NCBI GenBank assembly: GCA_050952645.1
Contig: JBMNLI010000010.1
Span: forward strand, 64,001 to 128,000
From: Bdellovibrionota bacterium
GTDB taxonomy: Bacteria; Bdellovibrionota_C; UBA2361; CAKMMH01
Direction of reading: 5' to 3'
Length of the DNA stretch: 64,000 nt
Within the stretch, counting starts at the first letter, position 1. Every line of letters starts with the position of its first letter. The translations under genes and the position numbers were made by a program. A model generated the notes under the pieces. The model had not been told where the DNA came from, searched no databases, and saw only the letters and a list, made by a program, of their open reading frames with translations. Shown here piece by piece: positions 1 to 64,000 of this stretch.

Positions 1-560
<560 letters not shown>

Positions 561-733
561 TTAAATAATTTTTTAAAAATACTTTTTAAAATACTTCTTT
601 GAAATTTTTTATCTTATCTCTTAAGACCTAATTTATCTTAGTAATCACCAAAATATAAATTATCAAGAAAAATTTTAAAAAAAGATGAAAATTTAAAGCA
701 ACTCCTTTAATTAAATCGTTTATTTATCTCTCG

Positions 734-1378
734 TTAATTATCTTGCTCGCTCGAACATACTACGACTTGAGCGTGACGCAAGATTTTATCTTTATAATAA
801 TAAAGCTTCTTAAACTCACTAATAATTTCATTAACTTTCGCATCTTTTGCTGGCACTCTGCTAAGTGCATTGTGTTTTGTAGGGTCGAACATCTCGCCTA
901 CTGAGTTTTCCGACTTTACTCCCCATTTCGCAAGAACATCTAAAAATTGTTTATGTATCATTTTAACTCCAGAGCATATATCCTCGCTAACAGAAGCTTC
1001 TCCCTTTGCATACGTATGCTCTAATGCTCTATCTAAATTATCTAGCACCTCTAGAAGATCTACTAAAATAGGCTCTCCTTGATATTTTAACAAATCTGCT
1101 CTTTCCTTGCTTGAACGTTTTTTATAATTTTCTAAATCTGCTAAAGCCATTAAATATTTTTCTTTACTCTCTTCTAAAGATTTTTTTAACTCCCCTATTT
1201 CTGCTTCTAGTTTAATAATTTTTTTATTTCCTTTTCTACTATCGAAACCCTCTTCTTTAAAATTTTTATTACGTTTTTTCTTAGATGTCTCTAAGATATC
1301 TTCATCTAAAATATTTTCCGTTTCCATTTCATTATATCCACTATCTTCATTGTATTCTCTTTCTTTATCGTATCCCAT
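734..1378 (-). CDS. grpE: Nucleotide exchange factor GrpE
   Basis: Motifs ADLENYKKR, LLEVLDNLDRAL, FDPTKHNA and ILRHAQVVV; adjacent to dnaK. Confidence 0.96.
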   Translation of the reverse strand: MGYDKEREYNEDSGYNEMETENILDEDILETSKKKRNKNFKEEGFDSRKGNKKIIKLEAEIGELKKSLEESKEKYLMALADLENYKKRSSKERADLLKYQGEPILVDLLEVLDNLDRALEHTYAKGEASVSEDICSGVKMIHKQFLDVLAKWGVKSENSVGEMFDPTKHNALSRVPAKDAKVNEIISEFKKLYYYKDKILRHAQVVVCSSEQDN

Positions 1379-1491
1379 AAAACAACCATCCTCTTTTAAG
1401 TTAATTCAAAAAATTGTCATCCTTGTAAAATAAACTCATTTGTATATATAATCATCGAAGTGAGAACTTTCAAGAAATAAAAACAAAATTT

Positions 1492-2094
1492 ATGAAAAAA
1501 ACTAATATTTCAACTAAAAAAATCGACGCTATAACTATAAAACTCGCCATGTCGGGCGATTTTAATATCGTTTTAACTGCTATCACTAAAGAAGATAAGA
1601 AACTTTCCTTTTTTGCCTCAAATATAAAACGAAGCAACAAGAAGCAAAGTATACCAGAGATTTTCGATATTTGCTCTTTTGAAATCATTGAAAAGGAGGA
1701 AGATAAATTAAGCAAATTAAAGGATTACAAGTTTATTTCTAATTTTAAAAATTTACGTGATAATTTTACAAAACTATGTGCAAGCACTACTCTAATTGAG
1801 GCTACAAATAATTTAGTAAAAGATGGAGATACTACAAAAAATATTTTTAAACTTCTAAGCTCATCTCTTTTTTTAATAGATAAAGAAGAAGAAACTTTAA
1901 AAGTTTTTAAAATTCTTTACGATACTCTCTTTGAATTATTAGTTCTGCTTGGTTTTGAAAATAGGAGATTAAAAAAACCTGCATCTAAAAAACACTTAAT
2001 ATCACTTCTTAATAAAATAGAAGAAGTTTCGGAACAAAAATTAAAAAGCCTTAGCACTCTTTTAGAAACTCTTCCAAAGAGCCAAAAAAAATAG
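1492..2094 (+). CDS. Divergent RecO-like DNA repair protein
   Basis: The N-terminus resembles the RecO OB fold (AITIK..SGDFNIVLTAITKEDKKLSFFASNIKRSNKK) and is followed by a helical region ending LLVLLGF. No Zn-finger cysteines. Confidence 0.6.
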   Translation: MKKTNISTKKIDAITIKLAMSGDFNIVLTAITKEDKKLSFFASNIKRSNKKQSIPEIFDICSFEIIEKEEDKLSKLKDYKFISNFKNLRDNFTKLCASTTLIEATNNLVKDGDTTKNIFKLLSSSLFLIDKEEETLKVFKILYDTLFELLVLLGFENRRLKKPASKKHLISLLNKIEEVSEQKLKSLSTLLETLPKSQKK

Positions 2095-2170
2095 CTCTTT
2101 GCACGTTTAAAACTTCTTCATATTTAAAGAGATTTAAAAAAATTTTTAAACACTTTGCCCCTAACTTAGG

Positions 2171-2410
2171 CTACTCTTTATGACAATTATCGCTACAAGA
2201 TTTTGATGAGCAATCCCCCTTATGCGCATAATCCGTTTCATACCAACCTGTGCCTTTTAAAACGAAACTCGAATGAGAAATTAGCTTTTCTACTTGAACG
2301 CTTTTTCCTTGCTCTTTACATTTAGGACATTCTTTTAATTTTTCTTCATTTACTTTCTGAAGAACCTCAAACTTACCACAATTTGGACATTCATATTCAT
2401 ATATTGGCAT
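2171..2410 (-). CDS. FmdB-family zinc-ribbon protein
   Basis: [12 protein letters not shown]...CPKC...[13 protein letters not shown]; likely start is the ATG at 2410. Confidence 0.9.
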
Positions 2411-2441
2411 AACTTTCACCTCATAATTTTCGCCTATAAAA

Positions 2442-2747
2442 TCAACTTCTCGCCTCTAATTCTTTATATATTTTAATAAAATCATCTTTAGTAAAATTAG
2501 AAATTTTTATACTCTTTAATCTTTGCTTTTCGCCTTTTATTATATTTACACCCGATTTAGAAATTTTAAAAGCCTTTGATAAAAATTTAATAACTTCATT
2601 ATTAGCTTTGCCATCTACCGGGGGGCATGCAACTTGAAGTTTTAAACTTTCATTAAAAATCCCACAAAATCTAGTCTTTGAAGCCCCAGGCTGAATATAA
2701 CATGAAATTATAATATCTCCATCTTTTTCACTTATAAAATCGTACAT
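2442..2747 (-). CDS. DUF167/YggU family protein
   Basis: Motifs IQPGASKT and [24 protein letters not shown]. Confidence 0.9.
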
Positions 2748-2846
2748 GGCAAAAAAATAAAAATTATTATTGCTAGCAAACTTAAAAATTAATATTCTTA
2801 ATATATATTACAAAATGCAATATATCAAATAATAAGGGAAATAATC

Positions 2847-3296
2847 ATGGAACTTCTTTCTTGGCAAATATGGTTTCTAATAGCTGCACTTTTATTCATT
2901 TTAGAAATGTTATCTGGTACTTTCGTTTTATTATTTTTAGGACTAGCTTGTACAGGTGCTGCAATATGTGCTGCATTTAAACTTTCATTTATGTATCAAT
3001 GTCTTACATTTTGCGCAATAAGTTCCCTTACAATATTTTTATTTTTAAGACAAAAAAGAATTTCTAGCAATAAAAAAGGTAACGATTTAAAAGTGGCAAA
3101 CTCGGAAAGATTAATTGGACTAATCGGAATTGTTACAGAGGAAATTCCAGAATTTGGAACAGGAAGCGTAAAAGTTGAGAATGAAACATGGATGGCAACA
3201 AGCGAGTCGGGAAAACAAATTTCACTAAATGAAACTGTATCAATCAAAAAAATTTCAGGTGTAAAATTAGTTGTTGAAATTGCAAAAAAAGATTAA
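2847..3296 (+). CDS. Short NfeD-family membrane protein (YbbJ-like)
   Basis: Three TM segments plus a C-terminal OB domain (LIGLIGIV..GSVKVENETWMA); upstream of an SPFH gene. Confidence 0.88.
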   Translation: MELLSWQIWFLIAALLFILEMLSGTFVLLFLGLACTGAAICAAFKLSFMYQCLTFCAISSLTIFLFLRQKRISSNKKGNDLKVANSERLIGLIGIVTEEIPEFGTGSVKVENETWMATSESGKQISLNETVSIKKISGVKLVVEIAKKD

Positions 3297-3533
3297 TTTT
3301 AATTTAAATTTTAATGTCTCTTTTTATCATTTTTTAAAACATCTTCTTTAATGAAATTGCAAATTTTTTGTGTGTAGAAATCCTATTAGATCCTAAAATT
3401 GATAAAAATGAATTATTATTTATTAAAAGCTTAGAAAAGCTTAAATAGAATTCCTCATTGCTAGTATTATTAAATTAAATAATAATTATATTAATTGTCG
3501 TAAAAATTCATTTTCGTTTTCTAAGGAGAAATT

Positions 3534-4457
3534 ATGGGAGAAGTTTTTACTTTTATATTTGGAATTTTGGCGGTTGTGCTAATTATTTTTATTCTCTCTG
3601 GAATTAAAATAATCAGACCATATCAAAATGGACTTGTTGAAAGATTTGGTAAATTTGACAGAATCTTAAAACCTGGATTAAAAATTGTTGTACCATTATT
3701 AGAAACCATGGTTAAAATTGATTTAAGAGAGCAAGTTGTAGACATTCCACCTCAAGAAGTTATAACAAAAGATAACGTTGTAGCTACAGTGGATGCTGTC
3801 GTATTTTTGGAAGTCGTTGATCCATATTGCTTTAATTATAATATTGCAAACTTCTGGCTTGCTATAGTAAACCTTGCACAAACAAATTTGAGAAATGTAA
3901 TTGGCGATATGTCACTAGATGAATCCTTAAGCTCTAGAGAAGCAATTAACGCAAAACTACAAAGATCTCTAGATGAAGTAACCGATAAGTGGGGAACAAA
4001 AGTTACTAGAGTTGAAATAAAAAGAATAGAACCTCCTGTGGACGTAACAGACGCTATGCATAAACAAATGAAAGCTGAAAGATATAGAAGAGCTAAAATT
4101 CTAGAAGCTGAAGCTGAAAAGTCTTCTCAAATCCTTATTGCAGATGGTCAAAAGGAAGCCCAAATTAAAAAAGCTGAAGGTGAAGCTGAGGCTATAAGAC
4201 AAGTTGCAGATGCTGAAAAATACAAAAAAATGGCAGTTGCAGCTGGTGAAGCTAATGCTATCATGAATGTATTTAATGCTATACACCAGGGAAAACCTGA
4301 TAAAGATTTAATCACGCTAAAATACTTGGAGTCTTTAGAAAAGATTGCTAATGGGCAATCAACAAAAATCTTTATGCCTATAGAAACATCAGGTATATTA
4401 GGAAGCCTTTCTTCTATTAAAGAAATTTTTGATAGTAATAAAGAAAACAATAAGTAA
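3534..4457 (+). CDS. SPFH/band-7 protein (QmcA-like)
   Basis: Motifs GLVERFGKF, PPQEVITKDNV, WGTKVTRVEIK and QMKAER. Confidence 0.93.
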   Translation: MGEVFTFIFGILAVVLIIFILSGIKIIRPYQNGLVERFGKFDRILKPGLKIVVPLLETMVKIDLREQVVDIPPQEVITKDNVVATVDAVVFLEVVDPYCFNYNIANFWLAIVNLAQTNLRNVIGDMSLDESLSSREAINAKLQRSLDEVTDKWGTKVTRVEIKRIEPPVDVTDAMHKQMKAERYRRAKILEAEAEKSSQILIADGQKEAQIKKAEGEAEAIRQVADAEKYKKMAVAAGEANAIMNVFNAIHQGKPDKDLITLKYLESLEKIANGQSTKIFMPIETSGILGSLSSIKEIFDSNKENNK

Positions 4458-4532
4458 TTTATTTATAGTTAACAAAGCATACAAAAGTTTTAAAATTGTA
4501 AAAATTACTTTCCTTAGTTAAATTTTTGAATA

Positions 4533-4586
4533 TAAAATAATATAGCTTTTATAAAAAATATTATTTTATAAAGCTATATTATTTTA
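4533..4586. terminator. AT-rich hairpin between convergent genes, probable bidirectional terminator
   Basis: Inverted repeat TAAAATAATATAGCTTT...AAAGCTATATTATTTTA. Confidence 0.6.
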
Positions 4587-4595
4587 TTAATCCCC

Positions 4596-7268
4596 TTAGT
4601 TACTCAATAATGTTTCATCCCATTCTTGACAATAAGTAATATTCGAACTAATTGTATCAACTATCGGTTTATAATAAGAATTTATAATGGTATCAGCCAT
4701 ATATGTTTTATTATACAACAAATCAATCTGATGTATTATACTATCAAATGCTGTTCTTGAAGATACCTTGATAATATTATTTTTGTTATTGTTAAGATGT
4801 GTTTTCGCATCTTTTAAATATGCAGAAATATATCTAATATATTCTTTTAATTCATTTCTAAAACCATCAATAGTTTTAATATCATAATTAAATTGAGAAG
4901 AAGTACAATTATTCTTGTTTCTACATTGTATCATGTCAACAGTTGGTATAGTTACATTTAACTCATTTATAAGATTGTTAATATAAGTATCTCCTATTTC
5001 AATCTTATTGTCTATTATATGAGTATTATGAAATTCTATAATATCATTAATACTTAATTTTTTTATTTCGTTAATCAAACTTTCCTTCTTATCAAAGATA
5101 TTAATAAAATTACAATTAGTAAGGAAATTTTTTCCATAATTATCATTATTACAATACGCTAACTTATTAGATGTCGTAGAAATATAATTATTATTTCCTT
5201 TTCGAACATCAGGAAGTTGCCACTTAACTGTCTTTGTGTTGTACTGTGTATCAACTGAAAATGCAAAATTATGAATACCTTGAACAAAAACTTGATTTTG
5301 ACCGTAATCTTTAGATGTAAGATTTCCATTTATGAAAATATTATTGTTTTGTCCAAAATATACAGGAAAATCATTATTATTTTCATAACCAAATAAGGCA
5401 TATTGTTTGCCAGTCTTAAAATCTGATTGAATACAATTAAATGCAAGTTTTATATTCTGAATTTTATATTCATCTGTTAAATGATTAGCAGACACAACTA
5501 ATGTTTGAATAGCCTCATCTTTAACATTTAATTTCCATTCTAAAGTTTTATCTTTATCAAAAGTTACAACCATAACCCCCTTATACTCACCTGGTCGAAA
5601 CTCAGATATCTCTTTAGTAGGATCAATTATATTATCTGCCAATGATAATACCTCCACTCTATTTCCATCAACTGTAACTGCATTATTATCTAATTCATTA
5701 CTTTCATAAGTTTTATCCCCAATATTTTTGTATCCAACATACGCTGTAATTGTGTTATTTCCATTATCTTGTATACCATTAAGCATAGGATACAAATGTG
5801 GTACTGGAGTTGGACTTGGAGTAAAAGTTTTCGTATAAGTATATGTTTTGGTAAACGTACTTGTTTTAGTTGGGGTTTTAGTTTTAGTAGGCGTTTTTGT
5901 CTTTGTTGGAGTTCTCGTCTTTGTTGGAGTTCTCGTAAAAGTCGAAGTTCTCGTATAAGACGCTGTCTGTGTAAAAGTTATAGTATTAGTAAATGTAGGA
6001 GTAGGTTTAACTATCCTTAAACTTGCATCGTCACATTCACCATCTTTATTATAATCATTACATGCACAAACTATTGTTACAATATATTCCCTACCTTCAT
6101 CAGTTAATTCTTTACAATCATATTGATTATTAGTCAATGCACAATCATAAAAAGCATAATTATCACCTTGTATTAATGGATGAGATTCAGGTATAACAGA
6201 ACTCTTTACATAAGAAGCATAAACATTATCACCATAGGTATTGGCATATTTTAATTTACAAATCTGTGTTGCTTGAGATAAATCATCTTTATCATTGTTA
6301 GTCGTAGGAATACGCAATTGCCACACTCTTTCTGTTTCATTATATATATGAGGAGTTAATCCAGACATTTCTAATATGGTATGTACAGATAAATTACTAT
6401 CAATTATCTTTGTATACTCATCTTCCCATGGTGCTAACGTAGGTGTTCTTGTTGGAGTTTTTGTCCTAGTAGGTGTCTTAGTTGGAGTTTTCGTTTTTGT
6501 CTTAGTTTTTGTTGGAGTCTTTGTCGGAGTTTTCTGTGTAACTGAATTAATACACTGCACACACGTGCTAGAACAACGAGTTACATCATAAGTGTCGGCA
6601 ATATAAGTCCCATTACACTTAGCTTTATAATAAGTACGTCCATCTGCTGAACAATAATCATTCTTAGTAGCTACTGTACTACCATCCTTTGTTCGTACGA
6701 CCCTTTTTTTATTATTATCTCTTGCACATGCATAAATTGGAGAACTAGGACTTGGTTGAATAGGATTAGCACATGTAATATTTTTTATATATCCCTTACC
6801 ATTTGCACTTGTTACTTTTCTACAACTAGATTCGGATGTCGTAGAACAAATATAATATTCCGCAGTATTAGTACTTACTGGAACTTGTGCTGTCATTAAA
6901 TTTGATACAGTGGAATACCCTTTTGCTCGGCAAAAATTTACTGCATTAACCTGCGTTGGTCCTGAAACATTCTCTAGTAAATACTGCCTCATAATAAGTG
7001 TATTTTTATTATTATTACAATATTCATTTAAATTTCTGTAATAATTTTTACACTGCAATAAAGGAGAGGTTTCTGTACAGTTATCTGGAGGATAACCTGC
7101 TTCAATAATGAACCATGCATTACAAGTTTTTGTAGTAGAATGATTATTAGAAAATATTTTCCCTATTGCACTCTCATAAAAAACTTGACTATTTGATGTT
7201 GCAGAGAAACTTTGAGTTGTAATAAGTAAGGGAAAAACTAAAATTAAAAAAGAAAGATATTTTTTCAT
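4596..7268 (-). CDS. Secreted modular protein with Cys-rich modules and Thr/Pro-rich linkers
   Basis: Signal peptide, two TPTKT repeat linkers, and a twice-repeated module (AYVGYKN / ALFGYEN ... W.L). Confidence 0.75.
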   Translation of the reverse strand: MKKYLSFLILVFPLLITTQSFSATSNSQVFYESAIGKIFSNNHSTTKTCNAWFIIEAGYPPDNCTETSPLLQCKNYYRNLNEYCNNNKNTLIMRQYLLENVSGPTQVNAVNFCRAKGYSTVSNLMTAQVPVSTNTAEYYICSTTSESSCRKVTSANGKGYIKNITCANPIQPSPSSPIYACARDNNKKRVVRTKDGSTVATKNDYCSADGRTYYKAKCNGTYIADTYDVTRCSSTCVQCINSVTQKTPTKTPTKTKTKTKTPTKTPTRTKTPTRTPTLAPWEDEYTKIIDSNLSVHTILEMSGLTPHIYNETERVWQLRIPTTNNDKDDLSQATQICKLKYANTYGDNVYASYVKSSVIPESHPLIQGDNYAFYDCALTNNQYDCKELTDEGREYIVTIVCACNDYNKDGECDDASLRIVKPTPTFTNTITFTQTASYTRTSTFTRTPTKTRTPTKTKTPTKTKTPTKTSTFTKTYTYTKTFTPSPTPVPHLYPMLNGIQDNGNNTITAYVGYKNIGDKTYESNELDNNAVTVDGNRVEVLSLADNIIDPTKEISEFRPGEYKGVMVVTFDKDKTLEWKLNVKDEAIQTLVVSANHLTDEYKIQNIKLAFNCIQSDFKTGKQYALFGYENNNDFPVYFGQNNNIFINGNLTSKDYGQNQVFVQGIHNFAFSVDTQYNTKTVKWQLPDVRKGNNNYISTTSNKLAYCNNDNYGKNFLTNCNFINIFDKKESLINEIKKLSINDIIEFHNTHIIDNKIEIGDTYINNLINELNVTIPTVDMIQCRNKNNCTSSQFNYDIKTIDGFRNELKEYIRYISAYLKDAKTHLNNNKNNIIKVSSRTAFDSIIHQIDLLYNKTYMADTIINSYYKPIVDTISSNITYCQEWDETLLSN

Positions 7269-7520
7269 TTTTAACCTTTTATAATATTAATTGTAAAAAT
7301 CCATTAAAAAAATTCTACATAATTGTATTTAAAATGATTGAATTTACGTAAATTTCAAAATGCACTACAATCATCCAGTTAGATGTGAATTTTCATAAAT
7401 TGATTCTATTTTAACAAACAAAAATACTTTCTCTATTCAAATTGGTTAAAAAATATCTATATTTACAATAAGATACAAAGGTTTCTACTTAAGATATTTT
7501 ACTCTTTCTACAAAAAATTT

Positions 7521-10291
7521 TTATTTTTTAATACTTATTTCTCTATATGCTAATGTTAAATCTCTATTATCCTTACTATTTTCATAAAACGTACTCGGCC
7601 TAAAAGAAACTTCATGTTCTAATCTTAAAGAATTTACACCATTAAAAGTAGAATGATTTGAACTTTCATAGATAGTATCAGTTTCAAATATATTTGTACC
7701 TTTCTTTACAATAAAATCACCAACTAAATTGTCATTAATATAAACTTTTAATTTATTGTCCATAACAGAATGTACATCAAAATATATTTTGTAGGGGTTA
7801 TTATTAATTGCAATGTAATTAATATATGAATCAATACTTCCGTGTTTAGAAATATTATCGCTGGTTTTAATCGCCCATCTTGATACTAACTTTTCTCCCC
7901 TTTCTAATGCACTAAATCCTTTGGCAATAAAAAAATCATTTTCTATAAAATTTAAATTATCATTAACAAAATCTTCTTTAGGATTAAAATTTTTTAAATC
8001 AAAAAAATAAATATTCTTCAATTTACTAAAAAACAAAGGTTCACCCAAAATATCTTTTAAATCTTTAAGTAACTTTTCACTATCAACGATATCAGTATTA
8101 ACACTAATACCATTAAAACCTTGCCTCTTAGCATTTTCAACTATTCTTAACGCATCACTACCATTAAATAATGCTTCTTGCCAAAAATACTCATTAGTAT
8201 GACTTAATGCACCAAAACTCCATTGAATACCTTTTGTAAAAAGATACGGAAATACTTGATAATTACAATTAACTAAATTTTGAGAAACATAATTCTCAGG
8301 ATAAGTAAGTATTGGCAATTGTAGAACCTTACCTCCATTTTTTAAATAATTATTAACATTAAGAGCAAACTCTTTAATACTGCTAATTTTATTATTAATA
8401 GTATTATAATTTTGCGGAAATTTTCTTAAATTATTTTCATTAACATGAAAACATAACAATACAATACAAAAAATCACAATATAAATTTGTTTAAAATTTT
8501 TAAAATATTTCTTAAATAAAATATTAATTAAATATATTACTGCAAGAATAGAAAACATTAATATGTAAACAGAAATTCGATTATAAGTTCTAATTTTTGT
8601 AAATCCAAATAATGCTATAAAAACACCTACAGCACTTTGCAAACCAAGTAGTAGAGCAAAAATATTTAACTTAGAGAGAAAATTTAGCATTTCTTTATTA
8701 TCATCATCTTCATATTTTTGAATAAATTTTCTGAATCCATCTATAAGCAAAACTGCTATAAGGATTATAAATCCAATAATCCCCATAATACCAAGATAAT
8801 TAATTATTGCTTCAGTTTTAAAAAATTTTGAATGATTATAGGCTTGAGTTAACCATGAAAAGATATGAAAATCCCCAAATGTTTTTGGCATAAATAAATG
8901 AACTAAACTTAATCCATAATAAAAGGCTTCATAAGGATCTCTTGTAGAAGTTTTTGTAGAACCATTAAGAATACTATTTAATATTGATGGATACAAATTA
9001 CTTATAAGAACCACAAAAATCATAAAAAGAAAATAAAGACCTCTAAGACAAGCTACTAACCGTTTATTAAATAAAGCGATTAATATACTCAAAACTATAA
9101 ATGCACAGCCAAAATATGCATAATAAATATCTACAGATCCTATAAAAAAAGAACTCAAAATTAGACTTGAATATAATTTTATCTTATCTTCAATGTCTAA
9201 TTTTCTATTATTAAAGTTATCTTTAAAAACAATATTAATACAAAAATAAAAAATCAAAGTTATGACAAAATAAGAAGAAGCGGTAACATGTTGAGCACTT
9301 CTAAATAAGTGATATTGTGTAAAAGAAAATAACAGTCCACCGAAAAGCGCAAGATAATAATTAATTTTAAGCTCTCTTGCTATTAAAATAAAACCAAATA
9401 CAGCAAACAAAAAAGTTAAAATATAATATAAATTATTAACAAGAATAACATTACTAGTAAAAAAGCCCAAAAAATAACAAAAATCATAATAAAAAGCCAT
9501 AAGCATCGGGAAATTGTACCTTGCAACGCCAAAAGGTGCTCCTAAATCATTCATATACCAAAAACTATTACCATCTATTGCATTTTTTGCTACAGATAAA
9601 AAATGACCATCATCTATTCCATCTAAGAAAAATGGAACATTAACAACATCCCAATGGAAACTATTATATATATACCCAAACAATATTAAGACTACAGCAT
9701 TTGTTAAGGAAAAAATACTAATATTTTTTAAATTAAAAATCTTTGATCTATAAGAATATAGAAAAAATATCAAGGAACCTAATATTACAGTATATAACAA
9801 AGCTTGGAAAATGTAGCAAAGCGAATTAATAAATTTTAAAGTTACTCCATTTTGAACAATTTTAATATCATTAAAAATTTCTTTATTCTCAGCTTTAATT
9901 TTTAAAATATAACTTTTGTCATTATTATCATAAAATATCTTAGGTAAAAGTACACTTTCGCCTTTTATAATATTAAAAAGTTTAGCATATATTAATTTAT
10001 TTGTATTTTTTTCATATAAACTTATTAATGTATCGATTTCCTTATTTAAAGAATTATTCAGATTAAGTGAAATGCTAAAAGAATTACCATTATTATTTGG
10101 ATTAAGTGGAATTTCTAAATCAAGATCCTTAGAATTATTTACTTGATATTCATTTATATTTTTAAAATTGAAACTTTTAACTAACTGTGTACTTGTAATA
10201 TGAGATAATGAATCTTTATGATAAATTAAACATAAAATCAACCAAAAGTTAAAATTAAAAACAATAAAAATACACGAGATTTTCTTTTCAT
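7521..10291 (-). CDS. Polytopic membrane protein, GT-C/YfhO-like glycosyltransferase candidate, with an apparent 1-nt frameshift near the N-terminus
   Basis: More than 10 TM segments, a DGIDD loop, LGAPFG and IRTYNRISVYI. The ATG at 10291 gives MKRKSRVFLLFLILTFG*, which continues as LILCLIYHKD in the long frame. Confidence 0.6.
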
Positions 10292-10404
10292 AAATAAATT
10301 CTTTAAAATAAAAAATAAAAAATAAATATATTGAAATAGTTATCAATACATATGCATTATAAAATAATTTATTAAAAATTAAAAACCTAATTATTACTGT
10401 AATG

Positions 10405-10536
10405 TTACTCTAAAATTTTAACTGAAATTTCTTTATATGCCACAGTTAAAACTCGTTTATCGGTCGAATTTTTATCAAAGTCACTTGGCGTAAATGACTT
10501 ACCATGTTCTAGTCTAATTACATTAGGCTCAGACAT
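10405..10536 (-). pseudogene. 43-codon remnant paralogous to the C-terminus of the 7521..10291 protein
   Basis: NVIRLEHGKSFTPSDFDKNSTDKRVLTVAYKEISVK aligns with NSLRLEHEVSFRPSTFYENSKDNRDLTLAYREISIK. Confidence 0.8.
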
Positions 10537-10583
10537 TATCTATATTTTTTAAATTAATCATCAGTGATATCAAAAAAACAAAA

Positions 10584-11765
10584 CTAAGATAGAATTTTGC
10601 AGAAATCGTCTAAAATCTTACTATCATTATACTCTTTTTCAATATATGCCTTTGCATTTTTTTCTATATTTTCTCTTAATGCATCATCATTAATTAATTT
10701 TAAAATCGCTTCTTCTAAATTTTTTTCTAAATTTTCTCTTTTAACTTGATACGCTGCGTTATTTGGAAGTTCTGCAAACCAACCATCAGCATTTATAATA
10801 CAAGTTTTCCCTCGCTCTAAAATTCTTATCATTGCCCCCGATGTTTCGCCAAGAGTTGGATACCTAAGATTTACAATAACATCTGAATACTCAATAAAAG
10901 CTTCAAAATCATCTAGTGTGACATATCCAGTTTTGATAATTAATTTATCATCAATATATGAATCTACGACATCACCTTCACCAATCATTACATAACAAAT
11001 CTTTTTATTAAAATTATTTGAAATATTCTTAACTGCTTTACATGTATATTCATTTAATTTAGTAGGAATAATATTTCCAAATGAAGAAATTATAATTGCA
11101 TCTTTTGGAATATTAAATTTTTCAAAAAGGCTATCTCTTGAAATATTTTTGTTTTCTAATTTTTCTCCAACTTTAAGGTGATTAACTTTAAAAAGATTCT
11201 TTTTATCGATAAGTCCTGTCTTTAAAATATTGTCATGAGAATACCAAGAGTGAACTATTATTTTATTTCCTGAAAGTAAAAGCTCATTATTAAAAGGAAC
11301 CTTTGTAGTCCTATTAAAATCATATTTTCCTTCTTTATACATTAATTTAATTTGATAAAAATCATCTATTCCACATAAATTATATAATTTTTGAAAAAAT
11401 AAGTTTTTCTTACCATACATATAAGACATAAGATCATAAATTACCATATCATGTAATATTACAAATCCTGGATGTTTAAGACATAACTTATAAATATACT
11501 CATGATACTGACCATTATTTCCTATATTATATATAATACAATCATAAGAATTAAAATTTACTAAATTAACATCCTTTTTTAATACCTTATATTTATCCTC
11601 TAACTCTTTATCTACTTCATTGTTATCAGTATATAAGGTTATATCAAATCTTTGACTTAATACCTCAATTAATCTTTTAGAATAATCAGCAATTCCACTT
11701 TTTGAAGGAGGAAGAGGACTTACATAAATAATACTTTTTTTAGACATAAATAAATCCTTAATCAA
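10584..11765 (-). CDS. GT4-family glycosyltransferase
   Basis: Motifs SPLPPSKSGIADYS and NLRYPTLGETSG; the likely start is the ATG at 11747. Confidence 0.88.
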   Translation of the reverse strand: MIKDLFMSKKSIIYVSPLPPSKSGIADYSKRLIEVLSQRFDITLYTDNNEVDKELEDKYKVLKKDVNLVNFNSYDCIIYNIGNNGQYHEYIYKLCLKHPGFVILHDMVIYDLMSYMYGKKNLFFQKLYNLCGIDDFYQIKLMYKEGKYDFNRTTKVPFNNELLLSGNKIIVHSWYSHDNILKTGLIDKKNLFKVNHLKVGEKLENKNISRDSLFEKFNIPKDAIIISSFGNIIPTKLNEYTCKAVKNISNNFNKKICYVMIGEGDVVDSYIDDKLIIKTGYVTLDDFEAFIEYSDVIVNLRYPTLGETSGAMIRILERGKTCIINADGWFAELPNNAAYQVKRENLEKNLEEAILKLINDDALRENIEKNAKAYIEKEYNDSKILDDFCKILS

Positions 11766-11771
11766 TTATAC

Positions 11772-12818
11772 CTAATTATTAACTAATTGTTGTATTACAT
11801 AATCCCAATTCATATTTTTATCAATTAGAGATTGTTTTGCATTATTTCCCATTTTTTTAACTTCATCTTTATGTTCATACATATAATCTATTTTACTAGC
11901 AAGATTTTTTGCATCACTTGAAACGACAAATCCATTAAATTTATCTTCAATGAACTCTAAAGGTCCTCCAGCATCATGATGAACAATAACAGGTTTTTGA
12001 GAATACATACCTTCAAGCGTTATATAGCCATAGTCTTCATTGTACGCACCAAAATATACAGCAAGTGAATTTGCATAATATTTAATTTTTTCTTCCTCAG
12101 AAATAAACCCTAATAATTTAACTTTATTTTCTAATTTATTATCTTTTATAAAATTTTTTAGATAAGCTACTTCATCTTCTTCACCACCACCTGCAATATA
12201 TGCTTTAACATCTGTTTTTACATACTTCATAGCCTCAACTAAAACTCTCTGCCTCTTAATTGTATTAATTCTACTTGGATAAAAAATATAATCTTTGTAA
12301 TCTTCGCAGTGTAATTTTTCATAATTTAGCGGTGGATGATAAAGAACTGTCGAATCAAATCCACAATAATGTTTTAACCTATCAGTTACGCACTGTGCTA
12401 TTGTAAAGATATTTTTATACTCAGTTAGGTATTGCTTATCAATTTTATAAATAAAATCTCTAACTTCTTCTCCATTTGGCCAATGTTGAATATCACCAAA
12501 TTCTGTCCCCCAAAGATCATATGCAGTTCTATGTTGATGAAGAAGCCATAAAGTTTTATTTTCATGCTTTAATAAATAAGCAGGAAATTTTAATGTAATA
12601 ACCTTATCAATTTTCTCTCCTGTTGCACTTTCTAAATCAATCATACGTCCCATTTGTATTGATTTTAAAAGTGTTTCATACGGATACCACTTAAATGGAA
12701 TAGAAACTATTTCTGCATTATAGTCTCTTTTCTTAAGTTCACTTTTTAGCATTTCAGCTAATATTTCTGCTCCACCTCTTGTAAATGGTACTTGTACAGT
12801 TGCAATAGCGATCTTCAT
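11772..12818 (-). CDS. GT4-family glycosyltransferase
   Basis: QVPFTRGGAE, and EDYGYITLE (EX7E motif). Confidence 0.92.
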   Translation of the reverse strand: MKIAIATVQVPFTRGGAEILAEMLKSELKKRDYNAEIVSIPFKWYPYETLLKSIQMGRMIDLESATGEKIDKVITLKFPAYLLKHENKTLWLLHQHRTAYDLWGTEFGDIQHWPNGEEVRDFIYKIDKQYLTEYKNIFTIAQCVTDRLKHYCGFDSTVLYHPPLNYEKLHCEDYKDYIFYPSRINTIKRQRVLVEAMKYVKTDVKAYIAGGGEEDEVAYLKNFIKDNKLENKVKLLGFISEEEKIKYYANSLAVYFGAYNEDYGYITLEGMYSQKPVIVHHDAGGPLEFIEDKFNGFVVSSDAKNLASKIDYMYEHKDEVKKMGNNAKQSLIDKNMNWDYVIQQLVNN

Positions 12819-12867
12819 TTTACACCTTATATTACATAAATTTCCAACTTTAAAATTAAACTCAAAT

Positions 12868-13383
12868 TTATTTTATAAATCTTTTAGTAAACTCAACATT
12901 TTGACATATTACCTTAATAGCAGCTGCCACCATTGATGGTTCACTCGAAACATAAAAATAATTATCATTCTTCAAGCATTGCTCTTTATCAGTTGACAAA
13001 ATTGGAAGCTTAAAATAATTTACAAGTTTTACGTACTCATCTTTTACATTTCCTAAGAACATCGCCACATCACTTCCTAAAAAATATAAAAGCTCATCCT
13101 CTTTATCACCAACATTAACAAATGTTATCTGCTCTTCGAGAAGATAATATCTTAAAATTTTTCTTAATATTTCATCTTTATACGATTCTGAATAAAAGAA
13201 AAAATTAACATGTGAATTAATATAATTTTTATAACAACTAAGCACATCTAAAAAAAACTTATAATCTTGGTTACTTTTTGGTTCACCAATAATAAGTACA
13301 TTTGAAATATACGGCATAATCATTTTTTTTAATTCAATTTCATTAAACCTTGTATTTTTATATTTTTCAGCAATTTCACGCAT
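12868..13383 (-). CDS. Hypothetical protein resembling a degenerate GT4 C-terminal domain
   Basis: Pattern VLIIGE..NQ..YKNYIN..SDVAMF..FKLPILS, without EX7E; lies in the GT cluster. Confidence 0.45.
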   Translation of the reverse strand: MREIAEKYKNTRFNEIELKKMIMPYISNVLIIGEPKSNQDYKFFLDVLSCYKNYINSHVNFFFYSESYKDEILRKILRYYLLEEQITFVNVGDKEDELLYFLGSDVAMFLGNVKDEYVKLVNYFKLPILSTDKEQCLKNDNYFYVSSEPSMVAAAIKVICQNVEFTKRFIK

Positions 13384-13415
13384 AATTAACTTCTTATAAA
13401 AACATTACTATAATA

Positions 13416-14267
13416 TTACAATTTATCTTTTAACACGTTTACTTCTGCAATCAGATTACTTAACATCACAGATAAATTCCTTATATCTTTCCTAGCATTA
13501 TTATAACATTCTTCTAGTTTATCAAACTCATCATAATCTTCATTGATTACCTTATGAATATCAAATTCATTTATACCATCTCTAGTATTATTTCTCTTTA
13601 ATAATCCGCACTTTTTAGATTTTAACTTTTGATTTTCATTTTCATTATTATTACTAAAGATAACCTTAGGAACTTTTAGCATTTTAGCTTCATTTGAAAA
13701 AATAATCTTATCAATAACTTCATTTCTTGTAAGGACACCTGTTTTTAATTTTAATGTAAAATCTTTAAGACCGTGACTATCAGCATATCTTTTTAATATC
13801 CTAACAAAGGCTCTTTTAACAAAATCTCTGTCAGTAAATTCTTTAAATTCATCAACTTCAAATTTACTAAATCCAGTTAAGTAAATATTTTTCTCTTGTG
13901 CTTCTTCTGATTTTTCTAGAATTTTTAAATACTCTTCTCTGGTTAAACTTTTTTCTTTAAATCTTTTTAAAATTCCAGCTAAAGTTTTGGATTCACAAAC
14001 ACGCCCAAAAAAGTTCATAAAAACTGATTCAAGAAAATCATAATCATTTTTTATTTTAAGAAGCGACTCGACATCCAATATTTTATCATATTCACCAAAA
14101 TAACTAACTGTAGTACCAGTATATCCTGATTTTAAAATCGCATCATTTATAGAATCAATTTCAGTATAAATATCAAAGTGCTTAAAAAAATACTCATCTT
14201 GCACATCAAGTGAACCTGTTTTTTCAACTCGCTCTAAAACTGCATTAATACCTGCATCTAAATCCAT
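13416..14267 (-). CDS. DUF4214-like repeat protein
   Basis: Two copies of DF(L/V)..F...(G/K)R......L....LTR.E.....SEE/SNE, and a C-terminal coiled coil. Confidence 0.7.
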   Translation of the reverse strand: MDLDAGINAVLERVEKTGSLDVQDEYFFKHFDIYTEIDSINDAILKSGYTGTTVSYFGEYDKILDVESLLKIKNDYDFLESVFMNFFGRVCESKTLAGILKRFKEKSLTREEYLKILEKSEEAQEKNIYLTGFSKFEVDEFKEFTDRDFVKRAFVRILKRYADSHGLKDFTLKLKTGVLTRNEVIDKIIFSNEAKMLKVPKVIFSNNNENENQKLKSKKCGLLKRNNTRDGINEFDIHKVINEDYDEFDKLEECYNNARKDIRNLSVMLSNLIAEVNVLKDKL

Positions 14268-14290
14268 AAATTGTTTTTTCCATATAATAA

Positions 14291-14327
14291 AAAAGGGCTT
14301 CTTTTGTATTATAAAAGAAACCCCTTT
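14291..14327 (-). terminator. Intrinsic terminator after rpoC
   Basis: Hairpin AAAGGG(C)TTCTTTT...AAAAGAAACCCCTTT, followed by a T-run on the minus strand. Confidence 0.7.
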
Positions 14328-14353
14328 AAATTGAAATACGTAAATTAAATTTA

Positions 14354-17300
14354 TTATAAAAGTCCAGCTAATGATTCGATTGAAGATTGACCAATGTAAA
14401 TATCTTGTTCTTTCTCTTTCTCATCTTCCTTAACTTTTATTTCATCAAATGCATATCTAGTTGCTCCAGATCCTGCTGGGATTAAACGCCCCATAATTAC
14501 ATTTTCTTTTAAACCACGAAGCGTATCTACCTTACCACACACCGCAGCCTCAGTTAAAACCTTCGTCGTTTCTTGGAAGCTTGCAGCAGAGATAAATGAT
14601 TCTGTTGAAAGTGCTGCTTTTGTAATACCTAATAATAGTGGCTCATACGTTGCAGGTTTTAATCCCTTAGCATTAAGCTCATTGTTTAAATTTATCACAT
14701 TCCATTTTTCAACGGACTCTCCGATAAGTAGCGAGCTATCCCCTGGGTCTACTACCGACACCCTTCTTAACATCTGAGCAATAATAACCTCAACATGCTT
14801 ATCATCGATCCTAACACCTTGCAAACGATAAATTTCTTGAACTTCATTTACTAAATAATTAGCAAGAGCTCTCACTCCCTCAACACTTAAAATATCGTGT
14901 GGGTCGATAGCACCGTCTGTTAATGGCTCACCAGCTCGTACAAAGTCGCTCTTTTGAACGGATATATGCTTACTCTTAGGTATTAAATACTCTCTTGCCT
15001 CACCATATTCTGGAGTAACTATAAGTCTTTTCTTACCCCTTACATCTTCACCAAGGTCAACTATACCATCAACCTCTGAAACTTGTGCAGGGTCTTTAGG
15101 ACGTCTCGCCTCAAAAAGCTCAACAACCCTTGGAAGACCACCCGTAATATCCTTAGTTTTAGTAGTAGCCCTTTCTCTCTTAGCTATAGCATCACCAGCC
15201 TCAATCTTAGCATTATGTTCAACCATAATACGAATAGCCACAGGCAAAGTATAAACTTTACTATTACCATCATCACCATGAACTACTATACATGGAGATA
15301 AATCTTTAGCTCTATCCTTAGCTTGAACAATTTCTCTTTCTACTAAACCAGTCCTCTCATCTGCTCTTTCTTCCATCGTTTGCTCGTTAATATCACGCCA
15401 TTCAACGGTTCCAGATATCTCAGAAAGAATAGGCAAACTAAATGGATCCCACTCGCCAATCACAGTGCCCTTTTCAATTTTTTGCCCCTCTTTAACGTGC
15501 AATCTAGTTCCATATACTAATCTATATCTTTCACGCTCACGTCCATCTTGTGGGTCTTGAACTATAATTTCAGTTCTATTACCCATAACAACTGCCGTTT
15601 TATCTTTTCTAGTCGCAAATTTAGGCTCTACAAACTTAACGACACCACCGTACTTAGACTCTAAAGATGTCTGCTCGGTCTTACCAAGGCTAGCAGTTCC
15701 ACCAACGTGGAACGTTCTCATAGTTAGCTGAGTTCCTGGCTCACCTATAGATTGAGCTGCGATAACTCCAACGGCTTCACCAATATTTACTAGATGCCCC
15801 CTAGCTAAATCTCGTCCGTAGCAAAGCGAGCAACAACCATAATGAGTATCGCAAGTAAGCACTGAACGAACATTTATAGAATCGATTCCCGACCTTTCAA
15901 TAATTTTAGATTTAGCTTCATCGATTAAAGTATTTCTTGGAATTAAAATCTCATTCGTAACTGGGTCTATAATATCATCGGCCGCCACTCTACCTATTAC
16001 ACGATTTGCTAGCGTTTCAATCTCTTCACCACCTTCGATAAGTGCAGACACTTTCACACCATTAGTAGTGCCACAGTCGTGTTCCGTAACTATGCAATCT
16101 TGCGCAACGTCTACTAATTTACGAGTTAAATAACCCGAGTTAGCAGTCTTTAAAGCCGTATCCGCTAGACCCTTTCTAGCACCGTGAGTAGATTTAAAAT
16201 ATTGAAGAACGTCTAGCCCCTCTCTTAAGTTAGCCTTAATAGGTTGCTCAATAATAGAGCCGTCTGGCTTAGCCATAAGACCTCTCATACCTGCAAGCTG
16301 TCTTATTTGTGCGGAAGAACCACGTGCTCCAGAGTCGGCCATAATATAAACTGGATTAAACGACTCGCCTACTTTCTTCTCGCCAGTTTCCTTATTTACG
16401 AACTCTTGCTTTGAAATATTATTCATAAGCTCTTCCGTAATCTTATCTCCAACCTCAGACCAAATATCTATCACCTTGTTAGACCTTTCACCAGCCGTTA
16501 TCAAACCCTCTTGGTATTGACTCTCCACAGCTGCTACTCTCTCATCTGCATCGGCAAGCATCTTCTTTTTAGCATCAGGTATAATCATATCTTTTATACC
16601 AATAGAAATACCAGCAATTGTTGCGAAACGATAACCAACATTCTTTAATTTATCGGCTAAAAGAACCGTTGCTTTATTTCCTGCTACTCTAAACGCTTCA
16701 TCGATTAAAGCACCTATTTGCTTCTTTTTCATCACTTTATTAATGCTTGAAAAAGGTAAAACTTTTGGTAAATAATGGTATAAAAGAGCTCTACCAACAG
16801 TAGTTTTCTCAAGTTTGCCATCTATCCTAACTTGGATAGCAGCTTGCAAAGCTACCTCCTTTGCATCCCAAGCTAACAGCACTTCATCTGTATCAAAAAA
16901 TGAGTTCCCTTCGCCCTTAGCAAATGGAAGCTCTCTAGTCATGTAATAAAGCCCGAGAACCATGTCTTGAGATGGCACTATAACCGCCTTACCGTCGGCT
17001 GGCTTTAAGATATTATTAGTCGACATCATAAGAACTCTAGCTTCAACTTGTGCCTCTACCGATAAAGGAACGTGCACGGCCATTTGGTCACCATCAAAGT
17101 CTGCGTTAAATGCACTACAAACTAAAGGATGAAGCTGTATAGCCTTACCTTCAATCAAGTTTGGTTCAAATGCTTGAATACCTAACCTGTGTAGCGTTGG
17201 CGCACGGTTTAGTAGCACAGGATGCTCCTTAATAACTTCCTCTAAAATATCCCACACTACTGGTCTTTCTTTCTCAACCATTTTCTTAGCAGATTTAATC

Positions 17301-18484
17301 GTCGTAACGTATCCTTTCTCTTCTAGCTTATTGTAAATAAATGGCTTAAATAACTCTAATGCCATCTGTTTTGGAAGTCCGCATTGATATAATCTTAACT
17401 CTGGTCCTGCAACGATTACCGAACGCCCCGAATAGTCTACACGTTTACCTAAAAGGTTTTGACGAAACCGCCCAGTTTTTCCTTTAAGCATATCGCTAAG
17501 CGACTTAAGAGGTCTCTTATTTGGCCCCGTAACGGTTCTACCACGACGTCCGTTATCAAATAGCGCATCTACAGATTCTTGAAGCATTCTTTTTTCATTA
17601 TGGATAATAATATCTGGTGCATTTAATTCTATTAGTCTTTTTAAACGATTATTCCTATTTATAACTCGTCTATATAAATCGTTTAAATCACTAGTAGCAT
17701 ATCTACCACCATCTAGCGGAACTAATGGTCTTAAATCTGGTGGAATAACTGGAATAACATTTAGAATCATCCACTCTGGTTTGTTCCCAGCATTTATAAA
17801 AGCAGTAACTACCTTTAGTCTTTTAATTATCTTCTTTTTCTTAGCTTCTGAGTTAGTAGATAAAAACTCTTTCTTTAATTTTTCAGATAGCTCTTCTAAG
17901 TTTAACTCGCTAAGCATCTTTTGAATAGTATCAGCTCCCATGCCAGCCTCGAAATCTGAACCATACTCTGCTCTTGCAGCTCTGTATTCTTTTTCAGATA
18001 AAAGCTCTCCCTCTTCATATGGCGAACTCCCAGGGTCGGTCACGATATAAGCTTCAAAATATAGCACTCTTTCTAATTCTCTTAACGTGATATCTAGAAT
18101 AGTTCCAATCCTTGATGGCAAACTTTTTAAAAACCAAATATGAGCTACTGGGCAAGCTAACTCGATATGCCCCATTCTCTCTCGCCTTACTTTTGACTGG
18201 ATAACCTCAACTCCACATTTTTCACAAACTACTCCTCTGTGACGAAGCCTTTTGTATTTTCCACAAATACATTCGTAGTCTTTAACGGGCCCAAAAATTT
18301 TAGCACAAAAAAGCCCATCACGTTCAGGTTTTGTAGTCCTATAATTTATCGTTTCTGGCTTCGTAACTTCCCCATAAGACCACCCCCTTATAGTTTCAGG
18401 GTCTGATAAGGAAATTTTCAATGCGTTAAAATTAACAGGATTTTTTGGTTTTTCAAACAAGCTAAAAAGATCATCCATTGCCAT
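14354..18484 (-). CDS. rpoC: RNA polymerase beta' subunit
   Basis: [14 protein letters not shown] catalytic motif and N-terminal Zn finger. Confidence 0.99.
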
Positions 18485-18596
18485 ATTTATATCTCTTTTT
18501 TCAAAATATATTAAAAATTTAAAAGTAATTTACTTACATTTTATAACATTTATCTTTTACAAGTTATTTTTACGAATAAACTTATAAATCTTAAGA

Positions 18597-21500
18597 TTAG
18601 TTATCGAAAAGCTCTGCCCCTAACTCAGATAAATCGGTAGCCACAGTCTCACCTTTATCTTCATCGCTTACCTCATCGCTTTCTTGCTCATCTTCTAATA
18701 GCTGAACGTTTAGAGCTAGAGATTGAAGTTCCTTTATCATAACGTTAAACGACTCAGGAAGCCCAGGCTCTAAAATGTGCTCGCCTTTTACTATCGACTC
18801 ATACATTCTAGTTCTACCAGTCACGTCGTCAGATTTAACCGTTAAAAACTCTTGTAATGCGTAAGCTGCTCCGTAAGCTTCCATCGCCCACACCTCCATC
18901 TCTCCGAGTCTTTGTCCACCAAATTGTGCTTTACCACCAAGAGGCTGTTGGGTAACTAACGAGTAAGGCCCAATAGACCTAGCGTGAATCTTATTATCTA
19001 CTAAGTGATCAAGCTTTAACATATACATAACGCCAACCGTAACCTTTTCTTTAAAAGCTTCACCAGTTTGACCATCGTATAAAGTAATTTTTCCAGACTC
19101 ATCAACTCCAGTAAACTTTAAGAAATCTGAAATCTCTGCTTCTTTAGCAGAATCAAACACTGGGGTCGAAACGTGAACGCCCACTCTTTCTCTCTTAGCG
19201 ATAGTAACTATATCTTCATCACTAATTTTATCAAAGTCTAAAGAGGTTTCATTTACAAAAGCACCTTTTAAGTAATTACGCATTTTACCTATAACCTCTT
19301 TTCTCTCTGCACTACTAAGATCCGTTCTTACTCTCCCACTTACTGGCTCTTCTATTTTTTCTAACAACTCTTCTAATCTTCTTCCTAAAGAATAGCAAGC
19401 CATACCTAAATGAGTTTCAAGTAGTTGCCCTATGTTCATACGTGATGGCACACCTAGTGGGTTTAACACTATATCGACTGGTGTTCCATCTTCTAAATAC
19501 GGCATATCCTCTTGTGGAACGACCTTTGAAAGAACACCCTTGTTTCCATGACGTCCTGCAAGCTTATCACCAACTTGTATCTTTCTCTTGATGACGATAT
19601 AAACTTTAACCATTTTGATAATTCCAGGAGCTAACTCGTCTCCCTCTTTTACCTTTCTTATCTTATCATCTAAATCGGCTTTTTTACTTGCTATAAGCGC
19701 AGATGTTCCACTAATAATATTAGCTACTTTTTCATTTACTTTATCATTATCTACTTGAACGCTTTTTAATAACTCGAATGAAAGCGGTCTCATATTTTCA
19801 AATGAAAATACCTCATTTTTAGCTATATACTCAGTCTTTTTATCAGCAATCTTAAGCTCTGATTTTTTTCCCTTAACTAGGTCGATTATTTCTTTTCTAG
19901 CAGTATCGATAACTATTGAAACCTCGTCTGACATATCCTTTTCTAGTCTTTCAATCTCTCGTTTTTCAATCTCGAGCATCCTTTCATCTTTCTCGGTGCC
20001 ACGCCTAGAAAAAACTTGAGTAGAAATAACCGTTCCTTCGACACCTGGAGAAGCTTTTAAGCTAGTATCTCTAACCTCTCCTGCTTTTTCTCCAAAAATT
20101 GCTCTTAAAAGTTTTTCTTCAGGGCTTAATTGAGTCTCGCTCTTTGGAGTTATTTTTCCTACTAAAATATCCCCTGGCTTTACTACGGCTCCAACTCTAA
20201 TAATACCAGTTTCATCTAAGTCTTTTAAGGCCTCATCGCTAACATTCGGAATGTCTCTAGTAATCTCTTCTTTTCCTAGCTTAGTATCTCTTGCTACACA
20301 CTCATACTCTTCAACGTGAATAGAAGTGAAGATGTCTTTTTTAACACAATTTTCATTTATCAAAATAGCATCCTCGTAGTTATACCCACACCAAGGCATA
20401 AATGCTACTAGCACATTTTGTCCAAGCCCAAGCTCTGCCATATCCGTTGCTGCGCCATCTGCGATAATTTCATTTTCCTTAACCTTTTCACCTACACGAA
20501 CTATCGGTCTTTGGTTAATACAAGTATTTTGGTTAGAACGACGATATTTTACTAAATCATAAATATCAACGCCAGAATCATTTGCCCCTCTTAGCTTATC
20601 AGCCCTAACTACTATTCTATCAGCATCAACAAACATAACTTCACCAGCACGCTTAACCTCAACCGTTGCTTTTGAATCTCTAGCAACTATACCCTCCATG
20701 CCCGTTCCAACTAATGGAGCCATATTTCGCATGCAAGGGACTGCTTGACGCTGCATGTTCGAGCCCATCAATGCTCTGTTAGCATCATCGTTTTCTAGAA
20801 ACGGAATTAAAGATGCAGCAACACTCACAATCTGACGAGGACTTACATCAACCTTAGTAATCTCCTCTCTGCTTGCAACCATATACTCTTGGTTTCCTCT
20901 ACATGAAATTTGCTCATCTACAAAATTTCCTTTCTTATCAAGCTTAACGCTAGCTTGAGCAATCATCTCTCTTTCTTCTTCAAGAGCAGACAAATAAACT
21001 ACATCTTGCGTAACTCTATTGTTTTCATCTACTATTCTATAAGGACTTTCTAAGAAGCCGTAATCATTTACCCGTGCAAATGTAGCAAGCGAAGCGATAA
21101 GACCAATGTTTTGTCCCTCAGGAGTTTCAATCGGACAAATCCTTCCATAGTGAGTAGTGTTTACATCTCGCACTTCAAACCCTGCTCTATCTCTAGTAAG
21201 TCCCCCAGGACCTAACGCAGACAAACGCCTCTTGTGTGTAATTTCAGAAAGAGGGTTAGTCTGATCCATAAATTGTGAAAGTTGAGAAGAACCGAAAAAC
21301 TCTCTTAACACAGCAGCAACAGGTTTGTAGTTTATAATATCTTGAGGAACTAGGTTAATTAAATCTTGCGTTCCCATGCATTCTTTTACTGCACGCTCCA
21401 TTCTTACTAAGCCAATTCTAAATTGGTTTTCTACTAGCTCACCAACTGCACGAACACGTCTATTGCCTAGGTGGTCGATATCATCTACCGAATGGCTAAG

Positions 21501-23072
21501 TAAATCGTTAGAGTTTTTAAGCTCTAATAAATATCTTATAGTTTCTTGAATATCAGATTCGCACAAAGTCCCCTGCTCAATAGAAGGAGCTTCTCTTCCT
21601 TGAGATATGTAAAGTTTATGATTCATCTTATATCTTCCTATATTTGATAAATCATATCTTTCAGGATTAAAAAATAAATTTCTAAATGTAGCACTAGCCG
21701 TTTCAGGTCTTGGGGGATCCCCAGGGCGAAGTCTTCTATAAATCTCTACTAAACTATCCACTACTGGTTGCCCAGTAACTTTAGCATAAAGATCATCTCT
21801 ATCTGGCTCCATCTTATCGGTTACTAAAGTTTTCCAAAGAGCATCACCTATATGATTATCATCAAGGTAAAGCACCTCTAGATTACTTACTCCGTTTTCT
21901 ATTAAATAACTCAAAGAGCCTTGCTCAACAATATCCCCTTTAGCGTTTATTTTATCTTGGGTAAATTCTTCACCAGCACAAACTAAAACTTCAAAACAAT
22001 CTAAAATTTCTGCCAAGTCGGTCTCGTCAAGCTCATTAGCTAGAGTGCCAAGCCTTTCCATTATTTCAGTCCAATTCGTTAAGATCTCATCTTCCCCTGC
22101 AATTAACTCTCCAGTGTCTGGATGGATAACATCCTCTTGAGCTTGAATAATAGTATTTGCTGAAACCATTTGGTAAACATCCTCTGGGTCTATTTGAATT
22201 TCAGTAGTTCCAGCTTCTTTTAAACGACGAATATTTGCCCTATTAAATTTTTGACCTTTTCTAATTAAAACTTTTGAGCCTTTTTTAATTTCTACAAATG
22301 ATTTTTGCCCCTCTAATTGGTCGGCTTTAAAAGTTTTAAAAACATCTCCATTATCTTTAAATTCAATAGATTCTTTTTTATAATAAAAATTTAAAATTTC
22401 ATCTGCCGACATACCTAACGCTCTTAATATTACCGTAGCATTAAGTTTTCTTTTTCTATCTATTCTAACGTGGCAAATATCTTTAATATCAAACTCAAAG
22501 TCTAACCAAGAACCACGATAAGGAATTATTCTTGCAGAATACAAAAGTTTTCCGCTTATATGGCTTTTCCCTTCATCATTAGCAAAAAATACACCTGGCG
22601 ACCTATGAAGCTGACTTACTACTACTCTTTCAGTTCCATTTATCATAAAGGTTCCCTTATCTGTCATTAAAGGAATTTCGCCACAATACACACTATCTTC
22701 TTTAAGTGATAAAAGCTTTCTTTCACCATTTTCACTATTCACATCCCACATAGCTAGACGAACGGTTATTTTTAATGGTGCCGACCAAGTCATCCCTCTA
22801 GCCTCACATTCTTTCACATCGTATTTAGGCTTGCCAAGCTCGTATGAAACAAACTCAAGACTTGCAGTATCATTATAGTCTTTTATAGGAAACACGGATT
22901 TAAAGATCTTTTGTAATCCTTCATCCTTTCTTTTTTCAGGCTCAACTTCTTCCTGTAAAAAATTTTTATATGACTCAACTTGAACAGCGATTAAGTTAGG
23001 GACTTGTGCAATTTCTGGTATTTTTGAGTAACTGCGACGAAGACGAAGATTAGTTTTGATTTCTGATGCCAT
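18597..23072 (-). CDS. rpoB: RNA polymerase beta subunit
   Basis: Motifs [25 protein letters not shown] and [12 protein letters not shown]. Confidence 0.99.
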
Positions 23073-23450
23073 ATCTTATTCTTATACCAATAATAAAATA
23101 ATAAAATTTTAATCAATAAAAAAAAATTGAAAATTGCTTATAGTAAATATCTATTTTTTATAAATATTAAATATATTTAAAGATTTTCTATTTGTTTAAA
23201 CACCTAAAGTTTAAACACCTAAAAAAGTCTCTAAAGCATTTTATATAGCCTTTACTCTATAGCGTATAAATACTCTTTAAAAAGCATAAAACTTAAAAAA
23301 GCTTAAAACTCTTCGATACTTTGATTATAAAGACTACAATAATTGATTAATATTTTTTATTAGACAATACTAGAGCATATGGTATATAAAAATACACTAA
23401 TTTCTTAGTTAAATCAAGAGATTAAAGTGAACTTTTTTTTTATACCATAA

Positions 23451-23507
23451 AAAACTAGGAAAAGTTTCACTCCGCAAAAAAAACGAGGAGTAAAACCCCC
23501 TAGTTTT
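23451..23507 (-). terminator. Long hairpin, terminator or attenuator between rplL and rpoB
   Basis: Imperfect inverted repeat AAAACTAGG..GTTTCACTCC...GGAGTAAAAC..CCTAGTTTT with a T-run downstream on the minus strand. Confidence 0.65.
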
Positions 23508-23523
23508 AAAAAGCTTTAAAAGA

Positions 23524-23910
23524 TTACTTAATAGATGCCTTAGCACCTGCTTCTTCGAGTTTTTTCTTGTAATCTTCAGCTTCAGCCTTAGAAACAGCTT
23601 CTTTTAATGTTTTTGGAGCTGCTTCAACTAATTCCTTAGCCTCTTTTAATCCAAGGCTTGTAATTTCACGAACTGCTTTAATAACTTTGATTTTATCATC
23701 ACCTACAGCATCTAAAACTATATCAAACTCAGTCTTTTCTTCATCAGCTGTAGCAGCAGCACCAGCAGCGCCACCTGCAGCTACCATCATAGCAGGCGCA
23801 GCAGCACTAACGCCTAACTCTTCTTCTAAGTCTTTAACTAGCTTAGCAGCATCCATTAACGACATATTTTTGATAAAATCTTTTACTTGTTCAACATTAA
23901 CTTCACTCAT
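23524..23910 (-). CDS. rplL: 50S ribosomal protein L7/L12
   Basis: Motifs [16 protein letters not shown] and [10 protein letters not shown]. Confidence 0.98.
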
Positions 23911-24029
23911 TTCTTTAAACTCCTAAATATAATAAATATAATAAAATAATAAATTTTTTTATTGCACTAAAAGCGCTAAAAAGCTTTTTCTTAACTTAAC
24001 TCAAATATAAAAAAATCACCTATATAAAA

Positions 24030-24575
24030 CTACTCTCCTGCAATTTTCTTTCTTTGAGCCTCAACAACACGAACAACTTTTTCACTCGACGCCTTAATAA
24101 CACGAACGAGTTGAGTTGCAGGTGTGTTAAGAAGATTAAGCAACTTAGCAAGAACTTCCTCTTTGCTAGGCATACTAGCTAAAGTTTTCACTCCAGCTAC
24201 ATCAATAAAAGCATTTTCAAACCAAGCTCCTTTTAATGCCAAAGCTTCATGGGTTTTTGCAAAGTCAGCAACGACTTTAGTCATAGACACAGGGTCGGAA
24301 GATGTAGAAATAAGCATACTTGGACCTTTGAAAATCTCTGTAAACTTATTTACCTCGCCTTCTACGCCGTTTTCTTTTAATGCTTTCTCTATTGATATCT
24401 TTGAAAGAGTATTTTTGATAACTCTACAATTCGCACCAACCTTACGCAGGCCTTTCTTAAAATCAGTTATATCTGAAACTGAAAGACCGTGATAATTAGC
24501 ACAAATAGCTACTTGTGCTTCTTGTAATGATTGAGTGACAAACTCTACTTCTTTTATCTTATCTGCTTTATTCAT
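24030..24575 (-). CDS. rplJ: 50S ribosomal protein L10
   Basis: Motifs YHGLSV, VIKNTL and LASMPSKEE; operon position. Confidence 0.96.
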   Translation of the reverse strand: MNKADKIKEVEFVTQSLQEAQVAICANYHGLSVSDITDFKKGLRKVGANCRVIKNTLSKISIEKALKENGVEGEVNKFTEIFKGPSMLISTSSDPVSMTKVVADFAKTHEALALKGAWFENAFIDVAGVKTLASMPSKEEVLAKLLNLLNTPATQLVRVIKASSEKVVRVVEAQRKKIAGE

Positions 24576-24645
24576 TTTTAAATATTTCCTTTAAAAAATC
24601 AAAATTCATCCTAAAATAAGGTATCCTTAAATTAACTTAAAAAAG

Positions 24646-25344
24646 CTACAAAGATGCTCTTACATCTGCAACATCTAAAGCTACTGAAGGACCCATAGTC
24701 AAAGACACATAAGCAGACTTTAAATATACTCCCTTACTAGTTGAAGGTTTTGCCTTATTTAAAGCAACTATTAATGCTTTAATATTGTCTTTTATTTTCT
24801 CCGCACCAAATGAAACCTTACCAACAGCGGCATGCACGATACCCGCTTTATCGGCTCTATAAGAAGCACGCCCTTTTTTAAGCGAGTCTACCATGTTTGC
24901 CACGTCGAAAGTAACGGTTTCTTCTTTAGGAGAAGGCATCAAACCCTTTGGACCTAATATCTTTCCTATTTTTCCTACTTGTATCATCATATCAGGAGTT
25001 GCAACCACTTTATCAAAATCAAGGAATCCACCCTTTATTTTTTCAACAAGGTCATCTCCACCAACTATATCTGCACCAGCATCTTTAGCTTCTATCGCCT
25101 TATCAGCTTTTGCAAATACAGCCACTCTTACCTCTTTTCCTAATCCATGCGGAAGAGAAACACTCCCTCTAACATTTTGGTCAGCTTTTCTAGGATCTAC
25201 ACCGAGAGCCACGACTAACTCAACAGTTTCATCAAACTTTGCTGATGCAAGCTGCACTGTAAGTTCACATGCCTCATCTAAAGTATAGAACTTACCAGCT
25301 TCAACCTTTTCTTTTAATTTTACTATTCTTTTTCCTTTAGACAT
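24646..25344 (-). CDS. rplA: 50S ribosomal protein L1
   Basis: Motifs KFDETVE, LGVDPRKADQNVRG and LGPKGLMP. Confidence 0.98.
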   Translation of the reverse strand: MSKGKRIVKLKEKVEAGKFYTLDEACELTVQLASAKFDETVELVVALGVDPRKADQNVRGSVSLPHGLGKEVRVAVFAKADKAIEAKDAGADIVGGDDLVEKIKGGFLDFDKVVATPDMMIQVGKIGKILGPKGLMPSPKEETVTFDVANMVDSLKKGRASYRADKAGIVHAAVGKVSFGAEKIKDNIKALIVALNKAKPSTSKGVYLKSAYVSLTMGPSVALDVADVRASL

Positions 25345-25404
25345 ATTCACACCATTTTAAAAAATATTTTAAAAAATTAGGTTAAAAATAAATTAACTAT
25401 TAAA

Positions 25405-25830
25405 TTAACTATTTATAGTAATTCCCATACTTCTAGCAGTTCCTACTACTATATTGCAAGCAGCTTCTAGCTCGAAACAATTAAGGTCTTCCATCTTTTG
25501 TTTAGCTATCTCTTTTACTTGAGCTTCGGTAATGCTTCCAATTTTATCTCTATTTGGAGTACCCGAGCCTTTTTGAACGGACGCCGCTTTCTTTAACAAG
25601 TATGCAACGGGCGGTGTCTTACACTCAAATGAAAAAGACCTATCCTTGTATACCGTAAGAACTACGGGCGTTATCTCACCTTGATTGTTTTGAGTTTTCG
25701 CATTGAATTGCTTACAAAACTCCATAATATTTACCCCTTGCTGTCCTAAAACTGGACCAATTGGTGGGGCAGGATTTGCTTTCCCCGCAGGGATTTGCAA
25801 TTTTATTTTTGCTTTAATTTCCTTTGCCAT
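25405..25830 (-). CDS. rplK: 50S ribosomal protein L11
   Basis: [26 protein letters not shown] from the ATG at 25830. Confidence 0.98.
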
Positions 25831-25831
25831 A

Positions 25832-26704
25832 TTAACATTTCTCCACTTGTATATAATCAAGTTCAACCGGGCTTGGACGTCCAAAGATACTGATAGAAAC
25901 TACTAACTTACCTTTATCAGGCCTAACCTCTTCGACTACGCCTGTAAATTCGTTAAATGGTCCATCGATAACCTTAACACTTTCTCCCTTCTCAAAGTCA
26001 AACTTCGAGCGAGAAGACATCCCACCCTCCTCGACTTGGGTTTTGATAAGCTCCACGTCCTCTTCTTTTAAAGGTGCTGGATCTGTTGCATCACCCACGA
26101 ACCCCGAGACTTTTGGTGTTCCTTTAACTAGATGCCACGTATCTTGATTTAAACGCATTTGCACTAAAATATATCCTGGAAAAAACTTTTTAGTGCGTTT
26201 CTTCTTTTGTCCTTTAACTACCTCAGTTACGGTTTCCGCAGGGATCTTTATAGTCCCTAAATAATCATCTAGTCCTCTTAATTTAAATCTTTCCTCTAAA
26301 GACTCTTTAGCTTTTTGCTCATACCCTGAATACGTGTGGACTGCATACCAACACATATCAGGAATAACTAAAGCCTTTTCTTCTTTTTCTTTTAGCCTCT
26401 TTTCTCTTTTTTCTCTTCTTTCTTGTTTCTTTTGTTCTCTTTCTTTTGCACGACGCTCCTCTAAGGTTAAAGTAGGTTCCTTGCTTTCTACATTTTCCTT
26501 ACTTTCAGATTGCTCTTTTGCATCTACATTTGAAGCTACATTTGAAGCACACGCATTGTAAGAGGCACAAGAAGCGCCACTACAAGTTTCGCTACTTGTT
26601 TCTTTTAATTCTTTTTCAGCTAATCCTTTTTCAGCATCATTATTATTTTCATTTATATTTTCATTCATATTTTTATTCATATTTTCATTCATTTTTTCAC
26701 TCAT
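25832..26704 (-). CDS. nusG: Transcription factor NusG with a long N-terminal extension
   Basis: [18 protein letters not shown] and the KOW motif VIDGPF; lies between secE and rplK. Confidence 0.95.
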
Positions 26705-26930
26705 TATTATAACTTTATTATAACTTTATTATAACTTTTTATTATTATAACTTTAAAAAGAAAACTATAATATTTATAAAATATTTATAAACTAAACAAC
26801 TCTTAAAACAACTTTAAAATAAACTTATCCTTTATAAAAATTTTATACTAAACTTAAATTTTATCTAGCAAATGAAAACGATTAAAACAATAATCTCTTT
26901 ACTAAACTTAACTTTATAATTTTAATTTTG

Positions 26931-27137
26931 CTATTTAAAAATCTTAGGAACTACTGCACCACTTAAAATACTAAAAAAGTAATCGATTACAAAAATCATC
27001 GTTGCAACCATTATAACGATTAATATTACAGCTAGTGCTACTCTCTTCGTTTCTGACATACTAGGCGTGCTTACTTTCTTTAACTCTTTATAACTTTCAG
27101 AAACAAACTCTATCGATTTTGAAAATATATTTGCCAT
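26931..27137 (-). CDS. secE: Preprotein translocase SecE
   Basis: ELKKVSTPS..ET plus a single TM; upstream of nusG. Confidence 0.9.
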   Translation of the reverse strand: MANIFSKSIEFVSESYKELKKVSTPSMSETKRVALAVILIVIMVATMIFVIDYFFSILSGAVVPKIFK

Positions 27138-27334
27138 ATAAATATAATCTTTAAACTAACAAAACATTAAAAAACTCAAGTATAGCACTCGAGTATACAC
27201 AATATAAACGATATAAACAATAACGACAACACAATTTACCAAAAATTTTAAAGAAGAGCAAACGTTCTAAGCAAAATAATTAAAAAAAAATTAATATCAC
27301 TTACCTAATATCACTTACCAACGCCAAAAAAAAA

Positions 27335-28779
27335 TTATATATCATTAACTTCCCAATATCCCGTTCTGTTAGAGCCTACTCTCTTAATATAACCATTATT
27401 TCTTAAATACGATATATTATTTTGAATGGCAGTTTTTTTTAAGTCTAGACTTTCCCCTAACTCCTTTCGAGTAATTTGAGGGTTCTTTTTCATTTCTTCT
27501 AAAATTCTATTTCTCGTTTTATTTAAAACTACCCCATCTCCAAGTTTTTTGGTCACGTTATGGGTCGCTTTATGGGTCACTTTATGGGTCGCTTTATCCC
27601 CCACTTTATCCCCCACATTTATATTATTAATTCTATTAAATGGGATCGTAACGACGATTGAATTCTCTCTAAAGTCAAACGCTTTCTTGCCGTAAATATT
27701 TACAATCGTAGGAACACCTCTTCCCGAGCGTTCACTAATATGAAGCTGAAGGAATATATCTGAAAGCTTTTGATTAACTGGAATTGATACGCCAGAAAAA
27801 AAACCTTCTTTAGTTTGTTTTTTAGGAAGAGAGCCATGAGACAGCACTTCAAGTCTATTATTATAAATAGTAATCATCGGCGCATTCCCATCTACCCATA
27901 AATTATGCACAAATGCATTAATAATTGCTTCTCTATATGCGTTTTGATTAAATAGCGGCACATCATTTCTCATCATCTTCCTATTTTTTTCATCAGCCTG
28001 AACTAAACTAATAACATCGCCATACTCTAACACTTTATCTAAAGATAAAAGAAGACACGTGTTTCTAAACTCCTTAACTGATAAAAGCTTACTTGCTTTA
28101 TTATCTCCTGAAAACAAGGAGACCCTTATGGGTATATGACTATTATCGGATATAAGCTGAGCTAAAAGATTGAACTTGCCATGCTTATTACGCAAAGAAA
28201 GATTTTCTTCAAAAGTTTTTTGTTTTAATACTATACCTTTGCCTGCATAATATGTAAAAAGCCTTTCAAATGTTAATTCTTGGCACTCAGCCTCAATGTC
28301 CTGTATTCTCGTTTTATCCTCACGGAGAATTTCAAACAGCGATGCTTCTCTCTCGGGGTATTTCGCTAAATTAACTTTACTATAGAACCTATTCTTAAAT
28401 AACGTTTCATATCAAATGAAGTAGGTATTTTAGAAGCGGCAGGAATCTCTAAAACAACAACTCTTTTATTTTCAATTTTTATCTCATGGAATGAAAACAA
28501 AATATCTGGAGTTATCTGTCTTGCAAGAAAGTGTTCAAATGGTTCTTTATGAATATTTTGCCGAAAATTAAATTTAGTCCCAATTATCTCATGGCTTTGA
28601 TCATGTATGCCCCAAACTAAATAAGCAAAATCTCCATTGTGAAAAGCAGCAGCATTTGAAAGAGCTGAAATATATTCTCCAACAGCATAAGGCTCAGTCT
28701 GATTCGTTTTAAACTCAAACCATTCTTCTTCTATATCATACTTGATTAGTTTTTTAACTATATTGATATATTTTTCCAT
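27335..28779 (-). pseudogene. AlbA_2/Schlafen + HATPase_c_4 (RecG_C-like) + HTH protein, split by a 2-nt frameshift
   Basis: EEWFEFK, ISALSNA, YREAIINAFVHN, SERSGRGV and IKRVGSNRTGYWEV. Removing one TA at 28381-28384 joins the two ORFs into 480 aa. Confidence 0.85.
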
Positions 28780-28831
28780 AGAAGATTTTTCTTACTCTCA
28801 TTTTTAGAATCTAAAAAATCAAAAATATTTT

Positions 28832-29782
28832 TTAACTTACCTTTACCTTACCTTTTGAAGCTTTTTTAGCCTCTCTATCTGCGTACCATAAAGCGACTGG
28901 GGAAGCAACGTAAATCGTAGAATAGCAACCTATTATAATACCGATAACTAAAAATAAACTTAAATCTCTAATCTCTCCACCGCCGTGCACTAATAGCGCA
29001 AAAGCTGCAAAGAAAGTTAAAATGCTAGTTATAACCGTTCTTACTAGCATTTCGGTAATCGACTCATTTATAATATCCTCTAGCGCGTAATCTTTCGCAG
29101 CAAGCAATTTTTCTCTTATCCTATCGAATATTACTATCGTATCATTTACAGAATATCCTAGAAGAGTTAGCGCCGCTGCTAGCGTTGCCATACTTATAGT
29201 TTCTCCTAGCATTAAGTATACCCCAAGCCCTATAAAAACATCGTGAAAAAGTGCAACTACAGCCCCTAAGGCGAATGCGAACTCAAACCGAACGGAGATA
29301 TATATTAAGATTCCAATTACACTTATAGCGATCGCAATTTGTGCCTGTCTTCTTAACTCTTTTCCAGCTGTAGGACCTACATAGTCTATCTTTAATATTT
29401 CAAAAGAATCCTTTTTCTTATCTCCTTTAAAAATATTTTTATTAAAAGAATCTCTTAATAAATTTTTTATCTTTTCCGTATCCTTCTCTTCATTTGAAAG
29501 TTTTAGCAGAAACTCATTCGAGTTATCGAAAGCTTGAACTACTGCATTTTCAAAATGAGCCTCATCTAGTGCATCACGAACATCTTGGCTTGCTACTGCA
29601 TCATCATCAAACTTTACGATAATCTCATACCCCCCTCTATAATCTATGCCATACTTATCATCTCCTCTTGCAAACCAAACTGCAAGAGAAACTACTAAAA
29701 GTAGAGTTGAAAAAAACATTGCTACTTTTGAGTGTGATAAAAAATCGATCGTTTTCTTAGGTACAAATATTCTTCTAAACAT
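28832..29782 (-). CDS. secF: Protein translocase subunit SecF
   Basis: Motifs GIDYRGG and GYSVNDTIVIFDRIRE. Confidence 0.97.
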   Translation of the reverse strand: MFRRIFVPKKTIDFLSHSKVAMFFSTLLLVVSLAVWFARGDDKYGIDYRGGYEIIVKFDDDAVASQDVRDALDEAHFENAVVQAFDNSNEFLLKLSNEEKDTEKIKNLLRDSFNKNIFKGDKKKDSFEILKIDYVGPTAGKELRRQAQIAIAISVIGILIYISVRFEFAFALGAVVALFHDVFIGLGVYLMLGETISMATLAAALTLLGYSVNDTIVIFDRIREKLLAAKDYALEDIINESITEMLVRTVITSILTFFAAFALLVHGGGEIRDLSLFLVIGIIIGCYSTIYVASPVALWYADREAKKASKGKVKVS

Positions 29783-29801
29783 TTTTTTTATTTCCTTAAA
29801 A

Positions 29802-31340
29802 TTAAATAGATAACGTATTGGTTTTCTTATTTTTCAATTCAAATATTGAAAAAGCTAAGCGACTTGCAAAGGTTGCACAATAAAGAGTAGTTAGCACGCC
29901 TATCGCTAGAGTTACCGCAAAACCTCTTATAGGGCCAGTCCCAAAATAATATAAAACTATGCCAGTTAGAAGCGTCGTAAGGTTCGAGTCGATAATCGCC
30001 GAAAACGCCTTATCAAAACCTGCCTCCACTGCAGCATCTCTGCTTGCCCCTTTTAATAGTTCATCTCTAATTCTTTCAAAAATAATAACATTAGAGTCAA
30101 CCGCCATACCGATAGTTAACGCTAAACCTGCTAGCCCTGGAAGTGTTAAAGTAGCTCCAAAAGCTGAAAGCAAAGCTAGTATTAGTATTAAACTTAAAGC
30201 TAGACTACAAACTGCGACAAACCCACTTTTCCTATAATACACCACCATAAAAATTATCACAGCTGCAAAGCCTATTAGGATAGCCTCAACACCTTTTTTT
30301 ATCGAATCTCTACCTAGAGATGGGCCAACGGTTCTTTCCTCTATAACTACGAGTGAAGCAGGAAGCGCCCCAGCTTTTAAAATAACTGAAAGCTGTTTTG
30401 CCTCTTCTAAAGAAACGCCAGATATACTTGCTCTACCACCTGCAATGGCATCTCTTATAACTGGTGCAGAATAAACCACATTATCTAAAATAATTGCTAA
30501 TCTTTTTCCTACATTATTAGAGGTTATTCTATAAAAAGTTCTCCCTCCCTCAGATGTAAAAGTTAAGGCGATCTCTGGTTGTCCCATCGTGCTATCGAAT
30601 GCAGGGCGTGCATCTTGTATAACATCACCCGTCATTAATGATGTATCTGATACTCTATAAGAATTCCCCTCTTTATCCTTTAGCACTACACTTCTTGCTA
30701 CCTCTTCAGACCCTCCATCTACAACTATTCTAAACTCAAGTTTAGCTACTGAACCGATAACCTTTTTTAAACTTTCAACATCGGATACCCCTGGCATTTG
30801 AAGCGTTATGGCCGTTTCTCCTTTTCTTTGAATTACAGGTTCTGCAACCCCAAACTGATCCACCCTATTTCTTAACGTCTCTAGCGATTTTTGAACTGCT
30901 GTGTTTTCAATCTCTTTTGTTGCATTGTTATTTATTGTATAAACTAAATTTACTTGTTCTCCACTAGTTATTTCTTCTCTTACGAAAACTAGCTCTGGAA
31001 AGTTTGATTTTATTTTTTCTTGAGAAACTTTAGATGTAGATTTATTTAAAAGCGTAAAATATATCTGATTATTCTTCTCTACATAAGCTCTTAGAACTGG
31101 CACTTTAGCATTTCTAAGCTCCGTTCTTGCAGAGTTTGCAATACTTTGAAGTCTCCCCATAACGGCTTCACGAACTTGCACATCGTAAACTAAGTGCGCT
31201 CCGCCTCTTAAGTCGAGTCCTAAAGAAATCGGCTTAGAAAACCAACTTTTAGTTTTAAAAAAAGTAGGAACTAAAAGTAGTATAGCTACAACTAAGATGG
31301 TTAAAAATACGATCGTTCTATTCTTTACATCACTACTCAT
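29802..31340 (-). CDS. secD: Protein translocase subunit SecD
   Basis: Motifs LGLDLRGG, RVDQFGVAEP and GMAVDSNVIIFERIR. Confidence 0.97.
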   Translation of the reverse strand: MSSDVKNRTIVFLTILVVAILLLVPTFFKTKSWFSKPISLGLDLRGGAHLVYDVQVREAVMGRLQSIANSARTELRNAKVPVLRAYVEKNNQIYFTLLNKSTSKVSQEKIKSNFPELVFVREEITSGEQVNLVYTINNNATKEIENTAVQKSLETLRNRVDQFGVAEPVIQRKGETAITLQMPGVSDVESLKKVIGSVAKLEFRIVVDGGSEEVARSVVLKDKEGNSYRVSDTSLMTGDVIQDARPAFDSTMGQPEIALTFTSEGGRTFYRITSNNVGKRLAIILDNVVYSAPVIRDAIAGGRASISGVSLEEAKQLSVILKAGALPASLVVIEERTVGPSLGRDSIKKGVEAILIGFAAVIIFMVVYYRKSGFVAVCSLALSLILILALLSAFGATLTLPGLAGLALTIGMAVDSNVIIFERIRDELLKGASRDAAVEAGFDKAFSAIIDSNLTTLLTGIVLYYFGTGPIRGFAVTLAIGVLTTLYCATFASRLAFSIFELKNKKTNTLSI

Positions 31341-31385
31341 AACAATCTATCTCCCTTATAATAAAAACTTTAAATTGAATTTTTT

Positions 31386-31608
31386 GACTCTTCACGTTTT
31401 AAGTGGGTTAAAGACCTTAAAATTAGTATTACTCACCCCACACGCCCAAAAGAAAATTGACTTTCAAGAAATTTGCATCAAATAAATTAACTTTAAATAT
31501 AGCTGTAATTTTTTTTTGAAACTATAACTAGTTTGATAAAAAAGTCAATTTTCTTTTAAGCTAACCTAAAAAAACAATTTTTCTAACCCACCTAAAACGT
31601 GAAGAACC
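31386..31608. mobile_element. MITE family copy A
   Basis: TIRs GACTCTTCACGTTTTAAGTGGGTT / AACCCACCTAAAACGTGAAGAACC, internal IR AAAAGAAAATTGACTTT...AAAGTCAATTTTCTTTT, and ATTTTTT on both flanks. Confidence 0.85.
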
Positions 31609-31633
31609 ATTTTTTTTACTTAACCCCTTTTTG

Positions 31634-32038
31634 CTAAACCTTTGCTACTAAGGCATTTTTTTTAAACTTAACTTTTGTGCCTTGAGAAATTTCTAACATT
31701 ACAAAATCTTCATCGATAGAGCTTACTTTTCCATAAATACCACAAGAGGTTACTACTTTATCGCCCGACTTTAAACTTTCAAGCATTTCTTTTCTTTGCT
31801 TATTTATTTGTTCTTGAGGGCGAGTTACGAAAAAATAAAATATAAAATATATGATTATACATAAAGGTAGCATTTGGAGCATAGCTTCAAGCATAGTTGG
31901 AGTTTTAACATTTTGAGCAATTGCGTTTGAAGCAATTTCGTTTTGAGCAATTGTAGTGTTAGCTACCACGTTATCTTGAGCTAATGCTGGCAAGATAAAA
32001 AACAAACTTAAAATAAAACTATAAAGAAATTTTTTCAT
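31634..32038 (-). CDS. yajC: Preprotein translocase YajC
   Basis: FYFFVTRPQ and LKSGDKVVTSCGIYGKV; between tgt and secD. Likely start is the ATG at 32038. Confidence 0.92.
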   Translation of the reverse strand: MKKFLYSFILSLFFILPALAQDNVVANTTIAQNEIASNAIAQNVKTPTMLEAMLQMLPLCIIIYFIFYFFVTRPQEQINKQRKEMLESLKSGDKVVTSCGIYGKVSSIDEDFVMLEISQGTKVKFKKNALVAKV

Positions 32039-32128
32039 AAAATACCTATTTTTTTTAAACGGAAAAATAAACTGTTTATAATTATACATAATTAAGATTA
32101 TTTTTAAAAGTGGCTTAAAGTAAGATAT

Positions 32129-33244
<1,116 letters not shown>

Positions 33245-34384
33245 CTAAATATTTCCTACTATTATTCCATCGCCATAACTTAAAAATCTAAAATTATTAT
33301 TTAAAGCGTAATTATACGCACTAGATAAAAAATCTTTTCCCATAAAAGCTTGCACTAATAAAATATGACTAGTAGCTGGCTGATGAAAATTAGTGACCAT
33401 AACATCAACATTTTGAAATTTAAACCCTGGGGCTATAAAAAGCGATGTGCTAAAAAACTCACCATCTACCGCATTTTTTTCTAATGCCATAGACTCTAGA
33501 GCCCTTATAACGGTAGTTCCAACTGCCACAACCTTTCCGCCGTTTTTACGAACCTTACCTATTTTCTCTATTACATCTTTTGAATATATATAAAACTCTT
33601 CCCCTGGGAGTGCCGAAACATTCATATCGCTTTCAGCATTACTTTTAGTATTACTTTCATTATTATTTTCATTATTATTTTCATTATCATTATTATTATC
33701 ATCATCATTATTATTATTATTATTGTCTTTCCAAAGAGGTAAAAAACTAGGCGTTCCAACGTGGAGCGTTATAAACTCTTTTCTTATTCCCTTTTCATCT
33801 ATTTTCTCTAAAAGCTCTTTTGTAAAATGGAGACTTGCAGTAGGAGCAGCCACAGAGCCTGCAATCTTTGCGAAAACCGTTTGATAATCTACCTTATCTT
33901 GAGAATCTGAAACGCCCTTTCTTATATATGGTGGAATTGGCATTATGCCCTTTTCCCATATTTCATCTTCACTATACTCTTTAAAGCTAATAAGAATCTT
34001 TGCATCTTCTAAAACTTCCTCTGTTTTAAAGACCAAACGCTCATCTATTTTAATAAGTCTGCCCTTTTTAAATTTTTTAAAAGGCTTTCCTAGTGCTTCC
34101 CATAAATTATTATTTATTTTTTTAATAAGCAAACACTCTACCTTAGCTCCCGTCTCGATAACCCCGAAAAACCTAGCGGGAATAACCTTAGTATCGTTAA
34201 AAACGATCATATCTTTTGAAGATAAAAAATCTGTAATATTAAAAAAATTACTTTCACTAAGTTTTTTACTCGCCATATCACAAACTAAAAGCTTTGCATC
34301 GTGAAAAGGCCGCTTAGGTCGATCTGCGATACGCTCTTTAGGTAAATCGTAAGAAAATATATCCGTTCTTTTTATTTGTAACAT
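33245..34384 (-). CDS. queA: S-adenosylmethionine:tRNA ribosyltransferase-isomerase
   Basis: Motifs NDTKVIPAR, PPYI, GSVAAPTASLHF, TNFHQP and FLSYGD. Confidence 0.96.
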   Translation of the reverse strand: MLQIKRTDIFSYDLPKERIADRPKRPFHDAKLLVCDMASKKLSESNFFNITDFLSSKDMIVFNDTKVIPARFFGVIETGAKVECLLIKKINNNLWEALGKPFKKFKKGRLIKIDERLVFKTEEVLEDAKILISFKEYSEDEIWEKGIMPIPPYIRKGVSDSQDKVDYQTVFAKIAGSVAAPTASLHFTKELLEKIDEKGIRKEFITLHVGTPSFLPLWKDNNNNNNDDDNNNDNENNNENNNESNTKSNAESDMNVSALPGEEFYIYSKDVIEKIGKVRKNGGKVVAVGTTVIRALESMALEKNAVDGEFFSTSLFIAPGFKFQNVDVMVTNFHQPATSHILLVQAFMGKDFLSSAYNYALNNNFRFLSYGDGIIVGNI

Positions 34385-34506
34385 CTTTTTTTTAAAACTG
34401 CCTAAAGAGAAAGAAAAAAATTTATTCTTAAAATAAAACTTTTAAAAACTATTACTTTAAATTGTTTTTTGCAATTATTTTTTATTTTTATTTTTGTAAT
34501 CGATTT

Positions 34507-35256
34507 TTATTGCTTATTTTTAATACTAATTCTATCTAATAGATCGATTGGCAAAGGAAACACTACAGTAGAGTTATTTACAGTAGCAATCTCTCTTAAT
34601 GTTTCTAAATATCTAAGTTGCACTGAAATTTCTTCCTCTCCCATAATTTTAGCAGCATCTCTTAATTTCTCTGCAGCTTGGTATTCACCTTGTGATTGAA
34701 TAATTTTAGCACGCCTTTCTCTTTCAGCCTCAGCCTCTTTTGCCATCGCTCTTTGCATCTCAACAGGCAAGTCTATATGCTTCACCTCAACCATCGAAAC
34801 TTTTATTCCCCAAGGGTCTGATTGAGTGTCGATTATATTTTGAATCTTATGGTTTACTTCCTCTCTTTTGGAAATAAGCCCGTCTAAGTTCACCTCACCA
34901 CAAACACTTCTTAAAGTAGTTTGTGCTAATTGGCTAGTTGCATATAAGTAATTTTCTACTTTTATTAAAGCATTTTCTGGAGTCATAACTCTAAAATATA
35001 AAACTGCATTAACTTTCACCGAAACGTTATCTTTAGTAATAACGTCTTGCGTAGGAATATCCATGGTAATGGTTCTTCCATCAATTTTTATAAGTTTTTC
35101 AAAAAACGGAATAACTATCTTTAGCCCTGGTCCTACGGTTCTTTGATATCTTCCTAAAAAGAACACGACACCACTTTCCCATTCTTTAAGAATATATATG
35201 GATTCTTTAAAAATAAATAATAATAAAATTACTAAAACTATCATACCTTGCAACAT
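34507..35256 (-). CDS. Stomatin/slipin SPFH protein
   Basis: Motifs [35 protein letters not shown] and QLRYLETL. Confidence 0.93.
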
Positions 35257-35342
35257 TTTAACTTCTCCTTTAAAAAATTAATTAAAACTTAAAACTTAAA
35301 AAACGTGAAAGAACAAAAAACTACTCTTTGTTTTTCTATTCT

Positions 35343-36833
35343 TTATTTTTCTATTTTATTTTCTTCTTTATTCTCTTTATTTTCTATTTTATTTTTTTCT
35401 TTATTTTCTACTTTATTTTCTACTTTTACAACCTTCAAAACTAAATTACTCTCATTTCCTACGACTATTACTCTATCGCCTTTTTTAATACTCTCGCTAG
35501 AAACTGCACTCCAATAAGCGCCATCTAAAAAGACTGTGCCTTTGTTCACGCTACTGTTTTTTGCACTTGTAAAATCCACCGTTATGGTTCCGATAACACC
35601 TATTAAAGACTCAAAACCAACCTTAGCCTTTCTTCCCATCGCCTTTACAAAAGATGCCGCTACTAAAATAAAAAACAATGCTAGTGCTATAATACTTGGT
35701 AAAATAACCCAAGGATTGATAGATAACTCTGGAAAATTTGATAAGTCTACTAAAGACAAACTCCCTATAGTTATAGCAATCACACCAAAAATACCGAAAA
35801 GCCCACCTGATACATGCGTTTCTATAACGATCATTAAAAAACCTGCTATAATTAAGATTAATGCTCCAACACTTATCGGAATCACTTGATTTACGATCAT
35901 AGCTAAAATTAAACAAACGCTCCCTAAAAGCCCTGGGAAAATCGCCCCTGGATTATAAAGCTCTAACGCTAGCCCAAAAACGGCTCCAAGCCATAAAAGC
36001 ACTGCAATACTAGGGTCAGATAAAACGTTTAGCATCTTATCTTGCATAGACATTTCATATTCTTTTATAGGCAAGTTTGAGAAACCTTTAAAGGAAAAAT
36101 CTTTATTTTTGAATTTTATAACTCTTCCCTCTAAAGTTTTTAATAAGCTAGGAGTATCATCTGCAATAAAGTCTATAACATTTATTTCTAAAGCTTTAGA
36201 GGCAGTTATAGAAACACTTTTTTGAACGGCTTCTTTAGCCCACTTAGTGTTTCTATCCCTAGTTTCAGCGATAGACTTTATCATTGCAACGGTCATATTT
36301 TCAACCTTTTCTCTCATGTCACCTTTTATATCTTGCCCAGAGCCTGCAACTGGGTGAGCAGACCCAATGCTAGTTCCTCTAGACATAGCAGCAACGTCTG
36401 CCGAAAGCGTTATAAAAACGCCTGCCGAGGTAGCGGAAGCACCATCTGGAGTTATAAACACTACGACTGGAATCTTTGAATCAAATATCTCTTTAACTAT
36501 TTTTTGAGCCGAATGCAAGACTCCCCCCATCGTATCTAGATATACTATCACTGCCTTTGCTCCTTGCTCAGTCGCTTTCTTTAATGATTTGCTAAAATAA
36601 GAGGCAGTCCCAGGGAGAATAAGCGTTCTCATATCGACCTTAGCTATAAAAGGCTCGCTATCTTTTTTATCACTAAATTTATCACTAAATTTATCACCTA
36701 ATTTATCACTAAAATTATCGCCAAAAATAGCCTTAGCTTCTTTAATACATACAATTGAAAAAATAAAAAAAACAAAAATAAATATGAAATTTAAAAATTT
36801 TAAATTGCGAATATTTTTAAATATATTACTCAT
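35343..36833 (-). CDS. Long NfeD (ClpP-like serine protease domain, stomatin partner)
   Basis: LDTMGG, ATSAG, GTSIGSAHPV, TM region and OB domain; the likely ATG at 36833 overlaps the upstream TAA. Confidence 0.92.
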   Translation of the reverse strand: MSNIFKNIRNLKFLNFIFIFVFFIFSIVCIKEAKAIFGDNFSDKLGDKFSDKFSDKKDSEPFIAKVDMRTLILPGTASYFSKSLKKATEQGAKAVIVYLDTMGGVLHSAQKIVKEIFDSKIPVVVFITPDGASATSAGVFITLSADVAAMSRGTSIGSAHPVAGSGQDIKGDMREKVENMTVAMIKSIAETRDRNTKWAKEAVQKSVSITASKALEINVIDFIADDTPSLLKTLEGRVIKFKNKDFSFKGFSNLPIKEYEMSMQDKMLNVLSDPSIAVLLWLGAVFGLALELYNPGAIFPGLLGSVCLILAMIVNQVIPISVGALILIIAGFLMIVIETHVSGGLFGIFGVIAITIGSLSLVDLSNFPELSINPWVILPSIIALALFFILVAASFVKAMGRKAKVGFESLIGVIGTITVDFTSAKNSSVNKGTVFLDGAYWSAVSSESIKKGDRVIVVGNESNLVLKVVKVENKVENKEKNKIENKENKEENKIEK

Positions 36834-37408
36834 TAAACAATTTCCTTTAAAAACATTTTTAAATCGTTCCAAAAAGCTCTTTTTATCATTATATCTTCAT
36901 TAACTCGTGTTATATCATACGTTGACATAATTTTTAACCCATTATCGCAATAAAGTTTTTTATTTCCGTAAATAGGTAGCTTAAATTTTAATTTTTCTTC
37001 TAATAACAATTTAGCATTGTAGCCTAAACATAAAACGAACCGATATTTACTTAAATCGATATCTAAATAATTTGAAGCGCTTACACAAAAAACTAAATTA
37101 CCATCTAGCTTCATGCCGTTATTTAAAATATTTTGCCAAAGCTTACTACTTTCCTTAAATTGCTTATCTTCTATAGAGCCTAAAATAAGAATATTAGCAT
37201 CTTTATTTCCCCAAGATAAATTTCCCTTGCATAAATTTCCCCTACATAAAGTTAACGCATTATTTCTATCTTTAACTTTATCTTTATTTTTATCTTTTGT
37301 AAGTTCTATTTGTTCTTTTAAAATATTTATAGGCATTTTGTTTGGATATAGGCAACCTATATTTTCTAAAGAATTTAATATATCTAATACGCTAATCGTG
37401 TTATCCAT
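36833..37408 (-). CDS. Degenerate uracil-DNA glycosylase family-4-like protein
   Basis: Scaffold GNKDANILILG, VLCLG, IMSTY...KRAFWNDL without the catalytic motifs. Confidence 0.55.
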   Translation of the reverse strand: MDNTISVLDILNSLENIGCLYPNKMPINILKEQIELTKDKNKDKVKDRNNALTLCRGNLCKGNLSWGNKDANILILGSIEDKQFKESSKLWQNILNNGMKLDGNLVFCVSASNYLDIDLSKYRFVLCLGYNAKLLLEEKLKFKLPIYGNKKLYCDNGLKIMSTYDITRVNEDIMIKRAFWNDLKMFLKEIV

Positions 37409-37428
37409 AAAAAAATCAGTCTAAAAAT

Positions 37429-38070
37429 CTAGTTAAAAAAACTGTTAAACTTTTTTTCATATCCTATGGTCGTATTTTCTCCATGTCCTGGGTATACAAC
37501 GGTGTCTTCAGGAAGTGTGAACAGTCTTTCTTTTATACTTTTAATAATAGTTTTAAAATCACCACCTATAAAATCAGTTCTTCCGATGCTTCCTGCAAAC
37601 AGCGTATCACCTGAAAGAAGTATTTTATTATTTTTATTATACAAAGAGACGCTCCCAGGGGAATGTCCTGGGGTAAAAAGAACGATAAACTTTTCTTCTC
37701 CTAAATATATCTCTTGATTATCTTCAAAATAAATATCAGGCTCGGGAGCGTTTTTACAAGTCTCATCTAACACTCCTACCGCTTTCATCATCTCTTGCAC
37801 ATTTTCTCTAAGTTTCTTTTCTAATTTATGCCCATAAAGTGGCACACTTTTAAAATGTTCCTTTAAAAAGCATACTCCCCCACAGTGATCAAAATGAGAA
37901 TGAGTTAAAACTATGCTTTTTAATTTAAGCCCATTTTCTTTTAAAAAAGAAATAACCCTATTATCACTGCCCCCAGGATCTACAATCACAGCCTCTTTAG
38001 TAGACTCATCCCACAAAATTCTTGCATGCTGACTTATGCACGTTACGTCTATATTTTTAATATTTATCAT
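37429..38070 (-). CDS. MBL-fold hydrolase (glyoxalase II/YcbL-like)
   Basis: Motifs THSHFDH, TPGHSPG, SGDTLF and PGHG. Confidence 0.93.
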   Translation of the reverse strand: MINIKNIDVTCISQHARILWDESTKEAVIVDPGGSDNRVISFLKENGLKLKSIVLTHSHFDHCGGVCFLKEHFKSVPLYGHKLEKKLRENVQEMMKAVGVLDETCKNAPEPDIYFEDNQEIYLGEEKFIVLFTPGHSPGSVSLYNKNNKILLSGDTLFAGSIGRTDFIGGDFKTIIKSIKERLFTLPEDTVVYPGHGENTTIGYEKKFNSFFN

Positions 38071-38182
38071 TTATTTAATTTTTATTTAATTTTAGCCGAC
38101 TATATATCTTATTATAAAATATATATAAAAAACACTCTTTTAGGATAGCTTAAAATTATAAAATTTACTAGTATTAGTTATT

Positions 38183-38677
38183 ATGAATGACTTAAAAATT
38201 CAAACTAAACAAACTAAAATAGAAAATTCAAGAAAGAATATTTTAGATAGAAACTTATCAGAAAAAGTAGCGAAAAAAGTAAGAAACAAAGCTAAAACGA
38301 TTGCCAGTAAGCAAAAAACTACATTAAATACCACGTTGAAAAATGAACCATTAACAAGAGATCAAAATAAAAACATAGAAAAAATTAGAATTAAAAAGAT
38401 TGCCAAAGAAGCTAATAGGGTTAAAAAAATTGAAAAAGTTGATGAAAGGCTAGAGGGGTTAGATAGGCTACAAGAAGAAATGAAACTTAGCTTTCACAAT
38501 CTTATAAAAAAAATCATCGATAAAATTATAGAAATGTTTTCAAACTTTTTTAAAAAATTTCTTCCTGAGTTTTTTCTTAAATATCAAAATAGTAAAAAAG
38601 CAAAAAAAGCCCAAAGAGAAAGAAAAGAGTTTAATAAGAAACTTCAAAAACGCCAATTAACTATAAAGAGAAAGTGA
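38183..38677 (+). CDS. Hypothetical basic helical protein
   Basis: 164-aa Lys/Arg-rich ORF filling the gap; no recognisable motif. Confidence 0.55.
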   Translation: MNDLKIQTKQTKIENSRKNILDRNLSEKVAKKVRNKAKTIASKQKTTLNTTLKNEPLTRDQNKNIEKIRIKKIAKEANRVKKIEKVDERLEGLDRLQEEMKLSFHNLIKKIIDKIIEMFSNFFKKFLPEFFLKYQNSKKAKKAQRERKEFNKKLQKRQLTIKRK

Positions 38678-38768
38678 TAAAAAATTAACTCTCTAAATTA
38701 CTCTCTCTCTTTTTCCATCTTTATTTCTTATCTTCATTTCTTATCTTCGAGCTAACCTTCAAGCTAAC

Positions 38769-39986
38769 TTAAAAATTCTCACAAAACCAATTTCCTATTT
38801 GCTTAAATATTTTTAAAGCTCCCGATGTTTGATTAGTAGGGTTAAGCAAATCACTATATCCCGAATTAACAGCCTTTAAAACTCCACTAACCGTAGCATA
38901 CTGAGGGTCTTTTATTAAATCTGCAAGTCCACTAGTTTCTCTTACTTTAGCAACTCTTGTAGGAGCCTCAAAAACCTCCTCTGCAAACTGCTCGATACCC
39001 CTTAAGTTTGCAGTTCCCCCACAAAGAACGACGCTCGATATCGGAAAATCGCATCTGCTTTCAATCCTAGTTTTTACATTATTAAAAATATCTTTTACTT
39101 TTCCTTCTATCATTTCAGAAACTATTCTAGCAGATACCTCAGTGCGTCCTGCTCCTCCTGCACCTATGTTTATATCTATAGTTTTTTTTGAGAAACTTCC
39201 CGTATTTAAAGAATATGATTTCTTTATATTTTCTGCGACAGCTATGGGCACTTTTAGATTTGTAGCTAAAAAAGAAGTGATATCGTTTCCTGCCATTGGC
39301 AAAACATCGATATGTCTAACAAAGCCATCTTTGTAAACGATCATATCTGTAATGCCAGCTCCTATATCTAATAAAAGCACGCCTAACTCTTTTTCATCAT
39401 CTCCTAAAACTGAAACGGCCGATGCAACGGGCGACACTATTAAACCCTTAACTTGAGAACCAGACTTGTTCATACACTTAGTTACATTACTTCCATTTGT
39501 TGCACCTATAGTTATTAAGTATACCTTTGCTTCTAATCTTACACCTGAAATCCCGATAGGATCTTTAATTCCACCTATATTATCTACGATGTATTCTTGA
39601 GGTAGTGAATGTATTAAATCTCTGCCTAAATCGAGTTTTATCGCCTTACAACTTTCTAGCACACTATCAACATCACGCTTATCAATCTCACTTCCCCTTA
39701 CAGCGACCGTCCAGCTATTAGACATCCCTTGAATATGCGTTCCAGATATGCAGCCATAAACCCTTTCTACATGCACTCCTGCCATCTCTTCAGCATCAGA
39801 AAGTGCTTGCGTCACGGACTTAACCGCATCACCTATATTTATAACTACACCTTTTTTTATACTTTTAGAGGGGCTACAGCCTACACCAATTATCTGCAAA
39901 TCATCTTCAGACTGCGAAATTCCTACCACTACTTTTACCTCATACGAGCCAACATCTACTGCCACTAAAATCTTTTCTTTTGCCAT
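38769..39986 (-). CDS. ftsA: Cell division protein FtsA
   Basis: Motifs VDVGS, PQEYIVD, ELGVLLLDIGAG and VVLCGG. Confidence 0.95.
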   Translation of the reverse strand: MAKEKILVAVDVGSYEVKVVVGISQSEDDLQIIGVGCSPSKSIKKGVVINIGDAVKSVTQALSDAEEMAGVHVERVYGCISGTHIQGMSNSWTVAVRGSEIDKRDVDSVLESCKAIKLDLGRDLIHSLPQEYIVDNIGGIKDPIGISGVRLEAKVYLITIGATNGSNVTKCMNKSGSQVKGLIVSPVASAVSVLGDDEKELGVLLLDIGAGITDMIVYKDGFVRHIDVLPMAGNDITSFLATNLKVPIAVAENIKKSYSLNTGSFSKKTIDINIGAGGAGRTEVSARIVSEMIEGKVKDIFNNVKTRIESRCDFPISSVVLCGGTANLRGIEQFAEEVFEAPTRVAKVRETSGLADLIKDPQYATVSGVLKAVNSGYSDLLNPTNQTSGALKIFKQIGNWFCENF

Positions 39987-40117
39987 TTACAACTCCAAAT
40001 TACATCAAGACAAGGGATTGCACTATTTTTAGAAGCACTATTATTAGTACATTTTGCAACGAAACTTATACTTGTATAATAAACACGTGTTATAATTTCT
40101 GCAATAGCAATCTTTTA

Positions 40118-40518
40118 GGTTCTTCACGTTTTAGGTGGGTTAGCTTAAAAGAAAATTGGCTTTTATAGAAAACTATCTATAGTTTAATGAAAAATTACAA
40201 CTATATTTAAAGTAATTTATTTTATGCAAATTTCTTTAAAGTCAATTTTCTTTTGGGCTTCGTGGGGTGAGTGATGATGCTAATTTTTTGGTCTAAAACC
40301 TACCTTAAAACATGAAGAACAAAAATTGTTTTAGGTGGGTTAGCTTAAAAGAAAATTGGCTTTTATAGAAAACTATCTATAGTTTAATGAAAAATTACAA
40401 CTATATTTAAAGTAATTTATTTTATGCAAATTTCTTTAAAGTCAATTTCTTTTGGGCTTCGTGGGGAGTGATGATGCTAATTTTTTGGTCTAAAACCTAC
40501 CTTAAAACGTGAAGAACA
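40118..40518. mobile_element. MITE family tandem dimer (copies B and C)
   Basis: Two near-identical ~190-200-bp units (40118-40320 and 40328-40518) with outer TIRs and an 8-bp TSD ATCTTTTA (40110-40117 and 40519-40526). Confidence 0.9.
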
Positions 40519-40610
40519 ATCTTTTACAATCTACTTTACAAACTACGTATAAAAAGGTATTTCTAGATAAAAAATCCTACAAAAAAATGAAACTTTACTT
40601 TTTTAAAAAA

Positions 40611-41411
40611 CTATTCCTTACCCTTTTGATTAAATTTTATTACGCCTACCTTACTATATCCTAAATCGAGTTTTTCGACATTATTTATATTTGAGCCTAG
40701 CTCCTTTATTAACGCATTTAATCGCTCTAGTTGGACATCAACCCAAGCATCATTCTTAGAAAGGTCGAGAACCACTTGAGGCTTTAACTCAAAAAAGCTT
40801 ATATTTATTTCACCAGACGTTGAAAACACGATTGACCTAACTGTATAAAAAGTGCTTTTAGAGATTTTCTTTAGAAAGTTTGCCATATATATATATCTAG
40901 AGTTTAACGTTTGAGAACTATCAAACTTATCATCAAGCCCTACTATAACGGGTAAAGAATAAAAAAACTCTCTATTATCTAAAAAAACTTTATTATTATT
41001 TATATTATCATTATTTATGTTGCCATTATTTATATAAGTGAGCATCTTGCCATCTTTAGAAATTATTTGCGTTCCACCACTCTTTAATTTAACTAAATAA
41101 AAAGGCTCTTCTTCTTTAATAACGATATTTAATCTATAAAACTGCTTTAACGAGTCTGGGTAAATGCTCACCTCTTTTACAAAAGGAAGCTTTTCTATCT
41201 TAGTTTCAATTTTCGATTTATTTAAATACCAATAAAAAACATCAGTCTTTATCTTAAATTGTTTAAATATTTTATTAGTACTCGTAAACTTATTTCCATC
41301 TAGTTTTACGGAAACTACGATTTTATTTTTTAAATAAAAAAATAAAAAAATTAAACTATTAACTAATAATATTAAAAATAAAATTGCTATAACTTTATAT
41401 ACTTTTCTCAT
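40611..41411 (-). CDS. ftsQ: Cell division protein FtsQ/DivIB-like
   Basis: Single N-terminal TM, a POTRA-like region (LPFVKEVSI..LNIVIKEEEP) and a C-terminal LDLGY; between murB and ftsA. Confidence 0.75.
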   Translation of the reverse strand: MRKVYKVIAILFLILLVNSLIFLFFYLKNKIVVSVKLDGNKFTSTNKIFKQFKIKTDVFYWYLNKSKIETKIEKLPFVKEVSIYPDSLKQFYRLNIVIKEEEPFYLVKLKSGGTQIISKDGKMLTYINNGNINNDNINNNKVFLDNREFFYSLPVIVGLDDKFDSSQTLNSRYIYMANFLKKISKSTFYTVRSIVFSTSGEINISFFELKPQVVLDLSKNDAWVDVQLERLNALIKELGSNINNVEKLDLGYSKVGVIKFNQKGKE

Positions 41412-41443
41412 TATAAAAATAACCTTTTTAAAATTATCTAAAA

Positions 41444-42340
41444 TTAAAGCAAAACTAGCTCCGTTTCTAACTCGACATTAAATTCTTTAAAAACTTTTTC
41501 CTTGATTATATCTATTAGCTTTCTAACATCGCTACTTGTTGCCTTAAGGTTTGTGTTGATTATCCAATTAGCGTGAAGCGTAGAAACTTGCGCCCCTCCT
41601 ACTGCCCTTCCTTTTAACCCCGCTTTGTCTATTAACATACCTGCTGGCATATCTGTTTTGGGATTTTTAAAAATACAACCAGCAGATGCCCCTTTAGGTT
41701 GCGTTCTTAGCCTAAAATCTTTATTTTCATCTATTTTATCTTGGATTTCGTTTTTAGGCTTATTAAAAAGATTAAATGTTGCACCGACTATTATGGAATT
41801 TTTAGGAATTTCTATTTGCTTTTCCACTATTGTTAAATTTTCCTTATGCATAGTTTGGTACTCACCATTTTCTAAACACACATCAACACTTTCTAAAATA
41901 TCTGAAACTTTCTGTCCTCTAAAGCTAGCATTCATAAAAATAGTTCCTCCAAGCTTCGCTGGAAGATTACACCCGAACTCGAAGCCTGAAAGTGCTTCTT
42001 TTTGAAAAACGCTAGAGAGCGTCGGCATTAGAGAGGAAGCACCTATATAAAATTTATTATCTGAAATTTTTTCTATATTAGAAAAATTTTCACTTAGATT
42101 TATAATTACTTTTTTTATATCTTCATCTCGGAAAAGCACATTTGAGCAATTCCCTAAGGCGATATACTCGATATTTTCTTTATAAAACGCGGCTAATAGC
42201 TTAGAAAGACTCTCTTTATTTTCAATATAAATTAAATTTTTTAAATTGCCACCAATCCTAAAAGTGCTTATATGAGCGCCTGTTTTTCCTTCAACTTTTA
42301 AAATATTTAAATCTTTTAATATCGATACTATCTCTAACAC
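41444..42340 (-). CDS. murB: UDP-N-acetylmuramate dehydrogenase
   Basis: Motifs TFRIGG, GGTIFMNA, SAGCIFKNP, HANWIIN and LETE. Confidence 0.95.
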   Translation of the reverse strand: MLEIVSILKDLNILKVEGKTGAHISTFRIGGNLKNLIYIENKESLSKLLAAFYKENIEYIALGNCSNVLFRDEDIKKVIINLSENFSNIEKISDNKFYIGASSLMPTLSSVFQKEALSGFEFGCNLPAKLGGTIFMNASFRGQKVSDILESVDVCLENGEYQTMHKENLTIVEKQIEIPKNSIIVGATFNLFNKPKNEIQDKIDENKDFRLRTQPKGASAGCIFKNPKTDMPAGMLIDKAGLKGRAVGGAQVSTLHANWIINTNLKATSSDVRKLIDIIKEKVFKEFNVELETELVLL

Positions 42341-42449
42341 CGTGCATCCCCTATATCTTTGTCTTACAAAAACTTAATATCTTTTTAATTATTGCATTAT
42401 AATATATTTTTTGCCACAATGATTTCTATAAAAATTTCTATAAAAAATT

Positions 42450-43145
42450 ATGAATAATATACATATAGGTAAAAACATAAAATACGACTATAAGCCATTT
42501 ATAGGTTCGAGCCACACTTGGGCTATGAACAACATAAAAAAGGAAAACAAGGATATTTCCATTCTAGATATTGGCTCATCGATAGGTATGATGGGAAGCA
42601 TTCTGCGAGAAAATGGCTTTAAAAACCTTGATGCAGTAGAGGTAGACAATAAAGCAAGAAAGATTGCTAGCAAATATTATAACAATACTTATAAATCTAT
42701 AGATGATGCTACGAAAACTTATGATATCGTCTTGCTTTTAGATGTTTTAGAACACACGGTAGATAACGATAAATTTTTTAAGCAAGTCGTTAGTCTATTA
42801 AATAAAAACGGCACGTTGTTATTATCGGTTCCTAATATTGCGCATTGGTACCCTAGATTTTCGCTTCTTTTTGGGAATTTTGATTATAAAGAAAAGGGCA
42901 TTTTAGATAACACTCATCTTCGTTTTTATACAAGAAAAACTATAATAAACTTTGTCTTAGCACACGATAATTTAAGCATTAAAAGTGTTGCTGTTTCTAC
43001 CTCTTCAATGGAAATGTTTTTAAGTAAAAAAATAGTAGAGTCTTTCCTCTATAGAGTTTTTGCTAAATTAAAGCTAGCTATCGCAAATTTATTTCCTAGG
43101 CTTTTAGGATATCAACATTTATTAGTTATAAAAAAAGAAAGATAA
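42450..43145 (+). CDS. Class I SAM-dependent methyltransferase
   Basis: Motifs ILDIGSSIG, DVLEH, SVPNIAHW and GILDNTHLRFYT. Confidence 0.9.
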   Translation: MNNIHIGKNIKYDYKPFIGSSHTWAMNNIKKENKDISILDIGSSIGMMGSILRENGFKNLDAVEVDNKARKIASKYYNNTYKSIDDATKTYDIVLLLDVLEHTVDNDKFFKQVVSLLNKNGTLLLSVPNIAHWYPRFSLLFGNFDYKEKGILDNTHLRFYTRKTIINFVLAHDNLSIKSVAVSTSSMEMFLSKKIVESFLYRVFAKLKLAIANLFPRLLGYQHLLVIKKER

Positions 43146-43150
43146 AAAAT

Positions 43151-43423
43151 ATGTTTGGTATTAGCTTTTTAGAACTTATCGTTATATTTATAGTAGCATT
43201 TTTAGTTTTAGGACCCGATAAATTGCAAGAGTTTGCTAAGTCTCTAGGGAATTTTATCTCTAATATAAATAATTTTTCTTCGAATGTAAAAGATGAAATA
43301 AACGTATCATTAAATCCAAACTTAAATAACTTAAATAAAAAAGATAAGGAAACGAATGATTTTAAGAAAATCAATAAAAGCGATATAGATGTAAGCGATA
43401 TAAAAGAAAATAAAAAAGAATAA
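43151..43423 (+). CDS. tatB: Twin-arginine translocase TatB/TatA family
   Basis: MFGISFLELIVIFIVAFLVLGPDKL; precedes tatC. Confidence 0.85.
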   Translation: MFGISFLELIVIFIVAFLVLGPDKLQEFAKSLGNFISNINNFSSNVKDEINVSLNPNLNNLNKKDKETNDFKKINKSDIDVSDIKENKKE

Positions 43424-43429
43424 AAAACT

Positions 43430-44152
43430 ATGGAAAATAAAAGCAAGCAAGACCAAAATTTTTATTCGCATTTAAAGGAGCTTAGAAAGAGAGCTTTTAT
43501 ATCGCTTAGCTTTATTGTCCTATTTGCGATTATTATATACGCCTTTTCTCCAGACATTATCAAACTTATCGATAAGCAATTTAAAAGTTATTTTCTAGAC
43601 ACGGATTTAATTGGCAAAAGCCCTATCGATGCTTTTTTAGTAAGATTAAAAATTTCTGCATTCTTAGGCTTTTTACTTTCTCTTCCTATAATTTTATTTG
43701 AAATATGGGAATTTATAAAACCAGGATTAATGAAGAAAGAAAAAAAATATTTTTTCTTATTTTTAACTATTGGAAGCTTTCTAGGAATAGGGGGCGCTCT
43801 TTTTTGTCATTTTTTAATAGTTCCTATCGCACTTAAATTTTTTTATAGTCAGTATAAACTACTTTCTTTAAAACCGATTATCCACTTTAACGATTATATC
43901 ACACTTATCATAAAGTTTGATGCTACTTTTGCTCTGATTTTCGAGCTTCCAATTATTCTAGTAATTTTAGCAAAATTAGATTTAGTAGATAGTACATTTT
44001 TAAAAAAATATTCTCGTCATGCAATACTAGTTATTTTTACACTAGCTGCTATTTTAACTCCGCCAGATGTGATAACTCAATTGCTAATGGCCATTCCGCT
44101 AGTAGTTTTATATTTTTTAAGCATCTACTTAGTTAAGATTTTAGTAAAGTAG
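43430..44152 (+). CDS. tatC: Twin-arginine translocase TatC
   Basis: Motifs HLKELRKR, FIKPGL, FELP and AAILTPPDVITQ. Confidence 0.96.
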   Translation: MENKSKQDQNFYSHLKELRKRAFISLSFIVLFAIIIYAFSPDIIKLIDKQFKSYFLDTDLIGKSPIDAFLVRLKISAFLGFLLSLPIILFEIWEFIKPGLMKKEKKYFFLFLTIGSFLGIGGALFCHFLIVPIALKFFYSQYKLLSLKPIIHFNDYITLIIKFDATFALIFELPIILVILAKLDLVDSTFLKKYSRHAILVIFTLAAILTPPDVITQLLMAIPLVVLYFLSIYLVKILVK

Positions 44153-44166
44153 TGAGCTTTGCCTTA

Positions 44167-44197
44167 CCTTAAATTAACATCTTAATTGACATTTAAG
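44167..44197 (+). repeat. 31-bp direct repeat, left copy (right copy at 48582-48612)
   Basis: CCTTAAATTAACATCTTAATTGACATTTAAG is identical on both sides of the nested element. Confidence 0.92.
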
Positions 44198-44217
44198 TCT
44201 TCACATTTTAAGTTAGC

Positions 44218-44629
44218 ATTATATCTCACGCCACGGAGCCTAAAAGAAAATCTCCGCAACCTAAAAAGCTAGCTCCAATTTTCTTTTAAGCTAACAAAAA
44301 ACAATTCATTAACATGATATATCTCACACCACGGAGCCTAAAAGAAAATCTCCGCAAACTAAAAAGCTAGCTCCAATTTTCTTTTAAGCTAACAAAAAAC
44401 AATTCATTAACATTATATATCTCACACCACGGAGCCTAAAAGAAAATCTCCGCAACCTAAAGAGCTAGCTCCAATTTTCTTTTAAGCTAACAAAAAACAA
44501 TTCATTAACATTATATATCTCACACCACGAAGCCTAAAAGAAAATCTCCGCAACCTAAAAAGCTAGCTCCAATTTTCTTTTAAGCTAACAAAAAACAATT
44601 CATTAACATGATATATCTCACACCACGGA
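44218..44629 (+). repeat. 98-bp tandem array, left part (4 units plus the start of the 5th)
   Basis: CCACG(G/A)AG anchors at 44231, 44329, 44427 and 44525, with the interrupted unit at 44623; units differ by only 1-2 substitutions. Confidence 0.95.
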
Positions 44630-45006
44630 ATAGGGTAGAGCGAGGGCTATACCCTCTCCCTCCCGTCTCACCGTACGTACGGGTCTCGTATACGGCGCTC
44701 CATTAATATAATATCAAGTAATACTCAGGTAATACGTCAAAGGGTCGATTAAACCAATTCGTTCCTTTGTTTTACGCCCCAATATTTTAGGGCTTAATGC
44801 ATAATTCACTACGTACCACGAACTGCGTCTATACCAGCCGAGTCTGCTGTTAGCAACCTTATAGATTTCTTCATTTCTAAAATTGCAACCAAGCATTCGG
44901 TTCAATTTCTTAAGATTTAGATCCTTAACTTTTCAAAAAAGTTCACCTAAACAAATAATCAATTAAAATAAATAAGAAATAATCGTTAAATTATGCATTT
45001 TTTTAC

Positions 45007-45035
45007 TTGCATCTGTGTATTTACTATGCTATACT
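45007..45035 (+). promoter_or_regulatory. Sigma70-type transposase promoter
   Basis: TTGCAT-17 bp-TATACT with an extended TG; AAGGAGG RBS before the ATG at 45068. Confidence 0.6.
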
Positions 45036-45067
45036 TTTAGTGCAACCGTTAACCTAAAGGAGGTTTT

Positions 45068-46756
45068 ATGAATTACAATCGAACAGTTCCATTACCAGAG
45101 CAAAGAAATAAAATAATTATAAGAGAAAAAGGGGAAGCAAAATATGTGCTTTTTGAATACGATCGCACTTATAATAAAGAGAAACAGTATACTAATCCAA
45201 AGCGTAGCGTTATTGGAAAATTAGTTGATGGTAGAGATGATATTATGTACCCTAATGACAATTATAGTAATTATTTTCCAGATGCCCCTATGCCCGAGAA
45301 ATTTTCAGACGCTTCACGCAGTTGTTGTCTTCGTATAGGTCCCCACTTGGTGATTGAAAAAGTAGCAAATGAATTTAATTTGCCTTTTTTACTAAAAAAA
45401 CATTTTGGTGAACGTAGTGAACTTATACTTGATTTAGCGAGTTATTTTATTGTAAATGAAGAGAATGTCAGTCAGTATTATCCAGACTACGCCTTTTCTC
45501 ATCCACTCTTTACAAAAGGTATGCGCATCTATAGTGATTCTACCATAAGTCGTTTTCTTTCTTCTGTTAGCAAAGAGCAGATAATTAACTTTCTTGACGA
45601 TTGGAACAAGGGAAAAGATCGCAATCAAATGGTTTACGTTTCATATGATTCGACTAATAAGAACTGTCAAGCAGGTGATGTTGAATTAGTAGAGTTTGGT
45701 AAAGCGAAAGACGAAAAAGGATTCCCAGTATTTAATTTATCCATTGCCTTTGATCAAACGAATAGAGTTCCGTTATTTTACGAAGAGTATCCTGGTTCTA
45801 TTACAGACGTTTCTCAATTTACTCATATGGCAGATAAGGTTATAGAGTATGGATATAAAAAGATAGGATTTATTTTAGACCGTGGTTATTTTAGTAAATA
45901 TAATATTCAATATATGGATAATAGTGGTTTTTCTTTTTTATTGATGGTAAAAGGGTGTAAGGCTTTAGTTTCTAAATTAGTAGAAGAAAACAGGAATACA
46001 TTTGAGTCTAAAAGAGACTGTAGTATTCGCTTATACAAGGTATATGGCACTACAGTGAAATCAAAATTATATGATGATGATAGTAAGGAGCGTTATTTTC
46101 ATGTTTATTTTAGTGCGGAAAAGCAAGCATTTGAGAGGGAGCAACTAGAAATTAAATTAGAGGAGTTTGAACAATTTTTAAAAAACCATATTGGCAAAGA
46201 TACAAAGTTTGGACAAACGTATAAGCAATTTTTTGATTTAAGTTATGACAATCAAGGAAAGTTAAGAAAAGTAGAAGAGAGAGCAGATGAAATTCAAAAG
46301 GCTCTTAATTTATGTGGGTATTTTTGTCTTGTTAGTTCGGAAGAAATGAGTGCTAAAGAAGCTATAATACTTTACAAGGGTAGAGACGCAACTGAGAAAC
46401 TTTTTGCTATTGATAAGACTTTTTTAGGCTCAAAAAGTATGAGAGTTCATTCATCTCAGGCAGTATCTGCTAAAATTTTTATAGAGTTTATAGCACTTAT
46501 AATTCGCAATCGCATTTATATTCTACTTAATGAAGAACTTTCTAAGCTAACAAAAAAGCCAAACTATATGAATGTTCCTGCCGCATTAAAAGAACTTGAA
46601 AAAATTGAAATGGTAAGAGGGAGTAAGGATTTATATCAGCTGAGCTATGCAGTAAGCAAAAGACAAAAAACTATATTAAATGCGTTTGATATAGATGCTG
46701 ATAAGGTAAGATTAAAAGCTGCTCAAATAAATAAAAAATTACAAAAAAAATTTTAG
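45068..46756 (+). CDS. DDE transposase (IS1634/IS4 superfamily)
   Basis: YDST, ILDRGYFS and YKGRDATEKLF (YREK motif); intact 562 aa. Confidence 0.92.
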   Translation: MNYNRTVPLPEQRNKIIIREKGEAKYVLFEYDRTYNKEKQYTNPKRSVIGKLVDGRDDIMYPNDNYSNYFPDAPMPEKFSDASRSCCLRIGPHLVIEKVANEFNLPFLLKKHFGERSELILDLASYFIVNEENVSQYYPDYAFSHPLFTKGMRIYSDSTISRFLSSVSKEQIINFLDDWNKGKDRNQMVYVSYDSTNKNCQAGDVELVEFGKAKDEKGFPVFNLSIAFDQTNRVPLFYEEYPGSITDVSQFTHMADKVIEYGYKKIGFILDRGYFSKYNIQYMDNSGFSFLLMVKGCKALVSKLVEENRNTFESKRDCSIRLYKVYGTTVKSKLYDDDSKERYFHVYFSAEKQAFEREQLEIKLEEFEQFLKNHIGKDTKFGQTYKQFFDLSYDNQGKLRKVEERADEIQKALNLCGYFCLVSSEEMSAKEAIILYKGRDATEKLFAIDKTFLGSKSMRVHSSQAVSAKIFIEFIALIIRNRIYILLNEELSKLTKKPNYMNVPAALKELEKIEMVRGSKDLYQLSYAVSKRQKTILNAFDIDADKVRLKAAQINKKLQKKF

Positions 46757-48386
46757 GTGAACTTTTTTGCAAAGTTAAGGTAGATAGATTCGTCTCGGCA
46801 ATTTCCACTGTTTAAGTATTATAACCCTCACTTTGTGTCTAAGCCATTGACCATATTTATCTATAAAAGTCTTAAGAGTTCCTATCTTATAATAGTTTAT
46901 CCAACCTTTAATTAACCAGCTTAGCTGTTGAAATGTCGAACCTAACGTTCGTGCCATTGCCTTCCGTCTACAAAGAATTTCTCTAGTTTTATCATAGAGT
47001 TTTCGTTTGCGATCTTCAGCAGGTTTACATTTCCAAGTTTTATACCCACTCTTCCAGTAGGTAAAGCCTAAGAAAGTGCTTTCCGTCGGCCTAGAGATTT
47101 TACTCTTACTTGAATTAATTTTAAGTCGTAGCTTACGCTCCAACCAACTCGCAACGGACTTCATTACTCTATTAGCAGCCTTTTCACTTCTAACAAATAT
47201 ATTACAGTCATCGGCATATCTAACAAACTTAAGTCCTCTTGCTTCCAGTTCCTTGTCGAGCTTATCAAGGTATATGTTAGATAATACTGGGGATAATGGA
47301 CCTCCTTGCGGAACTCCTTTCTCACTTACAGTAAACAATCCATCTTCCATTATACCAGCTCTTAAGAACTGTCTTATCAATCGTAGTGTCTTCGCATCTT
47401 TGATGCGTTCCCTGATTATCGAAATTAATTTGTCGTGATTAACAGTATCAAAATATTTCTCTATGTCTAGGTCTATAACCCAATCATAGCCTCTTTTCAA
47501 GTACTCAAGAGTTCTATATACTGCTAGATGGCAATTCCTTCTAGGTCTAAAGCCATAGCTACTATTACTAAAATACTTTTCGTATCCGCGTGCTAGTATT
47601 TGCGCTACCGCTTGTTGAATTACCCTATCTACTACTGTAGGTATTCCTAAAGGTCTCATCTTACCATTAGCTTTAGGTATATACACTCTCTTAACTGGAC
47701 TCGGCTTATAATTCCCTTCACGTATCTGAGATTTTATCTCTTCTCTGTGAACGGCAAAATAGTCTTCAAGCTCATCTACTGGCATATCATCTACACCAGA
47801 TGCACCTTTATTTCGCTTAACAGCCTTTATAGCCTCATCTATATTTTTGTCTGATATAATTAGTTCAATCAATTCCACCTGTTGCTCCTCCCTCTGTTTG
47901 TAAAGCTACTAGAAAACACCCCCTCTATCTTCTGCCCCCACAGGTTACGTTCCTGTTTGTTAGGCATATCTTCAATTTCGGACTCTTCTAGCCTTGCTTA
48001 CAGTGATTCACAATATATTAACGTTCAACCCTTCCTTGAGTGGTGTCTCAAGTACTATGGTATCAACTGACTTCCAGATATAAGCTTTATATCGCACGTG
48101 CATAGCACGCTATCTGGACCTCCCGGGGTAAGGCATAGTTCTTTCACCAGACAACCTCCAGATTTACTCGTTTGGTTTTACGTTTGTCTTTAGGGCTTCG
48201 GTTTGTAGCGCAACCTCACCCACCATTTAGCCTTGTATCTGGTTTCTGTTCGTAGGCTCCTTGGTTTTGATCCGCCACTTCCTTCACTCTAACATTACTG
48301 CTTCGAGCTTGTGGCATCACTACACTTGGTGACAACTACCCGTGACGGGACTTTCACCCGCTAGAACTATGTCGTGCCCGGCACAC

Positions 48387-48553
48387 GCCTAAAAGAAAAT
48401 CTCCGCAACCTAAAAAGCTAGCTCCAATTTTCTTTTAAGCTAACAAAAAACAATTCATTAACATGATATATCTCACACCACGGAGCCTAAAAGAAAATCT
48501 CCGCAACCTAAAAAGCTAGCTCCAATTTTCTTTTAAGCTAACAAAAAACAATT
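48387..48553 (+). repeat. 98-bp tandem array, right part
   Basis: The array resumes with GCCTAAAAG at 48387 and again at 48485. Confidence 0.95.
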
Positions 48554-48600
48554 TTTCTTGACCTACTTAAAACGTGAAGAACCTTAAATTAACATCTTAA

Positions 48601-48629
48601 TTGACATTTAAGGTAAATTTAGCTAATAT
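48601..48629 (+). promoter_or_regulatory. Probable tRNA-His promoter
   Basis: TTGACA-17 bp-TAATAT just upstream of the tRNA. Confidence 0.65.
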
Positions 48630-48645
48630 CTTCAAGTCAGTTTGT

Positions 48646-48722
48646 GGTGGATATAGCTCAGTTGGTAGAGCCCCGGATTGTGGTTCCGGTTGTCGTGGGT
48701 TCAAGTCCCACTATCCACCCCA
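48646..48722 (+). tRNA. tRNA-His (GUG)
   Basis: Cloverleaf with G-1, anticodon arm CCGGA-TTGTGGT-TCCGG, GTTCAAG and encoded CCA. Confidence 0.96.
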
Positions 48723-48797
48723 TTTTCAATAATTAAATCTTAAACCTTAAATATCATATTTATATTATGCATTTATTTTTTTAGGATCATTTAAATT

Positions 48798-49628
48798 ATG
48801 TTAAAACTAGGTTGCCATCTTTCATCATCTAAAGGCTTTTTAAATATGGGAAAAGAAGCGGTATCGATTAATGCTAATACTTTTCAATTCTTTACTAGGA
48901 ATCCAAGAGGAGGTGCTGCAAAAGAGCTAGACTTAGAAGATATTAAAAAATACATAACCTTTGCAAAGGAACATAATATTGGTCCCCTTGTTGCGCATGC
49001 TCCTTATACGATGAATCCAGCTAGTAAAGATGAAAATATAAGAAATTTCACGGCAAGAATGATAAGAGATGATTTAGAAAGATTAGAACATATTCCTAAT
49101 AACTATTATAACTTTCATCCAGGAAGCCACGTAGGGCAAGGAGTAGAGATAGGCACAAAATATATAATAGAAATGCTAAATAAAGTTTTAACCAACGACT
49201 TAACTACGACGGTTTTATTAGAAACGATGTCAGGAAAAGGAAGTGAAATAGGAAGAAGCTTCGATGAACTTAAAGCTATCATCGATAACACTTCTTTAAA
49301 ACATAAACTTGGGGTATGTTTAGACACTTGCCACGTATTTAGTGCAGGATACGATATCAAAAATAATTTAGATGGCGTTTTAGAAGAATTAGATAAAAAA
49401 ATTGGTCTATCAAGATTAAAAGCTATCCATTTAAACGACACGATGACTCCCTTTACCTCGAATAAAGATAGGCATCAAAAAATTGGAGACGGTAATTTAG
49501 GACTAGAAGCCATCGTTAAACTTATGCAAAACAAATATTTAAAAGACCTGCCTTTTATTCTTGAAACTCCTAACGAGATAAAGGGATACGAAACAGAAAT
49601 AGCACTTTTAAGAGCAAATGTTTCTTAA
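48798..49628 (+). CDS. nfo: Endonuclease IV
   Basis: Motifs HAPY, NFHPGSH, LLETMSGKGSE, CLDTCH, HLND, DRHQ and LETP. Confidence 0.96.
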   Translation: MLKLGCHLSSSKGFLNMGKEAVSINANTFQFFTRNPRGGAAKELDLEDIKKYITFAKEHNIGPLVAHAPYTMNPASKDENIRNFTARMIRDDLERLEHIPNNYYNFHPGSHVGQGVEIGTKYIIEMLNKVLTNDLTTTVLLETMSGKGSEIGRSFDELKAIIDNTSLKHKLGVCLDTCHVFSAGYDIKNNLDGVLEELDKKIGLSRLKAIHLNDTMTPFTSNKDRHQKIGDGNLGLEAIVKLMQNKYLKDLPFILETPNEIKGYETEIALLRANVS

Positions 49629-49642
49629 ATTTTATATGCTTC

Positions 49643-50149
49643 TTAATCTTCCTTAGGACTAAAGTAATAAATAAAGTTATAAGGTATACCATCACGAATA
49701 ATTTCGATATTTGGCTTTTCTTTTAAATCGCTATCGTGTATTTCTTCAAGAACACTTATGTAATTTTTAAATTGCACTGCATCTTGTACAACATAACCAG
49801 CAGCAGAAACTATAACATCGCCATCTTTAAGTCCTAAGATTTCATAAGTAGCCCCAGGTTTAACATCAAATAGCCTATACGTCGGATAGTTTTTAGCTTC
49901 TTGCTTTGCCCTTCTTTGGAAAATCTCTATCACACGAACGGAATTAACCTCTGTGTTTATTAAAGATTGCCTATACTTCATTCTATCTATCGCCATCTTA
50001 ACAGTTACTAATCCCGTCTCTTGGTGTCTTCTAATAGAGTCTATTCTTATAGCCCCAGCTCCGGGAACTTTTTTAGGCTTAAACGCACAACTTACAGAAA
50101 AGCATAGCAATAAACAAAAACCAATTCTTATAAATTTTCTAGCGTACAT
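49643..50149 (-). CDS. Lipoprotein with a GspC-like PDZ domain
   Basis: Lipobox-like FSVSC, YRLFDVKPG..EILGLKDGDVIV and IEIIRDG. Confidence 0.6.
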   Translation of the reverse strand: MYARKFIRIGFCLLLCFSVSCAFKPKKVPGAGAIRIDSIRRHQETGLVTVKMAIDRMKYRQSLINTEVNSVRVIEIFQRRAKQEAKNYPTYRLFDVKPGATYEILGLKDGDVIVSAAGYVVQDAVQFKNYISVLEEIHDSDLKEKPNIEIIRDGIPYNFIYYFSPKED

Positions 50150-50781
50150 AATTTTTCTAGCTCCTTTTTATTTAACCTTTGAAGTTTTAAAGATTCTGCA
50201 ATATAAATCGCTCGCACTTTATTATAAGCGTCTTCTAATTTATCATTTACTACGAAATAATCTATTATCCCATCTTCGTTTTGTAAAGACAAAAAAGTAT
50301 CATATTCTTTTTTAGCACTTTTTAATCTATTTTGGAAATCTTCCTCCTTAAATCCTGCTCTGTTTCTAATCCTATCGGCCATCACCTCATAAGATGGAGG
50401 AACTAAAAATATAAAAACTACTCTATGGGCTAGCTTTCTTTTAATATTTATCGCACCTTTTATATCGATATCTAATACTAAATCTACATTATTATTATTT
50501 GCTCTTTCATATTCCGAACTAAGCGTGCCGTAAAAAGACGTATGCACTGGCTCCCACTCTAAAAACTCATTGTTTTGTACTTTTTCCTCGAACTCTTCCT
50601 TACTTAAAAAATAATAATCTACCCCATTTATCTCATTTACCCTAGGAGCTCTAGTTGTTGCTGAAATTGAAAACGTAATTTTCTCTTTAAACTCTTCTCT
50701 TAACATTTTTAGTAGCGTGCTTTTACCACTAGCAGTTGGGCCTACTAAAATAAATGCAAAATTATCTCTAGATATTTCCAT
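50128..50781 (-). CDS. gmk: Guanylate kinase
   Basis: Motifs GPTASGKST, SATTRAPR, GVDYYF and FYGT. Confidence 0.96.
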   Translation of the reverse strand: MEISRDNFAFILVGPTASGKSTLLKMLREEFKEKITFSISATTRAPRVNEINGVDYYFLSKEEFEEKVQNNEFLEWEPVHTSFYGTLSSEYERANNNNVDLVLDIDIKGAINIKRKLAHRVVFIFLVPPSYEVMADRIRNRAGFKEEDFQNRLKSAKKEYDTFLSLQNEDGIIDYFVVNDKLEDAYNKVRAIYIAESLKLQRLNKKELEKLCTLENL

Positions 50782-50812
50782 ATTGTATTCTTTCTTTAAA
50801 AAAAAAATTTAC

Positions 50813-51742
50813 TTACTCTATATTTTGAACCTGCTCTCTTATTTTTTCAATCTCAGATTTTGCTTCGACTACGTATTGTTGCACTAGAGCATCGTTAGCC
50901 TTAGAGGCGATCGTATTAAACTCTCGTGCCATCTCTTGAAGTAGAAACTCTAATTTTCTACCTACTGGAAACTCTTTTAAAATACTTTCTACTTGGTTAA
51001 AGTGGCTACCTAACCTAACTAACTCTTCAGTGATATCTAGCTTATCTACAAGCAGTGCAACTTCCGTAATCAATCTATCTTCATTTAAACTAAGATTAAA
51101 ATCTTCTATTATCGTTTGAAGTCTTTCTTTAAGCTTTAAAAAATAAGTTTTATTATCTAGTTTTTCTTTTTCTAAATTAAAGATCTTATTTTTTATATCT
51201 TTTAATTTTTTAAAGCGACTATTTAAATCTTCTTTTAAAGCTTCCCCCTCTTTTTCTTTCATTAAATTTAATTTTTTTAAGGTAGTAGTTAAAAGTGATA
51301 CCACCTGCTTTTCTTCTTTTTCTGTAATCTCAAAATCTTTTGAAGTTATAACATCTCTTTTAGATAAAATATCTTGAACTATACTTTGGGAAATACTTGA
51401 ACCTAAATAATTTTGAAAAACCTCTTCATAGATTGCTAAATACGATTCAAAAAGTGCTCTATTAATGCTTAAAAATGGATTTTCTCCTACGCCTAACTCT
51501 TCTCTAGTGATAATAATATCGATATGCCCCCTTGAAACAAATGAGGCGATAAGTTTTCTTAGCTTGTTTTCTATGCTCGAATAAATTTGTGGAACTCTAA
51601 AATTTAAATCTAAAAACCTATGGTTCACGCTCTTAATTTCGATATTTAATTTTATATTTTCATTCTCATAATCGCCTTTTGCATAAGCCGTCATGCTTTT
51701 TATATTTGATATAGCCTCATTTGATCTATTTGAATTTGACAT
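50813..51742 (-). CDS. YicC/YloC family endoribonuclease
   Basis: Motifs SMTAY, KSVNHRFLD, DITEELVRL and GRKLEFLLQEMAREFNT. Confidence 0.95.
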   Translation of the reverse strand: MSNSNRSNEAISNIKSMTAYAKGDYENENIKLNIEIKSVNHRFLDLNFRVPQIYSSIENKLRKLIASFVSRGHIDIIITREELGVGENPFLSINRALFESYLAIYEEVFQNYLGSSISQSIVQDILSKRDVITSKDFEITEKEEKQVVSLLTTTLKKLNLMKEKEGEALKEDLNSRFKKLKDIKNKIFNLEKEKLDNKTYFLKLKERLQTIIEDFNLSLNEDRLITEVALLVDKLDITEELVRLGSHFNQVESILKEFPVGRKLEFLLQEMAREFNTIASKANDALVQQYVVEAKSEIEKIREQVQNIE

Positions 51743-51794
51743 AACACTTTTCCTAACTTTTGCATTTAAGAGTATTAAAATTTGCTCTTAAAAA

Positions 51795-52832
51795 TTAAAG
51801 AAGATTATACTCCTTAATTTTATTTATTATCATACTTGGAGTAATATTTTTCATACAATTATTATGCTTTAAAGGGCATGTCCTTTTATAACAAGGGATA
51901 CAAGGCAAATCTACTTGGATTGCTAGACGCTCCATTTTATAAGGAACCACTCTATTTATAATCGTAGGTCCAAATAAACTTATATAAGGCACGTGAACCG
52001 AGGCGAAGATGTGTCCCGCTCCAGAATCTGGACCTATGCCTAATTTTAAATTTTTAAAAATAGCGATTAAGTCTTCAAGATTAGTCTTGCCACATAAATC
52101 TATTATGCATGAAGCATCATTTAAATTTTCCGTTATAAAGTTTGATATGTCTTTTTGCCCTTTAGTTCCGATAAGCACAAAATTTAAATCTTTATTTATT
52201 TTAAGTAGCTCTTTTATTAAACCTACGTAATTTTGTCTATCCCAATCTTTAGTTTGCCACTGCGAAGCTAATACTAGACCTATGCAAGTTTTCCCATTTA
52301 ACGCTTCTTTAAATTCTTCTTTTAATTTTGCTCCATTAGTAAAAGCAAAATTTATATCTTCTTTTTCATCATCTATATCGATATCTAAAAATTTTAAGAA
52401 AGCTAAATATTGCTTAATTTTAGGAGTATTTTTTGAATAGTATGGAATAAAGTTATTGTTAAATAAAAAATTAAACTCTTTAGAATCTTTTTTACTAAAA
52501 CCTACTCTTATCGGTGCTTTAGAAAATATAGAAAAGATTCCACTTTTTAAAATTCTTTGCATATCAAAAGCGATATCAAATTTTTTAGTTTTTAAAATTT
52601 TTATCGTATCTAAGAAACCTTTTAGCTTATCTTTTCTTTTAAAAATAATTACATCATCTATATTTTTATCTAAATAAACGATATCTTTTAGTGAATTTTC
52701 TACTAGCCATGAGATTTTTGCATTAGGATATTTTTGCTTTATATAACCTGTGATGCAAAGCCCTCTAGTTAAATCGCCTAAAGCGCCAGTTAATATAACC
52801 AAAAGTGAAAAATCATTCTTTTTTACAATCAT
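51795..52832 (-). CDS. GT9 LPS heptosyltransferase family
   Basis: Motifs GALGD, TKDW, DLCGKTNL, DSGAGH and LFGPT. Confidence 0.92.
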   Translation of the reverse strand: MIVKKNDFSLLVILTGALGDLTRGLCITGYIKQKYPNAKISWLVENSLKDIVYLDKNIDDVIIFKRKDKLKGFLDTIKILKTKKFDIAFDMQRILKSGIFSIFSKAPIRVGFSKKDSKEFNFLFNNNFIPYYSKNTPKIKQYLAFLKFLDIDIDDEKEDINFAFTNGAKLKEEFKEALNGKTCIGLVLASQWQTKDWDRQNYVGLIKELLKINKDLNFVLIGTKGQKDISNFITENLNDASCIIDLCGKTNLEDLIAIFKNLKLGIGPDSGAGHIFASVHVPYISLFGPTIINRVVPYKMERLAIQVDLPCIPCYKRTCPLKHNNCMKNITPSMIINKIKEYNLL

Positions 52833-52883
52833 ACTTTCCTACCATTTAAAGATTAACATTAAAAAATTTATATTTAAAACTTT

Positions 52884-52992
52884 CGTTCTTCTCGTTTTAA
52901 GGTGGGTTTTAGACCTCAAAATTAGTATCACTCCCCCACGAAGCCCCCAAAAAAAAATAATTTTCACAACCTTACTTAAAACGTGAAGCACT
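52884..52992. mobile_element. Short MITE copy D
   Basis: Ends GTTCTTCTCGTTTTAAGGTGGGTT...ACTTAAAACGTGAAGCAC, with TSD AAAACTTT on both sides. Confidence 0.85.
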
Positions 52993-53005
52993 AAAACTTT
53001 CTATT

Positions 53006-53728
53006 TTAAAAATCATCCTTTGAATTAAAACTATCTCTTAAGTTTGCACAAAAATATTCAGATAATAAATCTGAAAGGTTATGTTTTATTACGGCTCTTC
53101 GCCAACGTAAAATATACCTATCTCTAAGCTCATTAAAGCTTCCTTTAAAAAAACGTGCCTTATCAAAATCTATAATATAAAGCTTCTCGTCGCCATCTAC
53201 TATAACATTGCCTGGGTGTAAATCGATATGGAAAATTTTATTTTTTATTAAAATTTTAATTTGTCTAGCGAGTTCTTTAATATATTTTTCAATTTTAACT
53301 TGGTCATCACTTCCTAAAAGGCAAAGGTCGAAAGTGTTAGGGATCTCTTCCGTGGCAAGCCAATTTCTATAAATAAAGCCTCCCTTTATCGCATAAGCGA
53401 TAGGCTTTAACGTATTTACACCTTTTCTCCTTACTAGCTCGAGAAACTCGAACTCTCTTTTAGCTCTACTTGCTGTAAATGTTGAAAGGTAGTAATGCCG
53501 ATTAATAAAATGGAGCGCACCACCACGCTTGTAATGTTTAACTACCACTTTTCTAGTTCCTATATCGCCTTTTACTACGCTACTTTCTTGATGGGTAGCA
53601 GATCTTGTGCCGTGAATTTTTATTTTAAAAAGCTCGTAAAGTTTTAAAAGCTCTTCATCGGAAAGCATTTGCTTAGAATATATCTTTATTTTATCGACTT
53701 TTTGTTTACAAAAAGAGCCATCATGCAT
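53006..53728 (-). CDS. Kdo/LPS kinase (KdkA/WaaP-like)
   Basis: Motifs VVKHYKRGG, RAKREF, HIDLHPGN and IIDFDKA. Confidence 0.85.
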   Translation of the reverse strand: MHDGSFCKQKVDKIKIYSKQMLSDEELLKLYELFKIKIHGTRSATHQESSVVKGDIGTRKVVVKHYKRGGALHFINRHYYLSTFTASRAKREFEFLELVRRKGVNTLKPIAYAIKGGFIYRNWLATEEIPNTFDLCLLGSDDQVKIEKYIKELARQIKILIKNKIFHIDLHPGNVIVDGDEKLYIIDFDKARFFKGSFNELRDRYILRWRRAVIKHNLSDLLSEYFCANLRDSFNSKDDF

Positions 53729-54033
53729 AATTTAAAAACACTTAAAATATTTAATCAAAACAACAAAAAATTTATCACACGTAAATTAAAAGAACAAGAT
53801 AGAAGAAAAATTACTTAAATATTTGCGATATTGTAATACTTTTAAAAAAATCTCTAGTATATATATTTGAAAGACTGTAAATTATAATGTAGATTATAAA
53901 GAATTGTAAAAAGAAGTATGACTTTTAAATTTTTATAGAACCATACTCATTTTTTTGCATTAGCTTTTTAATCTAAGTAAAAAAAACAAGTAATAATTTA
54001 AAAAGTAAATTATCGATAAATTAGTAGTTAATT

Positions 54034-54747
54034 ATGGCATTTACAAAAATAAATTGCTTTACATATAATAGTCCGTTTGCTTCTAAGCTTAGCAGTAAAA
54101 CTATCTTAAACCCTACGAAAAAGCCAGGAGATTTCGTAATGGTGCTTTCTACTCCTGCGACGAACTCGCTAGGCGCTAAAGTAGCGACTAGATTAGCTTT
54201 AGAAAATTTTGTTAAAGGCGTTTTAAATTTTTGTGATACTATTACGGATTTTGATAGCCTTTCTTTAAGTCATGATATCGTTTCTGATGGATTTAAAAAT
54301 GCTAATAGAAGTGTGTATGATTTCGGGCATAAGCTTTCGGCAGGGGGGAGGATGAAAGCTTGTCTAACTTCTTTAGCCGTAGCAAATGGAGTTATTTCAG
54401 TAGCAAAAGTTGGGAATGGAAATGCTTATTTATATAGAGATAAAAAAATTTATTCTTTCTTTGAAGAAAAAAGCAAAGATGGAGATAATGTAGGTGAAAA
54501 TTCTAGAGTAGTAGTAGAATTTTCAGATATCAATTTAGAGAAAAACGATAAAGTTTTACTTTTTTCTAGAAAGCTTACTAACATGGAGTTTGATACGTGT
54601 CAAAGATTTATAAATAAAATTGATTATTTTAATCAAGCAATTTTAGAAAAAATGATTTCAAAAATTAAACAAAGAGGTGGCATTATCGATGATATTATGG
54701 TAGCAGAATTTAGCGGAGATTCTATTTTACTAGAAAATGTTGTTTAG
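54034..54747 (+). CDS. PP2C-fold protein lacking catalytic aspartates
   Basis: GAKVATRLA, AKVGNGNAYLYR and LEKNDKVLLFS echo PP2C motifs. Confidence 0.65.
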   Translation: MAFTKINCFTYNSPFASKLSSKTILNPTKKPGDFVMVLSTPATNSLGAKVATRLALENFVKGVLNFCDTITDFDSLSLSHDIVSDGFKNANRSVYDFGHKLSAGGRMKACLTSLAVANGVISVAKVGNGNAYLYRDKKIYSFFEEKSKDGDNVGENSRVVVEFSDINLEKNDKVLLFSRKLTNMEFDTCQRFINKIDYFNQAILEKMISKIKQRGGIIDDIMVAEFSGDSILLENVV

Positions 54748-54782
54748 TTATAATAATTAAAATATACACTTAAAACTCTTAT

Positions 54783-54856
54783 GCGTCCTTAGCTCAGTTG
54801 GATAGAGCATTTGGCTTCGAACCAAACGGTCGGGGGTTCGAATCCCTCAGGACGCA
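54783..54856 (+). tRNA. tRNA-Arg (UCG)
   Basis: Acceptor stem GCGTCCT/AGGACGC, anticodon arm TTTGG-CTTCGAA-CCAAA and GTTCGAATC; CCA is not encoded. Confidence 0.93.
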
Positions 54857-55384
54857 TTATCTTTTTTTATCAATTTTTATTAGTTCCTTTTTTTACTCCT
54901 TAATTTATTTATAATCTATTTATTTCTTATCTAAAAACTAGACCTATAAAGCCTAAACTGTTCTTTTCTTTTACGTATACTATGTTTTTTAAGGGATCGA
55001 AACTTAAGCTTTGAGACTAGTATTTGTCGTTTCTTAAAGAACACGTATTTACGTCCGCTATTTAAATAATTTATATGAGTATTTCTTAATTTTTCTAAAA
55101 ATTATTTGGTTCTTTGACGTTTTAGGTGGGTTAGAAAAATTGTTTTTTAGGGTTAACTTAAAAGAAAATTAGAGCTAGTGAAGAACAAAAAAAATTTTGA
55201 CTATAGAAATATGAAAATTATATAATGCACATTACGTTTGTTAAAAAGTTATAGAAAAGGAAGAATAAAGAATAAAAGAAAGGAAAGAGAGCTAAAAAGC
55301 ATAAAAATATACGCATTTAGAATTTAGCTAATTTCCAACTAACCCGAAACCTTAGTAAAAATAGAAAGGATAGGGATATAGTAA

Positions 55385-55796
55385 ATGTTAAAAATCACTA
55401 TTTCCTTAAACCCGATTGCGGTTTTTTTCCTTTTAGCTACACCATTTCTCGCAGCTTTTGCAAGTTTGGGCTACGCCTTACTGAGCAAAAATTTGCCTTC
55501 ACAAAAGCGCTGGCATAAATTCGCATCGGCTTTTGCAATGTTTTGTTGTTACTTTGAGGTAATAACTACTTTTGTAGCTATCAGCGTCTTACATTATACA
55601 GGCGCTTAAAGACTACTTTTGCTCTTGGTATTTAGTCTGCATTTGCACTATTTGGGCAATCATTGGGGCTAAAAGTTTGTTCTTTTTGGCTTTAGCTCCA
55701 ATCTTGAAAAATCTTAGCGATAGAAATGAGATTAAAACCCTTGTAGAGATAGTCGAAGAACAATTAGAAACTAAAGGTGCCAAAAATCAACGCTGA
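55385..55796 (+). pseudogene. Small hydrophobic membrane protein gene, apparently frameshifted near 55600
   Basis: The 74-aa ORF has two TMs; the +1 frame continues KDYFCSWYLVCICTIWAIIGAKSLFFLALAPIL...NQR* to 55796. Confidence 0.5.
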
Positions 55797-55936
55797 AAAA
55801 ACTTTAAGGGGGCTAACGCAAACGGAAGCACCAAAGGCAAAGAAGGAAGCCAAAGCCTAACGCCTAACGTCCGTTTTATTCTTTGCTTTTTAATGCTCTT
55901 TGATTTTTTTTAAAAGGATTTTTAGAGCAAACGATA

Positions 55937-55977
55937 TAAAAGGGTTTTAGACAAAAGTCTGAATCCCCTTTTTTTTT
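55937..55977 (+). terminator. Intrinsic terminator
   Basis: AAAAGGGTTTTAGAC-AAAA-GTCTGAATCCCC followed by a long T-run. Confidence 0.7.
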
Positions 55978-56100
55978 ATTCTTCACGCTTTAAGATGGCT
56001 TTAAATCCTCAAAAATTAGTATCTCTTCACGCACACAGCCCAAAGAAAACAATTTTTCTAACCCACCTAAAACGTCAAAGAACCTAATTTTTTATATTTT

Positions 56101-56718
56101 CTAAACGTATTTTAAGGCAAGTTTTACTAACTCCGCAGTGTCTTTTATATTTCGTCCTTCATTAGAAGATTTTGCTGATTTAATAGCCTCGGCTGCAACA
56201 CTATTTAAAAATCCTAGCCCCCTTAATGCTAAAATAGCTTCTTTCTCGGCTACATTTTCGACATCACTTAAAGTCACACTCTCTCCACTTTCCACAGTTC
56301 CTACAAACTCACCAGCATATTTTGCTACTTTATCTTTAAGCTCTAATAAAATTCTCTCGCAAGTTTTCTTACCTATTCCTTTAATCTTAGAAAGTCTAGC
56401 CAAATCGCTAGTTCCTATAAGTCTTAAAAGTTCAACTTTGTCAATTTGAGAAATTATATCAGATGCAACCTTTACACCAATGCCTTTTACCTCAAGAAGC
56501 AACTTAAAAACTTGCTTCTCTAATTTATCCTCAAAGCCATAAAGCTTTATGCTATCTTCCTTTACATCTGTATAAATTACTACGGTCGTTTCCTGCCCAA
56601 TTTTAAGAGAAGCCTTGCATTTATAAGAACAAAAAATCTCATAATATACCCCTGAAACATCGAGCAAAATAGATTTACTTTCTATATCCGACACGATACC
56701 CTTTAAAGCCCCTATCAT
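56101..56718 (-). CDS. ruvA: Holliday junction branch migration protein RuvA
   Basis: Motifs MIGALKG, LYGF, VKGIGVK and IKGIGKKTCERILLELKDK. Confidence 0.96.
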   Translation of the reverse strand: MIGALKGIVSDIESKSILLDVSGVYYEIFCSYKCKASLKIGQETTVVIYTDVKEDSIKLYGFEDKLEKQVFKLLLEVKGIGVKVASDIISQIDKVELLRLIGTSDLARLSKIKGIGKKTCERILLELKDKVAKYAGEFVGTVESGESVTLSDVENVAEKEAILALRGLGFLNSVAAEAIKSAKSSNEGRNIKDTAELVKLALKYV

Positions 56719-56750
56719 TTTTTTTATTTCCTTTTTATTTTAAAATATAT

Positions 56751-57479
56751 TTATATATCATCATCCGTATCAAAATTAGTTACTACTTGCTGAACATCGT
56801 CTAAGTCCTCTAAAGCTTCTAAGCATTTAATAACCGATTGCGCATCATCTCCAGAAACATTAACTGTAGTTAAAGGAACTTTTTGAATCTCACCAGAACA
56901 ATCTATATTATTCTTATTTAAAATTTCTAAAACTTCTAAAAAACTACTAGGACTCGTGTAAATTTCCCATACATCATCTTCATTAGATATATCATCTACC
57001 CGAGCTTCTAAAACAAGCTCATAAAGCTCTTCTTCACTCGCTACTTCTTTTAAAACTCTTATCACCCCCTTATCTTCAAAAAGATAAGAAACCGAACCTG
57101 AGCTTCCAAGCGACCCACCGTGCTTATTTAATGCATGCCTTACCTCAGCAACGGTTCTATTTTTATTATCAGTTAATGTCATAATTAAACATGCAACTCC
57201 ACTCGGAGCATACCCCTCGTAAGTAATTTCTTCATAATTTTCCGTATCAGTAGCGCCAGATGCTTTTTTAATAGCAGCATCTATTTTATCGATAGGAACA
57301 CTACTCATTTTAGCATTCTGCACGGCAACTTTTAAACGAGCATTTCCATCTATATTAGCTCCACCACTTTTTACAGCTACCGTAATTTCTCGTAGCATCT
57401 TTGTTAGCATTTTTCCTCTTTTAGCATCTACTACTGCTTTTTTTCTTTTTATCGTTGACCACTTTGAATGTCCAGACAT
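56751..57479 (-). CDS. YebC/PmpR family protein
   Basis: Motifs MSGHSKWSTIKRKK, YEGY, TDNKNRT and LEDLDDVQ. Confidence 0.97.
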   Translation of the reverse strand: MSGHSKWSTIKRKKAVVDAKRGKMLTKMLREITVAVKSGGANIDGNARLKVAVQNAKMSSVPIDKIDAAIKKASGATDTENYEEITYEGYAPSGVACLIMTLTDNKNRTVAEVRHALNKHGGSLGSSGSVSYLFEDKGVIRVLKEVASEEELYELVLEARVDDISNEDDVWEIYTSPSSFLEVLEILNKNNIDCSGEIQKVPLTTVNVSGDDAQSVIKCLEALEDLDDVQQVVTNFDTDDDI

Positions 57480-57534
57480 TTTAAAATTTCCTTATATAAA
57501 AAATAGATAAAATCTAGTATTATGAATTTTAAGT

Positions 57535-59994
57535 ATGCAAAAAAATACCAGAAAAGAAAACACCGCTAGTTTTAACAAAACTTCAATAATTTCTATTATT
57601 ATCTTAATAATCTTAGCTATAATAGCATATTTGTTTTATTCTTTAAACCAGTATGTAAGGCAAACTTTTGAAGAAAAAAGTAAGGCTAATACTAAAATCC
57701 TTACAGATATTATAAGAATTAAACTAGATGCTCGTCTTAATAAAGAGATAATCTTAAATTTTTTACAAAAATTAAATTACGTAAATGTAAAACAAGCGTC
57801 TTTAAAAGAGGGAGAGTATTTTATAGAAACCGTAGCACATAAAAACGGCATTCTTAATGATAACCCTTATAATATTTATATCTATAGGCGAAGTATAAAA
57901 AGTAGCAAATACAACTTTCCTAAAACTCTTTATAAATTAGATTTTAAAAATAATATTATTACTTGCTATAAAGACACGCCATGCAAAGAGTTTATTTTAG
58001 AACCACTAGCTTTAGCATCAAATAAAAACTTAAAAGACAAATTAAAATATAATAAACTTAGCGAGTTTAATAAAACCCTAATAGACACTTTAATATTAAT
58101 CGAAGATAAAAGATTTTATAAACATTTTGGACTCGATATAAAAAGCATTATAAGGGCACTTTACGTTAATACTATCAACTGGAAAACTAAGCAAGGCGCT
58201 AGCACATTAACTCAGCAACTAGTAAAAAATATGTTTTTAAGTAAAGATAGAAAGCTTTTACGAAAAATAAAGGAAGCTTTTTTAAGTATCTATATTGAAT
58301 GCCTATATTCAAAAAATGAAATTTTAGAAAAATATTTAAACTCGGTATATCTAGGACAAGATGGCAACGCCGCCATAAAAGGGTTTTATGAAGCATCGAA
58401 ATTTTATTTTAACAAAAATATAAATGAACTCGACATATCTCAAATAGCTCTTCTTGTAGGTATGATAAAAGCCCCGAGTGCGTATTCTCCTATTTTAAAT
58501 TATAAATCTTCTATAAAAAGGCGGAATGTAGTTTTAAGAAAACTTTTAGATGAAAAATATATCGATACTAAAACTTTTTTAGTAGCTTCTAGGCAAGATA
58601 TTAAGTTAAACATAAGAAGAGAAAAAGAAACTATCGACAATTATTTTTACGATGCTTTAATTTCTAATGTTCCTAATAAACATTTTAAAAACTCTTCTTA
58701 TATCACCACCGGGCTTAATCCCCTATTTCAGCTTTGTGCAAAGGAGGCTATAAACGATGGGCTAGAAAATATAAAAGCAAAGAGTAAGCAAACGAAAAGT
58801 AATTTAAACGATATTCAAGCTTCTTTAGTAAGCATCGACAGCAAGACTGGGCTTATAGTTTCTTATATTGGAGGAGCCGATTACAACAAAAGCGAGTTTG
58901 ATAGAGTAAGACAAGGCAAAAGGCAAATAGGTTCTCTTATAAAGCCTTTTATTTATTTAACTGCTCTAGACCCTAATTTAAATGATTACAAGCAAGCTAC
59001 CCCACTTTCCATATTAGAAGATAGACCTTTAGTGCTTTTAGATGCTAACAAAAGAAAGTGGAGGCCTACAAATTACGACAAAAGATATAGAGGTTATACT
59101 ACATTGCGTGAAGCACTAGAAAACTCTTTAAACATTCCTACTATAAATTTAAGTTTGAAAGTAGGACTAAAAAACGTAGCATCAGTTTTAAAAAAGGTTA
59201 ATATAAAAAATGTAAATGATAAAAATTTAGCATTATCGTTAGGGGCTATAGATTTATCGCTTCTTGAAATCACATCATCTTATACGACATTTTCAAACGA
59301 TGGGCATTTTATATCACCTAGGTTTTATAGTGAAATTTATGATAATAAAAATAATATAATAAATCGCTCAAATATTGATGAGAAAAATGTAGCAAGCCTA
59401 GAGGCTACATTTATTTTAAATAAAATATTACAAGGAGTTCTTAAAACTGGCACTGGAAGAAGCTCTAGGAGATTTGAGATAAGCCCTAATTTTGCAGGCA
59501 AAACTGGCACTTCCGATAGCCAAAGAGATAATTGGTTTATAGGGTATAATCCAAGGCACGTTACTGGCGTTTGGGTTGGGCGTGATAATAATAAAAAGAT
59601 GCCATTTACAGGAGCTATGACTGCACTTCCTATCTGGGCAAGCTACATTAACTGTGTTTCAAATTATATTGAAGATGAGCCATTTAAAAAACCTAAAAAC
59701 GTAGAAGAGGTGCTTATAAATAAATTAACGCTAGACGAATGTAAACTAGACGAATGTAAACTAGACGAATGTAAAAAAGAAGAGGCTAATAAAGAAAACA
59801 AAACTAAAGAGGATATAATTTTAGAAAAAGAAAAAGATATATTTGAAACTCCAAAAATTAAAAATAAGACAAACGAAAACTGCTATAAAGAATATTTTAT
59901 AAAAGACACACGCACAAAATCGATAAAAGAAGAAACTATAAATATAAAAAAGATATCAAAAAAGAGAAGATTTTTTGATATTATGGGGAATTAA
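57535..59994 (+). CDS. Class A penicillin-binding protein (PBP1B-like)
   Basis: Transglycosylase motifs EDKRFYKH, QGASTLTQQLVKN and RKIKE; transpeptidase motifs GSLIKPF, SLN and KTGT. Confidence 0.93.
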   Translation: MQKNTRKENTASFNKTSIISIIILIILAIIAYLFYSLNQYVRQTFEEKSKANTKILTDIIRIKLDARLNKEIILNFLQKLNYVNVKQASLKEGEYFIETVAHKNGILNDNPYNIYIYRRSIKSSKYNFPKTLYKLDFKNNIITCYKDTPCKEFILEPLALASNKNLKDKLKYNKLSEFNKTLIDTLILIEDKRFYKHFGLDIKSIIRALYVNTINWKTKQGASTLTQQLVKNMFLSKDRKLLRKIKEAFLSIYIECLYSKNEILEKYLNSVYLGQDGNAAIKGFYEASKFYFNKNINELDISQIALLVGMIKAPSAYSPILNYKSSIKRRNVVLRKLLDEKYIDTKTFLVASRQDIKLNIRREKETIDNYFYDALISNVPNKHFKNSSYITTGLNPLFQLCAKEAINDGLENIKAKSKQTKSNLNDIQASLVSIDSKTGLIVSYIGGADYNKSEFDRVRQGKRQIGSLIKPFIYLTALDPNLNDYKQATPLSILEDRPLVLLDANKRKWRPTNYDKRYRGYTTLREALENSLNIPTINLSLKVGLKNVASVLKKVNIKNVNDKNLALSLGAIDLSLLEITSSYTTFSNDGHFISPRFYSEIYDNKNNIINRSNIDEKNVASLEATFILNKILQGVLKTGTGRSSRRFEISPNFAGKTGTSDSQRDNWFIGYNPRHVTGVWVGRDNNKKMPFTGAMTALPIWASYINCVSNYIEDEPFKKPKNVEEVLINKLTLDECKLDECKLDECKKEEANKENKTKEDIILEKEKDIFETPKIKNKTNENCYKEYFIKDTRTKSIKEETINIKKISKKRRFFDIMGN

Positions 59995-60037
59995 TATCAC
60001 AAAGATATAAATAAATTACTATTTCATTCTTTTATAT

Positions 60038-62263
60038 TTATATATCTTTATCATTTATATACTCGCTATCATCTCCTATATCACTTTCAGTTTCATCGTC
60101 TATATCTTCTTTTGCATAAAGTGTTACTAAAAAATCATTTGATTCATATCCGAATAACTCTAAAAGCTTTGAAATTGCTTCAAATACAGCTTTTGAACTA
60201 TTAAAAGTGTTTACATAAAATTCATTTCTAAGAATCTCAACTGGGTTTCTCATTCCTTTATCATTCTTAGCGATAAAATTAATTTCTTTTTCTTTTACCA
60301 ATTCTTTTAACAAATCTTTATTTTCTTGACAAAGTAATTTGACAAATTCTTTAAATAAATTATTATAACTTGCTGCCTCAATTATATATTCTTTCTCTTT
60401 CAATACGAATGAATAAGGATGCCTATATTTAAACACATCCGTATTCTCTATAGTTATCGGTTCATCTAGCGGCGGACGTTCATCGGTAAAGATTATATCA
60501 TCATCTTTTACTTTTTCTACTTTTAATAAAGCAATTAACTTTTCAGCGAGTTCTTTTCCACGTTTTCTAACTTGATCACTTCCCCATTTTAATTTATTTA
60601 TTACAGACTTATTAAGTTCCGAAAATTTTCCATTTTCTTTAAGACTGTTTTTCTTAAATTCAAAAGTCTTATTTCCCATTTCTGAATTATAACCTGTTAA
60701 TGACAAATTGCCTAAACAGTGAAGCCAATCATTATAGTCTTCACCTTTTTTTAGATATCTTCTCCAATCAGAATTAATAGTTCTTGGAAATATATGTTCA
60801 ATTGTAATCTTATCATCTATCGCAACTTGCTCTTTATTATTATCACCATTTTCAATCTTATATAAAAGATATTTAGTTAACGATCTATTATAATCATAAA
60901 GAGAATCTTCTACTAATGATTCCTTAAACATATCATCTGTAGGCATTTCTCCTTGCTCAAAAAAATACTTATTTATTGCTTCATAATACTTATTGTAATA
61001 CTCTTTATTTTCAAATATTCGTTCATAAGCACTAGCAAAATACCTATTTAAGAACTTCGTATCTCTGACGTATACTAAAAATTTAACTAAATAAGCACGA
61101 ACTAGAAACAACACTTTTTATAAAATCTCAAAATCAATTTTGTTATTTATATAATCTTCAAAAATATGAAGCAAAAAAGGATAGCAAGTAGTTTGGTCTA
61201 TCTCTAAAATATCATCTAGATAACATCTTATTTGTGCATATTCTCTAGCATTTTTTGATAATCGTATGTGAATAGCATCAGGATATTCTGATGTTATTTG
61301 ATCTCCCCAAATAAAAAACTCATATATATCAAAATATTTATATATATCATCTATTATATCTTCTTTAGAATCTGCATTTTCATAACACTTTTTAAAAGCC
61401 TCATAAAGATATTTTTTCTTAACTATTGAATTATTTTTAAATATTAAAAGATGAAAGAAAAACAAATTAAGCCAATAATCATCAACTAAACTTTCTTCAA
61501 TATTTTGCCATTTTTTATAGCACCTTTCCCTATCTTCTTTTTTTACAACACCCATAAGTAAAAAATTTCTAATTAAATCTGAATTCGACAATGATTTTCC
61601 TGTAGAGTTAACACTTTCAAACACGACCTGTGGATCATCGTTCTCATCTAACATTATCTCAACAACTATCAGCTTTTTAATAGCTTCTAAAATATCTTTT
61701 GCTCTATGTCCTTTTTCTAACCAACTATTTAATTCTAATTTACATTTTTTATAATTTTTACAAATTTCAGATTCTATATTAGATAAAACATATTCATCAT
61801 TTTTATCTACATTCATTAACGTATAAAACACTTCATCATCACCCGATACTTGTTTTAATTTAATTTTATATTTTTCACTCTTATTTTCTAAAATTTCTTT
61901 TATATTATTTTTTACTAAAAGTTCTTCATTATCACATTCTTTATTATTTAAAATGACTAATAATGCTTTAAGTAAAATCATAACGGTAGTAATGCGCTGT
62001 TGCCCGTCTATAATTATATAGCTTGTTGGTTCATCAGCTTTTAACCCTGCTCTATATTCCTGAACATCAATAATAACTCCAAAAAAATGATTATAATTTT
62101 GATGTGGATTTTCCTTATATTTTTTTATTATCTTTTCAATATCCTCGAGTAATCTTTTTACATTCTCTATCTTCCAATCATAATTCCTTTGATAATCTGG
62201 AATTTCAAATACTGCATTACGCTCTATAAGGTCATACATTGAAATTTTTGCTGGTTCATGCAT
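60038..62263 (-). pseudogene. GmrSD-like (DUF262 + DUF1524/HNH) restriction protein with an in-frame TAA
   Basis: IPDYQRNYDW, IIDGQQRITT and FESVNSTG, then TIEHIFP and LGNL..N. The two ORFs are in the same frame, separated by TAA at 61118-61120. Confidence 0.88.
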
Positions 62264-62325
62264 CGTTATTATCTCCTTTTTATATTAAAAAATGACTTTA
62301 TCCATTTTCATCAAAAGTAGAAATT

Positions 62326-62559
62326 TCACCCCTTTATCACCTCTAACTTTTTTTCTGCTCCATCTAAAAGGCTGCTAATTTTTTGTAGGATTTTACTTCC
62401 TCTTTCATAAGCAACAATGGCCGTATCTAGTGGAAGTTCTCCTGCTTCAACTAGTTTTATTAAAGCTTCTAGCACCTCAGTTCCTTCCTCAAACTTTAAA
62501 TCATCTAAAATTTTATCATCAAAATTATCTGCTAATAAATCTTTTACTTTAATTTTCAT
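62326..62559 (-). CDS. xseB: Exonuclease VII small subunit
   Basis: FEE...LE..I..VEAGELPLD.AI..YERG; follows xseA. Confidence 0.9.
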   Translation of the reverse strand: MKIKVKDLLADNFDDKILDDLKFEEGTEVLEALIKLVEAGELPLDTAIVAYERGSKILQKISSLLDGAEKKLEVIKG

Positions 62560-62580
62560 AAATTATTATCCTTTAAAAAT

Positions 62581-63894
62581 TTATTTAATTACTTTAGAAC
62601 AAATATCTCCATCATAAAATATGATATTTATATTATCCCCTACTTTCAAACCTTTTTTAGAAACTAATATTTTATCTTTCTGTTTTACTATCGAATAACC
62701 TCTCTTTAAAGTCTTTTTATAATCAAACGCTTTAAACAAATTTTTTTGCGACTCTAAAATTTGCCTTTTCTTATCAAAAAGTAAATTTATAGCCCTTAAA
62801 AAATCATTCCTAATTATTTTTATCTTCTCTTTATTTTCATCTAACTTATTTTTAGGATTTAATTTTAATAATCTTTCTTTTAATACATTTAATTTTTCCT
62901 TCTTAAGCTTGATTTGATTTTTAGGATCTAAAATATGAAATTTATTTTTTATTTTTTCTAAACTAAAAGAAAACTCTAAAACATTATGCTTAAATGATTT
63001 ATAAAGTCTTTCTTCGATAAATGATAGATTCTGCCTATAAACCAATAAGAATCTATGAAAATCTTTTAACCTAGTTTCAAAAAATTTTACCTTTTCTAAA
63101 AGCTCTTTTCTGTCTGGCAGTGCCACCTCGGCAGCTCCCGTAGGGGTAGGCGCTCTATAATCTGCTACTAAATCTGCTAAACTTACATCGCTTTCGTGTC
63201 CTACGGCTGAAATAACTGGAATTTTTGATGCATATATTGCACAGGCTACCTCCTCTTCATTAAAGCACCATAAATCCTCTAGGCTTCCTCCCCCACGTCC
63301 TACGATAAGCACATCTACATTTTGAAGCTCATTAAATTTACGTATAGCATTTGCTATCTCTTTAGAAGCGCCATCACCTTGCACTCGAACATCGATTAAA
63401 TACACTTGGCAAATTGGCATTCTCTCTTTTACCTTAAACATTATATCGTGTATTACAGCGCCCGAAAAAGACGTTACTACACCAATAGCTTTAGGAAAAA
63501 ACGGAAGCGGTCTTTTTCTACTTTTATCAAAAAGCCCTTGCGCTTCTAATTTCTTTTTTAATTCCTCATATTTTTTCTTTAAGTCGCCCTCTCCTTGAAG
63601 CTCCATGCTCGAAACTACCATTTGAAATCTTCCAGATTTCCCATAAAGGCTACAACGCCCTACGCATACGACCATATCGCCCTGTTTAGGAGTAAATTTT
63701 ATAGAGTTAGCATAGCTTCTCCACATTGCACATGAAATTTGAGACTCTTCATCTTTTACTGTAAAATAGATATGACCTGTTTGCGAAAATTGCACTTGTG
63801 CAATTTCTCCTATAAAAGAAACGTTTTCTAATGTATTTTCTAAAACGTTGTTAATTGTTAATATTAGTTCTGTAATACTTGAAAATTTATACAT
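62581..63894 (-). CDS. xseA: Exonuclease VII large subunit
   Basis: Motifs GHIYFTVKD, GRGGGSLEDLWCFNEE, SAVGHESD and APTPTGAAE. Confidence 0.97.
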   Translation of the reverse strand: MYKFSSITELILTINNVLENTLENVSFIGEIAQVQFSQTGHIYFTVKDEESQISCAMWRSYANSIKFTPKQGDMVVCVGRCSLYGKSGRFQMVVSSMELQGEGDLKKKYEELKKKLEAQGLFDKSRKRPLPFFPKAIGVVTSFSGAVIHDIMFKVKERMPICQVYLIDVRVQGDGASKEIANAIRKFNELQNVDVLIVGRGGGSLEDLWCFNEEEVACAIYASKIPVISAVGHESDVSLADLVADYRAPTPTGAAEVALPDRKELLEKVKFFETRLKDFHRFLLVYRQNLSFIEERLYKSFKHNVLEFSFSLEKIKNKFHILDPKNQIKLKKEKLNVLKERLLKLNPKNKLDENKEKIKIIRNDFLRAINLLFDKKRQILESQKNLFKAFDYKKTLKRGYSIVKQKDKILVSKKGLKVGDNINIIFYDGDICSKVIK

Positions 63895-64000
63895 CTTCTA
63901 TTAAAAATTTTATTAAAAAGTTCCGACATTAAATTATATTATGGGAAAATTACAAACGAATAAATATAGCATAAATTATGCCTTAGAATTTATCAATACT

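Follow-up and report, generated by a model that had tools for sequence, protein, structure and literature searches.

A class C group II intron in a MITE hairpin array, interrupted by an IS1634 element, in a Bdellovibrionota bacterium

Introduction

The intron B.h.I1 belongs to class C, or subgroup IIC, of the group II introns. IIC introns are described in parts of two papers as using a DNA hairpin together with short IBS1 and IBS3 sequences (PMC3898094, PMC8643678), and class C introns are usually described, as in part of PMC7306698, as hiding behind terminators. For Microcystis, part of PMC11448079 describes MITEs of the ISL3 type whose ends read GGCTCTTCG and whose repeats are 8 nt long. We came across no account of IIC introns residing in MITE hairpins in the literature covered, and earlier work on non-terminator hairpins may exist beyond that literature.

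Here we describe a locus in which a MITE, a class C intron and an IS1634 element are nested. It lies in a 64,000-nt stretch of a Bdellovibrionota bacterium (GCA_050952645.1, contig JBMNLI010000010.1, positions 64,001-128,000, forward strand), which we call the window. The stack is real and its parts are all known. A first-pass annotation had called it a four-level nest, with an array of 98-bp hairpins as a level of its own; we count three mobile elements, not four, because the array is the MITE's own hairpin, amplified internally. It is quite probable that an ISL3-type MITE came to lie between tatC and tRNA-His with its 98-bp hairpin segment present six times, that the fifth hairpin received a class C intron at its foot, likely through the intron's own retrohoming guided by that hairpin, and that IS1634 inserted into the RT gene, with arrival likely in that order.

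Results and discussion

Flanks of the stack

43430..44152, plus strand: tatC, left flank, intact (Pfam TatC, 203 bits)
48647-48722, plus strand: tRNA-His, right flank, intact

The stack has no visible effect on either gene. Its position next to a tRNA gene had been pointed out before, and the adjacency to tRNA-His is correct, but the neighbour carries no supported meaning because just 4 of the 163 MITE loci in the genome lie within 150 nt of one of its 38 tRNAs; tRNA targeting by the MITE was rejected on the same count. The 140-nt spacer of a congener at this locus has no element and is unrelated in sequence except for promoter-like boxes.

The MITE and its family

44198..44237, plus strand: damaged left arm of the MITE, with the terminal-repeat core at 44198-44213 (15/16 match to the right repeat)
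48485..48583, plus strand: sixth hairpin and MITE right arm, with the full right terminal repeat at 48565-48583

MITE sequence makes up 1.3% of the genome. The family ends (GGY-TCTTCACG...) give 216 end-like sites in the genome and 0 in 400 kb of shuffled DNA. Judged by sequence, the family is ISL3-type, because its ends match those of an ISL3 element elsewhere in the genome and its target duplications are 8-9 bp. That element, the only one found, is 1860 bp long, with the same ends as the MITE, an 8-bp duplication and an NCBIfam match of 228.7 bits (cut-off 180); its long frame has no start codon, and inactivity or a mis-assembly is possible. A search of 90 other genomes of the order with the ISL3 protein gave nothing at E 1e-40. 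Among 60 paired MITE copies, with one mismatch allowed in calling duplications, we counted 8-9 bp in 32, none in 23, a shorter duplication in 4 and 11 bp in 1. The duplications are AT-rich, as expected of the family.

The copy in the window departs from this pattern, having no 8-bp duplication and no left tip, and is therefore a damaged derivative. Its left terminal repeat lacks the outer 1-3 nt, the family end profile misses the left arm, and an apparent internal deletion of ~20 nt relative to family copies, seen by inspection, follows the repeat. We also considered the hairpin as a separate mobile module: 43 of 60 paired arms lie near scored MITE ends, and most of the other 17 have MITE-like flanks.

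The 98-bp hairpin array

44238..44629, plus strand: array units 1-4, 98 bp each, with 54-bp hairpins at 44238, 44336, 44434 and 44532
48387..48484, plus strand: array unit 5, whose hairpin, 48387-48440, immediately precedes the intron on its 5' side (minus strand)

The array consists of five full 98-bp units and a sixth hairpin joined to the MITE right arm, in line with the roughly six units first proposed. The five units differ at 4 columns, by substitutions only, and units 1-4 each hold empty intron sites. TRF gives a period of 98 with 4.2 copies. As DNA, the unit hairpin beats 198-199 of 200 shuffles (z -2.9 on the plus strand, -3.8 on the minus strand). We consider the array to be derived from the MITE because its unit corresponds to the inside of the ~156-bp form of the family. 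A 94-bp array elsewhere in the genome has the same kind of junction, and 10 of 37 TRF rows with a period of at least 60, rows that are partly redundant, overlap MITE sequence. The first duplication of the unit took place either at this locus or before this MITE copy arrived.

Regular imperfect hairpins, better paired on the bottom strand, which is the intron's strand, could also suggest a functional repeat locus, either an integron attC cluster or something CRISPR-like, targeted as by IIC-attC introns. We regard this as extremely improbable: the array has no cassettes or unique spacers, its units being near-identical throughout (4 of 98 columns vary), each unit corresponds to the inside of a dispersed MITE, and a congener lacks any such element at the locus. 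The near-identity of the units and their derivation from a MITE largely refute such a reading.

Support for the assembly

In four public runs the locus is not spanned end to end by any record, so the check by spanning reads proposed in the first-pass annotation gave no confirmation and the assembly is supported piecewise only. This, together with long-read-type single-base indels that disrupt the RT frame of several further intron copies and so show that the assembly contains errors, is what could be said for the array or the direct repeat (described below) being an assembly artefact. We think an artefact highly improbable. The units bear private substitutions, nine other long-period arrays overlap the same MITE family, and the head-to-tail junction is crossed without a single difference by contigs from two studies, at ~4-5x flank depth and in stretches unique to this array. 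In one run (X1), which may be the source sample, rough contig depths relative to unique flank are 4.9 for the array junction, 10.0 for the intron and 8.7 for the IS; in another (X2) they are 4.2-4.7, 10-12 and 6-7, also rough. In two runs, coverage across the IS-intron junctions reaches only 30 nt on the shorter side, one nt less than the bridging rule asks. In the four-run read comparison, bins without coverage carry no evidential weight.

An exact scan of metagenome contigs gave 0 matches to the direct repeat, with near records possibly left out, and no joint across the whole element is listed in the four runs. The empty alleles that had been suggested as a second check did not turn up either: neither the metagenome contigs nor the four runs gave a same-species empty allele of the locus, and 30 relatives gave only gene order, with no empty allele.

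The group II intron

44630..48386, minus strand: class C (IIC) group II intron (Rfam RF02001, 106.7 bits; boundaries in all copies)
44630..44700, minus strand: intron domains V and VI (from 10 aligned and folded copies)
44714..44922, minus strand: severed 3' end of the RT frame, holding the final 67 of its 433 codons
46781..47878, minus strand: RT/maturase frame, first 366 codons (Pfam RVT_1 and GIIM; TIGR04416, 411 bits, cut-off 300)

The intron runs from 48386 to 44630, starting with GTGTG and ending with CTAT, and splits an array unit between CCACGGA and GCCTAAAAG, exactly as annotated at first pass. Without the IS and one copy of TAGAT it is 1894 nt long and differs at 1 position from an uninterrupted copy, in which the intact RT frame is 433 aa. 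The ribozyme has a GUGYG start, domain I, a short domain V with the hallmark CGC triad and domain VI with the hallmark bulged A. The class C assignment draws on the class of the RT, the ribozyme, a short EBS1-IBS1 pairing, a DNA hairpin on the 5' side and the lack of an endonuclease domain: Pfam on the 367-aa part gives only RVT_1 and GIIM, and on the 63-aa tail frame no match. The best solved relatives of the RT are 7uim and the GsI-IIC RT 6ar1, both far above LtrA.

In this copy alone among 10, a private change at 44668 opens a base pair at the foot of domain V; in the four runs the position has the majority letter and not the private change. Given a truncated RT, the private change in domain V and the lost left tip of the MITE, the copy at this locus is likely a dead end.

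The IS1634 element

44923..46780, plus strand: IS1634-family insertion sequence, 1858 bp (NCBIfam NF033559, 251 bits, cut-off 100)
45068-46756, plus strand: IS1634 transposase, 562 aa
44923-44951 and 46752-46780: terminal inverted repeats, 29 bp, 97%
44918-44922 and 46781-46785: target duplication TAGAT, 5 bp

The coordinates, the TAGAT duplication and the position in the RT gene had all been given correctly; the insertion severs the last 67 residues of the RT. Duplications of 5-6 bp are typical of the IS1634 family. The genome has 9 copies of the element at 99.8-100% identity, all 9 with terminal repeats and a 5-6-bp AT-rich duplication, 1 inside an intron and 0 beside a MITE. The transposase, the 1858-bp length, the terminal repeats and the duplications are all typical, and nothing in its difference from the family is worth noting. 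It would have landed in an AT-rich 5-mer irrespective of the intron.

MITE hairpins as intron targets

48206..48209, minus strand: EBS1 guide GCUA in a domain-I stem-loop (covaries, across 16 relatives, with the final 4 bases of the exon)

The genome has 10 copies of the intron, 99.7-100% identical over the 5' part, and such near-identical copies at different sites would imply recent mobility. Inverted repeats are present at all 10 sites. Nine copies sit at the foot of a MITE hairpin, three of these inside amplified arrays, and the remaining one follows a compact GC-rich hairpin. The MITE family is the usual target of this intron, which likely uses MITE hairpins in place of gene terminators. 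In the window, the hairpin directly 5' of the intron folds as DNA at -11.1 kcal/mol (z -4.5, 0/200 shuffles), and neither side of the insertion site has a terminator-like site of the Rho-independent kind. Six of the MITE-hosted copies are at one hairpin foot and three at the other, on opposite strands. The G-rich strand is sense in 8 of the 10 copies, which fits a lagging-strand template (P = 0.055).

EBS1 occupies intron nt 178-181. Among the 16 relatives it pairs with its own exon at 3 or more of 4 bases in 15, compared with 22.5% when exons are swapped. GCUA pairs 3/4 bases at the MITE sites and 4/4 at the single terminator-like site, and the first base of the 3' exon is T at 9 of 10 copies. 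We rejected a later domain I loop as EBS1, that loop being common to relatives with different exon ends.

Much of the 9/10 bias towards MITEs is target supply (remaining P ~0.007-0.03): MITEs provide 96 of the 204 hairpin-plus-motif sites and 115 of the 203 strict-motif sites in the genome, with motifs that were drawn from the occupied sites themselves. About 100 matching MITE sites are still empty. A scan for compact hairpins with the motif gave 48 non-MITE sites, which is not a count of free terminators because most are unconvincing as terminators (40 of 48 inspected). With the queries used, the intron RT and the MITE ends were not found in 5 relatives (80-94% complete).

The insertions are likely independent of each other, since 7-30 substitutions in ~220 nt separate the host MITEs and 0-4 the introns. 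The host figure is for 7 of 9 hosts compared with 16 empty copies over 200-224 columns, and the intron figure is for ~1,894 nt; of those 7 hosts, 6 have an empty copy as nearest neighbour and 1 has a tie. One synonymous intron change is common to exactly the three second-foot copies, which independent homing does not predict. This change (1 in 120 by chance, spotted post hoc) would fit an intron that spread by riding the MITE, as a joint ISL3-mobilised unit or by gene conversion between MITEs, and six intron-bearing MITEs do retain the two ends, along with a duplication of 8-9 bp that has 0-1 mismatch. We nevertheless consider riding very unlikely and largely refuted: host MITEs are 3-14% apart and fall at scattered places among the empty copies in the tree, substitutions between introns amount to 0.2% at most, two of the three second-foot hosts are separated by 30 differences in 222 positions, beginning within ~17 nt of the junction, and the intron has used both an opposite-strand site pair and a non-MITE site.

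The 32-bp direct repeat

44166-44197, plus strand: direct repeat, left copy, 100% to the right copy
48581-48612, plus strand: direct repeat, right copy, 100% to the left copy

A direct repeat does bracket the whole stack, but it is 32 bp long and not 31 bp as first reported; the boundaries of the IS and the intron are exact. The repeat has just two copies in the genome and, like the left junction of the stack, is known from the assembly alone. The first 3 nt of its right copy are the last 3 nt of the MITE right terminal repeat, and a promoter-like site upstream of tRNA-His, at 48601-48629, has its -35 box within the right copy; a TTGAC box and a similar -10 region are found upstream of tRNA-His in three relatives.

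The repeat had been taken as bracketing the insertion, but it is not a target duplication of the family's type because none of the 60 paired MITE copies exceeds 11 bp, the usual length being 8-9 bp. The most likely reading, if a weakly supported one, is a later local rearrangement, in which the MITE and its flank would have been duplicated and one MITE copy then lost. This requires a further loss of 1-2 nt and does not account for the coincidence of each repeat end with a terminal-repeat tip, over 3 nt on one side and 2 nt on the other. That coincidence would instead suit a true insertion mark made in a single step, if the ISL3 transposase attacked a native hairpin with tip-like feet and made cuts spaced 27-28 bp from each other; the native target forms a perfect inverted repeat of 11 bp, and the repeat outside the tips measures 27-28 bp, nearly symmetric about that hairpin. 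We find such a one-step origin unlikely, given the 0/60 count above 11 bp, the weakness of the native hairpin (z -2.0, 9/200 shuffles) and the 1-2-nt loss that it would still need at the left tip.

Order of events

The relative order first proposed, MITE, array, intron and IS, holds. The IS is later than the intron because 9 of the 10 intron copies have no IS. The intron is later than at least three array units, or than an unequal exchange with an intron-free sister, because intact empty sites flank it on both sides; and the unit, as MITE interior, is later than the MITE.

As for mechanism, the MITE may have been moved by an ISL3 transposase with matching ends. The array could have grown by slippage or unequal exchange once a short AATT match between the MITE arms had given rise to a first duplication. 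The intron RNP would then have recognised the hairpin on single-stranded DNA instead of a terminator, with EBS1 GCUA pairing with AGGC at 3/4 bases and T as the first 3'-exon base, and either hairpin foot would be usable, on opposite strands.

Comparison with known systems

The stack records three known mobile elements in tidy form, and its notable part is the pairing of intron and MITE hairpin. One intron with one 4-nt guide at ten sites, nine of them long-loop AT-rich hairpins, with ~100 matching sites empty, is a natural target set that offers ready substrates for the question of how much hairpin a IIC RT needs. MITEs here act as a renewable target reservoir for class C introns. A bolder reading, which we offer tentatively as possible but doubtful, is that a class C intron from Bacillota switched in its new host from terminators to a target that multiplies itself, by transposition and by tandem hairpin amplification. 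The intron would prefer AT-rich long-loop hairpins to better-pairing sites, so that its RT reads only the stem foot; the invasion would be under way, because ~100 MITE sites remain empty; and the 32-bp repeat would record an ISL3 transposase cut across an end-mimicking hairpin.

Like GsI-IIC and other class C introns, the intron has a 4-nt EBS1, T first in the 3' exon in 9 of 10 copies and a hairpin directly 5' of the site. At 32 related intron loci (61-78% aa range), the readable 5' exons nearly all follow compact GC-rich hairpins with T runs. Unlike these relatives, the intron here has 9 of 10 sites at AT-rich MITE hairpins with 24-84-nt interiors, uses either foot, and pairs EBS1 at 3/4 bases. 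IIC-attC introns, as far as described in part of PMC3001079, are likewise IIC introns on a repeated non-terminator hairpin of another mobile system; they use attC sites, whereas the hairpin here is a MITE interior with no cassettes.

The MITE family shares with the ISL3-mobilised MITE of Microcystis aeruginosa, described in part of PMC11448079, the GGCTCTTC end start, 8-nt duplications and an ISL3 element with matching ends. It differs in having longer common ends (~19-21 nt), several size classes, frequent tandem amplification and an intron that it hosts, and this copy differs also in lacking the 8-bp duplication and one tip. BrickBuilt of Porphyromonas gingivalis, in part of PMC4596501, also has a tandem array between MITE ends; its repeat is a 23-nt minisatellite, and here it is a 98-bp duplication of the MITE's own hairpin segment. 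Targeting of QMITE2 by IS1111 in Coxiella (part of PMC10969869) is also a case of a mobile element using another repeated element as its target, and E.c.I4-type introns that target IS elements (part of PMC3522654) follow the same principle. The partners differ: IS1111 enters a MITE (PMC10969869), the E.c.I4-type intron a full IS (PMC3522654), and the intron described here, a IIC intron, a MITE hairpin.

Structure and setting of the stack

The locus is a stack of three known elements that occupies the whole spacer between tatC and the tRNA-His gene:

43430-44152, tatC, left flank of the stack
44923-46780, IS1634-family element, innermost layer, with a 562-aa transposase, 29-bp terminal repeats and a TAGAT duplication
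48386 to 44630, minus strand, class C (IIC) group II intron, 1894 nt once the IS1634 is removed
48647-48722, tRNA-His gene, right flank of the stack

We confirmed the nested stack reported in the first-pass annotation, with its element layers and the IS as the last of them; its interpretation is supported in part, since four levels had been counted and three elements are left, the array being MITE interior. The genome (G000) is 1.95 Mb in 17 contigs at about 31% GC, and most runs containing the window sequence are digester and bioreactor metagenomes. In a congener the gene order at tatC/tRNA-His is conserved and the spacer is 140 nt, without any of the stack's elements. At the same locus in two same-family genomes (L015 in G002 and L016 in G003), there is no tatC between the tatA/B-like gene and tRNA-His.

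The MITE family and its arrays

MITE sequence makes up 1.3% of G000, at 163 loci. The family's ends begin GGY-TCTTCACG, and end-like sites number 216 in the genome versus 0 in shuffled DNA. There are size classes of about 104, 156, 222 and 270 bp, with the hairpin present in the 156 and 222 classes; among 60 paired MITEs, target duplications are 8-9 bp in 32, absent in 23, and longer than 11 bp in 0. One larger element carries the same ends:

C10:339480-341339 (L001:801-2660), 1860 bp, ISL3 element with an ISL3 transposase, the family's ends and an 8-bp duplication

It is the sole ISL3 found in G000, and its right ~250 bp are common to the ~270-bp MITE class. No start codon opens its long frame (423 aa), which is immediately preceded by a 33-aa frame; the gene is therefore frameshifted, programmed or mis-assembled.

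The 98-bp unit derives from the interior of the 156-bp class, which indicates that the array is MITE-derived and not a fourth element. From one unit to the next, the right arm runs into the left arm across a short AATT match, with a few bases added, and a 94-bp array on C15 has a junction of the same kind. The units carry private substitutions, and contigs crossing the array junction occur in two studies at about 4-5x flank depth (contig depth is a rough guide only, and X1, one public sequencing run, is possibly the source sample), which together argue for a real array rather than an assembly artefact. Tandem Repeats Finder (TRF) on the whole genome gave 1736 rows covering 75.9 kb (3.9%), 1699 of them with a period under 60; the MITE family overlaps 10 of the 37 long-period rows. 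The family habitually amplifies in tandem, and its other arrays are:

C10:293625-294238
C9:42988-43772
C10:199698-200457
C17:71283-71734
C7:144939-145558
C17:233760-234169
C12:187291-187662
C15:89912-90099

Their periods are 94-292 bp, and some are internal, some are whole MITEs with a 5-8-bp spacer, and some are MITE plus flank.

A direct repeat was said to bracket the stack; it is present and exact but is 32 bp, not 31, and in G000 it is found at this locus only. The right copy begins with three bases that form the tip of the right terminal repeat. With these bases shared and the tip of the left terminal repeat missing, 27-29 bp of the direct repeat fall outside the MITE ends. It would result if the MITE and its flank were duplicated and one copy then lost; G000 has tandems of MITE plus flank, of 272, 280 and 292 bp, at other loci. 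Alternatively, it may have come from a single-step wide cut across the native target, a hairpin-forming 11-bp inverted repeat of modest strength. The likely tRNA promoter has its -35 box within this target, and the box is intact on the right side. No independent read support for the repeat was found in four runs and a metagenome contig scan.

Intron target sites

G000 has ten copies of the intron. Nine use the MITE hairpin, six of them inserted at one foot on the MITE minus strand and three at the second foot on the plus strand; the tenth lies outside the family, after a compact GC-rich hairpin. EBS1 (GCUA, intron nt 178-181) pairs at 3/4 bases at the MITE sites and 4/4 at the outside site. 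Of 204 hairpin-plus-motif sites 96 are in MITEs, as are 115 of the 203 sites with the strict motif, and target supply largely accounts for the bias to MITEs; the bias remaining after supply has P 0.007-0.03, in a test that is partly circular because the motifs were derived from occupied sites. Empty sites number 46 of one kind and 55 of the other.

We compared seven of the nine hosts (all but the stack locus and one truncated host) with 16 empty copies. The hosts differ mutually by 7-30 substitutions and are scattered on the tree, while the introns differ by 0-4, and for this reason independent retrohoming into MITEs fits these alignments. Joint transport of MITE and intron does not fit, as it would not give divergent, scattered hosts with near-identical introns. 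A synonymous change near the RT start (alignment column 529) is found in exactly the C17:116440, C12:308926 and C7:31508 copies, precisely the three second-foot insertions (1 in 120 by chance, spotted post hoc); it is unexplained and counts against a clean independent-retrohoming picture. The G-rich strand is the sense direction for 8/10 copies (P 0.055, not significant), a bias compatible with insertion into the lagging-strand template. The intron at C7:31331-33401 has a MITE 5' exon and a non-MITE simple repeat as 3' exon, reflecting either a truncated host or recombination between two intron copies.

The intron RT scores above the group II maturase profile cut-off, and its closest solved structures are 7uim and GsI-IIC RT. 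Single-base indels shorten the frame in 4/10 copies (C17:234170, C7:145559, C12:308926, C17:116440); the cause may lie in long-read errors and not in decay. Bacillota predominate among the named RT relatives in the best 80 genome hits (59-77% aa). Readable 5' exons of relatives, inspected at 33 of 160 related loci, eight of them one repeated site, nearly all terminate in a compact GC-rich hairpin plus a T run. The EBS1 loop pairs with its own exon end at 3/4 bases or more in 15/16 relatives, versus 22.5% of swapped pairs. On the Mogibacterium pumilum chromosome a related intron occurs at eight loci (L023-L029, L045) with at least 292 identical upstream bases and a masked 3' side; either a bigger repeat unit there includes the intron or the repetition comes from the assembly.

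Order of insertion

Tandem arrays house 3 of the 9 MITE-hosted introns. In the stack, empty sites of the same kind flank the intron on both sides, four and one, so at least three units predate it, as the proposed order of array before intron would have it, but unequal exchange with an empty sister could also have supplied them.

The IS1634 transposase scores 251 bits against a family profile cut-off of 100. Nine copies (99.8-100% identity) are present in G000, all nine with AT-rich 5-6-bp target duplications and none adjoining a MITE; short tandem repeats host several. Here the element is opposite in orientation to its host intron and costs the RT its final 67 of 433 residues. The other nine intron copies are free of it and four public runs hold the IS-free joined intron, so the IS was the last arrival, as first annotated. 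A single base, 44668, separates the IS-free intron from an uninterrupted copy, and the change opens the basal base pair of domain V. The stack is likely a dead end.

Comparison with known systems

Searches of the papers available found none on IIC introns in MITE hairpins, and a term search of one MITE survey (PMC11602168) found no mention. Published accounts describe class C introns as recognizing a DNA hairpin plus short IBS1/IBS3 motifs, in most cases behind terminators or at sites of the attC type (PMC3898094, PMC8643678, PMC7306698, PMC12584367), and likewise cover a MITE as target of an IS (PMC10969869), introns within IS elements (PMC3522654) and arrays within MITEs (PMC4596501). The family's ends and 8-9-bp duplications match those described for a Microcystis ISL3 MITE (PMC11448079). 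What the stack adds to these known elements is a modest variant in intron targeting.

Follow-up and report, generated by a model that had tools for sequence, protein, structure and literature searches.

A class C group II intron in a Bdellovibrionota genome is found mainly at hairpins of an ISL3-type MITE family

Ten near-identical copies of a class C (IIC) group II intron are present in the genome of a Bdellovibrionota bacterium (1.95 Mb in 17 contigs, 94% complete, 31% G+C), and nine of these abut a hairpin contributed by a family of MITEs with ISL3-type ends. We conclude that this is a real, well-supported and mechanistically ordinary case of IIC hairpin homing, albeit on an unusual substrate, and that no new mechanism is needed; recognition is of the usual IIC kind, and the predominance of the MITE probably reflects supply, as it provides most of the hairpins that fit the EBS1 of the intron. 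The suggestion of an initial sequence-only reading, that the partnership of MITE and intron forms an undescribed class, is too strong, since the IIC literature already places these introns after terminators 'or other inverted repeats' (PMC1702495; this and the other papers given by PMC number are cited from excerpts).

The intron and its target hairpin in the window

The window, a stretch of 64,000 nucleotides, contains one copy of the intron, on the minus strand at 44630-48386; discounting an inserted IS element, it is 1894 nt long, with 5' GTGTG and 3' CCCTAT ends. Rfam matches domain I and domains V-VI, and the details of these domains, together with a 4-nt EBS1 and a reverse transcriptase nearest to IIC maturases, bear out the class C assignment made from the letters alone. 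Domain V (44667-44700, minus strand) has CGC in place of the AGC triad (GAG-CGC-CGUAUACG...) and a distal stem of 3 bp, and the RF02001 alignment locates an AGGAA bulge in domain I at 48276-48287 (GUGAAGGAAG); both the CGC triad and the bulge are given for IIC introns (PMC1702495). Domain I is short and matches RF02001, as would be expected if the EBS2 subdomain is lacking, as it is in class C, and domain VI (44630-44665, minus strand) has a bulged A near the 3' end. EBS1 (GCUA; 48206-48209, minus strand) occupies the loop of the domain Id3 stem (48200-48215) and, with 2.5-4 pairs to IBS1 at the intron's own sites and covariation over 38 loci, it conforms to the 3-4 bp of class C.

The first 366 codons of the reverse transcriptase/maturase ORF (46781-47878, minus strand; YADD motif, RVT_1 and GIIM) are severed from the remainder (44714-44917, minus strand) by an IS1634-family element (44923-46780, plus strand), which encodes a 562-aa transposase at 45068-46756 and is flanked by a 5-bp duplication, TAGAT. 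Pfam returned RVT_1 and GIIM alone for this truncated maturase, with no endonuclease domain found. The 433-aa protein of an intact intron copy passes TIGR04416, and the nearest solved chains in the PDB, 7UIM (E 5e-107) and the GsI-IIC reverse transcriptase 6AR1 (E 1e-99), are both IIC maturases. The IS1634 element itself has nine near-identical copies in the genome, with A/T-rich duplications of 5-6 bp, and only that in the window lies inside an intron, giving a three-level nesting of IS element, intron and MITE array.

The 5' exon consists of GCCTAAAAGAAAAT-N26-ATTTTCTTTTAAGC at 48387-48440 (minus strand), a hairpin with a 14-pair stem and a 26-nt loop. Folded as minus-strand DNA, it forms 14 pairs, including one G-T, at -11.1 kcal/mol (z -5.1; none of 200 shuffles was as stable); the plus-strand fold is weaker (-6.7 kcal/mol, z -2.5). 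The GTGTG of the intron begins at 48386, immediately after the hairpin arm, and the earlier observation that the 3' arm of a 13/14-bp stem adjoins it is thus upheld, with the junction at 48387/48386. The target of the Eubacterium rectale intron, which is read largely by shape, has a stem of ~12 bp that a short spacer separates from a 4-nt IBS1 and the IBS3 base (PMC10190682). From this geometry, we infer that the working stem at the present site is the inner 10 bp, AAAAGAAAAT/ATTTTCTTTT, and that it is followed by IBS1, namely AGGC (intron strand; 48387-48390), the outer four bases of the arm, which would have to open for pairing with EBS1. At the other end, CCCTAT finishes at 44630 and is followed by a T (44629, minus strand), the likely IBS3.

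The same hairpin motif recurs at 44238, 44336, 44434, 44532 and 48485, with a spacing of 98 bp once the intron is removed. Four 98-bp units, each with an empty hairpin, lie on the 3' side of the intron (44238-44629), and two lie on its 5' side (48387-48568), the hairpin of the second (48485-48538) also being empty; joining the exons regenerates an exact 98-bp unit. As removal of the intron leaves six head-to-tail units, the insertion was clean. The 98-bp unit is MITE-derived, as the sequence-only reading had supposed, but it is a tandemly amplified internal module rather than the element itself. The module stands between an intact ISL3-type terminal inverted repeat core, GGTTCTTCACGTTTT (48569-48583, minus strand), and a decayed one at the opposite end (44196-44212, plus strand).

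The array is flanked not by the 8-bp duplication of the family but by a 31-bp direct repeat (44167-44197 and 48582-48612, plus strand), a stretch that belongs to a hairpin and whose right copy includes TTGACA, the -35-like box of a promoter-like site that precedes tRNA-His. The neighbouring genes, tatC (43430-44152, plus strand) on the left and tRNA-His (48647-48719, plus strand) on the right, are ~140 bp apart in the congener G001, where neither MITE nor intron was found. A CRISPR reading of the array was rejected, as the units have no spacers. Neither the 98-bp unit nor the long MITE form gave a terminator-like call, and the MITE hairpin does not display the combination of G+C-rich stem, short loop and U run that defines an intrinsic terminator. 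Likewise, the RYYYAAC/GTTRRRY boxes of attC sites are absent from the unit and from all 36 long modules, and the best match in a search of the 94% complete genome for an integron integrase scored 22.8 bits against a cut-off of 265.

The MITE family and the ten intron copies

That the repeat belongs to a genuine MITE family, as had been supposed, is established by its terminal inverted repeats, its target duplications and an ISL3 element with the same ends. The terminal-repeat matrix gave 215 matches in the genome, compared with five in a shuffled genome; 63 terminal-repeat pairs could be formed, delimiting 50 elements shorter than 600 bp and devoid of transposase, 21 of which have an 8-bp duplication with at most one mismatch (5% in cross-pair controls). 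The ISL3 partner (C10:339480-341339; 1860 bp) has a transposase that scores over the cut-off and a perfect 8-bp duplication. Overall, the family comprises ~152 masked loci, which occupy 6.2% of intergenic DNA (1.3% of the whole genome), with subfamilies of ~104, 136-160, 222 and 270 bp and some tandem arrays; the inner inverted repeat AAAAGAAAAT...ATTTTCTTTT is carried by the 136-160 and 222 bp forms. Long MITE and maturase domain were both sought in the three closest genomes (80-92% complete) and not found, barring two short weak matches.

In the full-length ISL3 element (L001), a ribosome-binding site and ATG lead into a frame that stops after 32 codons, and the transposase frame (423 residues) opens within a run of A that immediately precedes this stop. 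The likely start codon is thus out of frame, through a programmed frameshift, an assembly error or inactivation, and present activity of the element, along with the renewable landing pad of the sequence-only reading, is putative. Three further loci of the family in the window are empty: a long form (31386-31608), a tandem pair of long forms (40118-40518) and a short form (52884-52992). Additionally, the long MITE loop contains a sigma-70-like site (TTGGCT/TTGACT, 16 nt, TATAGT; 40156-40183 and 40356-40383 in the window), which in 33 of 36 modules is oriented towards one of the two feet; 30% of the shuffles of one module score equally, and the site is therefore a lead. It is conceivable, albeit unlikely, that such a promoter-like element transcribes copies at that foot and so lifts the silence that limits terminator-bound IIC introns.

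Among the ten introns, 19 of 1906 alignment columns vary, mostly through single-base indels. Five reading frames are intact, four are shortened by indels, which may be assembly errors, and that in the window is broken by the IS element. Six copies are inserted at RGGC-T on one strand of the MITE inner repeat and three at AAGC-T on the other, whereas the tenth follows an unrelated 8-bp hairpin, at TAGC-A; the exon thus ends in GGGC, AGGC, AAGC or TAGC. A predicted stem (-4.0 to -11.1 kcal/mol) ends 4-6 nt before the junction at all ten sites, the gap being 4 nt at the nine MITE sites and 6 nt at the tenth. Alignment of the 5' exons of all copies, as the sequence-only reading had advised, therefore supports its view of the MITE hairpin as the common site; the outcome that it had named as a refutation, copies after ordinary terminators with no enrichment for the MITE, did not appear. 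All ten copies lie outside ORF calls. Eight are on the G-rich strand and two on the C-rich (p 0.055), and a bias of class C introns to that replication-strand direction has been reported (PMC8919778).

The eight long host MITEs are 7-49 bases apart (one truncated host inflates its own distances), and for six of them the nearest MITE is empty rather than filled. Moreover, the hosts begin to diverge only a few bases away from the junction, whereas their introns remain almost identical, and the window copy resides in a different MITE subfamily, with a common exon of 14 nt only. From the divergence of the hosts and the near-identity of the introns, we conclude that the insertions are independent events, younger than the MITE copies themselves. 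In four of four public runs, from four studies, the intron contig reaches 48400, 14 nt into the MITE arm; contigs of this kind give the main path only, and two of the runs may be of the source strain. [quoted passage not shown]

Some individual copies deserve mention. The sole informative SNP, at intron nt 526 (window 47861), is synonymous: exactly the three copies inserted at AAGC-T have G and the remaining seven have A, a split expected by chance once in 120 (post hoc), and G is also found in runs X4 and X5. The pattern may reflect history or, alternatively, a polishing artefact among copies with common flanks. The copy at G000:C7:31508-33401 has MITE on its 5' side only, its 3' flank being an unrelated T-rich repeat, which suggests that the junction underwent deletion or rearrangement. 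The ratio of contig depth between intron and flanks in runs X1, X3, X4 and X5 is approximately ten-fold in two, four-fold in one and below 1 in another; depth is no copy number, and this spread is a rough hint of differing copy loads between populations.

EBS1, the supply of sites and alternative explanations

Comparison with related introns identifies EBS1. The 41 closest of the 160 loci returned for the protein (57-77% identity) were taken with their upstream DNA, and 37 were kept, as the 5' end was not found in three and was mis-picked in one; many come from two genomes. In all 37, a predicted hairpin (median stem 12 bp, loops of 3-30 nt) ends 3-8 nt before the intron; these short hairpins are terminator-like, most of them having T-rich tails, and by eye none contains the MITE arm. 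The bases of the Id3 loop form a mean of 3.2 out of 4 pairs with the exon end over 30 distinct EBS1/IBS1 combinations, compared with 1.63 in shuffles, none of 10000 of which scored as high. It is this covariation that defines EBS1 as GCUA here. The tetranucleotide is present in all ten copies and pairs with RGC at all ten sites; in the window, it pairs with AGGC, which supplies the contact between EBS1 and the exon end that the earlier reading had sought. Covariation does not place EBS3, since nine of the ten copies and most relatives have T at +1.

EBS1 is highly variable within the clade, with 21 different 4-mers among 38 loci, and GCUA occurs in none of the 37 relatives. In Allobaculum stercoricanis (L022-L025, L031, L034), six copies of one class C intron have three EBS1 4-mers that track their exon ends, in what appears from the sequences to be retargeting within a genome. 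The best protein matches are from Erysipelotrichaceae and Clostridia, the closest relative being 77% identical, and a search of 40 host relatives for intron DNA found none apart from one weak 107-nt match; on these grounds, the intron presumably arrived horizontally.

Preference has to be separated from supply. Sites were counted in intergenic DNA, using a hairpin definition of our own; units within arrays are not independent, and the non-MITE sites include some family relatives that escaped masking. Energy thresholds were used because an initial enrichment based on stem length alone was inflated by A/T-only stems. MITEs hold 746 of the 8561 intergenic RGC-T/A junctions and nine of the ten insertions (p 3e-9). 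Where such junctions also have a stable hairpin, the MITE share is 48, 58, 67 and 71% at thresholds of -4, -5, -6 and -8 kcal/mol, with p values for the MITE excess of 0.008, 0.08, 0.26 and 0.66, respectively. At -4 kcal/mol with +1 T or A, 9 of 119 MITE sites are filled, compared with 1 of 127 others (p 0.008), which counts against pure supply. When T is required after RGC, 112 of the 170 intergenic hairpin sites at -4 kcal/mol belong to the MITE, as do 74 of the 93 at -6 kcal/mol, and the probability that at least nine of ten insertions fall in it under that supply is 0.10 and 0.38, respectively. With the MITE accounting for about 50-80% of the fitting intergenic hairpin sites, supply explains most of the bias; dedicated recognition of the MITE is not needed, although a modest preference, or selection, may contribute.

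Among the 101 strict MITE sites, of which nine are filled, 52 are in arrays (three filled) and 49 are single (six filled; p 0.31). The proposal that array amplification multiplies targets therefore holds insofar as arrays double the number of sites, but they are not struck more often. Within this set, preferences for long loops (p 0.15), for one foot (p 0.32) and for strand (7 of 50 versus 2 of 51 filled, p 0.09) are not significant, and none of 11 short MITE forms, which have the same junction and no hairpin, is filled, a sample too small to be informative. The loops at eight of the nine MITE sites, at ~74-84 nt, are far longer than the 3-30 nt of the 37 relatives, and hairpin formation in vivo is hence a prediction. 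The claim that the intron targets a MITE hairpin rather than a terminator or attC site thus stands for the site itself, which is neither; as a statement of specificity it has to be tempered, given the one copy after an ordinary hairpin, the 37 relatives after terminator-like ones and the weakness of the excess over supply.

A plausible sequence of events can be outlined. Both feet of the MITE inverted repeat have a terminal RRGC with T as the next base, and both are used; each offers a 10-17 bp stem, then IBS1 directly, then T, which is canonical IIC target geometry. Moreover, as the inverted repeat extends through IBS1, both strands present one and the same site. An intron of recent origin from a terminator-targeting, Firmicutes-type lineage would bind, as a ribonucleoprotein, the A/T-rich stem while this folds in DNA exposed as a single strand by the replication fork; once the four foot bases had opened and paired with EBS1, the intron would reverse-splice before the T and be copied by its own reverse transcriptase from a fork primer. 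Few non-MITE hairpins end in RGC-T in a genome of 31% G+C, and the MITE would consequently become the main landing ground. The intergenic position of MITEs likely lets insertions persist, and purifying selection could have purged those at real terminators.

It is conceivable, albeit unlikely, that class C introns retune their hypervariable EBS1 to the dominant dispersed hairpin repeat of the host, and that GCUA was here selected to reach both feet of the ISL3 MITE while largely avoiding terminators, making the intron a specialist parasite. The rapid change of EBS1 in the clade, even within the one Allobaculum genome, makes such retuning possible; the absence of GCUA from the relatives and the lack of any EBS1 change among the 12 intron substitutions listed for a variant in one public run are in keeping with it, as is the rank of the triplet GCU among all 64, which is first (-6 kcal/mol) or second (-4 kcal/mol) for MITE-supplied sites, but ninth or 13th for all sites. 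That rank is partly circular, however, because any intron that occupies the MITE is bound to fit it, and an intron that possessed GCUA by chance and spread because it fitted would give an equal pattern. Moreover, no ancestor with another EBS1 was found in the host lineage, the closest relative being 77% identical in protein, and one copy sits at a non-MITE hairpin. If retuning were true, a terminator-seeking intron would have turned MITE specialist and, were further cases to join it, the targets of IIC introns would include a third class in addition to terminators and attC sites.

Two further explanations invoke the fate or the multiplication of insertions. That the intron enters every fitting hairpin, including those of terminators and genes, and that selection clears nearly all insertions outside MITEs, would accord with the position of all ten copies outside ORF calls and with refuge in mobile elements, by which group II introns have been described to survive (PMC7306698). 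We regard it as quite improbable: the supply counts are already intergenic-only, near-identical copies leave little time for purging, and class C relatives persist in many hosts after terminator-like hairpins, at up to nine copies per genome, so that such sites are evidently tolerated. The remaining explanation, that one or two insertions were multiplied as cargo by ISL3 transposition or by recombination of the whole composite, derives some support from several composites that have both terminal repeats and an 8-bp duplication with at most one mismatch, and from the single SNP that sets the three copies at one foot apart from the other seven. It is very improbable and already largely refuted by the distances between hosts that carry almost identical introns, by the proximity of most long hosts to empty elements, and by the different subfamily and 14-nt common exon of the window copy. 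Ordinary hairpin recognition with the MITE as main supplier thus remains our preferred account, and it makes the adaptation of EBS1 to the repeat landscape of a host a testable proposition.

Comparison with known systems

The ~100 near-identical hairpin sites, nine filled, on both strands, with stems of 10-17 bp and loops of 26-84 nt, constitute a natural panel suited to testing the DNA target needs of the IIC ribonucleoprotein, and they illustrate a route to multiplication for a hairpin-seeking intron whose A+T-rich host is poor in fitting terminators. The many GsI-IIC sites reportedly listed by Mohr 2018 could already include insertions in repeats. Our literature search, conducted largely on titles and abstract openings and with most subscription papers outside reach, returned no paper on a class C intron that uses a MITE. 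Group II introns are described as hiding in mobile elements (PMC7306698, PMC3522654), the reverse nesting, of a MITE inside a group I intron, is on record (PMC4853749), and the excerpts of PMC8643678 and PMC12584367 restate hairpin targeting only.

The MITE family itself has a counterpart in Microcystis aeruginosa, where an ISL3-mobilized MITE has ends that start with GGCTCTTC, 8-nt direct repeats and a matching ISL3 element (PMC11448079); the present family differs in having several subfamilies and tandem arrays, and the excerpt of that paper mentions no intron target.

The intron most closely resembles the terminator-type IIC introns (B.h.I1, GsI-IIC and that of Eubacterium rectale, 7UIM), with which it shares a close reverse transcriptase with no endonuclease domain found, the CGC triad, the AGGAA bulge, a 4-nt EBS1, a target composed of stem, short gap, IBS1 and then T (PMC10190682, PMC1702495), and a lean to one replication strand. 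In contrast to the targets of that group, the present hairpin belongs to a mobile repeat, does not have a G+C-rich stem with a U run, has loops of 26-84 nt and includes IBS1 within a longer inverted repeat; additionally, EBS1 is led by G/C here, but is mostly A/U-rich in the relatives. A smaller fraction of IIC introns occupies attC sites, and these (the S.ma.I2 type) offer a parallel in which the site used by a class C intron, in place of a terminator, is a dispersed inverted repeat that is imperfect and has a long central part of variable sequence (PMC4424553). The present repeat has neither attC boxes nor a genomic integrase over the cut-off, and is instead bounded by transposon ends and 8-bp duplications.

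Group II introns that target IS elements, such as E.c.I4, enter transposase genes through longer sequence pairing. The present intron is like E.c.I4 in multiplying inside another repeated mobile element (PMC3522654), but its target is a non-coding hairpin read by shape and 4-5 bases. Moreover, the occupancy seen here, nine of ~101 sites, is similar to the 4-11% given for two class C introns (PMC3522654).
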